A DNA stretch of 64,000 nt from assembly GCA_963846555.1 (NCBI GenBank), contig CAWJWI010000006.1, positions 12,184 through 76,183 on the forward strand, given 5' to 3'. The position numbers and the translations under genes are program-made. Below the pieces are notes generated by a model. It was not told the DNA's origin and did not search any database. It worked only from the letters and a program-made list of their open reading frames with translations. Below, one piece after another: positions 1 through 64,000 of the stretch. The DNA comes from an uncultured Microthrixaceae bacterium. GTDB lineage: Bacteria; Actinomycetota; Acidimicrobiia; Acidimicrobiales; VFJN01. Numbering within the stretch: the first letter of the stretch is position 1; every line of letters begins with the position of its first letter.

Positions 1-81
1 TGCCCGTGCCCGGAATCGTCAATCCAGGGTGATCCCGCCTCGGAGCAGCGGCGGCCGTCGCGGGCCGCCCCAGGCGTGCTG

Positions 82-393
82 TCATCGAAGGTCGGCCTCT
101 CGATCGTCGTGCTCGGGGTTCTCGGCTGCGCGTCGACGCGCTCGGAGCAGCTCAACCGCGACCTGCCCATCGGGAGTCGCCTCCAAGGAGAGGCCCGGCT
201 CGGACCGCAGCAGTCCGTCGCGCTGGAGCCGCAGGACCGCCATGCGCAAGGCCTGCCAGCCCGATGCCGGCCGGCCACCGCGGTGGAGGTGCTCGAGGAC
301 GACTTCGGCGGGCACCGTGACCCGGCGCGGGGCTAGGGCCACCACGGCATCGAGCACCTGCATGTCGTGTTCGGTGATGCTGGACGGAGCCAT
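82..393 (-). CDS. Hypothetical protein (103 aa)
   Basis: ATG start, high GC3 codon pattern, protein-like composition, follows the 408-692 gene on the same strand. Confidence 0.55.
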   Translation of the reverse strand: MAPSSITEHDMQVLDAVVALAPRRVTVPAEVVLEHLHRGGRPASGWQALRMAVLRLQRDGLLRSEPGLSLEATPDGQVAVELLRARRRAAENPEHDDREADLR

Positions 394-407
394 TCGTGGC
401 CTGGTCG

Positions 408-692
408 TCAGGGCGCCTGCTCCACGTGAAGCGCAGCTTCTTCCGCGGCTTCGGGTGTCTCGGCGACCTCGTCGTCGGCCGTGACGCGGTCGTCGTCCTG
501 CATCGGCACCGTCACACCCTCGGGGCTCGGTGTCTCGCCGACCTCGGGCTCTGTTCGCTCGTCGCGACCGGCGAAGCTCTCGGGGATGACGTCGTCTTGG
601 TGTCGATGGGCGCCCAGCGGTCGGTCGGGCGGAAACTCACCGCCGACCTTGTCGTCATCGAGGACCTCTGCTCGGTCCTGGTCATCGGCCAT
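408..692 (-). CDS. Acidic small protein, DUF5709-like
   Basis: MADDQDRAEVLDDDK start behind AAGGAGG RBS; ends AEEAALHVEQAP, resembling the DUF5709 C-terminal motif. Confidence 0.65.
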   Translation of the reverse strand: MADDQDRAEVLDDDKVGGEFPPDRPLGAHRHQDDVIPESFAGRDERTEPEVGETPSPEGVTVPMQDDDRVTADDEVAETPEAAEEAALHVEQAP

Positions 693-781
693 CGCAACCT
701 CCTTGGTCTGGGCGACCTTCCGAAGCTCGCCGTGCTGTGGTTGAAGAGCAGTGGGCGCCACGACGTGGCGAATGGTGTGAG

Positions 782-937
782 CTAGCTGCGGCCGGCTCCT
801 GGCGGAAGCGAGTCGGGATCACGCTCGTTGGGATCCGACGGGCTGGCCCCATCTGGCGCCTCGTCGAGGGGCTCGACTGCTGGTGTCGTCGGGAACCGGG
901 TTGGATCTTCGAGGCCGGGCTCATCGGGGTCAGGCAT
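782..937 (-). CDS. Small Pro/Asp-rich protein (51 aa), below the ORF track cut-off
   Basis: Hand translation MPDPDEPGLEDPTRFPTTPAVEPLDEAPDGASPSDPNERDPDSLPPGAGRS*; GGGGAGGG RBS before ATG. Confidence 0.45.
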   Translation of the reverse strand: MPDPDEPGLEDPTRFPTTPAVEPLDEAPDGASPSDPNERDPDSLPPGAGRS

Positions 938-1087
938 GCCCTCCCCCTACCCGGAACTGCCGGGAAGGCATCCTGCTCAGCTGCTGGTGGCCCGGGCATG
1001 CGGATTGGTGGGCAAGCCCTCGCTGTCAGGGGCCGAGCTCGTCTCGCAGGCCGGGTCGGCGCTGAGCTTCGCAGCCGCCAGGTGGCC

Positions 1088-1113
1088 GGTTTCGTGGCGC
1101 GCGGGATGGGTAG
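1088..1113 (+). promoter_or_regulatory. SigB/SigF-type promoter
   Basis: GGTTT-N15-GGGTAG, 40 nt upstream of the hemerythrin ATG. Confidence 0.6.
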
Positions 1114-1152
1114 AGCGGCGGCATCCCAACCCAGCAAGCAGGAGGGCAGACG

Positions 1153-1710
1153 ATGGATGTGACCCGGATGCTCGAGGCGGACCACCGGATGGTGGAGGGC
1201 CTTTTCGCCCAGATCGAGGCCGCGGAGGGCGACGCCCGCATGCCGCTCGTCACGGAGCTCGCCGAGGCGCTCAGGGCCCACATGGAGCTCGAGGAGCAGG
1301 TCGTGTACCCCGCGATGGCGCCCGTGACCGGCGACGAGTCGGTCGAGGAGGGCAACACGGAGCACGAGCTCGCTCGCAAGACCTTGGCTGACATGGTCGA
1401 CCTGGCCCCGGACCAGCCCGGCTTCGGTGCGGCGCTGGAGGCCGTGAAGGCTGGCATCGAGCACCACGTGGAGGAGGAGGAGGACGAGATCTTCCCGCAG
1501 CTCCGAAGCGACGGACCCGAGGTCATCGAGGCGATGGCCGGACCGTTCCTGGCCAAGCGAGCGAGCCTGGGCATGAAGATCAACGAGAGCGCTCTGTCCG
1601 AAGGCGCCACGAAGGACCAGCTCGTAGAGGAGGCGCAGGGCCTCGACATCGAGGGAGCTGCCTCGATGAACAAGGACGAGCTCGTCCACGCTCTCGCAAC
1701 TGCCGGCTGA
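1153..1710 (+). CDS. Hemerythrin (HHE) domain protein with C-terminal Rho-N-like helical tail
   Basis: DH..HMELEEQVVYP..EH..HHVEEEEDEIFP motifs; tail ATKDQLVEEAQGLDIEGAASMNKDELVHAL; GGAGG RBS. Confidence 0.9.
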   Translation: MDVTRMLEADHRMVEGLFAQIEAAEGDARMPLVTELAEALRAHMELEEQVVYPAMAPVTGDESVEEGNTEHELARKTLADMVDLAPDQPGFGAALEAVKAGIEHHVEEEEDEIFPQLRSDGPEVIEAMAGPFLAKRASLGMKINESALSEGATKDQLVEEAQGLDIEGAASMNKDELVHALATAG

Positions 1711-1776
1711 CCATCATCGCGTCGTGGCTTTCGGGAGTGGGGTCTTCTGCATCCGGGGTCCGTCTCCACTCTCATC

Positions 1777-2031
1777 CCACTCACGACATCGTCGAGGCCC
1801 GCTTCGTCGACATCACGGCAAACGAGCGGGTCGTTCAGACGGTGGTCTTCGAGTCCGAGGATCCCGCCTTCGCTGGAACGATGACGATGTCCTGGGAGGT
1901 GGAGGGGGCGGGCGAGGGGACGCTCGTGCGCATCACCGCCGACAACGTTCCGGACGGGATCTCCGTCGAGGACCACGCTGAGGGGATGTCGTCGTCACTG
2001 ACTGAACCTCGCCTCGTACGTGGAGCGGTAG
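1777..2031 (+). pseudogene. C-terminal fragment of SRPBCC/AHSA1-family protein
   Basis: DIVEARFVDI..FAGTMTMSW..NVPDGISVEDHAEGMSSSL, then +1 shift to NLASYVER*; N-terminal half absent. Confidence 0.7.
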
Positions 2032-2059
2032 CCGCCATCTCGCCACGACCCGAACGGGT

Positions 2060-2830
2060 CTAGAGGCCCAACAGCGAGCGGATCCCGTGGTCGCGCCCGG
2101 CGGTGTAACCACCATCGACGGCGATGGCCTGGCCGGTCACGAAGGATGCGTCGGCGGACAACAGGAACGCGGCCACCGCGGCGATCTCGCTCGGCTCGCC
2201 GAAGCGCCCGAGCTTGTGCTCCTCCTCGCAGGCGTCGCGAGCGTCGTGCATGGCCTCGTCGCCGAACACGCTGTCGAACAGGGGCGTGACGATGATCCCG
2301 GGGCACACCGCGTTGGCGCGGATGCCCCGGCGGCCGTAGTCGATCGCCATGTTCTTGGTGAGGAGGACGACACCACCCTTCGAGGCGTTGTAGCAGCTGC
2401 CCCCGGCGGTGCCCTCGATGCCTTCGACGCTCGCAACGGTCACGACCGAGCCTCGCTCGCCACGGACCGGCTCCTGTTCGAGCATGGCCGCGATGACGTG
2501 CTTGGCGACGAGGAAGGTGCCCTTGAGGTTGATGTCGAGCACCCGGTCCCACTCGTCCCCGGACAGGGAGTGCACGGGCCCTCCGCCGGCGACGCCGGCC
2601 GCGGTGATGACCCCGTCGATGCGACCGTGGGCCGCGACGGCGTCGGCGACCGCCGCGGCGACGGCACCTTCGTCGGTCACGTCGACGGACACGACGTCCG
2701 GTGCGTCGGTGATGTCGAAGCCGATCACCGTGCCGCCGTCGTCACGCAGCCGGTCGGCGCAGGCCTGCCCGATCCCTGAGCTGGCACCGGTGACCACGAA
2801 CACCTTGTCGGTGAAGCGAGCTTCGGTCAT
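2060..2830 (-). CDS. SDR family oxidoreductase
   Basis: TGASSGIG, YNASK catalytic motif, VTGQAIAVDGG. Confidence 0.93.
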   Translation of the reverse strand: MTEARFTDKVFVVTGASSGIGQACADRLRDDGGTVIGFDITDAPDVVSVDVTDEGAVAAAVADAVAAHGRIDGVITAAGVAGGGPVHSLSGDEWDRVLDINLKGTFLVAKHVIAAMLEQEPVRGERGSVVTVASVEGIEGTAGGSCYNASKGGVVLLTKNMAIDYGRRGIRANAVCPGIIVTPLFDSVFGDEAMHDARDACEEEHKLGRFGEPSEIAAVAAFLLSADASFVTGQAIAVDGGYTAGRDHGIRSLLGL

Positions 2831-2870
2831 GGGGAGGTCTCCTTCGGACGATGTCGTCGCGGGCATCGCG

Positions 2871-3971
2871 TCACGGTGCGACCGAACCGAGGTCGGCGAA
2901 GCCACTGGGGTCGTGGCGTCCGATGGAGCCGTGCTCCAACATGCCCCAGCCCTCTGCACCGTCGCAGGTGGCGCGGGCGACGTGGTCGGTGACGCCGAAG
3001 GGGATCATGCCCGTCACTGCAGGGTCGGTGAGGTCGAAGTCGACGCGTTCGGAGAAGTCTGGGCCCTTCCACTGCCCGTGCTTCCACGTCGAATCGCTGG
3101 CATAGCCGGCCCCCATGTGGATGTGTGCGCCGAGCAGGGTGTCGACCTCGACGACGAGCGGCTTGCCGTCGGGGGTGGTCAGGTGGATCACCGCATGCTC
3201 GGGGGAACGGGTGCCGGACGTGTAGGTGATGTCGATGTGGGGCCAGCCCAGCTGCTCGATGCGGCCGTCGGCCCAGGTCCGGGTGGCATCGTTGAGGATG
3301 CGGTACCCGTCTGGTTCCTCCTGCACGATCACGATGATGGCGTAGTCGTCGAAGCGCAGGGGGATGTAGAGCCAGTGGAGGCCTGCCTCCTGGTCGACGG
3401 GCCTGCCGGCGGGCTCGGCCTCGCCGACCGGTCGAATGCCCCAGGACCGGTCACGGTTGCCTACCCAGGTCTCGGGATCGACCTTGTAGTCGTCGCCGTC
3501 GATGCTCAGCGTGCCCTCCCACGTCCCCAGCTGTGCGAAGCGACAGGCGTCGAGGATCGCCTTGCGGTCCATGCGCATGACGTGGGGCTGTTCGTCGATC
3601 GCGGCGAACGAGCCTTCCCACGTCATGTCGAACGACAGGCCGAGCGAGTCGTCGTCACAGATCAACCGGAGGGTCTGGAGGGGCTTGATGACCTCGATGC
3701 GGTACGCCCCGACGCGTTGGTCGAGGCGGTCGTCGTCGAGCACATCAGAGAAGTGGACGGCGGTCTGCTTGTCGCCACGTCGCAGGAGTGCGAACGCATC
3801 GGTGACGCCGAGGTTCGGGTACACGCCGAATCCGGTGATCAGGAAGAGATCATCGCTGCGGTTGTGGGCGTTGAAGTAGCTGCGGTCGTAGGCGTTGCGA
3901 TCGGTGCTGGCCACGTGAGCCAGTGACAGCGGCACCTGGTGCAGCGGGAATTCGTCGAGAGGGACGGGCAT
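2871..3971 (-). CDS. Conserved actinobacterial protein, M. tuberculosis Rv3169-like
   Basis: PLDEFPLHQ..DRNAYDRSYFNAH..RDRSWGIRPVGE..EHGSIGRHDPSGF; downstream of an Rv3168-like kinase. Confidence 0.85.
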   Translation of the reverse strand: MPVPLDEFPLHQVPLSLAHVASTDRNAYDRSYFNAHNRSDDLFLITGFGVYPNLGVTDAFALLRRGDKQTAVHFSDVLDDDRLDQRVGAYRIEVIKPLQTLRLICDDDSLGLSFDMTWEGSFAAIDEQPHVMRMDRKAILDACRFAQLGTWEGTLSIDGDDYKVDPETWVGNRDRSWGIRPVGEAEPAGRPVDQEAGLHWLYIPLRFDDYAIIVIVQEEPDGYRILNDATRTWADGRIEQLGWPHIDITYTSGTRSPEHAVIHLTTPDGKPLVVEVDTLLGAHIHMGAGYASDSTWKHGQWKGPDFSERVDFDLTDPAVTGMIPFGVTDHVARATCDGAEGWGMLEHGSIGRHDPSGFADLGSVAP

Positions 3972-4033
3972 GTCGGGCTCCGGTGGATGTCGTGAGGTGT
4001 GAAGGTGCTCTGAGACGGTCGAGCGGTGGTCGC

Positions 4034-5152
4034 TCAGGCTTCGAGAAGGCGCGCGAGCAAGGCTCGATGGTGCATGAGGTCGTCCACGTCGTCGGGCATC
4101 TCGATCTCGCCGAAGCGGGCCATGCGGGTGCCGTTGCGGATGAAGACGATGCCCCACTGCACCGCGGCGTAGACGATGTACCAGTGCAGGTCCCGTGGGG
4201 CGATGCCGGTGATCCGTTCGTAGGTTGCCGCGACGTCGGCGGTCTCCATGAAGCTCTCCATGGGGGGCAGCTCGAAGACCGTGGCGATCTCGTGGAACAC
4301 CATGTGGCCGAAGATCATCCACCCCAGGTCGATCTCGCGTGGGCCGAGGCTGGCCATCTCCCAGTCGAGGACTGCAACCGGCTCGAAATCTCGGTAGATC
4401 GTGTTGCCGAGGCGAGCGTCGCCCCACAGCAGCACCGGCGGGGTCTCCTCCGGCCAGTTGGACTCGAGCCACTCGAAACCAGATTCGACGACGTTCGATC
4501 GCGCTGCTCGGTCGACCGCGTAGTCGTACCAGGCCCGCGAGTGGGCGACGTGGCGCTTCAGCGGTGTGTCGCCGGCTTCGACTGGTGTGAGGTAGGCGAA
4601 GCGCTCCTCGGGATCGTCGATGCTGTGCAGCTTGGCCAGCACGTCGACCGTGCTGTCCTGGATTCGGCGCTGGTCTTCGAGCGATGCGTCGAACAGCCAG
4701 TTGTCGCCGAACGTGTACGGGGCGATGTCGGGCGGGATCAGACCGTCGACGCGGTCCATGATGAAGAAGGGGGTGCCGATGACCTCGGGATCGAGCTCGA
4801 GCCATCGCACTCGGGGCACCGGGACGTCGGTGAGCTCGGCGACCTGGCCGAGCAGCTGGAACTGGTGGTCGAGCGCGTAGTCGACGAACACGGGCTCGTC
4901 GGCTGCACCCGGTGCGATGCGTGCCACGAGGTCCTCGGTGTGGTTCGACCCGTCGGCGTCGACCCACTCGACCTGGAAGAGCACGGTCTCGCTCGACATG
5001 CCGTTGGCGCCGCTCGAACCGAGACCGATCACCTCGGGAGGCTCGGCCGCGGGCAGGCGCTCCCCGAACCAGGCGGTCAGCGCCGTCCGCAGCTCTTCGG
5101 GGTCTCGACTTGTGCGCGTCATCTGGGTCGGCGTCTCGGACTGGTCATCCAC
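4034..5152 (-). CDS. Phosphotransferase (APH-like) family protein, Rv3168-like
   Basis: GMSSETVLF, LLWGDARLGN, AVLDWEMA; start GTG 5152 or ATG 5122. Confidence 0.88.
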   Translation of the reverse strand: MDDQSETPTQMTRTSRDPEELRTALTAWFGERLPAAEPPEVIGLGSSGANGMSSETVLFQVEWVDADGSNHTEDLVARIAPGAADEPVFVDYALDHQFQLLGQVAELTDVPVPRVRWLELDPEVIGTPFFIMDRVDGLIPPDIAPYTFGDNWLFDASLEDQRRIQDSTVDVLAKLHSIDDPEERFAYLTPVEAGDTPLKRHVAHSRAWYDYAVDRAARSNVVESGFEWLESNWPEETPPVLLWGDARLGNTIYRDFEPVAVLDWEMASLGPREIDLGWMIFGHMVFHEIATVFELPPMESFMETADVAATYERITGIAPRDLHWYIVYAAVQWGIVFIRNGTRMARFGEIEMPDDVDDLMHHRALLARLLEA

Positions 5153-5864
5153 CGTGGGGCTCTCCGTGGCTCGCGATCGTGCTGTTCGGCGCAGCTGTGC
5201 GGTCTTGGCTTCGGCCTCGGCGCGTCGACCGATTCGGATCGCCGTCGATGTCGCCGGCTTGATCCCAGAGCGGCATCGACGAAGCGAGCACCGTGCGCCA
5301 GACCGCGGCTGCTTCCTCGTCGGCAGGTGGGCGGTCGTCGTCTTCGAGCCAGGTGATGGCCGCCGCGATGACGCCACCGGCGACGAAGGCCCCGACCCTC
5401 GATGTCGAGCGGTCGTCGACGATTCGATCCGCGGAGCGATGGTGCATCTCCTCGGTGATCGCACGCTGGATGCCGTTGCGAAGGTGAGCGACCACCGCCG
5501 GGCTCCCCGCCGGTCCGAGGACGCGGCGGTAGAGGGCGGCGTGGCGATCCAGCTCGGCGAAGAAGGCCAGCGTGTGCCGCGGCGCGTGGTCGGCATCCAC
5601 GAGCTCGTCGACGGAGGCAGCTGCCGCGCCGAGCGAGACCTCGTCGGTCACCTCGCTGATGGCGTCGAGCAGCAACCCTTCCTTGTCCGAGTAGTGGAGG
5701 TAGAAGGTGGCACGGTTCACGCCTGCCGCCGCGGCGACCTCGCCGATGGAGATCTCGTCGAGATCCCGGTGGGTGGCGAGCTCCACGAGCGCAGCCATCA
5801 GCCGGGTCCTGGTCCGCCGGGCGCGCGGGTCCGACGGACGTTCGCTGCCGGCGTCTTTCGACAT
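5145..5864 (-). CDS. TetR/AcrR family regulator
   Basis: DPRARRTR..ISIGEVAAAAGVNRATFYLHY HTH. Confidence 0.9.
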   Translation of the reverse strand: MSKDAGSERPSDPRARRTRTRLMAALVELATHRDLDEISIGEVAAAAGVNRATFYLHYSDKEGLLLDAISEVTDEVSLGAAAASVDELVDADHAPRHTLAFFAELDRHAALYRRVLGPAGSPAVVAHLRNGIQRAITEEMHHRSADRIVDDRSTSRVGAFVAGGVIAAAITWLEDDDRPPADEEAAAVWRTVLASSMPLWDQAGDIDGDPNRSTRRGRSQDRTAAPNSTIASHGEPHGG

Positions 5865-5900
5865 CGAGACCCCGATGGTTGACATTGGGAGCAGTGTCCA

Positions 5901-5930
5901 CGACATCTGTCGTATAGTCAACAGCTGTCG
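5901..5930. promoter_or_regulatory. Paired TetR-type operator palindromes
   Basis: CGACA-tc-TGTCG (5901-5912) and CAACA-gc-TGTCG (5919-5930) between divergent tetR and oxygenase genes. Confidence 0.65.
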
Positions 5931-5962
5931 CACAAGGTGGATCTCCCGAAGGAGCTCACGAG

Positions 5963-7153
5963 ATGACCGCAACCAGGGGAACCGCCGCGCCACTCGACGG
6001 ACCCGCCATGGTGGCCACCATGGCCGACCTCGTGGAGTCGGAGGCCGCCGCGTGCGAGGAGCTCCGCACCACGACGCCGGCCGTGGTCGAGGCGATGTGG
6101 GCGAGCGGGTTGTTCCAGCGCTTCAACCCCGCCGAGGCTGGCGGCGCCGAGCCGACGTTCGCCGAGATGATCCGCACCTGGATCGACATGGCCCGACTCG
6201 ACGGATCCTTCGGCTGGATCGGCATCGCCAACCTCCCCGCCACCGCGGCCGTCGCCTCGCTGCTGCCCGACGACGGGTTCGCCGAGGTGTTCACCGCCAA
6301 CGACAACCGCATCACGCTCGGCGGCCAGTTCTTCCCGCACGGGAACGGCACCAGCGTGGAGGGCGGCTATCGGATCACCGGAGCCTGGAACTTCGGCTCG
6401 GGAACCGGACACAGCGACTACGTGGCCGCGGGGTTCCTGCCGATGGTCGACGGCGAGATGGTGTGGGCGAGCGAAGGCGTCCCCGACATGCGGGTGGCGA
6501 TCGTCGCCCGCTGCGAGGTGACCTTCACCGACGGGTGGCACGTCCAAGGTCTCCGAGGCACCGGCTCCTACGACTACGAGCTCGACGACGTCTTCGTGCC
6601 GGAAGGACGGACGTTCCCACTGTTCAGTCGCGAACCGCTGCGGGGGACCGCACCGACGTTCAAGATGGGGATCATGGGGCTGGTCGCTGCCGGCCACGCC
6701 GCGTGGGCCCTCGGTGTGGCCCGGAGCATGATCGACGACGTTCGTGCCCTGGCTCTCGGCAAGGTGCGCATGGGCGACCCGACGACCCTTGCCAACAAGC
6801 CCAGCTTCCAGGTCGGGCTCGTCCGCCACGAGTGCATGCTGGATGCCGCAGAGCTGCTCGTGCTGACGTCGTTCGGCGACGTCGAAGCGGCGATCGCCGC
6901 CGGCGAGCCGCTCACCGACCTGATGCGGGCGAAGATGCGGGCGTCGGCGGTGCACGCCACCGATGCATCTCGAGAGGTCGCCACCTGGGCGCACCTGGCG
7001 GCGGGCACCACCGCCATTCGGGAGGGGAACCGGTTGGAGCGCGCCTTTCGAGACATCTACACGGGCAGCCAGCACGTGTTCATCGGCGAGAAGGTGGCGA
7101 TGGATTGTGCGCAGGTCCGGCTCGGACTGGTCGAAGACCCCCTCGGTCTCTGA
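5963..7153 (+). CDS. Acyl-CoA dehydrogenase-fold flavin-dependent monooxygenase (HsaA-like)
   Basis: GYRITGAWNFGSG, WHVQGLRGTGSYD, LERAFRDIYTGSQH. Confidence 0.85.
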   Translation: MTATRGTAAPLDGPAMVATMADLVESEAAACEELRTTTPAVVEAMWASGLFQRFNPAEAGGAEPTFAEMIRTWIDMARLDGSFGWIGIANLPATAAVASLLPDDGFAEVFTANDNRITLGGQFFPHGNGTSVEGGYRITGAWNFGSGTGHSDYVAAGFLPMVDGEMVWASEGVPDMRVAIVARCEVTFTDGWHVQGLRGTGSYDYELDDVFVPEGRTFPLFSREPLRGTAPTFKMGIMGLVAAGHAAWALGVARSMIDDVRALALGKVRMGDPTTLANKPSFQVGLVRHECMLDAAELLVLTSFGDVEAAIAAGEPLTDLMRAKMRASAVHATDASREVATWAHLAAGTTAIREGNRLERAFRDIYTGSQHVFIGEKVAMDCAQVRLGLVEDPLGL

Positions 7154-7250
7154 GCCTCCTGAGCTGCCATGGCCGCCATCGCTCCCTCGGCCTTCTCCTC
7201 GCCGGTCTAGATGAACGGCTCTCCCGACCACGGGTTCCGCGTCGGGTCGG

Positions 7251-8270
7251 TCACGACGTCGAGGCCGTGGCGGCGCGGGTCTCGGCGACGAGCGCGGTGA
7301 GGGCCTCGTCGGTGATGCCCCCGGGGGTGCTGAGGGCCACCCGGTCGACGCGGTCGCCGAAGCGGGCCACCAGTCGAGCGGCCACCTCTGCGGGATCGCC
7401 GCGGATCACCACGGCGTCGAGCAGCTCGTCGTCGACGAGAGCGGCCATCTCGTCCCATCGTCCTTGGCGGGACAACGCGCGCAGTTCGGGGTGGAGATCG
7501 TCGCGGCCCTCGGTCTCGAGCACGGGGAGGTAGGCGGGGGTCGAGCCGTAGAAGGCGATCATCCAGCGGGCTGCGGTGTCGACGTCGGCCTGGGCGGCGG
7601 GTTCGGTGGCGCACGCCACGATGGCTTGACCCACCACGGTGAGGTCGGACCGATGCCGGTCGGCTGCCTCCAGACCGGCGCCAATGCGGGGCAGGGTGAC
7701 CTGGGCCAGGTGCCGGTCGGAGGTGAACGGGTGGATCAGCACCCCGTCGGCCACGGCCGTGGCGAGCCGGGTCATGGCCGGGCCGAGTGCTCCGAGCCAG
7801 ATCGGTGGAGGGCCCGACGGCAGCGCTCCGGGCTCGAAGGCCGGGGTCATGAGGCTGTGACGGGTGTGTTCGCCGACGTAGTCGAGCGGTTCTCCGTCCT
7901 GCCACGTGCGTCCTATGGCTCGGATGGCCTCGACCCATTCGCGCATGCGCCCCACCGGACTGGACCACGTCGAGCCGTAGCGCCGTTCGACGTGTGCCTT
8001 GATCTGGGTGCCGAGCCCGAGGGAGAACCGCCCGCCGCTGAGGTCGGCCAGGTCCCACGCCGTGTGCGCCAGGTGCATGGGCGATCGCGGGAAGGCGATG
8101 GCCACGTTGGTGTAGAGGTGGCAGCCGGTGGCGGCGGCGAGGGTCAGGGGGAGGAAGACGTCGTGGGGTCCCTCGAAGGTGAAGATGCCGTCGACGCCAG
8201 CGGTCGCGAGCGCCTCGGCTCGGCTCGAGACCTCGTGGGGCTTGGCCATGAGCAAGGCATCGATGAGCAC
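7251..8270 (-). CDS. LLM-class, probably F420-dependent oxidoreductase (TIGR03617-like)
   Basis: EGPHDVFLPL, VAIAFPRSPMHLA, GRFSLGLGTQIKAHVERRYG, FYGSTPAY. Confidence 0.9.
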   Translation of the reverse strand: MLIDALLMAKPHEVSSRAEALATAGVDGIFTFEGPHDVFLPLTLAAATGCHLYTNVAIAFPRSPMHLAHTAWDLADLSGGRFSLGLGTQIKAHVERRYGSTWSSPVGRMREWVEAIRAIGRTWQDGEPLDYVGEHTRHSLMTPAFEPGALPSGPPPIWLGALGPAMTRLATAVADGVLIHPFTSDRHLAQVTLPRIGAGLEAADRHRSDLTVVGQAIVACATEPAAQADVDTAARWMIAFYGSTPAYLPVLETEGRDDLHPELRALSRQGRWDEMAALVDDELLDAVVIRGDPAEVAARLVARFGDRVDRVALSTPGGITDEALTALVAETRAATASTS

Positions 8271-8350
8271 CGCGGGATCGTACCGAGGCCGACTGCTGCG
8301 CTAGGTCGGCGATACGTCACCGTGAGACGACCAGTCGCACGACTGACCTC

Positions 8351-8848
8351 TCACGACGAGACAGTCGTGGCGAACGGCGGCGGGCCGAGGATGGTGATGG
8401 CGCGGGGGTTCTCCACCGCCTGGGCCTGGAGTCCCGCGAGATCGAGCCGGTCGGCGGTGTCATCGACGGCGGGGTCGCTGGCCCCGCGATAGAACGCCTG
8501 GCCGACCGAGCCGGGCGACTGGATGGTGAGCAGCCGAGCCTCGGCCGACACGACGATGAAGGCGTGAGCCACGCCCTTGGGGACGAAGGACACGCCGCCG
8601 CCTCGCACTCGTTGGCGCTTGCCGTCTGCTTGGACCTCGATCTCGCCGTCGATGACGTAGGTCATCTCGTGGGCCTCGGGATGTGCGTGCAGCGGCGTGG
8701 TCTTGCCGTTGCTCATCGTGTCCTGGAAGAGGAAGAAGGCGCCGTCGCTCTCCTCGGCCAGCAGCTTCCAGGTGTGGATGCCGCCGCCGAAGAAGGCTCG
8801 CTTGTCGCCGTCTTCCGCACCGCGCACGATCGGGGTCAGCACCGTCAT
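8351..8848 (-). CDS. Cupin domain protein
   Basis: PLHAHPEAHE..VPKGVAHAF. Confidence 0.88.
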   Translation of the reverse strand: MTVLTPIVRGAEDGDKRAFFGGGIHTWKLLAEESDGAFFLFQDTMSNGKTTPLHAHPEAHEMTYVIDGEIEVQADGKRQRVRGGGVSFVPKGVAHAFIVVSAEARLLTIQSPGSVGQAFYRGASDPAVDDTADRLDLAGLQAQAVENPRAITILGPPPFATTVSS

Positions 8849-8865
8849 GGCTGCTCCTCTTGTTG

Positions 8866-8883
8866 ATGGGACATCGGTCCCAT
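8866..8883. promoter_or_regulatory. TetR-type operator
   Basis: ATGGGAC-atcg-GTCCCAT palindrome between divergent cupin and tetR. Confidence 0.65.
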
Positions 8884-8909
8884 GACGAAACTAAGGTACC
8901 ATCTTGGCG

Positions 8910-9524
8910 ATGTCAACGGCCTATGAGCAGAACGGGCGAACGGCCCAGAAGCAGCGCACTCGTGAGGCGCTCGTCGCCGCGGCCGGAGCGCTGGTTGCTG
9001 AGGGGCACACCCCGACGGTCGAGGCAGCCGCAGCAGCCGCGTCGATCTCCCGGACGACCGCCTACCGCTACTTCCCGAGCCAGCGGGAGCTGCTCGCTGC
9101 CGCCCACCCCGAGACCGCACTCGCGTCGCTCCTCCCGGAGGACCCGCCCACCGACGTCGCGGCGCGCCTCGATCTCGTCGTCGACGCGTTCACGCAAATG
9201 ACCGTCGGCAACGAGACGCAGCAGCGCACGATGCTGCGCCTCTCCCTGCTGGGCGATGAGGCCGCCCGCTCGGCGCTGCCGCTGCGGCAAGGACGGGGCA
9301 TCGGATGGATCGAAGAGGCCCTCGCACCGCTCGACCCCGATCTGACCGGAGCCGAACGGCATCGCCTCGCCATCGCTATTCGCGCCACCATCGGAATCGA
9401 GGCGTTGGTATGGCTGACCGACATCGCGGGGCTGTCCCGCGACGACGCCGTGGACCTCATGCGGTGGTCAGCTCGCGCGCTGCTCGACGCGGCCGTCGCC
9501 GATCGGGGCCGAGAGGGCTCCTGA
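8910..9524 (+). CDS. TetR/AcrR family regulator
   Basis: GRTAQKQRTR..TVEAAAAAASISRTTAYRYFPS. Confidence 0.9.
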   Translation: MSTAYEQNGRTAQKQRTREALVAAAGALVAEGHTPTVEAAAAAASISRTTAYRYFPSQRELLAAAHPETALASLLPEDPPTDVAARLDLVVDAFTQMTVGNETQQRTMLRLSLLGDEAARSALPLRQGRGIGWIEEALAPLDPDLTGAERHRLAIAIRATIGIEALVWLTDIAGLSRDDAVDLMRWSARALLDAAVADRGREGS

Positions 9525-9558
9525 CTCCTTCGCGCGGTGATGGCGCGGGTCCTCTGGC

Positions 9559-10215
9559 TCAGCGTGCTCGGTCGAGCCCGTCGAGGATCAGCTGGAGACC
9601 GAAGTCGAACTCGTCGCCGTAGTCGTAGCCCGGCTTCATCACGTGCTCGACAGCCAGCTCGGTCAGGTGGGGGTACTCCTCGGCGGACGCCAGGTGGAGG
9701 ATCTCCTCGACGAGCTCAGCGGTCGAGGTGCCGTCCTCGAAGGGCAGCCCGGCCTCTTGGAGAGCGAAGCCGTAGACGTAGCTGTCCAGCAAGGAGAAGG
9801 CGTGGGCAGCCATCGGGATGCTGAAGCCGGCACGTCGAAGGATGCCGATCACCGCGTCGTGATGACGGAGCGTGGCGGGCCCCGGAGACGTACGCGTCTC
9901 CATCAGCCCGATCGCCCACGGGTGACTGGCGAGCACGGTCCGTGCCGACGTCGCACGCGTGCGCATCGCCTCTCCCCAGTCGGCGGCGTCGACGGGCAGG
10001 TCGATCTCGCCGAACACCAGGTCGATCATGCCGTCGAGCAGATCGCTCTTGTTGGCGACGTGGTTGTAGAGCGACATCGCTTCGACACCGACGGCCTCAC
10101 CGAGCTTTCGCATGCTCAGCGACTCGAGCCCGTGCCGGTCGGCGAACCCCACCGCCGCTTCGAGCACACGGCGCCTGCTCAGCGTCTGGCGTGCCGGCAT
10201 CGATCTCGCGGGCAT
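9559..10215 (-). CDS. TetR family regulator with TetR_C domain
   Basis: [41 protein letters not shown]. Confidence 0.92.
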
Positions 10216-10228
10216 CGTGCGATCCTCC

Positions 10229-10274
10229 TTGACGGACTTACATCGTAAGCATATCCTTCACTTACAGCGTAAGT
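10229..10274 (+). promoter_or_regulatory. Sigma70 promoter with two TetR operators
   Basis: TTGACG-N17-TATCCT; CTTAC-N3-GTAAG at 10237-10249 and 10261-10273. Confidence 0.75.
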
Positions 10275-10281
10275 CCCACGA

Positions 10282-11337
10282 TTGACGGAGACGGATATGT
10301 CCAGCGCAGCGCTCGACCAGCCCACGGAGACATCGAACCAGGACGCGGAGACCATGCGAGCAGTGGTCCAGCGTCGCTACGGCACCTCGGCGGCCGAGGT
10401 CCTCGACGTCGCGGTCGTGCCCCGCCCGGTCGGCGGCGGCGACCAGGTGCTGGTCCGAGTCGTCGCGGCCAGCGTCGACTACGGCACCTGGCATTGCATG
10501 TCGGGGCTCCCGGCCGCCATGCGGCTCGCCGGCTTCGGGGTTCGTGCCCCGAAGGCGTCCAACCCCGGACGAGCCTTCGCCGGCGTCGTCGACGCTATGG
10601 GTGGGACGGCTACCGGCTTCGCCGTGGGCGACGAGGTCTACGGCACGTGTGACGGCGCCTTCGCCGAGTACGTCGCTGTCGACGTCGACCACCTGGCCCG
10701 CAAGCCGGAGAACCTGACCTTCGAGCAGGCTGCGGCCGCGCCCATCTCGGGCGTGACAGCCCTCCAGGCCGTCTGGGCAGCCGGCGTGCAGCGAGGTCAA
10801 CGGGTCCTCGTCATCGGCGCCTCGGGTGGGGTCGGCAGCTTCGCCGTGCAGATCGCCAAGGCGGCCGGAGCCGAGGTCACCGGTGTCTGCAGCACATCGA
10901 AGGTCGACCTGGTTCGCAGCATCGGTGCCGACCACGTCATCGACTACCTGCGCGACGACATCGGCTCAAAGGGCGAGCGCTACGACGCCATCATCGACAT
11001 CGCCGGCAACCGCCGCATCGGCACCCTCCGCCGCGCGCTGACACCGAAAGGCACCCTGGTCATCGTCGGCGGCGAGACCGACGGGCTCATCTTCGGCGGC
11101 TTCGGCCGCTCGCTTCGGGCCGTCGCACTCTCACCGTTCGTGACGCAGCGCCTCCGAATGCTCGCCTCGACGGAGAACGCCACGGACCTGGTGAAGCTGG
11201 GAGACCTCATCGAAGCCGGTGAGGTCATGCCCGTCGTCAACGGCACGTACCCGCTCGAAGGCGTCGGAGCTGCGATCGGTCATGTGAAGGACGGACTGTC
11301 CAGGGGAAAGGTCGTGGTCAGCATCGGAGCTCGATGA
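10282..11337 (+). CDS. NAD(P)-dependent MDR-family alcohol dehydrogenase / quinone oxidoreductase
   Basis: GAFAEY, GASGGVGSFAVQIAK, GADHVIDY, GKVVV; start may be ATG 10297. Confidence 0.9.
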   Translation: MTETDMSSAALDQPTETSNQDAETMRAVVQRRYGTSAAEVLDVAVVPRPVGGGDQVLVRVVAASVDYGTWHCMSGLPAAMRLAGFGVRAPKASNPGRAFAGVVDAMGGTATGFAVGDEVYGTCDGAFAEYVAVDVDHLARKPENLTFEQAAAAPISGVTALQAVWAAGVQRGQRVLVIGASGGVGSFAVQIAKAAGAEVTGVCSTSKVDLVRSIGADHVIDYLRDDIGSKGERYDAIIDIAGNRRIGTLRRALTPKGTLVIVGGETDGLIFGGFGRSLRAVALSPFVTQRLRMLASTENATDLVKLGDLIEAGEVMPVVNGTYPLEGVGAAIGHVKDGLSRGKVVVSIGAR

Positions 11338-11427
11338 CTTCGGGCGCAGGTCTCGGGGGCCAGCTCCCGCTCCAGCCAGTCGGGCTGGGGTGCTTTGGTG
11401 CCACTCCTGGCCTGCCCGGTAGGGCTC

Positions 11428-12129
11428 TCACACCTCTTGTCCGAGCTGGAACGTGGCCGTCAGGTCCTCTCCCCACGTGCAGAAGCTCGGTGCTTTGGGC
11501 AGGCCGAGGGCGCGGAGCTCGTCGGCGATGGTGCCATCCCCGAGTGTGAGCGACACGTCCTCAGGGGCGACGAGGTTCGAAGGCATGTCGATGGCGAGCG
11601 GCGTGGCGTGGGGAACGCCGTCGAGGTAGGAGTAGCTCACCGACTCGGTCCGGGTGGTGCCGCGGTCGGCCACGACCCGGGGGAGGCCGACCGTCAAGGT
11701 CTCGGCTGCGTCCTCCCACAGCCGGAACGTCACCCGTTCGTCGGTGTACTCGGCGTCGATCCGGGTGACCACCTTGGGGAACCCCATCACCTGGTTCCCG
11801 GCCTCGCAGGTGAACTCCTGGTCGACCGGCATGCGGTAGATGAACGATCCGATGACCTCGGGACCAGCGTCGGCGGGCCGGGCCAGGAAGCCGATGTTCA
11901 CCTCGTTGTAGTCACCCCAGGGGTTCTCCCGGTAGTCACAGAGGCTGACGATCAGCTGCGCTGCGCCCGGCTCGAGCTCTGTCACGACGAAGGCATCACC
12001 GGGCAGCAGGGCGGTGGCCGCATCGGCCGGCACGCTGAACCCCATCGTCGCGGCGTGGAAGCGCTCCACCTCCATCGGGAAGGTGATGGGCCGCCCCTGG
12101 ATCGTGCCCCAGGTCACCTGTTCGGTCAT
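11428..12129 (-). CDS. Acetoacetate decarboxylase family protein
   Basis: DYRENPWGDYNE, MPVDQEFTCEAGNQVMGFPK. Confidence 0.82.
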   Translation of the reverse strand: MTEQVTWGTIQGRPITFPMEVERFHAATMGFSVPADAATALLPGDAFVVTELEPGAAQLIVSLCDYRENPWGDYNEVNIGFLARPADAGPEVIGSFIYRMPVDQEFTCEAGNQVMGFPKVVTRIDAEYTDERVTFRLWEDAAETLTVGLPRVVADRGTTRTESVSYSYLDGVPHATPLAIDMPSNLVAPEDVSLTLGDGTIADELRALGLPKAPSFCTWGEDLTATFQLGQEV

Positions 12130-12259
12130 GTGGAGCTCCCTCTCTCGTCAGGGGCGTTGTCGCACCCGGGCCCAGCCTGGCCCATCGCTCCGATGGCCAG
12201 CCACCGGCCGAGGCGGTGCGCCGGTCACGGCGCGATGCCGCGGGCGCTCTCGACTGCGA

Positions 12260-13159
12260 TCACTGTGCGATCCCTTCGGTCTGAGTCGAGCGGGCGGGGG
12301 TGCGCGTGGTGATGAACGACGAGATCGCGACAGCGACATCGTCGGGGTGCGTGCGGGGCGACCAGTGGCCCGCCCCGATCTCGGTGCGGGTGAAGTCGTC
12401 GACGAAGCCAGCCGACTCGGCCAGGACCGACGCGCTGACGTAGCTGTCCTTCGTGGCCACGACCTGGTGGACCGGCACTCGAGCTGGTCGGATCTCCGGT
12501 CGGCGAACGCGCTCGAAGATGTTGGTGCGATACAGGGGCACCGCCGCGGTGGCGGCCTGGGCCAGGTCAGGACCGGGGTAGCCCGAGTCGGGTCGGATGC
12601 CCTCGGTGAGTTGCAGCCAGCGCCGGAAGACGCGGCTCATGCCCAAGTGCCACATGCCGGTACGGACCACTGGCAGGCTCAGGACCAGGGTGTACATCGA
12701 CCTCGAACCCTGAGCCAGCGCCGCCCTGCGGTTGGTTCGCATGAGGTGGCCGAGGTGGTCGAGGTTGGGGCCTGACACGGTGGTGAACGTGGTGACCTTG
12801 CCGAGGCAGGCATCGGTGGTGATGTACTCCCATCCTTCGACGCCGCCCCAGTCGTGGCCGACGAGGTGGACGGCCCGGTCCGGGCTGGTGGCGTCGATCA
12901 CGGCGTCGATGTCAGCCGCCAGCTTGTCGAGGGCGTACGGGCGCGGCACGAGTGCGGGCGTCGACTCGCCCACCCCGCGCACATCGAAGGTGACAACGTG
13001 GGATCCGTCGGCTGCCAGTCGATCGGCAACGAGGTCCCACACCGCGTGGGAGTCGGGCCAGCCGTGGACCATCACGAGCGTCTGGTTGTCGGGGCTCGGC
13101 GCGCCCCGCTCGTACACGGCGAGCGCGGCGGTGCCCGAGACGACCGTGGAGCGCTTCAC
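12260..13159 (-). CDS. Alpha/beta hydrolase (EphD N-terminal-like)
   Basis: VHGWPD, GHDWG, GHW; start overlaps the deacylase stop. Confidence 0.88.
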   Translation of the reverse strand: MKRSTVVSGTAALAVYERGAPSPDNQTLVMVHGWPDSHAVWDLVADRLAADGSHVVTFDVRGVGESTPALVPRPYALDKLAADIDAVIDATSPDRAVHLVGHDWGGVEGWEYITTDACLGKVTTFTTVSGPNLDHLGHLMRTNRRAALAQGSRSMYTLVLSLPVVRTGMWHLGMSRVFRRWLQLTEGIRPDSGYPGPDLAQAATAAVPLYRTNIFERVRRPEIRPARVPVHQVVATKDSYVSASVLAESAGFVDDFTRTEIGAGHWSPRTHPDDVAVAISSFITTRTPARSTQTEGIAQ

Positions 13160-14949
13160 GAGGCGACCGCCTTCGGGGTGGGGGAGAGGACAGGTGTCGA
13201 TCGGTGCTGCTGCCCGGCCCGGAGGAACTGGCCTGTCCGGTGCGTTCTGCCGAAGCCAGGGTCGAACTTCCCGCCCCGGAACACGACCTCACCGGCGATG
13301 ATCGTCGCGTCGACGGTCTTGTCGTTGCGCCGAACCATGCGCGACAAGCCACCGAAGCACTCCATCTGTGCCTCGTGGTACTCGCTGAGCGAGTCGTCGA
13401 GATGAGAGGGATCGACGACGACGACATCAGCGCGGTCACCGACACGAAGGTGGCCGGCGTCGAGGCCGAACCAATCGCCGAGCTCGCCGGTCAGGCGGTG
13501 CACGGCGTGCTCCGTGGTCATGAAGGGACGCCCGGACTGCTGGGCGTCGTGGACCCGGCGCAGCATCTGGAGGCCGCTGTTGTAGAACGCCATGTTCCGC
13601 AGGTGGGCGCCGGCGTCGGAGAAGCCGATCTGGATGCCAGGGTCGACGGCCATCTTCTCGAGGTTGCGGGGACGGTGGTTGGCGACCGTCGTTCGCCAGC
13701 GCAGGTTGGAGCCGCCGTGCTCGACGATGAGGTCGAGGAACGCGTCGACTGGGTGGATGCTCCGTTCGTCGGCGACCTGCCCGAAGCTCTTGCCCACCAC
13801 GGAGGCGTCGGGGCAGCCGACGATGAGGGCGTCGTAGAGGTCCTTGTGCCACAGCCCGGGCCTGGCCTTGTTGGTGTACTGGCGGCGAAACCTGCGGCGG
13901 TAGGCCTCGTCGCGCATCAGCGCGTTGCGCTCGACCTCGTCGCGCAGGTGGAGGGCGGCCCTGCCGGCGCCGAGCTCCTCGAACACGGGGAGGTCGATCC
14001 CGTCGCTGTAGAGCTCGAACGGTGCGGGCACGTGCTGGAGGCGCACATCAGAGCGCAGCAGCCGATTGTGCAGGTGGACGGCACGCCCGGCGTGGACCCC
14101 ACCGGGAACCGACTTGGGGTCGGCGGCGACGAGGAGGCTCGTGCGCAGCCTCGATCGGAAGATGCCTCGGCTCTCGCGCAGGAACTGGATCACGTTGAGC
14201 GGCATCCGGGCATCCGGCGCGCTCTGCAGCACCCGGCCGCGGCGACGGAGCACCCGGTTGAGGCGGCGGTACTCGGCCCAACGCGCGTGGGTCGAGGGAA
14301 GGGGGCGGGAACGGAACCGGGTGCCGCCGACCTTGTCGAGCTTGGTGGTCATCGTGGACAGGCCCAGGAGCCCCGCATCGAGCGACTGCTCGAGCAGCCG
14401 CTCCATCTCGACGAGCTCGGTCTCGCTCGTCTCGACCTCGGGGTCCACCGAGCGGCCGAGACCCATGACATGGGCCCGGAGGTCGGAGTGGCCCAGGAAG
14501 CAGCTCACGTTGGGACCCAGGGGGAGGGCTTCGAGGGCATCGACATAGCTGGCGGCGTCGGTCCAGCTGCGGGCGTCGCGAACGGTCTTGATGACGTGCT
14601 CGTAGGGGACGGCCTCGACCCGGGCGAACATGTCGGCCGAGTCCTCGGCGCCGGACAGGATCGTCGACAGGGAGCAGCTGCCCATCACGACCGTGGTGAC
14701 GCCGTGGCGAACCGACTCGCTCAGCCCCGGCTCGACCAGCACCTCGGCGTCGTAGTGGGTGTGGACGTCAACGAAGCCCGGCAGGACCCAACGGCCCTCC
14801 GCCTCGACAACCTCGGCGCCCGTCGTGTCGAGCGGCTCCGTCGCCACGTCGACCACCACGCCGCCACGGATCCCGACGTCACGAATCGCCCCGGGAGCAC
14901 CGCTCCCGTCGAACCACAAGCCGCGCCGGATCACCAGGTCGTAGCTCAT
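13156..14949 (-). CDS. N-acyl-D-amino-acid deacylase family amidohydrolase
   Basis: PGFVDVHTHYDAE, HGVTTVVMGSCS, SDAGAHLRNMAFY. Confidence 0.92.
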   Translation of the reverse strand: MSYDLVIRRGLWFDGSGAPGAIRDVGIRGGVVVDVATEPLDTTGAEVVEAEGRWVLPGFVDVHTHYDAEVLVEPGLSESVRHGVTTVVMGSCSLSTILSGAEDSADMFARVEAVPYEHVIKTVRDARSWTDAASYVDALEALPLGPNVSCFLGHSDLRAHVMGLGRSVDPEVETSETELVEMERLLEQSLDAGLLGLSTMTTKLDKVGGTRFRSRPLPSTHARWAEYRRLNRVLRRRGRVLQSAPDARMPLNVIQFLRESRGIFRSRLRTSLLVAADPKSVPGGVHAGRAVHLHNRLLRSDVRLQHVPAPFELYSDGIDLPVFEELGAGRAALHLRDEVERNALMRDEAYRRRFRRQYTNKARPGLWHKDLYDALIVGCPDASVVGKSFGQVADERSIHPVDAFLDLIVEHGGSNLRWRTTVANHRPRNLEKMAVDPGIQIGFSDAGAHLRNMAFYNSGLQMLRRVHDAQQSGRPFMTTEHAVHRLTGELGDWFGLDAGHLRVGDRADVVVVDPSHLDDSLSEYHEAQMECFGGLSRMVRRNDKTVDATIIAGEVVFRGGKFDPGFGRTHRTGQFLRAGQQHRSTPVLSPTPKAVAS

Positions 14950-14952
14950 TTG

Positions 14953-14986
14953 TCTACTTCTAGTAGAATTATTGTGCGGAGGTCAA
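14953..14986 (-). promoter_or_regulatory. Probable leaderless promoter with operator palindrome
   Basis: TTGACC -35 on minus strand; TCTACT-tct-AGTAGA (14953-14967) directly before the ATG. Confidence 0.55.
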
Positions 14987-15047
14987 GCGACCTCCGTCAC
15001 ACCGGGCAGAGGCGTCTCCTCGGAGCACATCCCGTCTCGGGCAACGG

Positions 15048-15275
15048 TCACGGTTGATAGGTCAGTAGATCGCCAGGCTGACAGTCGAGCTCGCGACAGA
15101 TGGCCGCAAGCGTGGTGAACCGGATCGCCTTGGCGCGCCCGTTCTTGAGGATCGAGACGTTGGCCTGGGTCAGATCGATCCTGTTGGCCAGCTCGGTCAG
15201 CGTCATGCCTCGCTCGGCCAAGAGCTCATCGAGACGCACTGCGATGTTCGTCGCCTCATCGTCGACCGGCGGCAT
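15048..15275 (-). CDS. Cro/C1 HTH regulator (YozG-like)
   Basis: MTLTELANRIDLTQANVSILKNGRAKAIRFTTLAAICRELDCQPGDLL. Confidence 0.92.
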   Translation of the reverse strand: MPPVDDEATNIAVRLDELLAERGMTLTELANRIDLTQANVSILKNGRAKAIRFTTLAAICRELDCQPGDLLTYQP

Positions 15276-15894
15276 CAGATGGTCGTCGCAGCGTCTTCGG
15301 CTAGATCGGTGCCGTACTCGAACATCACCGAGAGCGCCCAGAGAAGCAGACCGATGAGAAAGGCGAGGTGGAAAGGCGATGGCAGGGAGATGCCGGGGGT
15401 AGGTACTGCGGTGTCGACGACGGCGAATCGGAACGCCAGCGATCGCACGAGTCGGCGAAGCTCAACCCGATCCCGCCCAGCACTGCGAGGATTCGCAGGT
15501 CCCGCACGTTTCGCCGGTCGAAGGGCCTGCCACTGCTGGCCCGACTGAAGATGGCGAACGTCAGGAACGTAGAGGCGACGCCGAGGGCGGCGAGGTAGAA
15601 GTCGCCGACCTCGGCGAGTGCCGCCTTCGCCCCGGAGACGTCCTCGTCGATGATCGTCACCTCCTGGTAGCCGATCGGCCCGCCCGTCTCGGGGTCAGTC
15701 GCAGGCTCGTACTCCCTCACGGTGTCCTCGATTGCTGGGTTCAGCGCGGCCCGAGCCATGCCAAGTCCGGCGGCGACAAGCGCGAGGAGCGCGATGACGA
15801 GCGAAGCGGCCGCGAGGGTTGCGCACCACCGGATCGACCGAGGTGCGGCGTCGCGCTCGTCGCTGCCGAAGATGGGTTCACGAGCCTGGGTCAT
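15275..15894 (-). CDS. DUF2975-like membrane protein, frameshift near 15449
   Basis: GRPFDRRNVRDLRILA; shifted frame continues ..FLIGLLLWALSVMFEYGTDLAEDAATTI* with TGATG overlap onto the HTH gene. Confidence 0.8.
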
Positions 15895-15923
15895 ATCGAT
15901 AATCGATCACATCGAAAGACGAT
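15895..15923. promoter_or_regulatory. Tandem ATCG-N5-CGAT operators
   Basis: 15895-15907 and 15911-15923, abutting the DUF2975 start codon. Confidence 0.6.
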
Positions 15924-16048
15924 AGTCAATCGATACCTCCCAACCGCCACAGACGCGGCCGCGGCGGTCCGTTGGGATTGTCGAGTCGGTGGTCGAAAGG
16001 CCCGCTGAGGCGTCCGTGTACCTTATGACCGAATCGCGGGGAGGGAAG

Positions 16049-19000
16049 ATGGCGACTTCTGGGGTAGTGACGATCCTCTTCACGGACCTGGTGGACTCGA
16101 CGGCCACCACGGTCGCGATGTCCCCGGCGGATGCGGATGCGCTGCGTCGAGATCACTTCGGCCTGCTGGGCGAGGCGGTTGCCGCGCAGGGCGGGACTGT
16201 GGTCAAGAACCTCGGTGACGGGCTGATGGTGGAGTTCCGCAGCGTCACCGGTTGTCTGGCGGCTGCGGCGGCGGCCCAGCAGAGGGTGTTGGACTTCAAC
16301 GCGATGGGCCACGCCCTTCGGATCCGGATGGGGATCTCCACCGGCGAGGCGGTCGAGGAGGACGGCGACTGGTTCGGGATCCCAGTCATCGAGGCATCGC
16401 GGCTGTGCGGTGCAGCGAAGGGCGGTCAAGTTCTGGTGAGCGCAACGACGCGGCTCCTCGCTGGCGGTTCCGCAGCGACGACGCTCGCCTCGATCGGGTC
16501 GCTGACGCTCAAGGGCCTGCCGGAGCCTGTGGCCGCCTTCGAGCTGGACTGGGCGCCGCTCCAGGAGGACGAGACGTCCGTCGCCCTTCCGGGCCGGCTG
16601 GCCATGACCTCTGCCGTCCCCTTCGTCGGGCGGCTCGCCGAGTGCGACCGACTGGAGCTCGCGTCCAAGGCCGCTGCCGCAGGCGAGCGGCGGGTCACCC
16701 TGCTCTACGGCGAACCGGGGATGGGCAAGACGCGCCTCGCCAGCCACGTCGCCCGTCGCGCCCACCAGGCTGGGGCGACAATCCTCTACGGCCGGTGCGA
16801 CCCCGAGCTCGGCCTGCCGTACCAGCCATTGGTCGAGGCGCTGACCCACTACGTGGTCCACGGCTCGGATCGCGTGCTGCGCAACCATGTCGCATCGTCC
16901 TCCGCGCACGTCGGCCGGCTGGTCCCCGAGCTCTACGACAAGGTCCCCGGCGCGGAGCGCTCGCCCGATGCCACCCCCGAGACCGACCGCTATCGGCTCT
17001 TCGCAGCGGTGCGCAGCCTGCTTCGCCAGGCCGGGACGGCTGCTCCGATCGTCCTCGTGCTCGACGACCTCCACTGGGCCGACAAAGCCACGCTCCTGTT
17101 GCTGCGCGACATCCTCTCCGACCCGACCGTCACGCGGCTGCACGTCATCGGTACGTTCCGCGAGTCCGAGACCGCACGCTCTGCTCCGCTCGTCGACATG
17201 CTCGCCGAGCTGTCGCAGGACAGCGGTGTGGAGCGGATCACGCTCGCCGGGCTCGAGGAGACCGATGTCGCATGTCTGGCTGAGCAGACGGCGGGCCACA
17301 GCCTCGACGCACAGGGTCTGCAGCTGGTGGGCCAGCTCTTCGCTGACACGCAGGGAAGCCCGTTCTTCGTCGCGGAGATCCTCCGCCACCTCACCGAGTC
17401 CGGTGGGCTGGTCGATGAGCACGGCCAGTGGACCTATGGAGGAGACCCGGACTCCCTCGGGATCCCGGGCACCGTTCGCGAGGTCGTGCGATCTCGAGTG
17501 AGCCGCCTCGGTGACGATGTCGCCCGAGTGCTGGCCATGGGATCGGTGTGCGGTCGGGAGTTCGACCTCGACCTCCTCGCCAGCGTGCTGGACCTCGGGG
17601 AGGACGACCTCCTCGACCTGCTCGATCGGGCCACGGCAGCTTCACTGATCCACGAGCGGACGGACCAGCCGGGGCGCTTCAGCTTCGGACACGCACTCAT
17701 CCAGCACACGCTGTACGACGACCTCGGCCCATCCCGCCGGGCCCGGGGCCACGCGCGGGTCGCCTCCGCGCTCGAGGCCATGGCGGCCGATCATCTTGAT
17801 GATCGCCTGGGCGAGGTGGCCCATCATTGGTTGCGGACCACAGCGCCAGCCGATCTGGAGCGAGGCATCCAGCGCGGTCGCCAGGCTGGCGAGCACGCCG
17901 TACGGCAGCTTGCCCCCGATGAGGCGGTTCGATGGTTCGTGCAGTCGCTCGAGATCATCACCCGCCTCGACGAGCACCATCAGACCGAGCGCTGTGAGCT
18001 CCTGATCCTCCTGGGTGACGCGCAGCGCCAGGCCGGGGATCCCGCCTACCGCGGAACGTTGCTCGAGGCCTCGGCACTGGCCGAGGAGATCGGCGACGTG
18101 CCCCGGATGGTGCGTGCTGCTCTGGCCAACAACCGCGGGTTCGTCAGCTCCAACGGCGCGGTCGATCAGGATCGCGTCGACGTCCTCGAGCGAGCCATCG
18201 CCGCACAGGGCGACGTGCAGACCGCCGAACGAGCTCGCCTCCTCATCCTGCTCGCCGCGGAGCTCACCTACGCCGGGGACTGGGACCGTCGCCTCGCCCT
18301 CGCCGATGAGGCCGTCGCCCTCGCCCGACGCCTCGAGGACCCGGCGACCCTCTCGACTGTGCTGACCACCCGGTTCACGACCATCGCCGCCCCGGGCACC
18401 ATGGTCCAACGCCTCGGGGAGACCACCGAGAACCTGTCGCTCAGCCTGCGCGTTGACGAGCCCTCGGCACGGTTCTGGGCTCTCATCTTCCACGCCACGG
18501 TGTCGATGGAGGCTCTCGACATCGCGGCGGTCGACGACGACCACGAGGAAGCCCAGCAGCTCGCCGCCACCCTCGGGCAGCCCTTCCTTCGCTGGGTCAG
18601 CGCCTGGCACAGGGCCTGGCGGGCCCACGTCTCGGGTGACTGCGCCCTCTCGGAGGAGCTCGCGAACACCGCACTCGGCATCGCGCTCGACAGCGGGCAG
18701 CCGGACGCCTTCGACATCTACGCGGGCCAGATCTACGGGATCCGCCGCGACCAGAACCAGCTCGCCGAGCTGCTCCCCCTCCTCGCCGAGTCAGAGCGGA
18801 ACAACCCTGGCCTCACCGCGTTCCGCTCCGCCTGGATGCTCGCAGCCTGCGAAGCCGGTGAGACCGACGGGATCGCAGAGCGGCTCGATGCCGAGCTGGC
18901 GTCCGAGTTCGCAGACTGGAAGATCGACCCCCTCTGGATGACCGGCATGGCGATGTACGCCGAGGTCGCGTGGTGGACGGGCCATCGCGCCGCCGCCGAG

Positions 19001-19356
19001 GCGATCCTGTGCCGCCTCGAGCCGTGGGCGGGCCAAGTGGTGTTCAACAGCGCGTTCTGCCAGGGCGTCGTGTCGCACCACCTCGGGCTCCTCTACACCG
19101 TGCTCGGCCGCTACGACGATGCCGATGCGAGCCTCAGCGCAGCCGACAAGCAGTACGAGCTCCTCGACGCCCCATTGATGCGCGGTCGCGCCCAGAGCGC
19201 GTACCGCGCCGACTCTTGCGACTCCGCGACAGACCCGGCGATTCCGAGACGGCCACGGCTCTGATCGACAGCGCCCGAGCCACTGCGGAGCGACTCGGCG
19301 CCCCGGGCATCCTGCTCCTGCCGGACGAACGGTTGCCGGATCTTGAGCCAACCTGA
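16049..19356 (+). CDS. Class III nucleotide cyclase + AAA_16 (STAND) ATPase + helical repeats; frameshift near 19205
   Basis: [39 protein letters not shown]-terminus continues in another frame (..[13 protein letters not shown]..). Confidence 0.88.
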
Positions 19357-19386
19357 CGCGCGTCGCTGACGCGCGTTGGTGCGCAG

Positions 19387-19416
19387 TTGCACTCTTCCCT
19401 TACGTAAGGGTAGGTT
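19387..19416 (+). promoter_or_regulatory. MerR-type promoter/operator
   Basis: TTGCAC-N18-TAGGTT with perfect dyad CCCTTACGTAAGGG in the spacer; operon ends in a merR-family gene. Confidence 0.72.
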
Positions 19417-19543
19417 GCCGATCGCCTGCGAGGGTGCTCCATCAGGGCCTGGGCTCGAACCCGACTTCCTGGATGTGCTGCCCCGGGCCCTCCCCCCGAA
19501 ACCTGTCGAGCGGTGACGCGCGGCATCTCCCCCGAAGGCATCT

Positions 19544-21045
19544 GTGTACACAACTGCTCCTGCCGGTCCGCGCACGTCGTTGCAGCGGGTCCGCGACACC
19601 TGGTTCTCCAACCCCCGCGCCGACCTCCTCGCCGGGATGGTCGTCGCCCTGGCGCTGATCCCCGAGGCGATCTCGTTCTCGATCATCGCCGGGGTCGATC
19701 CGAAGGTCGGCCTCTACGCCTCGTTCTCGATCGCCGTGATCATCGCCTTCGCCGGCGGACGGCCGGGGATGATCTCGGCGGCCACCGGCGCCATGGCTCT
19801 GGTCGTCGTCACCCTGGTGAAGGAGCACGGGGTCGAGTACCTCTTCGCCGCCACCATCGTCGCCGGGCTCATCCAGGTCGCTCTCGGTGCGCTCGGCGTC
19901 GGTCGTCTGATGCGGTTCATCCCCCGGACCGTGATGGTCGGCTTCGTGAACGCTCTGGCGATCCTGATCTTCTTCGCCCAGCTCGAGCACGTGCTCGGCG
20001 AGGGCGTCGCCGTCTACGCGATGGTCGCTCTCGGCTTGGCGATCATGGTGCTCCTCCCCAAGGTCACGACCGCCGTGCCCGCCCCGCTCGTCGCCATCGC
20101 CGTGCTCGGCGTCGGCGCCGCCGTGCTGCACGTGAACGTTCCGACCGTCGGCGACATGGGGGCTCTCCCAGACGCGCTTCCCGGCTTCGGCCTGCCCGAC
20201 GTGCCCTTCAACCTGGCCACCCTCCAGATCGTCTTCCCCTACGCGTTCACCCTGGCCATCGTCGGGCTGCTCGAGTCGCTTGCTGACCGCGCAGCTCGTC
20301 GACGACATCACCGACACCCGCTCCGACAAGGACCGCGAGTCACGCGGGCAGGGCATCGCCAACGTCGCCACCGGGTTCCTCGGCGGCATGGCCGGGTGCG
20401 CCATGATCGGCCAGTCGATGATCAACATGCAGCTCCGGTGGCCGCACCCGGCTGTCGACGCTGTCGGCCGGCCTGTTCCTGATCGTCGGCATCCTGGCCT
20501 TCGGCGACCTCATCGCCGCCATCCCCATGGGTGCCCTGGTCGCCGTCATGATCCTCGTCGCCGTCGGCACCTTCGACTGGAACAGCGTCAAGCTCTCCCA
20601 GCTGCGCCGGACCCCGCGCACCGAGACCGCCGTGATGGTCGTCACCGTGGCCATCGTCGTCGCCACCCACAACCTGGCCCTCGGCGTCGCCGGCGGCGTC
20701 GTCCTCGCCGCGATCTTCTTCGCCCGCCGGGTGGCCCACGTCGCCGACGTGACCAGCGTGCTGGACCCCGCCGACGGCCGGACCCGGATCTACCACGTCA
20801 CCGGCGAGCTGTTCTTCGCCTCCACCAACGAGCTCCTCCACCTCTTCGACTACGCCGACGAGATCGACTCGGCGGTCATCGACCTCAACGACGCCCACAT
20901 CTGGGACACCTCGGCGGTCGCAGCGCTCGACGCGGTCGTCGCCAAGTTCGCCGCCCATGGCATCGATGCCACCCTGGTCGGGCTGAACGAGCACAGCGCC
21001 GAGCTGCACGGCCGGACCACCGGCTCTCTCGTCTCGTCGCACTGA
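19544..21045 (+). CDS. SulP family anion transporter with STAS domain; +1 frameshifts near 20281 and 20431
   Basis: [43 protein letters not shown]; three ORF pieces join after removing 2 nt. Confidence 0.9.
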
Positions 21046-21449
21046 TGGGGGAGGAGATGACCCTCGACGGAATGCACCAGATCGGCGAGGTGGCCGAGGC
21101 CGTCGGCCTCTCACTGCGCACGATCCGCCACTGGGACGAGGTCGCGCTCGTCCCGCCCTCAGGGCGCACGTCGGGCGGCTTCCGCCTCTACACCGACGAC
21201 GACGTCGAGCGCCTCCGCCTCGTGAAGGCCCTCAAGCCCCTCGACCTGTCCCTCGAGGACATCCGGGACCTCCTCGAGACCCGGGATCGGCTGGAGGAGA
21301 AGCCGCCCAGGAGCGAACGGGCCCGGCTCCGGGAGCGGCTTGCCACCTACGCCGCTCTGGCCGAGGAGCGCTGCGGCCTCCTGCAGGAGCAGCTCGCCTC
21401 CGTCAAGGCGCTCGCCCGCCGTCTTCGAGACGAATCCGGCGAACCGTGA
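21045..21449 (+). CDS. MerR family regulator
   Basis: [37 protein letters not shown] coupling to sulP. Confidence 0.92.
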
Positions 21450-21470
21450 GCAGCTGAGCGAGGCCGCTGG

Positions 21471-21917
21471 TCAGACGAGCTCAGCCACCCAGCGTCGAGC
21501 CGTTGCGATGTCGCTGAAGAACCTCTGATCGGGCTTGCCTGCCCTCAGCTCGTAATCGGCCATGCGATCCTCGTTGAAGTGCACGTTGGCGAAGCCGACG
21601 CAGCGGGCCTTGGGCTGCGAAGCGACGTCCATGTGCGGGGGCGGGTCGAAGAGGTCGATGTAGGCGGGGCGCATCCCGTGTCGAGCGAGCGCATCCGGGA
21701 TGACGGTGCGCATCGCCTTGTGGGCCTCGAGGCTGCCAGGTTCGTAGGTGCTCAGATCGAAGAGCATGGTGAATGTCGAGCCCTCTGGGAGCGCATCGAG
21801 TGAGCTCGACAGCTGGTCGACCCATGCTGCGACGTCGTCGCTCTGGACCGTTCCGAGCAGGCCGGTCTCGAGAAGGCGGTGGGTCGGGTTGAAGCTCGTG
21901 TAGTGCTGCACTGCCAT
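21471..21917 (-). CDS. Hypothetical protein (possibly STAS/SEC14-like)
   Basis: AGGAG RBS; FTMLFDLSTY..RFFSDIATARRWV; last gene of the cupin-marR unit. Confidence 0.65.
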   Translation of the reverse strand: MAVQHYTSFNPTHRLLETGLLGTVQSDDVAAWVDQLSSSLDALPEGSTFTMLFDLSTYEPGSLEAHKAMRTVIPDALARHGMRPAYIDLFDPPPHMDVASQPKARCVGFANVHFNEDRMADYELRAGKPDQRFFSDIATARRWVAELV

Positions 21918-21945
21918 CGTGTGGTCTCCTGCTTGTTGGTCCGGC

Positions 21946-22443
21946 TCATGTCTCGCTCAGCCCCCCGACCGGGCGGACGGCAGGAAGCTGGCCCCCGTGG
22001 CGAGCCTGCAGCACGGCTGTCAGATCGCCTCGGAGCACCTCGAGGGCATCGCGTCCGATGGTCTCCGCCCACTCGGACTCGAGGTCGAAGTAGATCCGTT
22101 CGACCTCGCTCAGGAGCTCCTTGCCGCGTTGGGTTATCCCGACCGGCCGCTGGCGGGCATCCTGACCGGCGGCCGTGCGCTCGACGTATCCCGCCGTCGC
22201 CATCGACGCGATGAGCTTTGAGGTGGCCTGCTTCGTCGTGCCCATGAGCGTCGCCAGCTCGGTGGAGGTGATCGTGCGATCGCGCGTGGCGAGCAGGACG
22301 AACCCGAAGGCCGGTCGGACGTCGTTCCATCCCCGTCGCACGAGGTGCTCGTGGAGCTCGTCGACCAGTGACCGCAGCGCGATCGCGAACAGCCGGGCGA
22401 GGGGCGGCTCCTGCGCCCCGCCGCCGTTGGCTACTGCGACCAC
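21946..22443 (-). CDS. MarR family regulator
   Basis: ITSTELATLMGTTKQATSKLI..DARQRPVGITQRG; start uncertain. Confidence 0.88.
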   Translation of the reverse strand: MVAVANGGGAQEPPLARLFAIALRSLVDELHEHLVRRGWNDVRPAFGFVLLATRDRTITSTELATLMGTTKQATSKLIASMATAGYVERTAAGQDARQRPVGITQRGKELLSEVERIYFDLESEWAETIGRDALEVLRGDLTAVLQARHGGQLPAVRPVGGLSET

Positions 22444-22805
22444 GGCGGGGTGAAGGTCGATCCGTCGGCCAACCGGGCCTGTCCGCCCACGGGGAGACAG
22501 CACAGAAGCTGCAGCGGCTCGGAGCCGGCGTTGCTCAGGGCGAAGAGGGTGTCGGGCGGAACGACGATCACGTCACCGGGGCGAGCCGTCGATTCGGTGC
22601 CCTCCATCGTCACCGTCGCATGGCCGGCAGTGACGACGAACAGCTCCTCGGCGGTGAGGGAGTGAGGCGTGGCCGGTGTGCCAGGAGCGATCTCCACCAT
22701 CCAGATCGAGTTGCACGTCGTGCCCGATGAGGGCGTGGCGAGCGAGGTGAACCGTGTGGTCCCGACCTCGTGGGTTGGCGACGGCGGGGCAACGATCACA
22801 GGCAT
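22431..22805 (-). CDS. Cupin domain protein
   Basis: PHSLTAEELFVV..PGDVIVVPPDTLF..FTPPWS. Confidence 0.85.
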   Translation of the reverse strand: MPVIVAPPSPTHEVGTTRFTSLATPSSGTTCNSIWMVEIAPGTPATPHSLTAEELFVVTAGHATVTMEGTESTARPGDVIVVPPDTLFALSNAGSEPLQLLCCLPVGGQARLADGSTFTPPWSQ

Positions 22806-22862
22806 TGCGACTCCAGGGTGGACGATGCGGTGTGCGCTACACCTTCGCCGATCGACCAGAGA

Positions 22863-22881
22863 TAGTCAATCTAGTTGACTA
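22863..22881. promoter_or_regulatory. Probable MarR operator
   Basis: TAGTCAA-tctag-TTGACTA upstream of the cupin-marR operon. Confidence 0.65.
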
Positions 22882-22899
22882 GATCCTCCTGGACCCCCA

Positions 22900-22950
22900 T
22901 TGACGCAGGGCAGGCTCCCTAGTTAGGGTACCAATACCCCCTAGGGGTAT
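22900..22950 (+). promoter_or_regulatory. copB promoter with CsoR/RicR-type operator
   Basis: TTGACG-N18-TAGGGT followed by ATACCCC-cta-GGGGTAT (TACCC-N5-GGGTA). Confidence 0.75.
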
Positions 22951-22970
22951 CGGGCGACCAAGGAGAAGTC

Positions 22971-25038
22971 ATGACCGCGACCGCTCACGCCACTGGCCAC
23001 TCCGAGGGCCATGACAGCCACGCCGCACACGGAGGGCATGGCGACCACGCCGCGATGTTCCGCCGGAGGTTCTGGCTCAGCCTGCTCATGACGATCCCCG
23101 TCGTCATCTACAGCCACATGCTCATGGAGCTGACGGGGTGGGACCCGCCGGGGTTCGATGGGGACCACTGGATCCCGCCCGTCCTGGGCGTCGCGGTGCT
23201 CCTCTACGGCGGCCCCGTGTTCCTGACCGCAGGGTGGGGTGAGCTCCGGAGCCGCCGCCCCGGGATGATGCTGCTGATCTCGCTCGGGCTGCTGGTCGCA
23301 TTCGGCGCCTCCGCCGCCACCACCCTCGGGTTGCTCGAGGTCGACCTGTGGCCCGAGCTGGCCACCTTGGTCACGATCATGCTGCTCGGGCACTGGCTCG
23401 AGATGCGCGCCCTCGGCCAAGCCCAGGGCGCGCTGGCCGCTCTCGCCGCGCTGCTGCCCGACGAGGCTGAGCGCGTCACCGACAGCGGCGTCGAGGCCGT
23501 GCCTCTGTCCGATCTGGCGGCGGGCGACGTCGTGCTGGTCCGGCCCGGGGGTCGGGTCCCGGCCGACGGTGAGATCCTCGAGGGCGAGGTCGAGCTCGAC
23601 GAGTCGATGGTCACCGGCGAGTCCCGCCCGGTGGCCAAGGGCCCCGGTGACCGGGTGATCGCCGGCACGGTGGGCACCGACACCTCGATCCGGGTCCGCG
23701 TCGACGCCGTCGGCGACGACACGGCCCTGGCCGGCATACAACGCCTCGTGGCCGACGCGGAGGAGTCGAAGTCCCGGGCCCAGGCCCTCGCCGACCGGGC
23801 TGCCGCCCTGCTCTTCTACGTTGCCGTCGGTGCCGGCGCGGCCACGTTCCTGACCTGGTCGCTCCTCGGCGAGACGGACCACGCGTTCGTGCGCACCGTC
23901 ACCGTGCTCGTGATCGCCTGCCCCCACGCCCTGGGCCTCGCCATCCCTCTGGTGATCAGCCTGTCCACGTCGATCGCGGCCAAGGCGGGGATCCTCGTCA
24001 AGGACCGCATGGCCCTGGAGCGGATGCGGACCATCGACACGGTCATCTTCGACAAGACAGGCACGCTCACCCAGGGCAACCACGTCGTGACCGGCATCGT
24101 CGCCCGCGATGGCATCGACGAGGACCAGATCCTGGCCCTCGCCGCCGCCGTCGAGGCCGACTCGGAGCACCCGCTCGCCCGAGCCATCGTCAGCGCCGCG
24201 GCCGACAGCGCCACGAAGGCGACGGCGACTGGCTTCCGATCCATCCCCGGCCGCGGGGTCGAAGCCACGGTGGACGGCGCCAGCGTCGCCGTCGGTGGGC
24301 CCGCGCTGCTGCGCGAGCGCGACGTCAGCGAGCCCGACGCCATCCGCACGAGAGCAGAGGAGTGGAGAGGCCGCGGCGCGGCTGTGCTCTACGTCCTCCG
24401 CGACGACCAGATCGTCGGTGCCCTCACCCTCGAAGACGCCGTCCGCCCCGAATCGCGCCAGGCCGTCGACGAGCTGCACGCGCTCGGGCGTGCGGGTCGT
24501 GATGATCACTGGTGACGCGCAGCAGGTGGCCGATGCCGTCGGCGCCGAGCTCGGGATCGACGAGGTGTTCGCGGAGGTCCTGCCCGAGGCCAAGGACCGC
24601 GCCGTGACCGACCTCCAGGCTCGTGGCCTCAAGGTGGCTATGGTCGGCGACGGTGTCAACGACGCTCCCGCCCTGGCCCGCGCCGATGTCGGGATCGCCA
24701 TCGGTGCCGGGACCGACGTGGCGATCGAGTCTGCGGGCGTGGTCCTCGCGTCATCGGACCCACGATCTGTGATCGGCGTCATCAGGCTGTCGAGGGCGAG
24801 CTACCGCAAGATGCTGCAGAACCTGGTCTGGGGGGCGGGCTACAACCTCGCCGCCATCCCCCTGGCCGCCGGCTCGCTCGCCTTCGCCGGGATCACCCTG
24901 TCGCCAGCCGCCGGAGCCATCCTGATGAGCGCCTCCACTGTCGTGGTGGCCCTGAACGCTCAGCTCCTCCGGGGCCTCGACCTGCGCGCGGCCGACCCTG
25001 AGGACCCCAGCCCCATGCCCTCCGCCATGGCGACCTGA
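22971..25038 (+). CDS. copB: P1B-type copper-exporting ATPase; frameshift near 24488
   Basis: His-rich N-terminus, [35 protein letters not shown]. Confidence 0.9.
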
Positions 25039-25658
25039 TGCCGACGCCTCGATCCCGCATCGAGCTGCTGGCCACGATCGTCCTGTCCGGGGCGACGATC
25101 CTCACGGCATGGAGCGGGTTCCAGAGCGCGAAGTGGAGCGGGATCCAGGCGCGCTCCTTCAGCGAGGCAGCCGCAACTCGGTCCGAGTCAGTTCGGGCAT
25201 CGACCGCCGCCGGGCAGCAGGCCGTCGTCGACGCCAGCGTCTTCACCTCGTGGCTGACTGCTCACGAGCAGGGCGACGACCGGGTGGCTGGCTTGATCGC
25301 AAGTCGCTTCCGCGACGAGTTCGCGGTGGCCTTCGACGAGTGGCTTTCCATGGATCCGCTGACCGACCCCGACGCTCCCCCCACCCCCTTCGCCCTCCCC
25401 AGCTACCAGCTAGAGGCGGTCCGGCAGGCCGAGGAGCTGGGGGCGGAGGCGTCGACGGCGTTCGGGGACGCCTTGAGCGCCAACCAGAGGTCGGACAACT
25501 ACGTCCTCATGACCGTGATGACCGCCGGCGTGCTCTTCCTCGCCGCGATCAGCACCCGCCTCGACGCGCTGCGCCTCCAGTGGGTGGTCCTGGCCACCGC
25601 CACCACCGGGTTGCTGGCCCTGGCGCTGGTCACCGCCACCTTCCCCATGGAGATCTGA
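25038..25658 (+). CDS. Conserved membrane protein
   Basis: TGATG coupling; LTAWSGFQSAKWSG, three hydrophobic segments. Confidence 0.8.
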   Translation: MPTPRSRIELLATIVLSGATILTAWSGFQSAKWSGIQARSFSEAAATRSESVRASTAAGQQAVVDASVFTSWLTAHEQGDDRVAGLIASRFRDEFAVAFDEWLSMDPLTDPDAPPTPFALPSYQLEAVRQAEELGAEASTAFGDALSANQRSDNYVLMTVMTAGVLFLAAISTRLDALRLQWVVLATATTGLLALALVTATFPMEI

Positions 25659-25700
25659 GGGGCGCTCGGCCCGAGCGCGGCTCAGTAGCCTGCCCCGTCC

Positions 25701-28566
25701 ATGGGGACCAAGAGGACAGCTGTCGTGGTCGCGCTCGTGGCTGCGATGGGGCTGGCCACGCTGACTCCGGCATCGGGCCGGGCCGAGTCGCCCTGGCCCA
25801 CCAGCGAGGAGCTCCTGGCCCGTGACGACGCGGCGCTGCACGGAACCATCACGCCTCCGGGCACTCCTCTGGTCGAGAAGCGGGCCGAGCTCGAGGCCTA
25901 CGACCAGCTCGTGCAGGGCTATCCGACCCTCACCGAGGCGGAGATCACCGACCGCTACTTCAAGGACGGGAGCTTCGACGTCCCCACCGAGGTGAGCCGC
26001 GAGTACTTCCCCCGGGCCGACGTGAAGGTTCTTCGGGATGCTCGATGGGGGGTCCCTCACGTCTACGGCGTCGACGACGGCGCCGCGGCCTATGGCGCCG
26101 GCTACGTGGCGGTGGAGGACCGGCTGCCGATCATCGTGCTGCTCATCGCCCTCGGGAGAGCGGAGGCCTTCGAGCTGCTCGGCGACAACGCATCGTGGCT
26201 GGCCGACGCCGAGATCGCCCGCATCTACGGGTACACCGAGGACGAGCTCCAGGGGATGATCGATCGCATCCCCGTCGAGTACGGCCAGACCGGCCAAGAC
26301 CTCGTCGATCTCCTCTCCGAGCTCACCCAGGGCATGAACGCGGCGGTGGTCGACATGCGCAGCGGCTTGCTGCCCGTACCCCCTGCCTTCGGTGACCTGG
26401 GCTTCGACCTCCCCGCTCCGTTCCGCACCACCGACATCGTGGCCATCGTGTCGATCGTCAGGGCTCTCTTCGGCGCCGGTGGTGGAGGTGAGCTCGGGAA
26501 CGCCGCTCGATTCCTCCAGGACGTGGCCGACTTCGGCACCGAGCAGGGCGAAGCCGTCTACGAAGACTTCCGCAACCGCTTCAGCAACGACGGTCCGGTT
26601 CACACCACCGGCTCGTTCCCCTACGGGATCCCGCAGCCCGACATGGTCGACCCGGCCGCCATGGTGTTCGGCTTCGGGGCGGGCGCCACCGGTGTCGAGG
26701 GGATCCTGAAGGGGATCACCGACCTGTTCCCCGGTGGTCTCGCCCAAGCCGCAGCTCAGGCCACCGACCTGGCCGACCAGAGTCGGGTCAAGACCGAGAA
26801 CCTGGTGCTCGACACCCCCCTCGGCACCATCGATCTGTCCCGCCCCAACTCGATGAGCAACTACCTGGCGGTGGACGGCACCCTCAGCTCCACCGGGCAC
26901 CCGATCCTGCTCGGTGGGCCCCAGGCCGGCTACTTCGACCCGCAGATCCTCTCCGAGAACGAGATCCACGGAGACCGTCTGCATGCCAGGGGCGCCACCT
27001 TCCCCGGCTTCGGGCTGGTGATCGTGGGCCGCACCTTCGACTCGGCCTGGTCACCCACGGCCGGGGGCAGCGACATGATCGACACCTATGTGGAGAAGCT
27101 CTGCGAACCGGCCGGCGGCGCGGCTACCGAGCAGTCTCGTCACTACCTGTTCGAGGGCCGGTGCGTGGAGATGGACCGCCGCACCATCCGCACGGTCGCC
27201 GACTCGGTGCCGGTCGACCTCCCCGGTCGGGAACTGCTGCCCGGACATCATCGTGGAGCGCACCGTCCACGGGCCCGTCGTGGCACGGGGCATGGTGGGC
27301 GACATCCCGGTGGCGGTCAGCCGCAAGCGCTCCACCTATCTGAAGGAGCTCGACCCGGGAGTGTCGATCCTCAAGCTGAACCGCAACGAGGTGCGAGACC
27401 CTCAGGGCTTCGTCGACACGTTCGAGGAGTCCCACAACCTCTCCACCAACTGGGTGTGGATCGACGAGGACGACCTCGCCTACGTGCACGGGGGCCTCTA
27501 CCCGATCCGGCCCGAGGAGGTGCACCCTGACTTCCCTGTGTGGGGCACCGGGGAGTGGGAGTGGGCGCGCGACAGCCACGGCAAGGACCGCTTCCTCGCC
27601 GTTCACCCGCATGCCATCAACCCCGACCGACACTTCGAGGTGTCCTGGAACAACCGCCCTGCTCCGGACTGGGCCGCATCCGACGCCAACTGGGGCCACT
27701 CGGCCCAGTACCGGGCCAACCTCCTGGAGGACCAGATCCGTCGCCAGGCACCGGGCACGGTGAGCCCGGTGAGGATGGTCCAGATGATGGAGCAGGCCGG
27801 GCTGTCCGATCTGCGGGGAACCAACGTCCTGCCCCTGGCCCTACGAGTCCTGGAGGCTGGGCCGGCGCCCAGCCCGGCGGCCGCGGCTGCTCGCGATGCG
27901 CTGGCCGCGTGGGTCGCCCAGGGCGCGCTGCGCCGCGACGGCGACAGCGACGGCGACTACGACCAGGCCGCGGCCATCGGCATCATGGACGCCTGGTGGG
28001 AGCCGATGATCCGCTCCATCTACGACCCCGCGCTGGGCGACGTGGCCAGCCGGTCGGCTCAGGGCTTCCACAACGCGCCGGGCTCGACGGGAAGCGCCTT
28101 CCAGGGCGGCTTCTACGGTCAGGTGTGGACCGATCTCTCGATGGTCCTCGGCGACCCCGTGGCGTCCCCCACCTCACAGGTGTTCTGCGGCTCCAGCGCC
28201 GTCGGCGTCGACGGCACCCTCGCGGCCTGCTCCGCCCGGCTCTGGGCGTCGCTGGCTGGGTCGGCCGGCGCCGATCCGGCCGATGCCCAGGCCGAGCGCA
28301 TCCTGTTCCTGCCCACGGTGGCCTTGTCGATGCAGTGGGTCAACCGTCCCACCACCCAGCACATCGCCATGTTCGGTCGCCTCGACCCGGTGGGCGCTCC
28401 GTCGACGGTCACACCCGACCCGGCCCATCCCGCACCGACGGGCGCAGGTCGCCTGCCCGCGACGGGCGGGGCGGCCAGGTGGCCCATGGCGGCCGGCCTG
28501 GCCGCGATGGCTGCTGCCCTCTCGCTCCTCGCTCACGGGAAGCGGCGGGCGATCTCTCGCGGCTGA
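25701..28566 (+). CDS. Secreted penicillin acylase family (Ntn) hydrolase with LPATG tail; frameshift near 27241
   Basis: Signal peptide; RDARWGVPHVYG, MSNYLAV (catalytic Ser), RTVHGPV, SWNN; LPATG-hydrophobic-KRR end. Confidence 0.85.
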
Positions 28567-28575
28567 GGCGCTAGG

Positions 28576-29397
28576 TCAGTCCTCGAACGCCGGAGGGCGG
28601 CCTTCCTTGCGGGCTCGCACCGCCTCTTCGAAGTTCTTCGTCGTCAGCCGGATGAACAGCTGGGTGTGGGTCTCCATCTCGATGGCGGCCCGGAGGCTGC
28701 CCATCTCGAGACCGGCCCACATCGTGCGCTTGGTGAGGGCCGTGCCCTGCGTGCTCCACCCGTTGATCTGGTCGGCTAGGTCCAGCGCCTCGTCGAGCAG
28801 CGACTCGTCGGGGACGACGCGGGACACCAGCCCCATCGCGGCGGCCTCGTGGGCGTCGACGTCGCGACCGGACAACATGATCTCGAAGGCCCGCGAGGAG
28901 CCGATCGCCCTCGGGAGCAGGAAGCTCAGCCCTAGCTCCGTGGCGGTGAGGCCGTTGTTGATGCCGGCGGCGCGGAAGTAGGCGGACTCGCCTGCCAGTC
29001 GGATGTCGGCGCCGAGCGTGAGGCACATCCCACCGCCGATGGCCGCGCCGTTGATGGCGCAGATCACGGGTTGGGGCATGCGCTGCATCGCCGGCACCAG
29101 ATCGGCGAGCACCGACATCGCCTTGGTGGCGATGCGGGTGAGCGTCATGCCCTCGATGTTCGGAGGCGCGCCGCCGTCGGCGCTTGTGTCGGCCCCTGAG
29201 CAGAACCCGCGGCCAGTGCCGGTGAGCACCACGCAGGTGGTGTCGTTGTCCGCTGCGACCTGCTCGAAGGCCTCATGGAGCGGCACCATCAGCTGGAACG
29301 CCATCGAGTTCATGCGCTCGGGCCGGTTCAGTGTGATCACGGTCGTGTGGGGCCGAGGCTTGTCGACGAGCACGGGGGAGCTGGGGTCGGCGCTCAT
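28576..29397 (-). CDS. Enoyl-CoA hydratase/isomerase
   Basis: LNRPERMN, GRGFCSGAD, AINGAAIGGG. Confidence 0.92.
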   Translation of the reverse strand: MSADPSSPVLVDKPRPHTTVITLNRPERMNSMAFQLMVPLHEAFEQVAADNDTTCVVLTGTGRGFCSGADTSADGGAPPNIEGMTLTRIATKAMSVLADLVPAMQRMPQPVICAINGAAIGGGMCLTLGADIRLAGESAYFRAAGINNGLTATELGLSFLLPRAIGSSRAFEIMLSGRDVDAHEAAAMGLVSRVVPDESLLDEALDLADQINGWSTQGTALTKRTMWAGLEMGSLRAAIEMETHTQLFIRLTTKNFEEAVRARKEGRPPAFED

Positions 29398-29451
29398 TGT
29401 GAGGCAGACTAATCGATCTGTCCCACAGCGCCCTCGACGGGGCTGACCGCC

Positions 29452-29748
29452 TCAGCCCGGCGGCGATGGAGCGCAGGCGAGCTGGCCCTTCTCGGCTCGA
29501 CGAACCAGCAGCAGGCCCCGAGCTGTGCCGGCGATCCAGGCGCTCGCGATGACCAGCCCGGCCAGGAGCGTGTTCTCTCGAAGGAGAGCTCCGATGGCCG
29601 TGCCACCCAGCACGCCACCGAGGATGGCCAACGTGAGGGGAAGGTGGCAGGGGCAGGCCAGGAAGGAGGCGATCAGCCAGCGCCGACCCCGGCGCTCGAG
29701 GTGCGCAGGGTCGAGCTGGATCAGGCCCTCAGGCGCCTTGGTCTGCAT
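29452..29748 (-). CDS. MerE-like small membrane protein
   Basis: FLACPCHLPLTLAILGGVLGGTAIG, two TM helices; start uncertain. Confidence 0.7.
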   Translation of the reverse strand: MQTKAPEGLIQLDPAHLERRGRRWLIASFLACPCHLPLTLAILGGVLGGTAIGALLRENTLLAGLVIASAWIAGTARGLLLVRRAEKGQLACAPSPPG

Positions 29749-30106
29749 GCTGGTGCTCGGCCACCTTGGCTCGGACATCGTCCATGTCGAGGGCTCGCAC
29801 CTGACCGATGAGGTCCTCGAGGGCGGCGGCCGGAAGGGCGCCCGGCTGTGCGAACACCAAGATTCCGTCCCGGAACACCATCAGGGTCGGGATCGACATG
29901 ATCTCGGCGGCGGCGGACAGGCCCCGCTCGGCTTCGGTGTCGACCTTGGCGAAGGTGAGGTCGCCGTGGGTGGCCGATGCCTCCTCGAACACCGGGGCGA
30001 AGCTGCGGCAAGGTCCGCACCAGCTGGCCCACCAGTCGACGAGGACGATGCCGTCCTTCTTCACGGTGTCGTCGAAGGTGGACTCGGTGAGGTTGATGGT
30101 GGCCAT
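29729..30106 (-). CDS. Thioredoxin
   Basis: WCGPC active site, SIPTLMVF, GAGGAG RBS. Confidence 0.95.
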   Translation of the reverse strand: MATINLTESTFDDTVKKDGIVLVDWWASWCGPCRSFAPVFEEASATHGDLTFAKVDTEAERGLSAAAEIMSIPTLMVFRDGILVFAQPGALPAAALEDLIGQVRALDMDDVRAKVAEHQHADQGA

Positions 30107-30153
30107 GGAGATCGCTCCTCGGTCGGGGAGAGGTACAGCTATTAGAACAATGC

Positions 30154-30167
30154 TACCCCTGGGGGTA
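30154..30167. promoter_or_regulatory. CsoR/CstR-family operator upstream of thioredoxin
   Basis: TACCCCTGGGGGTA, 13/14 identical to the site at 37248. Confidence 0.7.
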
Positions 30168-30228
30168 TTCCGAGGATGCCCGGGCGGGGGCTTTGCGGTC
30201 GGTCGACCTGTGAGGCAGGCTAGCGAAT

Positions 30229-30819
30229 GTGTCCCACAAGGGTTGGCGCCGTCATGCCGATGCAGGGAACGCCGTAGACGAGCTCCTCGACGCGGCGGGC
30301 CAGGCGTTCGCGGCGTTCGGGGTGGGTAAGGCGACGATGATCGACGTGGCCCGGTACGCCAGCTGCTCTCGAGCCACGCTCTACCGGTACTTCCCCAACC
30401 AGGACGCCCTGCACCACGCCTTCGTGCACAGGGCCACCCTCCGGATCGCGGCCCAGCTCGCCGGCGAGCGCAGCGATGGGCAGCCGGACACCCTGGCCGA
30501 CCGCATCCTCGGGGGCATCGCCGCCGTGCGGTCCGACCCGCTGCTGTCGGTCTGGTTCGAGCCCGAGAACATGGCGGTCCCGATCCGGGTCAGCCAGAGC
30601 TCCGAGCTGCTCCGGACGATGTCGCTCGGCGCTCTCGACGAGATGGACCAGAGCCCTGAGGCCCGCGAGGGGCTCGAGCTGCGGGCCGGGTGGCTCCTCC
30701 GTTCGATCGTGTCGCTGCTGGCGATGCCCGGCAACGACGACGCGGCAGAGCGTGCGATGGTCGAGTCCTTCTTGGTCCCGTCGCTCGTGGGATCCGATCC
30801 AGAGAGGCAACCCTCATGA
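30229..30819 (+). CDS. TetR family regulator
   Basis: ATMIDVARYASCSRATLYRYFPN. Confidence 0.9.
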   Translation: MSHKGWRRHADAGNAVDELLDAAGQAFAAFGVGKATMIDVARYASCSRATLYRYFPNQDALHHAFVHRATLRIAAQLAGERSDGQPDTLADRILGGIAAVRSDPLLSVWFEPENMAVPIRVSQSSELLRTMSLGALDEMDQSPEAREGLELRAGWLLRSIVSLLAMPGNDDAAERAMVESFLVPSLVGSDPERQPS

Positions 30820-32072
30820 CCAGCTCGGACGGAACGAGACCTGAGCCGCGCGCTGGTCTGGCCGACATCGATCTCACCGACGCGTCGGTGTGGGAGCGCG
30901 CGGCGCCCCACGAGTGGCTCGATCGGCTGCGCACCGAGGCCCCGGTGCACTGGCACGAGGAGCCCGACGGTCCGGGCTTCTGGGCGCTGACGAGGCACGA
31001 GGACGTGCGTCGGGTGTCGACGTCGCCGGCCGAGTTCTCGAGCTACGTCGGGGGACCGCTGCGGCTGGATCCGATCGACGGCTCGCTCGAGCAGCTGCGC
31101 ATGGTGATCATCGGGATGGATCCGCCCGACCACCGGACCTTCCGCTCGATCGTCTCCAAGGCGTTCACCCCGAAGATGATGGCCAAGCTCGACCAGTCGT
31201 TGCGCGCCGAGACGGCCCGGGTGGTCGGGGAGCTGCGGGAAGGGTCTCGTTGTGACTTCGTCACCGACGTCGCGGCGCGCATCCCGATGTGGTCGATAAG
31301 CGAGCTCATGGGTGTCCCCGATGCCGACCGGCAACGGTTGTACGAGCTCAGCCATGCGCTGATCGACGACCAGGACCCGGAGGTGGCGCCGACCCCGGAG
31401 ACCTCGTTGGTGGCCTCGGCCGAGATCTTCGGCTACGCCACCGATCTGGCGGCTCGGGATCGAGCCAACCCCACCGGCAGCCTCACCACCACGCTCCTCC
31501 AGGCCGAGGTCGACGGCCGCGGCCTGACCGACCTGGAGTACACCCTCTTCTTCATATTCCTCATCGTGGCGGGCAACGAGACGACGCGCACGGCGACCTC
31601 GCACGGGCTGCTCACGCTGCTCGATCACCCCGAGGCCCTGGCTCGGGTGACCCAGGACGCCAGCCTCATCCCGGGTGCAGTCGAAGAGATCCTCCGCTGG
31701 GAGCCGCCGATCCATCACTTCCGTCGAACGGCCACGACCGACCTCGTCCTCGGGGACCAGCCGATCTCGGCAGGCGACAAGGTGCTGATGTGGTACGCCG
31801 GGTCCAACCGCGACCCAGCCGTCTTCGACGACCCGCACACGTTCCAGATCGATCGGTCGCCGAACCCGCATCAGTCGTTCGGGATCGGCGAGCACTTCTG
31901 CCTCGGTGCGAACCTGGCCCGGCTGTCGCTCCGGGTCCTCTTCACCGAGCTGTTGGCGACGATCGAGAACGTCGCGCTGGAGGCCCCACCTCGGCGCCTC
32001 CACTCGAACCTGATCAACGGCATCAAGGAGATGCGGATCAGCTACGACGTGCGCCCCGCCGCACGACGCTAG
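30816..32072 (+). CDS. Cytochrome P450 (CYP125/142-like clan)
   Basis: AGNETT, EEILRW, FGIGEHFCLG; ATGA coupling to tetR. Confidence 0.95.
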   Translation: MTSSDGTRPEPRAGLADIDLTDASVWERAAPHEWLDRLRTEAPVHWHEEPDGPGFWALTRHEDVRRVSTSPAEFSSYVGGPLRLDPIDGSLEQLRMVIIGMDPPDHRTFRSIVSKAFTPKMMAKLDQSLRAETARVVGELREGSRCDFVTDVAARIPMWSISELMGVPDADRQRLYELSHALIDDQDPEVAPTPETSLVASAEIFGYATDLAARDRANPTGSLTTTLLQAEVDGRGLTDLEYTLFFIFLIVAGNETTRTATSHGLLTLLDHPEALARVTQDASLIPGAVEEILRWEPPIHHFRRTATTDLVLGDQPISAGDKVLMWYAGSNRDPAVFDDPHTFQIDRSPNPHQSFGIGEHFCLGANLARLSLRVLFTELLATIENVALEAPPRRLHSNLINGIKEMRISYDVRPAARR

Positions 32073-32124
32073 GGACCACTGCGCTCGCTCTGCTCGCTGA
32101 GAGGGTCGACGGTGCCTCGATCGC

Positions 32125-32946
32125 TCACGTCAGGTCGGCGCCGGCGCTGATCGCCGTGTACACGGCGACGACGACGAGCAGGGCGGCGAAGGCGCGAAGG
32201 CTGCGCTTGGGCTCGAGGCGGTCGGCCACCTTTGTGCCGCTGAGCACGCCGGCGATGGCGGCCACGGTGAACGGGATGGTGATGGCCCAGTCGATGCTCG
32301 TGGTGGCGAGACGGGCCGTGAGCGCCACACCGCTGTTGACGGCGATCACCAGCAAGGAGGTCCCGATGGCTTGGGGCATTGGGAGCTTGAGAGCGAGGGC
32401 GAGGGCGGGCACGATCACGAACCCGCCGCCCACTCCGAAGAGCCCGGTGAGGAACCCGACAGCCGTACCAGCGGCGAGGACGGTGAGGATGGTGCGCGCA
32501 TCGAGGCTGGCCCGTGTGAGCGTGGCGGCACCGCCGGCCGGGGAGTCCGCGCGCTCGAGGTCCCGCTTCTCTCCGACGCGAGTGCACGTCGGGCAGCCGG
32601 TGAGCATCCGCCAGGCGGCCACGAGCACGAGGCCCGCGAAGGCAAGGAGCAGCAGGTCAGGGTCGAGGCGGTGGTTGAGAGCGGACCCGGCGATGGAGCC
32701 GGGGATCCCGCACACCCCGAAGGCCAGACCGGTGGCGACCCGGACGCGCCCGGAGCGCCAGTGCGGGGCCATCCCGACGAGTGACGCTGTGCCCACCAGG
32801 AACAGGCTGGTGGCGGTCGCGGCGCGCGGGTCTTGACCGGCCGCGTAGACGAGGGCGGGGACGGCCAGGATCGAGCCGCCGCCGCCGAGGGCACCGAGGG
32901 ACAGGCCGATGAGGAACCCGAGCGGGGAGGCCAGCAGGGCGCGCAC
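32125..32946 (-). CDS. Sulfite exporter TauE/SafE family
   Basis: LGGGGSILAVP, GLFGVGGGFVIVP, AIGTSL. Confidence 0.92.
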   Translation of the reverse strand: MRALLASPLGFLIGLSLGALGGGGSILAVPALVYAAGQDPRAATATSLFLVGTASLVGMAPHWRSGRVRVATGLAFGVCGIPGSIAGSALNHRLDPDLLLLAFAGLVLVAAWRMLTGCPTCTRVGEKRDLERADSPAGGAATLTRASLDARTILTVLAAGTAVGFLTGLFGVGGGFVIVPALALALKLPMPQAIGTSLLVIAVNSGVALTARLATTSIDWAITIPFTVAAIAGVLSGTKVADRLEPKRSLRAFAALLVVVAVYTAISAGADLT

Positions 32947-32953
32947 CGACGGC

Positions 32954-33286
32954 TCAGGTCACCGTTCCGGGTCGACCGTCGTCTGTCTCGACGGGAAGGC
33001 CTGCCTCGGCCCAGCCGTTCATGCCTCCGGTCACGTTCGAGGCGTCGATCCCGGCGGCCTGGAGCGCTTCGGCCGCCTTGGAGGACCGGCCCCCCGACCG
33101 GCAGATGCACAGCACGGGAGCGTCGTCGGGCAGGGCGGCGGGGTCGAGCTGACCGAGGGGCATGTGCTGCGCGCCTGGGGCATGGCCCGCCTGCCACTCG
33201 TCGGGCTCACGGACGTCGAGGAGGACGGTGCCAGCCGGCCGGTCGTGGGCCGCGGCAGGCGTGATCTCGGGCAGGGGGGTGGTCAA
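32954..33286 (-). CDS. Single-domain rhodanese
   Basis: LLDVREPDEWQAGHAPGA, CRSGGRS. Confidence 0.93.
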   Translation of the reverse strand: MTTPLPEITPAAAHDRPAGTVLLDVREPDEWQAGHAPGAQHMPLGQLDPAALPDDAPVLCICRSGGRSSKAAEALQAAGIDASNVTGGMNGWAEAGLPVETDDGRPGTVT

Positions 33287-34698
33287 GGTGTGCTCCGTTC
33301 ATGGTCGGGATCGGGGGCCCAGGCGCCGTATCCGCCGATCAGATCGGCGACGGCGACGAAGCCGTGGGCGCGGAGGGTAGATGCAGCGATGGAGGACCGA
33401 TACCCGCCGGCGCAGTAGACAACCGTCGGAACCTCCGGGTCGAGCTCTCCGAGGCGGTCGAGGAGCTGGGCGAGGGGCAGGTTGCGGGCCTGCGGGATCG
33501 TGCCGGTGGCCTCGACCTCACCGGGCCCGCGAACGTCGACGACCGCGATGACTTCGTCGTCATCGGCGAGCCAGGCCGCAAGGTCAGCGGCAGGGATGCG
33601 CTTGGCCCTCTCGGCCATCTCGGGGTGATCGGCGAGAGCAGCTTCGACGCCTTCGACAGCACCGACGACGTCGTCGAAGCCGATGCGGGCGAGGCGCACC
33701 TTCGCCTCGATGGCCCGACCAGGATCGGCGAGGAGCACGACGTGCTGCCCCGGGCGGATGATGTCGCCGGCGTACTCGGCGAACCGGCCGTCGAGACCGA
33801 CGTTGACCGATCGGCGGACGTGTCCGGAGGCGAAGGACTCGGGGGACCGGGTGTCGACGAGCACTGAACCGGCGTCGCCGAGGGTGATGGCCTCTTGGAT
33901 GGTGAGCGCGGTCGGCGGCTGAGTGTCGTCGAGCAGGTCGCGGTCACGTCGGTTCGCGTCGGCCGCGAACGCGAAGTAGAGCGGTGCGACGGACTGTCCT
34001 TCGGTGACGACAGAGACGAAGCGCTCCTCGCTCATCGGGCGGAGGGCGTAGTTGGTGGCCCGTTGCTCGCCGATCGTCGAGGACGCCGCAGTCGAGAGGT
34101 TCTTCCCGCACGCAGACCCGGCTCCGTGGGCGGGGAAGACCAGTGTGTCGTCGGGGAGGGTGAGGAGCTGGCCGTGGAGAGACCGGTGGAGTCGACGGGC
34201 GAGGTCGTCGGCGGTCCAGCCCGTGGAGCTGAGGAGGTCGGGCCGGCCGACGTCGCCGATGAAGAGCGTGTCGCCGGTGAGGACTGCCCAGGGTGCGGCA
34301 TCGGGGCTGGGGTGGACCACGATGGAGATGCTCTCGGGGGTGTGACCCGGAGTGGAGCGGATCTCGAGGACGACTTGGCCGAGATCGAGGCGACGGCCGT
34401 CGGCGAGCGCCTCCATGGCGAAGTCCGTGCTGGCCCCCTCGCCGTAGGAGATGACCGCCCCTGTCGCGGCCGCCAGCTCGAGGTGGCCGGAGAGGAAGTC
34501 GGCGTGGAAGTGGGTCTCGAGGACCCGCTCGATCTGCAGGCCGTTGGCCTCCGCGTCGGCAAGGTACTCGCCGATGTCGCGCTGGGGATCGACGACCACT
34601 GCTCTTCCCGTGGTCGTGTCACCGATCAGGTAGCTGTACAGCGACAGGCACCCGAGGTCGTACTGGCGGAAGAAGAGGTTCGTAGGCGATTCAGGCAT
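33283..34698 (-). CDS. MBL-fold persulfide dioxygenase-like + rhodanese fusion (CstB-like)
   Basis: ETHFHADFLSG, TPGHTPE, GDTLF, PAHGAGSACGK, CAGGYRS. Confidence 0.92.
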   Translation of the reverse strand: MPESPTNLFFRQYDLGCLSLYSYLIGDTTTGRAVVVDPQRDIGEYLADAEANGLQIERVLETHFHADFLSGHLELAAATGAVISYGEGASTDFAMEALADGRRLDLGQVVLEIRSTPGHTPESISIVVHPSPDAAPWAVLTGDTLFIGDVGRPDLLSSTGWTADDLARRLHRSLHGQLLTLPDDTLVFPAHGAGSACGKNLSTAASSTIGEQRATNYALRPMSEERFVSVVTEGQSVAPLYFAFAADANRRDRDLLDDTQPPTALTIQEAITLGDAGSVLVDTRSPESFASGHVRRSVNVGLDGRFAEYAGDIIRPGQHVVLLADPGRAIEAKVRLARIGFDDVVGAVEGVEAALADHPEMAERAKRIPAADLAAWLADDDEVIAVVDVRGPGEVEATGTIPQARNLPLAQLLDRLGELDPEVPTVVYCAGGYRSSIAASTLRAHGFVAVADLIGGYGAWAPDPDHERSTP

Positions 34699-36860
34699 CA
34701 GTGGGAGAACCTCACTGTCGGGAGCCGGCGGTCGAGCCAGCCCGGGAGGGCCCAGGCCCGTTCGCCGAGCAGGGCGAGGGCTGAGGGGACGAGCAGCATG
34801 CGGATGACGGTGGCATCGATCAGGACGGCCAGGGCGAGGGTGACGCCGAGCTCGGTCGGGGGGATCGGGCCGGTCACGCCGAAGGCCAGGAAGACGACGA
34901 TCATGATCAGAGCGGCGTTGGTGATCGGCCGGCCGGTGCGTCCGATGCCCTCGGCCACTGACGCAAGGGCGTCGCCGGTGGCGTCGTGGCGCTCCTTGAT
35001 GGCCGCGAGCAGGAACAGCTGGTAGTCCATCGACAGGCCGAAGAGCAGGGCGAAGAAGAACAAGGGCGCCCAGGCGTCGACGAAGCCCTGGTGCTCGATG
35101 CCGAGGAGCGACGCCCCGTAGCCGTGCTGGAACACGAGGGTTGCGAAGCCGAAGCTGGCCGCCACACCGACGAGGTTGAACAACAGCGACACGATGGCGA
35201 TCGGCAGGCTGCGGAACACCACGAGCAGCAGGACGAAGGCCAGGGCCATGATCAGCCCTACGGCCTTGGGTGCGGCGCCGGTGAGGGCGGTGGTGAGGTC
35301 GCCGTTCTGGGAGCCGGGACCTCCGACCACCGCCCCGGGCGCCTCGTCGCTGAGCAGGGTCCGGAGATCAGAGACGAGCATCGATGTGGCCTCGTCGTCG
35401 ACCGCGGTAGCTGGGATCGCTCGCACGGCAACCCGACCGGACGTCGCCGGCTCGGCGACGATCGATGCTGCCACCACGCCATCGACCCCGCTGACCACCT
35501 CGACGACCCTCTGAGCCTCGGCAGCCGGAGCCGTGATGAACAGCGGCGCCGCAGCTCCTGGGCCGAAGGCCTCGGTGACAGCGTCGTAGCCGTCGCGGCT
35601 CTGGTTGCCCTGGTCGACCACGCGGGCGCCCGGCATGCCCAACCTCATGCCCGCGGCGGGTGCGGCCAGGACGAGCAGAACCCCGAGCCCGACGGCGAGG
35701 GTGGCGACGGGACGGCGCATCGCCACGGCGGTCCATCGCGCCCAGCGCCCGGCCGCAGCGTCGTCGTCCCGTCCGGCGCGTCGGGTGCGCAGCACCCGGT
35801 CACCGAGCAGCACCAGCACCGCTGGGAGCAGCGTCAAGGAGGCGGCAGCGGTGGCCACGACGGAGAGGATCATCCCGGCGGCCATCGACCGGAACACCAT
35901 CACCGGCACGAGGAAGACGGCAGCGAGGGAGAGCACCACGGTCAGGGCCGACAGGAACACCGCCTTGCCCGCGGTGGCCAACGTCCCGGCGACGGCATCG
36001 GCCGGGTCCCGTCCGTCGGCCCGCTCCTCCCGGTAGCGGGAGACGATGAAGAGGCCGTAGTCGATGCCGACGGCCAGGCCGATCATCATCGAGAAGTTCA
36101 TGGACCAGACCGACAGGGGGGTGAGGCCGGTGCCGAGGTGCAGCGCCGCGAACCCCACTGCGATGCCGGCGATCGCCAGGAGCAGCGGGATGCCCGCGGC
36201 GACGGCGGACCCGAACGCGAAGAACAGGAGAAGGATCGTCGGCAGGCCGGAGAGAAGCTCGGCCTTGTGCAGAGCGGCCTCGTTCGAGGCGTTGAAGTCG
36301 TGCCACACGGCCCACTCGCCCGTCACGTCGGCTGTGGCGCCCGCCGGGAGGTCGAGGTCCTCGACGGTGGCCATGACCTCGCCTGCGGCTTCGGGCAGGT
36401 CGGCGTCGCTTCTGGCTTCGAGCCCGACAGGGATGAGCGCAGTCCTGCCGTCCGGGGCGACCAGCCCAGCTTCGGCCGGCGCCCGCACCGGGTCCACCAC
36501 TGAGGTGGTCCCCGGACTGCCCTCCAGCGCAGCAACGACGGCAGCCAGGCCAGCGGGCTCCTCGACGAGCGGGGTCTCCTGGCGGTACACGACGATCGCA
36601 GCCTCGGCACCGAGCTGCGGGAAGTCGGCTCGAAGCTCGTCGCGCACCTCCTGGGCGGTGGAGCCCTGTGCTTCCCAGCCCGCACCAGACAGCGCGCCCG
36701 TCAGGGTCACGGCCAGCGGCGCCGCCACGGCCACGATCGCCAGCCACAGCACGACGACGCGCTTCGGACGCCGGGTCGAGGCGCGCCCCAGACGAGCCAG
36801 CCAGCCTTCGCTCACAGCACCACGGTCGGTCGTGCTCGGTCGATCCTGGACAAGGGACAT
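34698..36860 (-). CDS. MMPL family (RND) transporter
   Basis: GLAVGIDYGLFIVSRYREE, FGLSMDYQLFL, DATVIRMLLVP. Confidence 0.92.
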   Translation of the reverse strand: MSLVQDRPSTTDRGAVSEGWLARLGRASTRRPKRVVVLWLAIVAVAAPLAVTLTGALSGAGWEAQGSTAQEVRDELRADFPQLGAEAAIVVYRQETPLVEEPAGLAAVVAALEGSPGTTSVVDPVRAPAEAGLVAPDGRTALIPVGLEARSDADLPEAAGEVMATVEDLDLPAGATADVTGEWAVWHDFNASNEAALHKAELLSGLPTILLLFFAFGSAVAAGIPLLLAIAGIAVGFAALHLGTGLTPLSVWSMNFSMMIGLAVGIDYGLFIVSRYREERADGRDPADAVAGTLATAGKAVFLSALTVVLSLAAVFLVPVMVFRSMAAGMILSVVATAAASLTLLPAVLVLLGDRVLRTRRAGRDDDAAAGRWARWTAVAMRRPVATLAVGLGVLLVLAAPAAGMRLGMPGARVVDQGNQSRDGYDAVTEAFGPGAAAPLFITAPAAEAQRVVEVVSGVDGVVAASIVAEPATSGRVAVRAIPATAVDDEATSMLVSDLRTLLSDEAPGAVVGGPGSQNGDLTTALTGAAPKAVGLIMALAFVLLLVVFRSLPIAIVSLLFNLVGVAASFGFATLVFQHGYGASLLGIEHQGFVDAWAPLFFFALLFGLSMDYQLFLLAAIKERHDATGDALASVAEGIGRTGRPITNAALIMIVVFLAFGVTGPIPPTELGVTLALAVLIDATVIRMLLVPSALALLGERAWALPGWLDRRLPTVRFSH

Positions 36861-36961
36861 TCGTGGGCTCGTTTCGGGTCTGGGCGCGACGGGTCGGGGA
36901 CGGGTCGCGCCGGGAGGCGAACGGATTGGGTGGCGGTGACCCCGTGAGGTCACCGCCGAGC

Positions 36962-37231
36962 TCAGGCGAGCTTGGTGAACATCTTCTGGACGTCGGCGAT
37001 GTCGTAGCCCTCGGCGGCCGATCGCTCCGGGTCCTCGAGGCACCAGGTGAGACCGGCTGCCACGAGGACGAACCCGGCCTGCTCCAGCGCCTTGTTGGCG
37101 GCGGACATCTGGGTCACCACATCGCGGCAATCCCGTCCCTCGGTCAGCATCTGCTGAATCCCCCGCACCTGTCCCTCGACCCGCCGAAGGCGGCGGATGA
37201 CATCACCGATCGTGTCCTCAGGAAGTTCCAC
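36962..37231 (-). CDS. CsoR/RcnR family repressor, CstR-like (x-C-x-C)
   Basis: RLRRVEGQVRGIQQM..DCRDVVTQ..AAGLTWC; Gly at the Cu-binding His position. Confidence 0.9.
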   Translation of the reverse strand: MELPEDTIGDVIRRLRRVEGQVRGIQQMLTEGRDCRDVVTQMSAANKALEQAGFVLVAAGLTWCLEDPERSAAEGYDIADVQKMFTKLA

Positions 37232-37237
37232 GAGGTC

Positions 37238-37282
37238 ACCATACATATACCCCCGGGGGTAGTCAAGACACCTCCGGGGGTA
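37238..37282. promoter_or_regulatory. Divergent promoter region with tandem CstR-like operators
   Basis: TACCCCCGGGGGTA (37248-37261) and CACCTCCGGGGGTA (37269-37282); minus strand TTGACT-N17-TATGGT-N6-GTG. Confidence 0.8.
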
Positions 37283-37339
37283 TCACTCTCGACCGCTCTG
37301 GGCACAACGCGGGCGGGCAGGCCGAGCAGAGGAGCGAAG

Positions 37340-38695
37340 ATGGTCGAGGTTCGAATCGTGGAGACCGCTGGGCTCGGTGACCGCAGCTACGTCGTCACCG
37401 ACGGCACGGTCGCAGTGGTCATCGACCCGCAGCGCGACATCGACCGGATCCTCGAGGCCGCCGACGGCGTGGAGATCACGCACGTGCTCGAGACGCACGT
37501 CCACAACGACTACGTCACCGGTGGTCTGGCCCTGGCCCGCCACTGCGGTGCGGCCTATGTGCTCAACGCTGATGATCCCGTCGCCTTCGAGCGGCAGGGG
37601 ATCCGTGACGGCGACACCATCGACACCGGATCGCTCACGGTGACGGCCATCCACACCCCGGGCCACACACCCACGCACATGTCCTATGCCGTGGCTGTGC
37701 TCGACGAGCCCGTCGCTGTGTTCACTGGCGGATCGATGCTCTTCGGGGCGATGGGGCGCACCGACCTCGTCGACCCAGACCGAACCGAGGAGCTCACGCG
37801 TGCCCAGCACCGCTCGGCCCACCGCCTGGCCCACGCCCTCCCCGACGAGGCCGAGGTGTATCCCACCCACGGCTTCGGAAGCTTCTGCTCGGCCACCGAG
37901 ACCAAGGGCACCGAGTCGACCATCGGCAAGGAGAAGGAGCAGAACAACGCCCTCACCAGCGACGAGGACTCGTTCGTCGCCGAGCTCCTCGAAGGCCTCA
38001 CCGCGTACCCCCGCTACTACGCCCACATGGCGCCCCTGAACCTCGCTGGCCCCGACGAGGCCGACCTCTCCCTCCCCGACCCGGTCGACCCCGCCGTGCT
38101 CCAGCACCGCATCGAGCACGGCGAGTGGGTGGTCGACCTGAGGTCCCGCCGAGCCTTCGCAGCCGGACACGTTCCTGGCACCGTCGCCATCGAGCTCGCC
38201 GACCCCTTCGCCACGCATCTTGGATGGACCGTCCCGTGGGACGCGCCCATCACCCTGATCGGCGACCGTGCCGACGACGTCACCGACGCCCGACGCCAGC
38301 TCGTGCGCATCGGCATCGACCACCTGGCCGGCGCCGCCATCGGTGAGCCCGCTGACCTCACGCCCGACGGCGCGGTCGCCAGCTACCGCCGCGCAGACTT
38401 CGCGGCACTCTCGACCGAGCGCGAAGCCCGGGGGGCCCAGATCGTCGTGCTCGACGTCCGCCGACCCGATGAGTGGGAGAAGGGGCACATCGTCGGGGCC
38501 GTCCACATCCCCTTCTACGAGCTCCACGGCCGCCAGGACGACGTTCCCGCCGGCGAGGTCTGGGTCCACTGCCAGTCCGGATATCGCGCCGCCATCGGCG
38601 CCTCGTTGATGGGCTGCGCGGGCCGGGAGGTCGTCCACATCGACGACGACTGGGACGCCGCGGCCGACGCCGGGCTCGACATCACCAGCGGGTAG
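37340..38695 (+). CDS. Second MBL-fold + rhodanese fusion
   Basis: ETHVHNDYVTGG, TPGHT, FTGGSMLF, PTHGFGSFCS, CQSGYRA. Confidence 0.9.
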   Translation: MVEVRIVETAGLGDRSYVVTDGTVAVVIDPQRDIDRILEAADGVEITHVLETHVHNDYVTGGLALARHCGAAYVLNADDPVAFERQGIRDGDTIDTGSLTVTAIHTPGHTPTHMSYAVAVLDEPVAVFTGGSMLFGAMGRTDLVDPDRTEELTRAQHRSAHRLAHALPDEAEVYPTHGFGSFCSATETKGTESTIGKEKEQNNALTSDEDSFVAELLEGLTAYPRYYAHMAPLNLAGPDEADLSLPDPVDPAVLQHRIEHGEWVVDLRSRRAFAAGHVPGTVAIELADPFATHLGWTVPWDAPITLIGDRADDVTDARRQLVRIGIDHLAGAAIGEPADLTPDGAVASYRRADFAALSTEREARGAQIVVLDVRRPDEWEKGHIVGAVHIPFYELHGRQDDVPAGEVWVHCQSGYRAAIGASLMGCAGREVVHIDDDWDAAADAGLDITSG

Positions 38696-38760
38696 GTCTC
38701 AGCGACCCCGTCCGGCGTCATCGAAACAGCAGACCAGAGAGCTCTGCGATTCTCGGCCGG

Positions 38761-40317
38761 TCAGAGGGTGTAGGAGGCGGTAGGCGTCGTTCGTCCGCGA
38801 AGGACGGTCGTGTCGTGGTGCGACCAGCGGGCGGCCTCCCTCGAGTCGACCCTCGCCAGCGTGCTGTCTGCGACGAGCACCCGCTTCACCGTGCCCTTGG
38901 CGATCTCGGTGAGACGGGCGGCGGTGTTCACTGGGTCCCCGATGATCGTGTACTCGTACCGTTGCTGCGATCCGATGTTGGCCGCGACCACGGCGCCCGA
39001 CGCCACCCCGATGCAGGCTTCGATGCCCAGGTCCTGGACCAGCGCCTGCAGCTCGGACTGCAGCTGGCGAGCCGCACGGAGCCCCGCGCTGGCGTGGTCC
39101 TCGAGTCCGGTGGGAGGACCGAACACGCACAAGGCCGCGTCTCCCTCGAACTTGTTGACCCAGCCCCCCTCGTGGTCGACCGCGGCCACGACGCGCTCGA
39201 AGAAGTGGTTCAGGATCCCGACGACCTCGTGGGGGCTGAGCCGCTCGGTCAGCGCCGTAGATCCGACCAGGTCGACGAACAGAGCCGTCGCGTCGCACTG
39301 CACCCCGTCGAAGGAGGCGTCCTGGTCGAGCGCGGCCTGGGCCACGGCGTCGCCAACGTGGCGGCTGAAGAGATCCTGGAGACGAGCCCGCTCCTGAAGG
39401 CCCGTGACCATGCGGTTGAAGGCAGACTGGACCTGCCCGATCTCGCTGCCGTCGTAGACGACGATCTGAGTGCTGAGGTCGTTCTGCTCGACCCGTTCGA
39501 GCGCTCGTCGCATGGCCCGCAACGGGTCGACGAGCCGTCTGTTGCCCAGGGAGAGGAGCAACAGCCCGACGAGAAGGGCGAGCCCGCCGAGCCCCAGGAT
39601 CGACACGGCCAGCGACGACGCGGCTACGTCCTTCTCCACCAGGGCGAACACGGCCACCATGAGCAGTCCGAAGAGCGGTGTCCCGGTGCCGATGATCCAG
39701 CCCAGGAGGGCCCGCATCGTCAGACCACCGGTCCGCATGCCGTCGGGGAGAGGCGTTACGAGCGCTCGCGCCGCGACGGGCCTCAACGCGAGCTCGCTCA
39801 ACAAGTAGGCGAAGGTGCAGCTGACCACGCCCCCGAGGGCGACGGTGAGCGAGGTCCGCACTACCAGGCGGGCACCCCCGGATGCGGCCAGCGCTCCGAA
39901 CAGCAGCGTCGCACCGAACCAGGGAACGACCTGCACGACGAGCAGTCGCAGCGGAGCGCGCAGAGCGGCGCGCTGCTGGACCGGAGTCGGGCGCCGATCG
40001 TCCGCGGCCCACCGCAGGCGCGGCAGCTCACGACGGGTGCCCCAGACCGCGCACGCCACAACCGCAGCGATGACGTACACGGGGACGACCACGACGACGA
40101 AGACTCGCTCGTCGACATCGAGGAGGTTGGATCCGGGAATCACCCAGAGGCTCAGAACGATCACGACCACTGCACCCACGACGTGCGACGACACGATGGC
40201 GAGGGTTAGGAGGGCCTGCACCCGGTAGCGCAGCTGGCGCCCGGACTCCGTGCGCGCTCCCAGCACGCGCAACCCGAACGGCCGATCGACCGCGTCGTCA
40301 CCCACGCCCCGCATCAT
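38761..40317 (-). CDS. Membrane class III adenylate cyclase with HAMP domain
   Basis: About six TMs, HAMP (SEIGQVQSAFNRM), LFVDLVGST, NKFEGDA, EYTIIGDPVNTAARL. Confidence 0.92.
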   Translation of the reverse strand: MMRGVGDDAVDRPFGLRVLGARTESGRQLRYRVQALLTLAIVSSHVVGAVVVIVLSLWVIPGSNLLDVDERVFVVVVVPVYVIAAVVACAVWGTRRELPRLRWAADDRRPTPVQQRAALRAPLRLLVVQVVPWFGATLLFGALAASGGARLVVRTSLTVALGGVVSCTFAYLLSELALRPVAARALVTPLPDGMRTGGLTMRALLGWIIGTGTPLFGLLMVAVFALVEKDVAASSLAVSILGLGGLALLVGLLLLSLGNRRLVDPLRAMRRALERVEQNDLSTQIVVYDGSEIGQVQSAFNRMVTGLQERARLQDLFSRHVGDAVAQAALDQDASFDGVQCDATALFVDLVGSTALTERLSPHEVVGILNHFFERVVAAVDHEGGWVNKFEGDAALCVFGPPTGLEDHASAGLRAARQLQSELQALVQDLGIEACIGVASGAVVAANIGSQQRYEYTIIGDPVNTAARLTEIAKGTVKRVLVADSTLARVDSREAARWSHHDTTVLRGRTTPTASYTL

Positions 40318-40380
40318 CGCAGCCGCCAGGGGGCAGGGGGGAAGGGCGCTGGCCCGGGCCGAGCGGCAGCCCCGGCCGGT

Positions 40381-41646
40381 TCAGCTCGGGAGAGCAGCTC
40401 GCTGTCGCTCCAGGAACGCCCGCTCGGCCGGGTTGCCGCTGAGCTCGATGGCCCGGTCGTAGGCGCGTCGCGCCTCGTCGTGCCGGCCCGACCGGGAGAG
40501 GAGGTCGGCGCGCGCGGCGTGGAACGGCTGGTATCCGATGAGGGCCTCCGAGCCGAGGCCGTCGAGCGCGGCCAGCCCGGCGGCCGCCCCGTCTCGCTCG
40601 GCGATGGCCACGGCGCGGTTGAGGGCCACGACGGCTGTGGGGCGCAGGGTGTGGAGCTGGTCGTACAGGGTCACGATCTGGGCCCAGTCCGTGTCCGCGG
40701 CCGAGGGGGCGTCGGCGTGCACCGCGGCTATGGCGGCTTGCACCTGGAACGGCCCAGGCGCGTCGCGACGGAGGCACGCCCGCACCAGGGCGTGACCCTC
40801 GGTGACAAGCCCCAGATCCCACAGCGAGCGGTCCTGGTCGCCCAGGCGGACCATCGCCCCGTCGGCCGTGGCGCGGGCAGGCCGTCGTGCTTCTGTCAGC
40901 AGCATCAGGGCCAGGAGGCCGATCCCTTCAGGCTCGTCCGGCATGAGCTCGGCCAGCACCCGACCCAAGCGGATGGCCTCGGTCGAGAGGTCCACCCGGG
41001 TGAGCGACGAGCCCGAGGTCGCGGTGTGACCCTCGGTGTAGATCAGGTACACCGAGGCCAGGACGGCGTGGAGACGGTCTGGGAGCTCGGCGCCGCGCGG
41101 CACGCGGTATGGGGCGTGGTTGTCACGCAGCTTGCGCTTGGCCCGCACGAGGCGCTGGGCCATCGTGGCCTCGGGCACGAGGAACGCCCGGGCGATCTCG
41201 GCCGTCTCGAGGCCGCCGAGCAGCCGCAGCGTCAGCGCGACCTGGGCGTCGGCGGCCAGCGCGGGGTGGCAGCAGAGGAACATCAGCCGCAGCTGGTCGT
41301 CGACCACGACGTCGACGAGGGCGTCGAGGTCCGCCAGCCGGGGATCGGGGATCGGGTCGGGTTCCATGGGATCGCTCTGGAGGCGGTGGGCGGCCAGGTG
41401 GCGGTCGCCGCGGGTCGACTCGCGGCGCAGCCGGTCGATGGCCCGGTTGCGGGCGGTCGTGGTGATCCAGGCGCCGGGGTTTGGCGGCACCCCCTTGGCC
41501 GGCCACTGCGAGGCCGCGATGGCGAAGGCCTCCGCTACCGCGTCCTCGGCGAGGTCGATGTCGCCGAGGAAGCGGATCACGGTGGCGGTGCAGCGGCCGA
41601 CCTCGCGGCGGTAGATCTCCGCGAGCTCGTCAGCCGGGTCAGTCAC
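40381..41646 (-). CDS. ECF42-type sigma factor with DUF6596/TPR extension
   Basis: AWITTTARNRAIDRLRR, LMFLCCHPALA, TMAQRLVRAK, QDRSLWD. Confidence 0.92.
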   Translation of the reverse strand: MTDPADELAEIYRREVGRCTATVIRFLGDIDLAEDAVAEAFAIAASQWPAKGVPPNPGAWITTTARNRAIDRLRRESTRGDRHLAAHRLQSDPMEPDPIPDPRLADLDALVDVVVDDQLRLMFLCCHPALAADAQVALTLRLLGGLETAEIARAFLVPEATMAQRLVRAKRKLRDNHAPYRVPRGAELPDRLHAVLASVYLIYTEGHTATSGSSLTRVDLSTEAIRLGRVLAELMPDEPEGIGLLALMLLTEARRPARATADGAMVRLGDQDRSLWDLGLVTEGHALVRACLRRDAPGPFQVQAAIAAVHADAPSAADTDWAQIVTLYDQLHTLRPTAVVALNRAVAIAERDGAAAGLAALDGLGSEALIGYQPFHAARADLLSRSGRHDEARRAYDRAIELSGNPAERAFLERQRAALPS

Positions 41647-41995
41647 CCACCTGCATGGGACGGAGCTCCACGGGGCCCTCACAGGCGGCGGTGCACTTGC
41701 CGGCCCACTCGAGGGCGACATCGAGATCGGGGACCTCGATGACCCAGAAGCCACCCATCTGCTCCTTGGTCTCGGCGTAGGGGCCGTCGGTCATGGTCAC
41801 CTCGCCGCCGTCGGCGCGCAGCACCGTGGCGGTCGACTGCGGCTGCAGCCCGGCGCCGAACACCCAGACGCCGGTGCGCTCCATCTCCTCGTTGACGGAG
41901 CCGACCTGCTGGCCGATGCGCTGCAGGTCGGGATCGGACCAGTCGGCGTCCGCGTAGTCGTCGTCGTGCCACACGGAGATCAGGTACTGGGGCAT
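41639..41995 (-). CDS. YciI/DGPF family protein
   Basis: MTDGPYAETKEQMGGFW; GGAGG RBS; usual ECF42 partner. Confidence 0.92.
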   Translation of the reverse strand: MPQYLISVWHDDDYADADWSDPDLQRIGQQVGSVNEEMERTGVWVFGAGLQPQSTATVLRADGGEVTMTDGPYAETKEQMGGFWVIEVPDLDVALEWAGKCTAACEGPVELRPMQVGD

Positions 41996-42180
41996 GTTCG
42001 GTTCCTCCTTCAGATGGCGTCCCGGGCGGGCGCTCACATCCTCTACGAACGAGTCGGCGCCAATCGACAGGCCAATCCAAGATCTCAATGCCCGTGGCCC
42101 TCGGCGCGCGCTGGATCCCGCTCCAGGGCCCCCAAGGCCTTACGTCCATCCCCCGCCACCACAACGGTAACTCAGGGGTG

Positions 42181-42199
42181 GGGGCTTGCCGCAAGCGAC
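42181..42199. promoter_or_regulatory. Rifamycin-associated element (RAE)-like palindrome
   Basis: GGGGCTTGCCGCAAGCGAC versus recalled RAE GGGGCTTGCGGCAAGGCCC. Confidence 0.7.
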
Positions 42200-42245
42200 T
42201 GCGACGTGGTGACCATGACGGGTCCACGAAGGAGAGGGAGCGGCG

Positions 42246-43712
42246 ATGACCGAGCACGCGGTGGTGATCGCAGGAGGTGGCCCGACGGGGCTGATGCTGG
42301 CGGGCGAGCTGGCGTTGGCGGGGATCGACGTGGTCGTCGTCGAGCGCCGGGAGAACCAGGAGGTCGACGGGTCACGAGCCGGCGGGCTGCTGATCCGGAC
42401 GATCGAGGTGCTCGATCAGCGCGGCATCGCGGATCGCTTCCTCGAGGCGGGCAAGACCTTCGATGCGCACGGGTTCGCCGGCATCCGCTTCGACGTGAGC
42501 GACCTCCCCACCCGCCACCCCTACGTGCTGGCGCTCTGGCAGAGCCAGATCGAACCCCTCCTGGCCGAGTGGGTGGAGGAGCTCGGGGTGCCGATCCTCC
42601 GGAGCCGTGAGGTGGTGGGGTTCGGTCAGCACGACACCGGCGTCGACGTCGAGGTGTCGGACGGCTCCGCGCTCCGGGCCCAGTACCTCGTCGGCTGCGA
42701 CGGCGGCCGCAGCTTCGTCCGCAAGGCAGCCGGGATCGACTTCGCCGGGCTGGACGCCTCGACCAGCTGGATGATCGCGGAGGTCGAGATGGGAGAGGAG
42801 CCGCAGCTCGGCTTCCACCGGGATGGCCTCGGTCAGCACGCCATCGGACCCGCGCCCGACGAGGGCCTGTTCCGGCTCGTGCTCACCGAGCGGGAGGCCG
42901 ACCACTCAGGTCTCCCCAGCGAAGACGAGCTTCGTGAGGCCCTCGTCGGCATCTACGGGACGGACTTCGGTCTTCGTCGGGCCACCTGGATCTCCCGCTT
43001 CACCGACATGGTTCGCCAGGCGGTGACCTACCGAAGGGGCCGGATCCTGCTCGCTGGCGACGCCGCGCACATCCACCCGCCGCATGGGGGCCAGGGGCTC
43101 AACACCGGGGTCCAGGATTCTGTGAACCTCGGGTGGAAGCTGGCCCAGGTGGTGCGCGGCACGACGTCGGATGCCCTGCTCGACACCTACCACGCCGAAC
43201 GGCACCCAGTCGGGGCCCGCGTGCTGCAGAACACGATGGCCCAGGTGGCGCTCAGCGCTCCCGATGCCCGCCACGAGGCACTCCGCGACACCGTGACCGA
43301 GCTGCTCGCCATGGACGAACCCCGGAGGACGGTCGCCGCAATGCTCTGCGCCCTCGATCTGCACTACGACATGGGGGAGGGACACCCGCTCGTGGGACGA
43401 CGCATGCCCGACCTCGACCTGCAGACCGCCGAGGGCCCCACCCGGGTGGCCACGCTCCTGCACCGGGCCCGACCTGTGCTCCTGGACCTCGGCTCGTCCG
43501 GCGCCTTCGACATCGACCCATGGAGCGACCGGGTTCGGCTCGTCGAGGCCCGAACGGATGGCGACTGGGTGCTACCCGTGCTCGGAGTGGTCTCGGGTCC
43601 ACCGGCAGTGCTGATCCGGCCCGACGGGCACGTCGCCTGGGCCGGTGGGCCCACCGATCCGGGACTGCCCGAGGCCCTCACCACCTGGTTCGGTCCGCCC
43701 CGCGCCGCCTAG
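42246..43712 (+). CDS. FAD-dependent monooxygenase, rifamycin monooxygenase (Rox)-like
   Basis: GGGPTGLMLAGEL, GCDGGRS, AGDAAHIHPPHGGQGLN, TYHAERHPV, LIRPDGHVAW. Confidence 0.85.
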   Translation: MTEHAVVIAGGGPTGLMLAGELALAGIDVVVVERRENQEVDGSRAGGLLIRTIEVLDQRGIADRFLEAGKTFDAHGFAGIRFDVSDLPTRHPYVLALWQSQIEPLLAEWVEELGVPILRSREVVGFGQHDTGVDVEVSDGSALRAQYLVGCDGGRSFVRKAAGIDFAGLDASTSWMIAEVEMGEEPQLGFHRDGLGQHAIGPAPDEGLFRLVLTEREADHSGLPSEDELREALVGIYGTDFGLRRATWISRFTDMVRQAVTYRRGRILLAGDAAHIHPPHGGQGLNTGVQDSVNLGWKLAQVVRGTTSDALLDTYHAERHPVGARVLQNTMAQVALSAPDARHEALRDTVTELLAMDEPRRTVAAMLCALDLHYDMGEGHPLVGRRMPDLDLQTAEGPTRVATLLHRARPVLLDLGSSGAFDIDPWSDRVRLVEARTDGDWVLPVLGVVSGPPAVLIRPDGHVAWAGGPTDPGLPEALTTWFGPPRAA

Positions 43713-44075
43713 CGCGCAGCTGGCGATCTCCGTGACATCGAGTATGGCCCGGAGCGACAGCGCCTCCTTGGGCAGGTAGCCGGCGGCCACGCCGGCGGCC
43801 ATGCGGCGACCGTCCTCTGCGTCACGAGTCGAGATGAGTATGACCACGACGCTGGCGCCGTCCTGCCGCAGCCGCCGGGCCACCTCGTTCCCGGCGATGT
43901 CGGGCAGGCCGATGTCGAGCAGCACCACGTCGGGCTGCGTCAGCGCCACGGCCGCAGCGACGCCGGCGCCGTTCTCCACCTCGCCCACGATGTCGACCCC
44001 GTCGGCGATCAGCAGCCGGATGGCCATGGCTCGAAAGCGCAGGTCGTCGTCGACGAGGAGGATGCGCAAGGGCAC
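43572..44075 (-). CDS. Single-domain response regulator
   Basis: ILLVDDD, VLLDIGLPD, LIST, GYLPK; 3' end overlaps the monooxygenase, so the true stop may be near 43710. Confidence 0.75.
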   Translation of the reverse strand: MPLRILLVDDDLRFRAMAIRLLIADGVDIVGEVENGAGVAAAVALTQPDVVLLDIGLPDIAGNEVARRLRQDGASVVVILISTRDAEDGRRMAAGVAAGYLPKEALSLRAILDVTEIASCALGGAGRTEPGGEGLGQSRIGGPTGPGDVPVGPDQHCRWTRDHSEHG

Positions 44076-44138
44076 CGAAGCACCCTCGCATGGCCCGACG
44101 GGGAACCGCATCCGTGCTGGCTCGCAGCCAAAACGTCT

Positions 44139-44171
44139 CTGCGCGAACTGTGTCTGACACAGTTCGCGCAG
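44139..44171. repeat. Perfect 33-bp inverted repeat
   Basis: CTGCGCGAACTGTGTC-t-GACACAGTTCGCGCAG. Confidence 0.9.
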
Positions 44172-44184
44172 GCGCCTTGCGGTG

Positions 44185-44202
44185 CATCAATCTTGTTTGA
44201 TG
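44185..44202. promoter_or_regulatory. ArsR-type operator
   Basis: CATCAA-N6-TTGATG just upstream of arsR-arsC. Confidence 0.65.
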
Positions 44203-44212
44203 TAATGGTGGC

Positions 44213-44962
44213 GTGCCCCGGACAGCACCTCCTCCCATCCTCGGGCTCCTGGCCGAGCCGATCCGCTGGCAGCTGGTCGAGGAGCTGGGCCGGAGCGACC
44301 GCCGCGTCGGCGAGCTGGTCGAGCTCTTGGAGAGGCCGCAGAACCTCGTCTCGTACCACCTGGCCGAGCTCCGGCGGGCCGGCCTCGTGCACGCCCGCCG
44401 CAGCTCGGCCGACGGCCGTGACATCTACTACCGGGCCGACCTGGCCCAGGTGCGCTCGCTGCTGGGCGAGGCCGGGCGGTCCCTCCGGCCGGCTGCGTCA
44501 GCGCCGCTCGTCTCCCGTCGTCCGCTGGTGCTGTTCCTGTGCACGGGCAACAGCGCCCGCTCGCAGATGGCTCAGGCTCTCGTCGAGCACCGCTCCGGTG
44601 GCGCGGTGGAGGCCTGCAGCGCCGGCAGCCACCCGAAGGCGCTCCACCCCAACGCGGTGCGGGCGATGGCCGAGCGCGGGATCGACATCGCCGACCGGGC
44701 CACACGGTCGCTCGACGAGTACGCCCACACCCGGTTCGACCGGCTCATCACGCTGTGCGACAAGGTTCGGGAGGTCTGCCCCGACTTCCGCGGCGACCCG
44801 ATCGCTGCCCACTGGAGCATCGCCGACCCGGCGGCCGACGCCCCTGACGAGGAGGCCTCCTACGCCGCCTTCGCTGACGTCGCCGACGAGCTCGAAGGTC
44901 GGGTGGCTCTCCTGCTCGCCGACCTCACCGACCACCAGACCAAGGGGATTCGCCATGCCTGA
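44213..44962 (+). CDS. ArsR HTH - arsenate reductase (LMWP ArsC) fusion
   Basis: PQNLVSYHLAELRRAGLV; LFLCTGNSARSQMA; LCDKVREVCP; HWSIADP. Confidence 0.88.
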   Translation: MPRTAPPPILGLLAEPIRWQLVEELGRSDRRVGELVELLERPQNLVSYHLAELRRAGLVHARRSSADGRDIYYRADLAQVRSLLGEAGRSLRPAASAPLVSRRPLVLFLCTGNSARSQMAQALVEHRSGGAVEACSAGSHPKALHPNAVRAMAERGIDIADRATRSLDEYAHTRFDRLITLCDKVREVCPDFRGDPIAAHWSIADPAADAPDEEASYAAFADVADELEGRVALLLADLTDHQTKGIRHA

Positions 44963-45341
44963 CAACGAGATCGTGAACGTGCGCTACCTCGTCGACGACG
45001 TCGCCAAGAGCGTCGACTACTACACCCGCCACTTCGGCTTCACGGCAGGCATCTCAAGCCCGGCCTTCGCCGACGTCACCCGCGGCAGCCTGCGCCTGCT
45101 GCTCTCGGGCCCGCAGAGCTCAGCCGGTCGGGCGCTGACCGACGGGGAGCGCCCCGGGCCCGGGGGGTGGAACCGCATCCACCTCATCGTCGACGACATA
45201 GACGCCGAGGTCACCCGCCTGTCGGAGGAGGGCGTGGCGCTCCGCAACGAGGTCGTGCGCGGACCCGGCGGGGCCCAGGTCCTGGCCATCGACCCGTCAG
45301 GGAACTACGTGGAGCTCTTCCAGCCCGCTGCCGCTTCCTGA
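44955..45341 (+). CDS. VOC/glyoxalase family protein
   Basis: VRYLVDDV, GGWNRIHLIVDDI, DPSGNYVELFQP. Confidence 0.9.
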   Translation: MPDNEIVNVRYLVDDVAKSVDYYTRHFGFTAGISSPAFADVTRGSLRLLLSGPQSSAGRALTDGERPGPGGWNRIHLIVDDIDAEVTRLSEEGVALRNEVVRGPGGAQVLAIDPSGNYVELFQPAAAS

Positions 45342-45344
45342 CAG

Positions 45345-45566
45345 TCAGGGTCTGGGATGGCCAGCGTCGTACTTGTCCTCGCCCTCTGCCTCTTGGTCGA
45401 AGCGCTTCTCGGCCGCCTCCTGGTCGCCGCCCTCCTCGGCCACGATCTCGTCGGCCAGCTCGGCGTCCCGGGCTGCGTTCTGCCCGAACCAGTCATCGAC
45501 AGTCGAGTTCTCGGGCTCCTCGATGGAGCCGTCGGGGTTGTCCTTGGCGTGCTGGGGGTCAGTCAT
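45345..45566 (-). CDS. Small acidic hypothetical protein
   Basis: EEPENSTVDDWFGQ..AEKRFD; strong GC3 bias. Confidence 0.7.
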   Translation of the reverse strand: MTDPQHAKDNPDGSIEEPENSTVDDWFGQNAARDAELADEIVAEEGGDQEAAEKRFDQEAEGEDKYDAGHPRP

Positions 45567-45628
45567 GTCGGTCGCCTTCCCAAGGTGACGAACGATCATC
45601 CGCCGGGCGACGTGGCACGATCGGCGGC

Positions 45629-48016
<2,388 letters not shown>

Positions 48017-48044
48017 GGAGCGGGTCGCTCGCTCTACACCCCTG

Positions 48045-48884
48045 TCACAGTGGCCCGTACTTGCCCAGGAGGAAGTCCACCGACTCGGTGGCGGTCGGGT
48101 AGGCCTTGGAACGACCGGCGGCCACGTAGCCCGCGTCGGTGATCATCGTGATGCCGTTCACCCCAACGGCCGCGTCGCTGCAGAGGTAGACGAGCGGGTA
48201 GGCCTGCTCGAGGGGGGTCGACGCCTCGATGCCGACCTCGGCGCGGTAGTCGGCCCCGAAGCTCAGCCACGTGTCGGCGTTGGCTTGGGCCAGCGGCGTG
48301 TCGGTGGGACCAGGGAGGATGGCGTTGATGCGGATGCCGCGCCTGAGCATGGGCAGCGCCTGCTGAGCGACGTACCCGTTCACGACCTGCTTGGTCCACA
48401 TGTAGGTGGCCCGGCCTCGGTCCCGGCACCATGCGGCCGCCTCGTCGAAGTCTCGGATCTCGAGCAGCTCCAGGATCAGGTCGAGGTTGGACTCCCAGCC
48501 CAATCCGGCCGCCGAGGAGATGAGGCCGATGGCCGACCCCTTGGGCATGAGGTCGCGCTCGAGGAGGCAGTCGATGAGGTAGCGGTGGCCGACGAAGTTG
48601 ATCCGCTCGATTCCTGGGGTGCCGTCAGCCACGCCAGCGCAGGAGAACAGGGCGTCGACGGGGCCGCCGCACTCCTCGACAGCAGCGTCGATGGACGCCT
48701 TCTCGGACAGGTCCAGGGAGATGGATCTCACGCCGGCGAGCTGCACCTCGACCCTGTCCATGACGACGACCTCGGCGCCGCCGTCCTTCACCACCTCGGC
48801 CACCGCGGCGCCCATGCCGGTCGCGCCGCCCACGATGAGTGCCCGCTTGCCCTGGTAGGAGAAGGCGTCGAAGAGTCCGGTCAT
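48045..48884 (-). CDS. SDR family oxidoreductase
   Basis: GGATGMG, YMWTK, PGPTDTP. Confidence 0.88.
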   Translation of the reverse strand: MTGLFDAFSYQGKRALIVGGATGMGAAVAEVVKDGGAEVVVMDRVEVQLAGVRSISLDLSEKASIDAAVEECGGPVDALFSCAGVADGTPGIERINFVGHRYLIDCLLERDLMPKGSAIGLISSAAGLGWESNLDLILELLEIRDFDEAAAWCRDRGRATYMWTKQVVNGYVAQQALPMLRRGIRINAILPGPTDTPLAQANADTWLSFGADYRAEVGIEASTPLEQAYPLVYLCSDAAVGVNGITMITDAGYVAAGRSKAYPTATESVDFLLGKYGPL

Positions 48885-48934
48885 GAGGAGCGACAGTATC
48901 GTCGGGGATCGGGGCCGAGGGGGTGGGGTGACGG

Positions 48935-49948
48935 GTGGAACCGGACCGGGACGACGCGGCACCCGAAGCTCGGCGCGCCCACTTCGGCCTGCGCTTCGAC
49001 CTGCGCAACCCGGCCCTGGCCGGTACGACGCTGGCGGACCGGTACGCGGCGGCCCTCGACATGGCGGCCTGGGCGGACGAGCTGGGCTGCCTCTCCATCG
49101 CCGTGTCGGAGCACCACGCCTCCCCCGATGGCTACCTGCCCAGCCCGCTGACGATGCTCGGAGCCATGGTCGCCCGGACCGAGAACGTGCGGTTCGTGGT
49201 GGCCGCTCTGATCGCCCCGTTCCACGACCCGCTCCGCCTGGCCGAGGACCTCATCGTGCTCGACCACCTCAGCCGGGGCCGAGTCGACGTGGTGGTCGGA
49301 GCGGGTTACGTCCGCGAAGAGTTCGCGATGTTCGGCCGGACCATGTCCGAGCGAGCAGAGCGCGTCACCGAGGTCGTCACCACCCTCAAAGCGGCCTTCG
49401 CAGGTGAGCCCTTCGAGTACCGGGGGCGCACCGTCCAGGTCACCCCTCGGCCGCACCGGCCCGGCGGACCTGGCATCAGCCTCGGTGGGAGCAGCCCGGC
49501 CGCGGCTCGGCGGGCGGCCCGACTCCACGTCGGGTTCCTGCCCTCGATCCCCGACGTGTGGCCCGCGTTCCGCAACGAGGTGCAGACCCTCGGGCGCCCC
49601 GACCCAGGGCCGTGCCCGATCGGCAGGAACCGCATCGTGGCCCTCGCCCGCGATCCCGAGCAGGGCTGGGCCGAGATGGGCCCCTACTTCCTGCACGAGA
49701 TGAACGCGTACGGCGCCTGGCAGGCCCAGGACGACACCGGCTCCCCTTACAGGTCGGTCGAGGACCTGTCAGAGCTGCGGGCCTCGGGCTCCTACGACGT
49801 GCTCACCCCCGAGGAGCACGTCCGCGAGCTCGAAGCGGCCTCGTTCCCCTTCGCCTTCCTCCATCCCATGTGCGGGGGGATCCCACCGGAGCTCGCATGG
49901 TCGAGCCTCCGCCTCTTCGAGCGAGAGGTGCTCCCCGTCGTTCGTTGA
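48935..49948 (+). CDS. LLM-class flavin-dependent oxidoreductase
   Basis: SEHHASPDGYLPSP, HDPLRLAED, LDHLSRGR. Confidence 0.9.
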   Translation: MEPDRDDAAPEARRAHFGLRFDLRNPALAGTTLADRYAAALDMAAWADELGCLSIAVSEHHASPDGYLPSPLTMLGAMVARTENVRFVVAALIAPFHDPLRLAEDLIVLDHLSRGRVDVVVGAGYVREEFAMFGRTMSERAERVTEVVTTLKAAFAGEPFEYRGRTVQVTPRPHRPGGPGISLGGSSPAAARRAARLHVGFLPSIPDVWPAFRNEVQTLGRPDPGPCPIGRNRIVALARDPEQGWAEMGPYFLHEMNAYGAWQAQDDTGSPYRSVEDLSELRASGSYDVLTPEEHVRELEAASFPFAFLHPMCGGIPPELAWSSLRLFEREVLPVVR

Positions 49949-49969
49949 GAGCCGCTGGCGCGTCCCAAG

Positions 49970-50749
49970 TCAGCCGGTGGCGGCGGCCCGGTCGATCTCG
50001 AACCAGACGACCTTGCCGCCACCGATCGGGTCGGCGCCCCAGCTTCCGGCCAGGCTCTCCAGCAGGACGAGGCCGCGGCCCCCGACCGATTCCTCGTCCG
50101 GGACGCGAGCCTTCGGGAGGGTCGGGTCGTCGTCGTAGACCTCGACTCGGACCATGTCGTTCGTCAGCTGGATGTCGACTGTCGGCGCGCTGGTCGTGTG
50201 GACGACGGCGTTGGTGACCATCTCGCTGACGAGCAGCTCGATCGTCGCCACCAGGTGGTCGGCGTCGTCGTCGAGGAGGCTCCTCACGAAGTGCCGGGCT
50301 TCTCGGGGAGCTGTGGGCTCCGCGCTGAAGGTGCTGGACACGCGGTGCGCCGTTCGCTCGGCCATCGCTGCGGCCACGAGGATCTCCTCGACCAGGCGGT
50401 CGGCGCGGGTGCGCTTCTCGACGTACCCGACTGCGCCGCTTCGGCGCGTGATGGCGGCCATGCGTCGACGAGGGAAGTTCGAGACCACCACGATCTGGGC
50501 GCCCGGCACACGCTCGTGGAGCTCAGGGAGGACATCGACCCCCGAACGGACCGGCATGGCCAGGTCGAGGACTATCAGGTCGGGGGACTCCTCCAGGGCG
50601 AGCTGCAGGGCGGCGTCGCCGTCGGCGGCTTCGATGACGTCGTCGAAGCCGGCCCGCCCGAAGAGGGTGCGGACGACGAGGCGCTGATCGGCGTCGTCGT
50701 CGGCGACGAGGATCCGGAACGGTCCGGACTGAGCGCCGGCTCCGGTCAC
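49970..50749 (-). CDS. Response regulator receiver fused to HATPase_c_2 (anti-sigma kinase-like) domain
   Basis: ILVADDD, VLDLAMP; LLVSEMVTNAVVH, GGRGLVLL, WG..GKVVWFE. Confidence 0.88.
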   Translation of the reverse strand: MTGAGAQSGPFRILVADDDADQRLVVRTLFGRAGFDDVIEAADGDAALQLALEESPDLIVLDLAMPVRSGVDVLPELHERVPGAQIVVVSNFPRRRMAAITRRSGAVGYVEKRTRADRLVEEILVAAAMAERTAHRVSSTFSAEPTAPREARHFVRSLLDDDADHLVATIELLVSEMVTNAVVHTTSAPTVDIQLTNDMVRVEVYDDDPTLPKARVPDEESVGGRGLVLLESLAGSWGADPIGGGKVVWFEIDRAAATG

Positions 50750-52287
50750 TGCTCGGCGGCCGGGAGGGTGAAGCGGAAGGTGGAGCCCCCGTCCGGGCCG
50801 GACTCGACCCACAGCCGTCCGCCCTGGGCCTCGACGAGGGACTTGGAGATGAACAGGCCCATGCCGCTGCCCGGGGTGCTGGCGGCCTGGGTCAGGCGGC
50901 CGAAGCGGGTGAACAGCAGGTGCTCCTGGTCGGTGGGTATCCCAGGGCCGTGGTCGACGACGGACACGACCACCTCGTCGTCGACCAGCTCGACCGTCAG
51001 CTCGACGGGAGTCTCAGCGGGAGAGAACTTGAGGGCGTTTCCGACGAGGTTCATCAGCACCTGCCATGTGCGCCGCTCGTCACCGATGGCGACCGAGGCT
51101 CGATCCCCATGGACCACCAGCTTGCGCTCGGACGATCCGATCCCCGTGTCGGCCGCGACCTGGCTCACGATGGCGGCCACATCGATCGGCACGGCGTCGA
51201 CGTTCAGCTGCCCGGCATCGATCTTGGCCAGGTCGAAGAGGTCGTCGACCAGGCCGCTGAGCGACTCGGTTCGGATCGCCATCCGGTCGATGAGGTCGCG
51301 CTTGTCGGCATCGGGCATGCCGGGCCAGTCGGTGAGGAGCAGGTGGAGCATGGACTGGATGATCCCCACCGGACCTCGGAGGTCATGGGCCACGACGGCC
51401 ACGAAGTCGGTCTTCATCTGGTCCACCTCGCGGAGACGGGCAGCCGTCTCTCGCTCGCGCTCGAGCACCCCGCGGATCGCATCCTCGTTCCGCTTGCGAT
51501 CGGTCAGATCGCGGGTGACCTTGGCGAAGCCCCGGTGCTGCCCGTCCGCACTTCGGAGAGCCGTGATCACGACGTCAGCCCAGAAGTGGGTGCCGTCCTT
51601 GCGGACACGCCACCCCTCCGACTCCCAGCGCCCCTCGGCAAGCGCGGTCTGCAGCCCGAGCTGAGGGACGCCTGCCTCGCGGTCGACCGGTCGGTAGAAC
51701 GTGGCGATGTGACGACCGATGATCTCCTCCGCGCGGTAGCCCTTGAGCCGCTCGGCCCCGAGGTTCCAGCTGGCGATGGTTCCGTCGGGGTCCAGCAGGA
51801 AGATGGCGTAGTCCGACACCGCAGCTACGAGCAGCCGGAACCGCTCCTCGCTCTGGCGCAGGTAGTCCTCGGCTGCCTTGCGCTCGGTGAGGTCACGGGT
51901 GACCTTGCCGAAGCCGACGAGGCGGCCGTCTGGCCCCCGCAGCGCCGTCACGACCACGTTGGCCCAGAACTTGGTGCCTCCCTTGCGGATCCGCCACCCC
52001 TCGTCTTCGAATCGCCCCTCGGCCGCCGCGATGGCCAGCTCTCGATCAGGGATGCCGGCGTCGATGTCGGGCTGCTCGTAGAACAGCGAGACGTGGCGCC
52101 CGAGGATCTCATCCTGCCGGTAGCCCTTCAGCCGCTCGGCGCCCGGGTTCCAGGTGAGGATCCGACCATCGAGGTCGAGGGCGTAGATCGCGTAGTCGGT
52201 CACGCTGTCGATCAGCAACGTGAGCATCTCGCGGTCGTGGTCCGCGCGCGAGCCGGAGGACCCTCCGATGCTGCGCGAGGGGCTCAT
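50746..52287 (-). CDS. PAS-PAS sensor histidine kinase
   Basis: Two WNxGAERLKGY PAS domains, AHDLRGP, NLVGNALKF, GSGMGL. Confidence 0.93.
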   Translation of the reverse strand: MSPSRSIGGSSGSRADHDREMLTLLIDSVTDYAIYALDLDGRILTWNPGAERLKGYRQDEILGRHVSLFYEQPDIDAGIPDRELAIAAAEGRFEDEGWRIRKGGTKFWANVVVTALRGPDGRLVGFGKVTRDLTERKAAEDYLRQSEERFRLLVAAVSDYAIFLLDPDGTIASWNLGAERLKGYRAEEIIGRHIATFYRPVDREAGVPQLGLQTALAEGRWESEGWRVRKDGTHFWADVVITALRSADGQHRGFAKVTRDLTDRKRNEDAIRGVLERERETAARLREVDQMKTDFVAVVAHDLRGPVGIIQSMLHLLLTDWPGMPDADKRDLIDRMAIRTESLSGLVDDLFDLAKIDAGQLNVDAVPIDVAAIVSQVAADTGIGSSERKLVVHGDRASVAIGDERRTWQVLMNLVGNALKFSPAETPVELTVELVDDEVVVSVVDHGPGIPTDQEHLLFTRFGRLTQAASTPGSGMGLFISKSLVEAQGGRLWVESGPDGGSTFRFTLPAAEQ

Positions 52288-52316
52288 GATCGGAACGCTA
52301 CCGGCGGCTGCGGCGG

Positions 52317-53315
52317 TCAGGCCGCAGCCGCCTCTCCACCCGCTCCGGCGAGCAGCGCCAGACGCGAGCTCAGGCGGGGGTCGCCCAGGCGGTTGCGGGT
52401 CTCTTCTGTCGCGGCCTCCACGACCTCGGCCGAGCGATCCTCAGCCATGGCGTTGAGGCCCATGTGGATGAGGCTCGTCGAGGTCGGCTCGAAGGCGAGC
52501 ACGGCGGTGCCGGCGGCGCGCAGGCGGTTGAGCTCCCGGCTCAAGCGCCGGTGGGCGGCGAAGCGCACCGCGCTGTCAGCCGTGCGAGCCCGGCCGTGGG
52601 CGGCCGACATGGGCGACACGACGATCACGAGGTCGAGGCTGCGGCGAACGAGCACATCAGCGTTGGTGGGGGAGTGCACGGCGCCGTCGACGTACTCCAC
52701 GCCGTTGATCTCCACCGGGGCGAAGTAGCCCGGGATGGCGCACGACGCCCCGACGGCGCGTGAGAGCGGCGCCTCGGGCGATCCGGCCCGGCCGAAGACC
52801 ACGCGGGCGCCGTCGTTGCGACGAGCGGCGCAGACCGAGAGACCCGCCGGCCAGTCGTCGGGGCCGGGTGCGGGCACCCCGTCGAGCACCGCGGTGTACT
52901 CGCACAGATCGACCGAGCCGGGCGGCATCATCGTGACGGCGGCTACGGCGGGCCGCAGCGCCCATGGGCGACGGGCGACCCGGGCCAGCAGCTGCGAGGT
53001 GGGGGGACGCCACCGGCCTCGGAGGAGGTCCCGGGCGGCGAGGGGCGGGAGGTCGAGCTCGCGCGGGCCGATCATCTCGAACAGAGCGGTGCCGGCGTCG
53101 CTGAGATCCTCGTCACAGGCGTAGGCCGCCATGTCGCCAGCCGACGCGCCCAGACGGAGCAGCGCCCCGGTGACCGAGCCGGCGGACGAGCCGACGATCT
53201 CGGTTGCCTGGCGCGGATCCCAGCCCGTCTCACGCTCGAGCGCGGCCAGCACCCCGGCGTGGTACGCCTGGCCGACGATCCCGCCTGCGCCGAGCACCAA
53301 CCCGACCGTTCCCAT
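52317..53315 (-). CDS. Patatin-like phospholipase
   Basis: LGAGGIVG, GSSAG, ASCAIPG, YVDG. Confidence 0.9.
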   Translation of the reverse strand: MGTVGLVLGAGGIVGQAYHAGVLAALERETGWDPRQATEIVGSSAGSVTGALLRLGASAGDMAAYACDEDLSDAGTALFEMIGPRELDLPPLAARDLLRGRWRPPTSQLLARVARRPWALRPAVAAVTMMPPGSVDLCEYTAVLDGVPAPGPDDWPAGLSVCAARRNDGARVVFGRAGSPEAPLSRAVGASCAIPGYFAPVEINGVEYVDGAVHSPTNADVLVRRSLDLVIVVSPMSAAHGRARTADSAVRFAAHRRLSRELNRLRAAGTAVLAFEPTSTSLIHMGLNAMAEDRSAEVVEAATEETRNRLGDPRLSSRLALLAGAGGEAAAA

Positions 53316-53385
53316 GTGCGCCCTCCCTGGTGGTGCGGACGGTCTACCCGCTGGCGGGTGACAACAGACGCATGCCGCAGGGTCG

Positions 53386-53997
53386 TCACGACGTGGTGCC
53401 CGCCTTGGCCCCCGCCCGACGCCGGAGCAGCCAGGCGACGACGACGAGCACGACCACGGCACCGACTGAGATGGCCAGGCCGATTCGGTCGACGATGTCT
53501 GCGGCGTCGTCACCCCACACGAAGCCGACGCTGGTCACCACTGCGGCCCAGGCCAGAGCCGACGGCGCGTCCCAGGCCAGCAGTCGGCGAAGCGGGAGCC
53601 CTGAGGACCCAGCGACGACGGGCACGACGGCACGGAGGGCGCCGATCCAGCGGGCCAGCGCGACGCTCATCCCGCCCCGGTGCTCGTAGTGGGCGCGAGC
53701 TCTCTCGAGGCCGGGCCCCAGTCGGCGCCGGGTCCACTTCCAGTGGTCCACCAGCTGCTCGCCGAAGCGACGTCCGATGGCGTAGCCGAGGCTGTCGCCA
53801 GCGAGCCCACCGACTGCGGCGGCCCCGATGACGGCGGCCAACGGGGTGCCGTTCTGAGCGGCAGCCGCACCGGCGACGACGAGACCGACCTCGCCGGGCA
53901 CGAGGAGGTCGAGGAAGATGGCGCTCTCCGCGAACACCAGTCCGAGCACCAGTGCGACCAGCCACCAGCCCTCCGCCCTGGCGACCAGGTCGATCAA
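53386..53997 (-). CDS. DedA family membrane protein
   Basis: AESAIFLDLLVPGE, GDSLGYAIGR, ARWIGALR; start uncertain. Confidence 0.88.
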   Translation of the reverse strand: MIDLVARAEGWWLVALVLGLVFAESAIFLDLLVPGEVGLVVAGAAAAQNGTPLAAVIGAAAVGGLAGDSLGYAIGRRFGEQLVDHWKWTRRRLGPGLERARAHYEHRGGMSVALARWIGALRAVVPVVAGSSGLPLRRLLAWDAPSALAWAAVVTSVGFVWGDDAADIVDRIGLAISVGAVVVLVVVAWLLRRRAGAKAGTTS

Positions 53998-54098
53998 GCT
54001 CTCAGCGATGAGCTGCTCCGAGTCGTTGGCGCGCCGACCGTGGCGCTTGGCCCATCAGAAGGGGGCGACGACAGTGCAGGCAGATCGCCGCCGGGTCG

Positions 54099-54218
54099 TC
54101 AGCTCCACTCGCTCTCGGGGCTGGCCAGGAACGAGTCGTCATCGTCATCGCAGTCGTCGTCGACCTGCCAGTCGAGGCTCTCGTCGAACAGGCTGAGGCA
54201 GTCGAGCAGGGGCCGCAT
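54099..54218 (-). CDS. Small acidic peptide (39 aa), below the ORF track cut-off
   Basis: Hand translation MRPLLDCLSLFDESLDWQVDDDCDDDDDSFLASPESEWS*; GGAG before ATG; nearly all codons end in G/C. Confidence 0.5.
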   Translation of the reverse strand: MRPLLDCLSLFDESLDWQVDDDCDDDDDSFLASPESEWS

Positions 54219-54303
54219 GGCTCCAGGTTTCCCCCATTCGGAGGTGCTCAGACAGTGACATCGGTGACACCACCCCCGCCTTCCATGCGCCGGTCAAGTC
54301 GGT

Positions 54304-55503
54304 CTATGGCACAGCCAGGGCGACGATGGCGATGTCGTCGCGGGCGTCGCCTTCCTGGAACGCCAGCACGTCGGCAAGCACAGCGTCGGCCATGTGGGCC
54401 GCTGAGGCGAAGGGTCGAGCCGCCGCTGCGCTCAGGCGCTCGTCCCCGTACATATCGTCGCCCCGACGGCCCTCGGTCACCCCGTCGGTGTAGATGAGCA
54501 CGCGATCGCCCGTTCGGAGGAGCAGCTCGGTGTCGGCGAGATGGACCGGGCTGAAGATGCCGAGAAGCGCTCCGGGCGGGGCCATGGGAGTGGGCTCGAC
54601 ACCAGGAGGGCACAGCAGCGGTGGTGGGTGCCCGCCCCGGCAGACCGTCGCCGCCCATCCCGACTCCACGGAGCGCAGGCGGAGCAGGGCCACTGTGCAG
54701 AAGCGGTCGGTGTCGGACTGGACGAGCACCTCGTTGAGGGTCGTGAGGATGGCGGCTGGCGAGCGCTCGTTCACGGCCGCGGCGCGGATGGTGTGCCGGG
54801 CCAGTGCGGTGACGACTGCAGCCTCTACGCCCTTGCCGCAGACGTCACCGACGACGACCACCCAGTCCCCGGCGCCGATCTCGAACATGTCGTAGAAGTC
54901 CCCACCCACGTCCTCGCCCCCGCCGGCGGGCCGATAGGCGGCGCCGACGTCGAGACCGGGGATCTCGGGTGGCGCAGGGGGCATGAGCGTCTTCTGGAGG
55001 GTGCGGGCCAGAGCGGTGGCGCGCGACTCGGACGCCTCGGCCCGCTCCTTGGCGAGGAGCAGCTCCCGTTCGTAGCTCCGACGGGCGGTGGCGTCGAAGA
55101 CGGCCGTGCGCACGACGACCGGCACGCCGTTGGGGTCGCGCTCGAGCACCGAGTTCACGAGCACCGGCAGCCGTGAGCCGTCGGCCTGGACCAGGTCTAG
55201 GGCGATCTCTCGGGCCGTCCCCTGCATGCGCAGCATCGGGGCGTAGTGCGTCTCGTGGAAGATCTGCCCCCCCGGCGAGAGGAGCTCTGAGAACGTGCGC
55301 TGGCCGACGAGGTCGGCCCGCGAAAACCCGGTCAAGGTGAGGAACGTCTGGTTGACCTTCACGATCGTGCCCTCGGGCGTCGTGGACAGGTACCCGCATG
55401 GGGCCCGCTCGTAGAGAGCGTCCGGGTCGTCGTCGAGGAGGGCGGAGTAGAACGCCTCGACCGCTTCGTCACCACCCACGTCGGGCACCGGTGGCTCAGG
55501 CAC
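54304..55503 (-). CDS. PAS + PP2C (SpoIIE) phosphatase, RsbP-like
   Basis: APCGYLST, IFHETHYAPML, VGGDFYD, GDVCGKG, YTDGVTE, RDDIA. Confidence 0.9.
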   Translation of the reverse strand: MPEPPVPDVGGDEAVEAFYSALLDDDPDALYERAPCGYLSTTPEGTIVKVNQTFLTLTGFSRADLVGQRTFSELLSPGGQIFHETHYAPMLRMQGTAREIALDLVQADGSRLPVLVNSVLERDPNGVPVVVRTAVFDATARRSYERELLLAKERAEASESRATALARTLQKTLMPPAPPEIPGLDVGAAYRPAGGGEDVGGDFYDMFEIGAGDWVVVVGDVCGKGVEAAVVTALARHTIRAAAVNERSPAAILTTLNEVLVQSDTDRFCTVALLRLRSVESGWAATVCRGGHPPPLLCPPGVEPTPMAPPGALLGIFSPVHLADTELLLRTGDRVLIYTDGVTEGRRGDDMYGDERLSAAAARPFASAAHMADAVLADVLAFQEGDARDDIAIVALAVP

Positions 55504-56293
55504 GCACGAACGCGTCTATGGCGGCTGTGGTCTCGTCGGGCGCGCTGAGGTTCGGGCAGTGACCGGTGGCCTCGAGGAGCACGTAGGCCGCGTCGGGGAG
55601 GGAGTCGCGCACGTACTCGCCCACGGCCACGGGCGCGATCACGTCGTTGGAGCACTGCAGCACGAGCGTCGGCGTCGTCACCCTGGCCAGGTCTTCCCGG
55701 TTGTCCGACAGGAACGTGGCCCTGGCGAAGCGGCGGGCGATCTCGGGGTCGCTGCGGCAGAAGCTCTCCGTCAGCTCCTGGCCCAGCGCCGGTCGGTCGG
55801 CGTTGCCCATGATCACGGGGGCCATGGCGCTCGACCATCCGAGGTAGTTGCTGGCCAACGAGTCGAGCAGACCCTCGATGTCGGCTTCGGCAAAGCCTCC
55901 GACGTACCCGTCGTCGTCTATGTAGCGGGGTGAGGGACCGACGAACACGAGCTTGGCGAACAGGTCCGGGGCTTCGATCGACGCCAGAGCGCCGATCATG
56001 GAGGAGACGGAGTGACCCACGAAGATGACGTCGCGGAGGTCGAGCTCGCGGCACAGCTCGACGACGTCGGCCGCGTAGCCGGACAACGACGAGTAGCGCT
56101 CGGGGTCGTAGGCCGATGAGTCGGACCCACCGGCCCCCACATGATCGAAGAGGACGACGCGGAAGTCGTCCTCGAAGTGGGGGGCGACGAAGCGCCACAT
56201 GGCTTGGTCGCAGCCGAAGCCGTGGGCGAACACGATGGGCTGGCCATCGGGCTGACCGGTGAAGTTGACGTTGTGCCGCTCGAGAGCTCCCAT
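55496..56293 (-). CDS. rsbQ: RsbQ-like alpha/beta hydrolase
   Basis: AHGFGCDQAMWR, GHSVSSMIG, PSPRYIDD, GHCPNLSAP; coupled to the RsbP-like gene. Confidence 0.88.
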   Translation of the reverse strand: MGALERHNVNFTGQPDGQPIVFAHGFGCDQAMWRFVAPHFEDDFRVVLFDHVGAGGSDSSAYDPERYSSLSGYAADVVELCRELDLRDVIFVGHSVSSMIGALASIEAPDLFAKLVFVGPSPRYIDDDGYVGGFAEADIEGLLDSLASNYLGWSSAMAPVIMGNADRPALGQELTESFCRSDPEIARRFARATFLSDNREDLARVTTPTLVLQCSNDVIAPVAVGEYVRDSLPDAAYVLLEATGHCPNLSAPDETTAAIDAFVRA

Positions 56294-56362
56294 GGTGGCG
56301 CGAGGGTATCGGTGCGTCCGCTCTCGTGGTGGGTTCGCACCTCCACCTGCCAGAGTCGTGGC

Positions 56363-57130
56363 ATGTCCGAACCCGAGATCGTCCACCTGGCCGTCGCCCG
56401 GGGCGTGGCCACGATCACCCTCGACTCGCCCGCCAACCGCAACGCCCTCTCGGCCCAGCTCGTGAGCGAGCTCGGCGAGCAGCTGGCTGCGGCCGGTTCG
56501 GACCCCGGGGTGCGGGCCATCGTCCTGACGCACACGTCCTCCACCTTCTGCGCGGGGGCCGACCTGCGCGAGGCTGCCGGCGAGGGCGGGCCGTCCATGG
56601 GCACCAGCCGCCTCGTGGACCTGCTCCGCCAGGTGCTCGAGCTGCCGAAGCCGGTGGTTGCCCTCGTGGAGGGCAACGTGCGAGCTGGCGGCCTCGGTCT
56701 GCTGGCCGCTTGTGATCTGGCGATCGTCGGTGCTTCCTCCAGCTTCGCGTTCACCGAGGCCCGTCTCGGCCTCGCCCCCGCCATCATCTCCATCACCGTC
56801 CTCCCCCGGCTCACCGACCGGGCCGCGTCCCGGTACTTCCTGACCGGAGAGCGGTTCGACGCGGCCGAGGCGGCCCGCATCGGCCTCGTCACGGAGGCGG
56901 CCGAAGACCCGCACGCTGCGCTGGAAGTCGTGCTCGACGCGTTCCGGGCCTGCTCCCCCCAGGGCCTGGCCGAGACGAAGGTGCTCACGACCCGCGCCGT
57001 GCTGGCCGACCTGACCGCGTCGGCCGACTCGCTGAGCGAGCAGTCGGCCCGACTGTTCGCCTCGGCCGAGGCTCAGGAGGGCATCGCCAGCTTCGTCGAG
57101 CGCCGACCGCCGAGCTGGGCCGTGCTCTGA
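56363..57130 (+). CDS. Enoyl-CoA hydratase family protein
   Basis: LDSPANRNALS, FCAGADL, AFTEARLGLAPA. Confidence 0.9.
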   Translation: MSEPEIVHLAVARGVATITLDSPANRNALSAQLVSELGEQLAAAGSDPGVRAIVLTHTSSTFCAGADLREAAGEGGPSMGTSRLVDLLRQVLELPKPVVALVEGNVRAGGLGLLAACDLAIVGASSSFAFTEARLGLAPAIISITVLPRLTDRAASRYFLTGERFDAAEAARIGLVTEAAEDPHAALEVVLDAFRACSPQGLAETKVLTTRAVLADLTASADSLSEQSARLFASAEAQEGIASFVERRPPSWAVL

Positions 57131-57231
57131 GCGCGGTCTCGATCCGTCTTCTGTCCTAGCGTCGGGGCGACACGGAGCCCGGTGGTGGTCAGGGAGTCCT
57201 GACAGCTCCGCCACTCCGAGCAAGGGGACCG

Positions 57232-58443
57232 ATGCCGACGTCAGTGCACGATCTGGACCTGCCGGAGCTCGACGTGTTCGACCTGGACCGCGCTGCGGCC
57301 GTCGAGGCCTTCGAAGCCGCGGCCGGGCAGCACTGGCTGGCCCGCATGCCCCTCGGCTACGCCGTGACGCGCCACGACGACGTCGTCGCCATCCTGCGAG
57401 AGCGTCGCTTCCACTCCGCCATCGGCCTCCTGCCCCAGCTGGCCGGGGTCGACGGCCCGATGCAGGAGCGCCAGCAGAGGTCGATCCTCGGGCTGGAAGG
57501 GGCCGAGCACACCCGGCTGCGCCGCCTTGCGTCGCCCACGTTCACGCCAAAGGCCACCGACCGGCTGCGGCCGTTCATGCGCGAGGTGATCGACGGCCTG
57601 GTCGACGGCATCACGGCGAAGGGCACATGCGAGCTGGTGTCGGACGTCTGCGAGCCGTACCCCATCCCGATCATCTGCGAGCTGCTCGGCGCGCCAAAGG
57701 AGGACTGGAAGCTCTTCTCGGCCTGGGCCACGGACATCTTCCGGATCTTCAACAACGACCTCGTCAACGACCGGGGCGCCATCGAGCAGGCGGCCGGAGA
57801 GCTCGATGCCTACGTGCAGGCCATGATCGACGAACGTCGCAGCAGCCCGTCGGATGACCTCCTCAGTCGCCTCATCGCAGCCGAGGAGGAGGGCGACCGC
57901 CTCTCGACCAGCGAGCTGGTGATGATGACCGAGGCTGTGCTCATGGCGGGCACGGACACGACCCGGAACCAGCTGGCGTGCTCGGTGGCCATGCTCGTGC
58001 AGCACCCTGAGCAGTGGGCCCAGCTGGCGGCCCAGCCCGACCTGGCCTCGGGCGCGGTCGAGGAGACGATGCGGCATCTGGGTGCCGTGCGGGGGACGGC
58101 CCGGCTGGCCAGCGAGGACATCGAGTACCGCGACGTGAGGTTCCCCACGGGCACCCTCGTGGTCCTGAGCCTGGCCGCAGCCAACCTGGATCCAGGGGTC
58201 TGGCCCGACCCCCACCTCTTCGACATCGGCCGTGAGCCCGGCTCTGGGCCCCAGCTCACGTTCGGGTCGGGGATCCACTACTGCATGGGAGCGTCGCTCG
58301 CCCGGGCCGAGCTCCAGGAGGCGCTCGGCGTGCTTGCCCGTCGCCTGCCCGACCTACGACTGGACGGGCCGATCGAGTGGAAGCCGGCGACCATGGGCAT
58401 CTGGGGGCCGACCAAGCTGCCCCTCCGCTTCACGCCGACCTGA
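57232..58443 (+). CDS. Cytochrome P450
   Basis: AGTDTT, EETMR, FGSGIHYCMG. Confidence 0.95.
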   Translation: MPTSVHDLDLPELDVFDLDRAAAVEAFEAAAGQHWLARMPLGYAVTRHDDVVAILRERRFHSAIGLLPQLAGVDGPMQERQQRSILGLEGAEHTRLRRLASPTFTPKATDRLRPFMREVIDGLVDGITAKGTCELVSDVCEPYPIPIICELLGAPKEDWKLFSAWATDIFRIFNNDLVNDRGAIEQAAGELDAYVQAMIDERRSSPSDDLLSRLIAAEEEGDRLSTSELVMMTEAVLMAGTDTTRNQLACSVAMLVQHPEQWAQLAAQPDLASGAVEETMRHLGAVRGTARLASEDIEYRDVRFPTGTLVVLSLAAANLDPGVWPDPHLFDIGREPGSGPQLTFGSGIHYCMGASLARAELQEALGVLARRLPDLRLDGPIEWKPATMGIWGPTKLPLRFTPT

Positions 58444-58590
58444 GCTCGGCAGCAGGGGGGGGTGGAAGGTAGGTGACCCTGCTTTCCTGACGTGTCGTGG
58501 AGCTCGTCCGCTGACGGAGGCTCACTGCCCGCAGGCCCCGCGTAGTGGGACACCTTGTCGTCACTTCGGCAGTTGCGCCAGCGCCAGCTG

Positions 58591-58857
58591 CTACTTGCCG
58601 GTGCGCTCACGATGCTTGCAGCCCGGCCAGCAGCACGGTCGCCGCTGGCCTTCCTCCAACTCCTCCTTGGTCCGACGGAGTCGCCGCGCTCGAGTCTTCT
58701 CCTGCTTGGCATCCTCGACCCAGCAGATGAACTCGTTGCGGGCCAGAGGAGTGATGTCCTTCCAGGCATCGAGCGCCGTGGGGTTGCCAATCAGCGTTTC
58801 GCGAAGGTCCCTCGGAAGCTTGTGCACCACCCCGCCGGGTACTTGCTGGCTGCTCAT
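58591..58857 (-). CDS. YdeI/OmpD-associated family protein
   Basis: TPLARNEFICWVEDAKQEKTRARR..RRPCCWPGC. Confidence 0.88.
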   Translation of the reverse strand: MSSQQVPGGVVHKLPRDLRETLIGNPTALDAWKDITPLARNEFICWVEDAKQEKTRARRLRRTKEELEEGQRRPCCWPGCKHRERTGK

Positions 58858-58996
58858 CGGACCACAGTAGTGGTCGTGCGAGCCCATCCCTCGGGTGCTG
58901 ACTCACGAGCGCGAAGCCCTCGAGCCGGCGTTGTGGGACAGTGCGGTCACACCTCGTAGAAGCCTTCGCCTCGGGCAGCGGGCCGGCTGACGTGAG

Positions 58997-59362
58997 TCAG
59001 TCAGATCCGATGACGCAGAACTCGTTGCCTGCTGGATCCAGGAGCACGCGAGTGGTCCACTCGCCTGCCTCGGTCCGTGACACCGATGAGGCTCCCGCGA
59101 CCAGCATCTCGTCGACGAGGGGGCGCGCATGATCGACGAAGAGATCGAGATGAAGCCGAGTCTTTCCCTCCTTCGGTTCGGGGACGGTCTGAAAGGTCAC
59201 GAACGGAGGTCCGTCCGCGCCGTCGTCGCGTCGCTCGATCGTCTCGTAAGTGCTTCCGGGTGCCCCGGGACGTCGCGTGTATCCGAGGAAGCGCTCCCAG
59301 AACGCGGCCAGCTGCGCCGCGTCAGCGCAGTCCATGGTGACTCCAACCTGTCGTGGCGTCAT
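58997..59362 (-). CDS. VOC family protein
   Basis: DCADAAQLAAFW, KTRLHLDL, LDPAGNEFCV. Confidence 0.88.
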   Translation of the reverse strand: MTPRQVGVTMDCADAAQLAAFWERFLGYTRRPGAPGSTYETIERRDDGADGPPFVTFQTVPEPKEGKTRLHLDLFVDHARPLVDEMLVAGASSVSRTEAGEWTTRVLLDPAGNEFCVIGSD

Positions 59363-59536
59363 GCATCTCCTGAATGGTCTCGTCCTCGGTGCGCCGCACG
59401 TGACGCTAGAGAAGCGCCTCGACACGGTTTGCAGGATTTTGACGGACCCTGATCGACGGGGTCGTGACGGGGAGGGAGCTCCACCCCGGACACCCGCGAG
59501 CGCGCGTCCTGCTGTCGTTCTGACGGGAGCCGCGGT

Positions 59537-60313
59537 TCAGCCGGTCTGGATGTCGTCGCCCTCCTGGACTTCGACGAAGCTGTCGGCGGCGCGATGGTCC
59601 TCAGGAATTGCGTCGAGGAGCCCTTGGCACGATCCGTAGTCGTCCTCCCCCTCGAACCAGACGTTGACGCGGTCGGGGTCACCCTCCCGGATGAGCACTG
59701 CCATCAGCTCGCCGACGCCCGAAGGATTGTCGCGCGACGGTGTGGTCACCTCGCCGCCGAGGATCACGAGACCGTCGGTGTCGGTGTCTGCGCACTCGAA
59801 CGCGACCACGATCTCGTTGAACCGAGCTTCGCCGGTTACCTCGCCATCCTCTTCCTCGGCGGTGATGTCCATACTGTTCTCGGCGAGGCCTTGGCTCCCG
59901 ACGAACTCCACGTCGCCCTTCGCGAGTGTCGTCGGGCCGTCGTCGCTGCACGCGCCGAGCAGCATGATGGCGGTCGCTGCGCTGGCGACGGGGGCGGTGA
60001 ACTTCTTGCTCATCTGTCCTCCTGAAGTGATGGTTCGGCGTTGGCTGGTGGTCGGGCACTCGGTGGTCTGCGGCTGATTGACGGTGTCGACCGGCTCCGG
60101 GTCGTTTGCGAGGCTGGCGGCCAGCAGGACGACTGCGAGCAGGCAGGCCGCGATCGCGAGGAGGCGGATGGTGGGCGGGCGCGAGCGGCGAGGCATGCGC
60201 TGCAGGGCAGCCTCCGTGTTCGCGCGCTCGTTGACCTCTGTGGCGAAGGCGCGCAGGCGGCCGCGGATCTCGTCGTCGGTCTCGGGGGGGAGGGTGTCGT
60301 CGTGATCGCTCAT
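59537..60313 (-). CDS. Putative anti-sigma membrane protein with in-frame internal lipoprotein start at 60013
   Basis: ATGA coupling to the sigma gene; TM helix; internal AGGAGGA-cag-ATG then MSKKF..MLLGAC lipobox. Confidence 0.7.
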   Translation of the reverse strand: MSDHDDTLPPETDDEIRGRLRAFATEVNERANTEAALQRMPRRSRPPTIRLLAIAACLLAVVLLAASLANDPEPVDTVNQPQTTECPTTSQRRTITSGGQMSKKFTAPVASAATAIMLLGACSDDGPTTLAKGDVEFVGSQGLAENSMDITAEEEDGEVTGEARFNEIVVAFECADTDTDGLVILGGEVTTPSRDNPSGVGELMAVLIREGDPDRVNVWFEGEDDYGSCQGLLDAIPEDHRAADSFVEVQEGDDIQTG

Positions 60314-60840
60314 CGTGCGGCTCCGAGGTGCTGGGCGAGCGCTTGGCGGCCTCGATGTAGGTGGACGCGTGCGGTGGACTCGGAGCAGCCGAGGAGGTCG
60401 GCGATCTCCGGGGTCGAACGGTCCTCCAGGTAGTGCAGGGCGACCGCGCCTCGCTGGTGGGGAGACAGGGCACGGAGCGCATCGAGGAGGTCCGGGTCGA
60501 GTCCCTGAGGTTGCTCGGCGGGTTCGCGCCGCTCCCCCCATGCGAGGCGCGTCCTCGCTTCCCGGGCCACGCGGCGTCGACTGTTGATGGAGAGGTTGAT
60601 GGTGACGCGCCTCACCCATGTCCCTGGCTTGTCGAAGGCGCCGATCCGGTCCCAGTGCTGGCGGGCACGGACCATGGCTTCCTGGGCCAGATCCTCGGCC
60701 GTGTGGGGGGAACCCGAGACGGCAGCCGCTAGGGCCACCATCGCCCGGTACTCCCTGCGAAAGAAGTCCTCGAACGCCGCGGAGCGCAGCTCCACCAGGG
60801 TCGCCTCGTCAGGGGCGGACGGCTCCTCGAGCACCGACAT
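60310..60840 (-). CDS. ECF (SigE-family) sigma factor
   Basis: AEDLAQEAM, WVRRVTIN, LHYLEDRSTPEIADLLGCSESTARVHLHRGR. Confidence 0.92.
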   Translation of the reverse strand: MSVLEEPSAPDEATLVELRSAAFEDFFRREYRAMVALAAAVSGSPHTAEDLAQEAMVRARQHWDRIGAFDKPGTWVRRVTINLSINSRRRVAREARTRLAWGERREPAEQPQGLDPDLLDALRALSPHQRGAVALHYLEDRSTPEIADLLGCSESTARVHLHRGRQALAQHLGAAR

Positions 60841-61120
60841 ACCTCCCACACCCCGGCCGACCCGCAAACGTTTACACACCGATGGTCGCCGCCTCGGTGG
60901 TGCCGGTGGTGCCGCGGCGGACCCGTCGCAGCCTGAGGCTGGCCGGAACGGAACCCATTGCCTCGCCGGGCCGCGCAGTCACCCGCAAGCCGGCTTGGCG
61001 GCACCGATCGCTCCGCTCTGCCGCCGGCGCGCCCTCGCCTGCCACCCGCGTCCCATAGGTTCCGTTCAGCTCCACGAGCCTCCACGAGCCGGCGCCATGG
61101 GACGCGGCTACGTTCGCCGT

Positions 61121-61540
61121 ATGGGTGCATGGGGCGAAGGTCCATTCGACAACGACGATGCCGGCGACTGGGCCTACGGCTTTGATGGCGTCGACGAAGC
61201 GACGGGCCTCCGGCTTCTCGCTGACGCGCTCGAACTCGGCGATGCCGACACGTACATCGAGGCGCCGGAAGGAACGACTGCCGTAGCGGCAGCGGCCGTC
61301 GTCTCGTGGCTCAATGACCCTGCAGCTATTCCGGACTCGCCGTACGGCGAGGATGCTGCCGTGTGGGTTCGGACTGCGAGGCCGACCCCCAACGTCCCGC
61401 TCAATGATGCTGCCCTCGCTGCCCTCGATCGTGTGCGGTCCAACCAATCGGAACTTGCCGAGCTTTGGGCCGAGAGCGACGACGTGGCGTGGAGCCGCTC
61501 CCTCATCGAGATCGAGAGCCGTCTGCGAGCTCACGGCTGA
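61121..61540 (+). CDS. DUF4259 family protein
   Basis: MGAWGEGPFDNDDAGDW..SELAELW. Confidence 0.88.
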   Translation: MGAWGEGPFDNDDAGDWAYGFDGVDEATGLRLLADALELGDADTYIEAPEGTTAVAAAAVVSWLNDPAAIPDSPYGEDAAVWVRTARPTPNVPLNDAALAALDRVRSNQSELAELWAESDDVAWSRSLIEIESRLRAHG

Positions 61541-61571
61541 GTAGCTGACCCAGCGTTATGGGATGGTCCTT

Positions 61572-61961
61572 TCAGCGTCGCCTGTGGCCGAGACGACGGT
61601 GAGCAATTGGAACTGCGACACCGAGCACCGCCTCAGTGACAAGCAGCCCTTGGTGGAACCGGCTGGGACGGCCGGCCGACTGCCACGAAAGGATCCGGCC
61701 AGCAGCTCCGCCGAGCAGAGCTCCGGATGTGACTCGGATGACCTCAGTCGATCGTTCCGGCCTTGCAGCGGCGTTCCACAGGAGTGCGCCGGCAGCGACG
61801 TACCACGCGGCGTAGAAGCGGAATTCGCTGTCCACGTTTGGCGCGACTGTGCCGGCGCCAGGCACGCCACGTGTACCGCGCACTAGTGCGTCAGCACCGG
61901 CGACGGTCGCCACCAGCGACATGGCTCGAAGTAGCAACTGAAATCGATCCTGCCTCACCAC
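61572..61961 (-). CDS. DUF4345-like membrane protein
   Basis: VDSEFRFYAAWY, GGAAGRILSW. Confidence 0.75.
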   Translation of the reverse strand: MVRQDRFQLLLRAMSLVATVAGADALVRGTRGVPGAGTVAPNVDSEFRFYAAWYVAAGALLWNAAARPERSTEVIRVTSGALLGGAAGRILSWQSAGRPSRFHQGLLVTEAVLGVAVPIAHRRLGHRRR

Positions 61962-62098
61962 GCCAGCGTTGCCGACGAGGAGCCGTAGCTGGCGGATGAA
62001 GGGACCCGGAGCCGGCGTTATAGGACGCCCCTGACTGATACCGATCCGGGGGCGTCACCGGAGCGGGGGCGGCAATCCAGATCGGGCATGATGCGCGC

Positions 62099-62686
62099 AT
62101 GGGGCTGACCATGGGACGGCGAGCGGCTGGGCTGGTTGCTGCTCTGGCTCTCGCTGTAGTGGCTTGGACGGGCGTCGTGTTGACGTGGCGTTACCGCCCA
62201 GACGGTGGCGTCCCGCTATCCGAGCTGTCGGCGCCACTTCAGTGGTCTCGTCGATTGGTGGATTGGCATGAGGTGTCGCTCTCCCTGGCGGCAGTGGCCT
62301 TGCTGATCTGGTGCGGGCTGTCGATTGCGGACCGGACGTGGCCTTCGCAACGGCCTGGAGTCGTGGTCGGCTCGACGCTCGCGACGATTGCGTTGGTCGC
62401 TTCGACCGCGGTGGCGTGGAATCGAGTGCGCTGGCAGCAACTGGCGCTCTGGGCGGTCGTGGTCGGCGACAACATCAGTGGCCTCTGGTACGCAGCCTTC
62501 TCCGACCAGGTCCGATTCGTGTTCGTCGACGGGTCCGGCGAGGTGCCCCCGTCGGACCTCGCGCCTTGGGTCGTGCTGCATCTCGCGGCGCCATTCGTCG
62601 CTCTGGCGACGCTTGCCCTGGGATGGCTGGCCGGTCGGCCCTCACGCGGTTCGGCGGTGATCGCCGCGACCGATCAGCGGCCTTGA
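62099..62686 (+). CDS. Membrane protein resembling a cytochrome b N-terminal domain
   Basis: YRP..DWHE, WQQLALWAVVVG, WVVLHL; four TMs. Confidence 0.65.
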   Translation: MGLTMGRRAAGLVAALALAVVAWTGVVLTWRYRPDGGVPLSELSAPLQWSRRLVDWHEVSLSLAAVALLIWCGLSIADRTWPSQRPGVVVGSTLATIALVASTAVAWNRVRWQQLALWAVVVGDNISGLWYAAFSDQVRFVFVDGSGEVPPSDLAPWVVLHLAAPFVALATLALGWLAGRPSRGSAVIAATDQRP

Positions 62687-63299
62687 TGATGCTTCAAGCG
62701 GCGACCCGAGCCGGCGTTAGGGGACACGGCTCGCCCGATGCGCTCGAGGCCGACTCGTTGCTGAGCGCGCCGGCAGCGGTTGGCGGATGTACCGCATGTT
62801 GGTCGACCGCTGCCGCGAAGTCGCCAGCCCGACAGAGGCAGCCGCCGGCAGATCGACGGGCATCGCCTCGTCAATCAGAGCGACGGCAGGCAGCGAGCCG
62901 ATCGACGCACGCGCAGCGTCAGTTCGCGTCATGGGCCCACGGGCGCATGCAGGCGGCGACGCGGGCTAGCGATCCTCGAAGCTGGCAGGCCCGAGCCTCG
63001 AGGCCACGTTGGGGGCGCTGGACGCCGACGAGTTACCAACCGATGCGCAGGCGGCTGCGGAGAGGCGTCCAGCCACGATCTTCCTGTACGAGGCAGCGGA
63101 GGCCCGTCCGCCTCGTCGGCTGGCCGAGGACGCCCGCAGATCCGGCGTCAGTGGCGCTGCCTCCAAGCCCATGGTCCCGTGTGCGCGGAGCACCGCCGGT
63201 ATACCGGGTCGTGCGTGCGCGCGGAATCTGATCGTCCCGCCACCGAGGCGGCCAGCTCCCTCGCTACGGCACCCACTCTGCTCACCGAACCTCCGCTGC

Positions 63300-63541
63300 G
63301 GTGCTACGTCATGGCCACGTGCGAAGCTGCACCCGCACCCGGCTCTGCACAGCGGACGGAACCCACCCCGATTCGGGCGCCCATCGCCACGAGCGGACCC
63401 ACGAGCGGACCCACGAGTGGACCCACGACCGGCCTCGCGCTGCCAGCCACCGGAACCGACATCGCGATCGCGCCGGCGCTAGCCGCATTGCTGCTCGTGG
63501 TCGTGGCGCTGTTTAGGCATTTGCTCAAACGCGCTGTGTGA
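63300..63541 (+). pseudogene. C-terminal remnant of an LPxTG-type surface protein
   Basis: Pro/Thr linker, LPATG, hydrophobic helix, RHLLKR tail; no credible N-terminal part. Confidence 0.5.
63387..63434 (+). repeat. 12-bp tandem repeat, about 4 copies (CCACGAGCGGAC; encodes PTSG)
   Basis: Units at 63387, 63399, 63411, 63423. Confidence 0.85.
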
Positions 63542-63631
63542 GCGCCCTCGATCGACCTTGATCCGATGATCGTGATTCTTCCCGGGCAGTGACGAGCGGC
63601 TTGCGAGATCTTGACGCGCCCAAACCGCTCG

Positions 63632-63732
63632 CGGCTGGAGGTCCAGAATCAGGCACGGCATAGGTGCCGTGCTGGGACGCTGTAGGGGCAACGGTTGCCA
63701 GGTCGTGTCACCCTCCGCCGGACCTCCAGCCG
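63632..63732. other. Structured non-coding element
   Basis: 13-bp closing stem CGGCTGGAGGTCC/GGACCTCCAGCCG enclosing two hairpins. Confidence 0.6.
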
Positions 63733-63763
63733 TTAGCTGAGGTGACCCGCCCGTGAGCGTGTC

Positions 63764-64000
63764 TCAGCGGCGCTTAGCAGGACCGGGTGCGTCGATGGCG
63801 GCGGCGAAGACGGCAGCCACGTCGGGCCCGTAGGTGGACGCAGTGCTGGCGCCGACCTGAACCACTGACATGAGCAGCGACAGCACGATCGACACGACGC
63901 CGTTGCCGATGGACGTCGGGTCGATGTCCGACCGCACCGTGCCCGCCAGCTGCTCGGATCGGATGCGCTCGGCACACGCCTTCCGCACCTCCTCGAGCGC
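63764..64000 (-). CDS. 3' end of a probable TetR family regulator, cut by the window edge
   Basis: ..EQLAGTVRSDIDPTSIGNGVVSIVLSLL..; resembles a TetR C-terminal domain. Confidence 0.6.
   Translation of the reverse strand, partial: ALEEVRKACAERIRSEQLAGTVRSDIDPTSIGNGVVSIVLSLLMSVVQVGASTASTYGPDVAAVFAAAIDAPGPAKRR

Follow-up and report, generated by a model that had tools for sequence, protein, structure and literature searches.

The question raised by this locus is what the 28-bp repeats between a row of small, foreign-looking genes are, and by what means the genes which they enclose could be moved. The first-pass annotation of the window (the whole stretch of 64,000 nucleotides that was analysed, from a soil actinobacterium, an uncultured member of the Microthrixaceae) took six such repeats for recombination sites of an integron-like system which stacks gene cassettes, perhaps by use of the host XerC and XerD. 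The six 28-mers were found where it had placed them, all on the + strand and in the 11-6-11 register, with intervals of 388, 2164, 461, 462 and 699 bp. The features of the array are the following:

58526..58553, + strand, cassette site, core CCCGCG, degenerate, outermost (6.0 bits, leave-own-out matrix)
58591..58887, - strand, OmdA/YdeI family protein, cassette gene (PF13376, E 1.7e-17)
58914..58941, + strand, cassette site, core CCGGCG (28.0 bits)
58997..59362, - strand, VOC/glyoxalase-like protein, cassette gene (PF18029, Glyoxalase_6, E 2.9e-27)
59537..60313, - strand, membrane-anchored protein coupled to the sigma gene (no Pfam match)
60310..60840, - strand, ECF sigma factor (Sigma70_r2 and r4_2)
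61048..61075, - strand, reversed site, core CGGAAC (from sequence), 2 bp from the 61078 site, back to back
61078..61105, + strand, cassette site, core CCGGCG (12.8 bits)
61121..61540, + strand, DUF4259 protein, cassette gene (PF14078, E 3e-27)
61539..61566, + strand, cassette site, core CCAGCG (14.8 bits)
61572..61961, - strand, DUF4345 protein, cassette gene (PF14248, E 3.8e-21)
62001..62028, + strand, cassette site, core CCGGCG (24.8 bits)
62072..62099, + strand, sister-system site, core CGGGCA, directly 5' of the last gene (24.5 bits, other-genome matrix)
62099..62686, + strand, membrane protein, weakly cytochrome b-like, cassette gene (PF00033, 21.2 bits, cut-off 27.2)
62700..62727, + strand, cassette site, core CCGGCG, last detected (25.3 bits)

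The six sites were scored with a matrix made from 216 sites of other genomes. Judged against the genome-wide background (0.065 matches per 4.2 kb at 10 bits and 0.31 at 5 bits), five of them lie far above chance and the one at 58526 is not significant alone. The CGGGCA matrix has two matches of at least 17 bits in the own genome, and one of these is 62072..62099. The reversed site at 61048-61075 may be equivalent to a CGGCAC type of site which is often found just 3' of a recombinase stop codon. Neither of these two sites is listed in the first-pass annotation.

The OmdA/YdeI gene has its stop 37 bp from the left site and its start 26 bp from the right one, the DUF4259 stop codon overlaps the next site (61539), and the DUF4345 and cytochrome b-like genes stop 5 bp from a site and 13 bp from the site at 62700, respectively. 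The earlier gene calls stood for OmdA/YdeI, Glyoxalase_6, ECF sigma, DUF4259 and DUF4345, which are above the Pfam cut-offs; Cytochrome_B is below threshold, and of the protein without a Pfam match, whose gene overlaps the stop of the sigma gene, only its position suggests that it is an anti-sigma. The start of the VOC gene is uncertain, the open frame extending to 59425; a homologue with 82% identity is found at the edge of the array in the complete chromosome G046, with opposite polarity relative to the sites. The genes use more A/T-ending codons, as had been remarked: GC3 is 0.65-0.86 in the seven genes against a median of 0.89 in the 42 other genes of the window. No recombinase gene is present within the window, again as claimed, and the four PF00589 matches of the own genome are all elsewhere. 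The array is thus an orphan without a recombinase of its own, comparable to a CALIN.

Sites of this type are found across the class Acidimicrobiia. An 18-mer pattern was present in 61 of 401 genomes of the class against 7 for the control, and 12 of 20 regions around matches, partly picked for clustering, had at least three sites. With its 28 bp the site forms an 11-6-11 dyad around the core CCGGCG; its symmetry is maximal with a spacer of 6 bp (5.1/11 against 3.2±0.2 for shuffled sequences; 4.55 against 2.89 for the own-genome sites), and the left arm repeats the right arm in inverted and degenerate form (4.8/11). In G046 all 44 matches are on one strand and 42 of them lie in 33 kb. The own genome has a second array on contig C4, in an island that ends with a 44-bp tRNA-Cys repeat. 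Single ORFs occupy 85 of 150 intervals (six near-duplicate loci were left out), with the stop codon at a median of 30 bp from the site; these ORFs point both ways (43:42), and the orientation of the sites is constant whatever the direction of the genes. Inverted pairs of sites occur mainly around recombinase genes and in a minority of composites. In the rest of the phylum 25 of 368 genomes had single matches, against 15 for the control, and no clusters of this motif; seven viral contigs had one match each and no arrays. A scan of genome contigs gave 31 loci, mostly single, only L040 having an array within its flank, and the single matches in unrelated phyla are probably due to chance.

Where cassettes are shared the homology changes at the core. 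In all six true cargo cases listed it begins at site positions 9-12. For 20 pairs of similar recombinase modules the left-arm identity is 0.72 (random 0.42) and the right-arm identity 0.58 (random 0.64), and identity drops to 0.30 at the first base past the core; it should be noted that these pairs, like the metagenome loci, are non-independent samples. At the locus L136 the same cassette flanks the recombinase gene on both sides with 98% identity and a switch exactly at the core, and at L241 a 305-bp cassette is present in three site-to-site copies. Near-identical cassettes recur at different places of the same array, and their ends coincide exactly with sites. The arrays, the dyad and these breakpoints support the cassette-stacking reading of the first-pass annotation. 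Across the genus the P450 gene was found in 11 of 29 relatives, and none of the 11 P450 stretches keeps the gene order of the window on both sides. Neither recombination nor a circle nor an empty site was observed, and the contigs of four related runs, all from one study and covering only 0.08-0.17 of the stretch, had no joint at a site.

The sites are linked to one group of recombinases. Clade A consists of simple tyrosine recombinases of about 300 amino acids with a CCGGCG site just 5' of the start codon, pointing away from the gene. Such a site lies within 250 bp at 44 of 70 clade A loci and at none of 24 loci of the sister clade B, and its distance to the start of the clade A gene is fixed at 37-46 or 69-73 bp; sites upstream of the recombinase are outward in the ratio 60:3. 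Since a second outward site often follows the stop codon, arrays run outward from one side of the recombinase gene or from both. When only the arms were scanned for, the core CCGGCG was regained in 24 of 31 good matches, and the commonest core 3' of clade A genes was CGGCAC (7 of 19 good arm matches). At the thresholds used, no site was seen at 25 of the 70 clade A loci and at 17 of the 24 of clade B.

A tree of 17 clade A proteins (every fourth intact one) and 21 proteins of clade B makes clade A monophyletic with a support of 100/100. The residues R-K-H-R-H-Y are conserved in the aligned clade A copies, except that two rows have Thr or Cys close to the Lys; in the recombinase P0001 and its relatives they are R158, K184/K187, H246, R249, H272 and Y281, and there is no arm-binding domain. 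To judge from these residues clade A would be a catalytically competent simple tyrosine recombinase. The closest named proteins to P0001 are simple tyrosine integrases encoded by phages of Arthrobacter and Gordonia (46-47% identity over 94%), the identity to the host XerC and XerD being 32-34%; a poor structure model (pLDDT 59, pTM 0.39) resembles tyrosine recombinases generally. Plasmids gave no match to P0001 at 1e-40, and no serine resolvase was found in the genomes G000 and G190. The copy in the own genome (L092, counted within clade A) sits in the second array, at C4:2195238-2196154, and is frameshifted in the assembly, where it aligns in five pieces with four frame changes.

Sister clades of recombinases anchor arrays of their own with the cores CGGGCA and CGGCAC, such as the 4+6 outward CGGGCA sites at L249 and the 10 and 5 CGGCAC sites at L241 and L239, and both core and arm type vary with the recombinase clade. 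The matches of these two matrices to recombinase flanks are circular, because the matrices were seeded from such flanks.

The explanation which we consider probable is that the repeats are recombination-type sites bounding cassettes of one or two genes across the Acidimicrobiia, and that the dedicated recombinase of about 300 amino acids moves these cassettes as double-stranded circles by way of the shared 6-bp core. A single enzyme would act on both arms, as Cre or XerA does; Cre/lox has one enzyme on an imperfect dyad and the gene beside the site. Recombination of two direct sites would release a circle made up of right arm, gene, left arm and core, which could go back in at any site of identical core, and differing cores would hold the sister systems apart. 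The array in the window could be served in trans by the C4 copy if the frameshifts of the latter are assembly errors. On a wider view, towards which we lean with more reserve, the Acidimicrobiia have a family of integron analogues of independent origin: simple tyrosine recombinases derived from phages, with outward 28-bp sites, would take up single genes and shuffle them in the form of duplex circles, the core (CCGGCG, CGGGCA or CGGCAC) would be the address which makes the systems orthogonal, and nested sites, as in the window, would pass genes between them.

An unlikely alternative, though one to be taken seriously, is that recombination at the sites is carried out by the host XerC, alone or together with XerD, in the manner of the Acinetobacter dif modules or of IMEX (TLC phage, for instance), and that the clade A gene is cargo or no more than an activator. 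It stays a rival because recombination was not observed and because most array genomes are without clade A (9 of 14 with arrays or several sites, including the single-contig chromosomes G190 and G159). Genes like XerC/XerD and a dif site were present in every genome checked. The right arm has TTATGGG in common with the inner 7 bases of the host dif XerC-side arm, the cores are identical to the own dif core at 4-5 of 6 positions, and the CGGCAC-type arms closely resemble the XerC-side arm, 7 of 16 reading CG at positions 8-9. A recombinase once captured as cargo would also hold a fixed orientation and distance, and TLC attP likewise combines a good XerC side with a divergent XerD side (PMC5357621). 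Against this, the right arm agrees with the XerC-side arm at only 5.1/11 and at positions 8-9 departs from dif in all of 224 sites, dif reading CG there in 6 of 6; the left arm has 3.0/11 in common with the own XerD arm, which bears out the remark that the second arm is unlike a XerD site; and core and arm type shift with the recombinase clade, the dif cores of other genomes not being CCGGCG. The terminus by GC skew is too noisy in this assembly, and dif was therefore located by pattern: it lies at C4:1922439 without adjoining sites, 0.27 Mb from the C4 array, and in G046 it lies near 36.9 kb with the array at 1.10-1.14 Mb, a distance of 1.06 Mb. The proposal that XerC/XerD are used is left as the weaker candidate: the likeness of the right arm to dif stands, but an arm of the XerD type is missing and the site goes with one particular recombinase clade. 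We rejected the dif module proper, there being no XerD arm and the sites being mostly direct and far from dif, and likewise IMEX, as no integration at the chromosomal dif was found.

It is improbable that the sites are one-way scars from repeated insertion of a small non-autonomous element, stacked once and not reshuffled. The lack of observed excision, the degenerate left arms, the orphan array and the island of the C4 array would suit such scars; the invariant core, needed for a reversible exchange, and the recurrence of near-identical cassettes with exact ends at separate positions are at variance with them. Still less probable is that the motif serves in regulation, as a promoter or as a terminator, or marks the end of a transposon, the genes having merely gathered in a hotspot. 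The sites are intergenic and partly palindromic as this would have it, but their orientation does not follow the genes, the breakpoints fall at the core, recombinase genes are tied to them, and promoter and terminator scans gave no match. A divergent true integron or CALIN, with the repeats as R' ends of attC, is largely refuted. The GCGTT of the sites is like the attC crossover, the cassettes are similar to those of integrons in size and cargo, and about 15 of 233 sites have an inverted partner 17-19 bp upstream. However, the attC resemblance drawn earlier fails, since none of 150 intervals has a 10/11 upstream complement of its own first arm (mean 6.9, equal to the controls) and no fold was found (z -0.08, n=120); the Rfam search gave no match, and P0001 reaches 41.6 bits with TIGR02249 (IntI) against a cut-off of 265 and is without the integron-specific insertion relative to XerC/XerD. 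Integron cassette ORFs are co-oriented with their sites, and here the genes run both ways. We also rejected the possibility that every site is half of a hairpin like attC or CTX attP (partner test 10 of 233, 2.6 expected; folding neutral).

A literature search found no description of such a system. A survey reports no complete integron in Actinobacteria and leaves this gap unexplained (PMC4889954), and a convergent cassette system built of other parts would partly fill it; tools based on attC would miss such arrays. With a short site and a small enzyme the system is directly testable on plasmids, including the sufficiency of one enzyme and the origin of cassettes, and recombinase clades of different cores are candidate orthogonal Cre-like tools.

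The system resembles integrons and CALINs in its tandem cassettes, which have one gene each, of unknown or adaptive function, in the divergent site which lies just 5' of the recombinase gene (found in related loci and not in the window), and in orphan arrays, which also occur in genomes lacking the enzyme, as half of the CALINs do (PMC4889954). Unlike integrons, which use a folded attC, it has an 11-6-11 site which is short, of duplex type and invariant in its core, genes running both ways, arrays on both sides of the gene and a recombinase which is not IntI. In the pdif modules of Acinetobacter, too, accessory modules are separated by 28-bp 11-6-11 sites, one arm is similar to the XerC side of dif, and recombination takes place between sites of identical 6-bp spacers (PMC13141974); the orientation of pdif sites changes from each to the next (C and D modules), whereas those described here are mostly direct repeats, lack a XerD arm and are tracked by a linked recombinase clade. 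The IMEX (TLC, VGJ and CTX phages) stack in tandem and, in TLC, keep a XerC-like side beside a divergent XerD side, but integrate at the chromosomal dif, while these arrays lie far from dif and hold single genes (PMC5357621). XerS/difSL, XerH/difH and XerA resemble clade A in having one enzyme, an imperfect dyad and the gene beside the site (PMC5357621); they and Cre/lox resolve dimers at one site, where here dozens of sites bound cargo. Finally, the simple integrases of Arthrobacter and Gordonia phages and of the Brujita type also have no arm-binding domain (PMC8138268), but serve one attP/attB pair.

All six 28-bp sites of the window (58526 to 62727; left arm, 6-bp core of the CCGGCG type and right arm, 11-6-11) lie on the + strand with spacings of 388, 2164, 461, 462 and 699 bp, as the first-pass annotation described. 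With a matrix derived from 216 sites in other genomes, five of them score 12.8-28.0 bits, and the chance expectation at 10 bits is 0.065 hits per 4.2 kb; the site at 58526 reaches 6.0 bits, which is not significant alone. Two sites had been overlooked:

61048-61075, - strand: reversed site with core CGGAAC
62072-62099, + strand: site with core CGGGCA

The reversed site lies back to back with the CCGGCG site at 61078 (pair 61048-61105). Among the gene calls, OmdA/YdeI, glyoxalase-like, ECF sigma, DUF4259 and DUF4345 are supported by Pfam, but cytochrome b for the last gene is sub-threshold and the putative anti-sigma gene has no Pfam match. The preference for A/T-ending codons is borne out, GC3 being 0.65-0.86 in the cassette genes vs a median of 0.89 in the 42 other genes of the window. 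Immediately after the final site (63387-63541), an open frame has a tandem repeat of 12 bp (PTSG), then LPATG and a hydrophobic tail, and resembles the remnant of a sortase-anchored protein.

The left arm repeats the right arm in inverted, degenerate form. Arm symmetry is maximal at a 6-bp spacer, with 5.1 of 11 positions vs 3.2 +/- 0.2 in shuffled arms and 1.9-3.6 at other spacers; for 11 sites of the window's own genome the values are 4.55 vs 2.89. In 150 intervals between sites (median 815 bp) one ORF is found in 85, two in 36, none in 14 and three or more in 15, and single ORFs run in both directions (43:42). The median distance to a site is 30 bp for stops and 87 bp for starts. The proposed resemblance to attC did not hold: a 10/11 upstream complement of the site's own first arm occurs in 0/150 intervals, and circle-form junctions show no folding beyond that of shuffled sequences (z -0.08, n=120).

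An 18-mer pattern matches 61 of 401 Acidimicrobiia genomes vs 7 for the reversed control; outside the class it gives single matches in 25/368 genomes vs 15 for the control, without clusters. At least three sites were found in 12 of 20 further regions around pattern hits (10 genomes), regions partly picked for visible clusters. The complete chromosome G046 has 44 matrix hits within 80 kb, all on one strand and 42 of them inside 33 kb, with six core positions conserved in 42-44 of the 44 sites; its intervals mostly hold one small gene (TfoX_N, DUF1990, an RHH/Fic pair, bPH_6, DUF6188 and many unknowns). Also present are two copies of IS110 with 99.4% identity (G046:C1:1110927-1111958 and 1137971-1139002; L057, L058); one ends 7 bp ahead of a site and the other comes after the last site, which suggests an IS that targets cassette sites. 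About 15 of 233 CCGGCG sites, including some in the G046 array and L070, are preceded at 17-19 bp by a CGGCAC-type site in reverse orientation, and the inner arms of the two overlap; the spacing of the window's pair is 24 bp. Such pairs look like an empty recombinase module. Many sites (L096, L102, L152, L075, and CGGGCA sites of L236 and L249) have additional direct copies of one arm 10-30 bp farther out, possibly accessory binding sites. In L069 (G159) a two-sided array has a 0.8-kb pivot, a small gene with two arm-only sites, in place of a recombinase. TrwC-type relaxase-like genes, identified by eye, adjoin arrays L069 and L085, a possible route of cell-to-cell transfer. The tallies take in five unpublished genomes (G234, G280, G407, G440, G598), two of which contribute loci to the clade B counts below; no conclusion depends on them.

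The window's own genome (3.75 Mb, 6 contigs, 81% complete), which its named relatives assign to Acidimicrobiales in class Acidimicrobiia, has a second cluster on contig C4 (2194525-2197163), with two leftward and three rightward sites and a tyrosine recombinase gene between them. As assembled, this gene aligns to an intact related protein, P0001, in five pieces (70-97%) with four frame changes. Past the window on contig C6 (window-equivalent 68437-71482), genes named by eye as Lon-like and acyl-CoA dehydrogenase-like are also in pieces, a hint of indel errors in the assembly that bears on the frameshifted copy. The C4 array lies within a 5.9-kb island (C4:2192383-2198392, L001) running from tRNA-Cys to a 44-bp repeat of its end. 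Its recombinase gene has two outward sites on the left and three on the right; the island also has a small two-gene pair resembling by eye an antitoxin and a PIN-like toxin and, close to the tRNA, two arm-only sites that face each other.

P0001 (303 aa, from G048) keeps the catalytic residues; 4617 of 8000 scored proteins are relatives at 1e-50. Its identity to host XerC/XerD is 32-34%, its score is well under the IntI cut-offs, and its closest matches (46-47%) are simple integrases from Arthrobacter and Gordonia phages. Relatives with at least 66% identity (clade A) form a single branch (support 100/100). Upstream sites around 86 clade A genes point away from the gene in 60 cases and inward in 3. 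An arms-only scan of 70 clade A loci gave a good best match upstream in 31, and 24 of these have the core CCGGCG, the core being unscored and the arm matrix including some of the upstream sites scored; nearly all matches lie 37-46 or 69-73 bp ahead of the start codon. A CCGGCG-type site occurs within 250 bp at 44/70 clade A loci vs 0/24 loci of the sister clade B. A second outward site often follows the clade A stop (core CGGCAC in 7 of 19 good matches, CCGGCG in 5). With matrices seeded from recombinase flanks, so that only further array sites count as evidence, separate outward sites and arrays occur at 5/24 clade B loci with core CGGGCA (in L249, four sites to one side and six to the other) and at 2/24 (L241, L239) with core CGGCAC and near-symmetric arms; 17/24 show no such site. 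The core co-varies with the recombinase clade. Another sister clade (flanks of L182, L199, L200) appears by eye to have outward sites with a XerD-like arm and a further core. CGGGCA-type sites stand within or beside CCGGCG arrays in L141, L075, L076 and L068 as in the window; thus the systems interleave. In array direction the window array resembles L066, with sites, genes, a reversed second-type site, recombinase and site. The place of the recombinase (61076-61077) is empty and, as the first reading had it, none accompanies the window array, which is an orphan.

Of 3339 alignment ends, 168 fall at a site in both partners, mostly in the recombinase module; all six true cargo cases start at site positions 9-12, where the core begins. 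Recombinase modules that are similar but carry different first cassettes were compared in 20 non-independent pairs from 36 loci. Their left arms agree at 0.72 identity against 0.42 at random, their right arms at 0.58 against 0.64, and the base directly beyond the core at 0.30, so the left arm travels with the preceding DNA and the right arm with the following DNA. In L136 the same cassette lies on either side of the recombinase (98% identity), the copies joining exactly at the core, and L241 has a 305-bp cassette three times, site to site (99%). The G046 homologue of the window VOC gene is 82% identical with opposite polarity relative to the sites, which counts against simple transfer.

Following the known layout of 11-6-11 sites (PMC5357621), the recombinase probably binds the two arms, with strand exchange at the core edges in duplex DNA. 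Two direct sites would recombine to release a circle, which could re-enter at any site sharing its core, and arrays would thus grow outward from the recombinase gene. The main weakness of a dedicated recombinase is that, of 14 genomes bearing arrays or multiple sites, 9 lack clade A, two single-contig chromosomes among them. This parallels CALINs, half of which sit in genomes without IntI (PMC4889954), yet it also fits host XerC acting at the sites, a rather unlikely alternative in our estimate. Genes of XerC-like and XerD-like type are present in the window's genome, together with a single canonical dif (C4:1922439). Right arms match the XerC-side arm of this dif at 5.1/11 and left arms its XerD arm at 3.0/11, so the second arm is indeed unlike a XerD site. 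Positions 8-9 of the XerC-side arm are CG in 6/6 dif sites, which were found without constraining these positions, vs 0/224 cassette sites. No cassette circle or empty site was seen in contigs of four related runs or in 11 P450 stretches, none of which keeps the window gene order on both sides.

Open PubMed Central and bioRxiv text gave no description of the system; subscription journals fall mostly outside this search, and subgroup tables in the PMC8138268 supplement could list clade A. The Acinetobacter dif modules have the same site format, but their defining XerD arm and alternation, as given in PMC13141974 and PMC9771954, are absent from the cassette arrays. The system would work much as an integron does, but window-type arrays lack IntI, attC and uniform ORF orientation. 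The cassette system is real and is not an integron.
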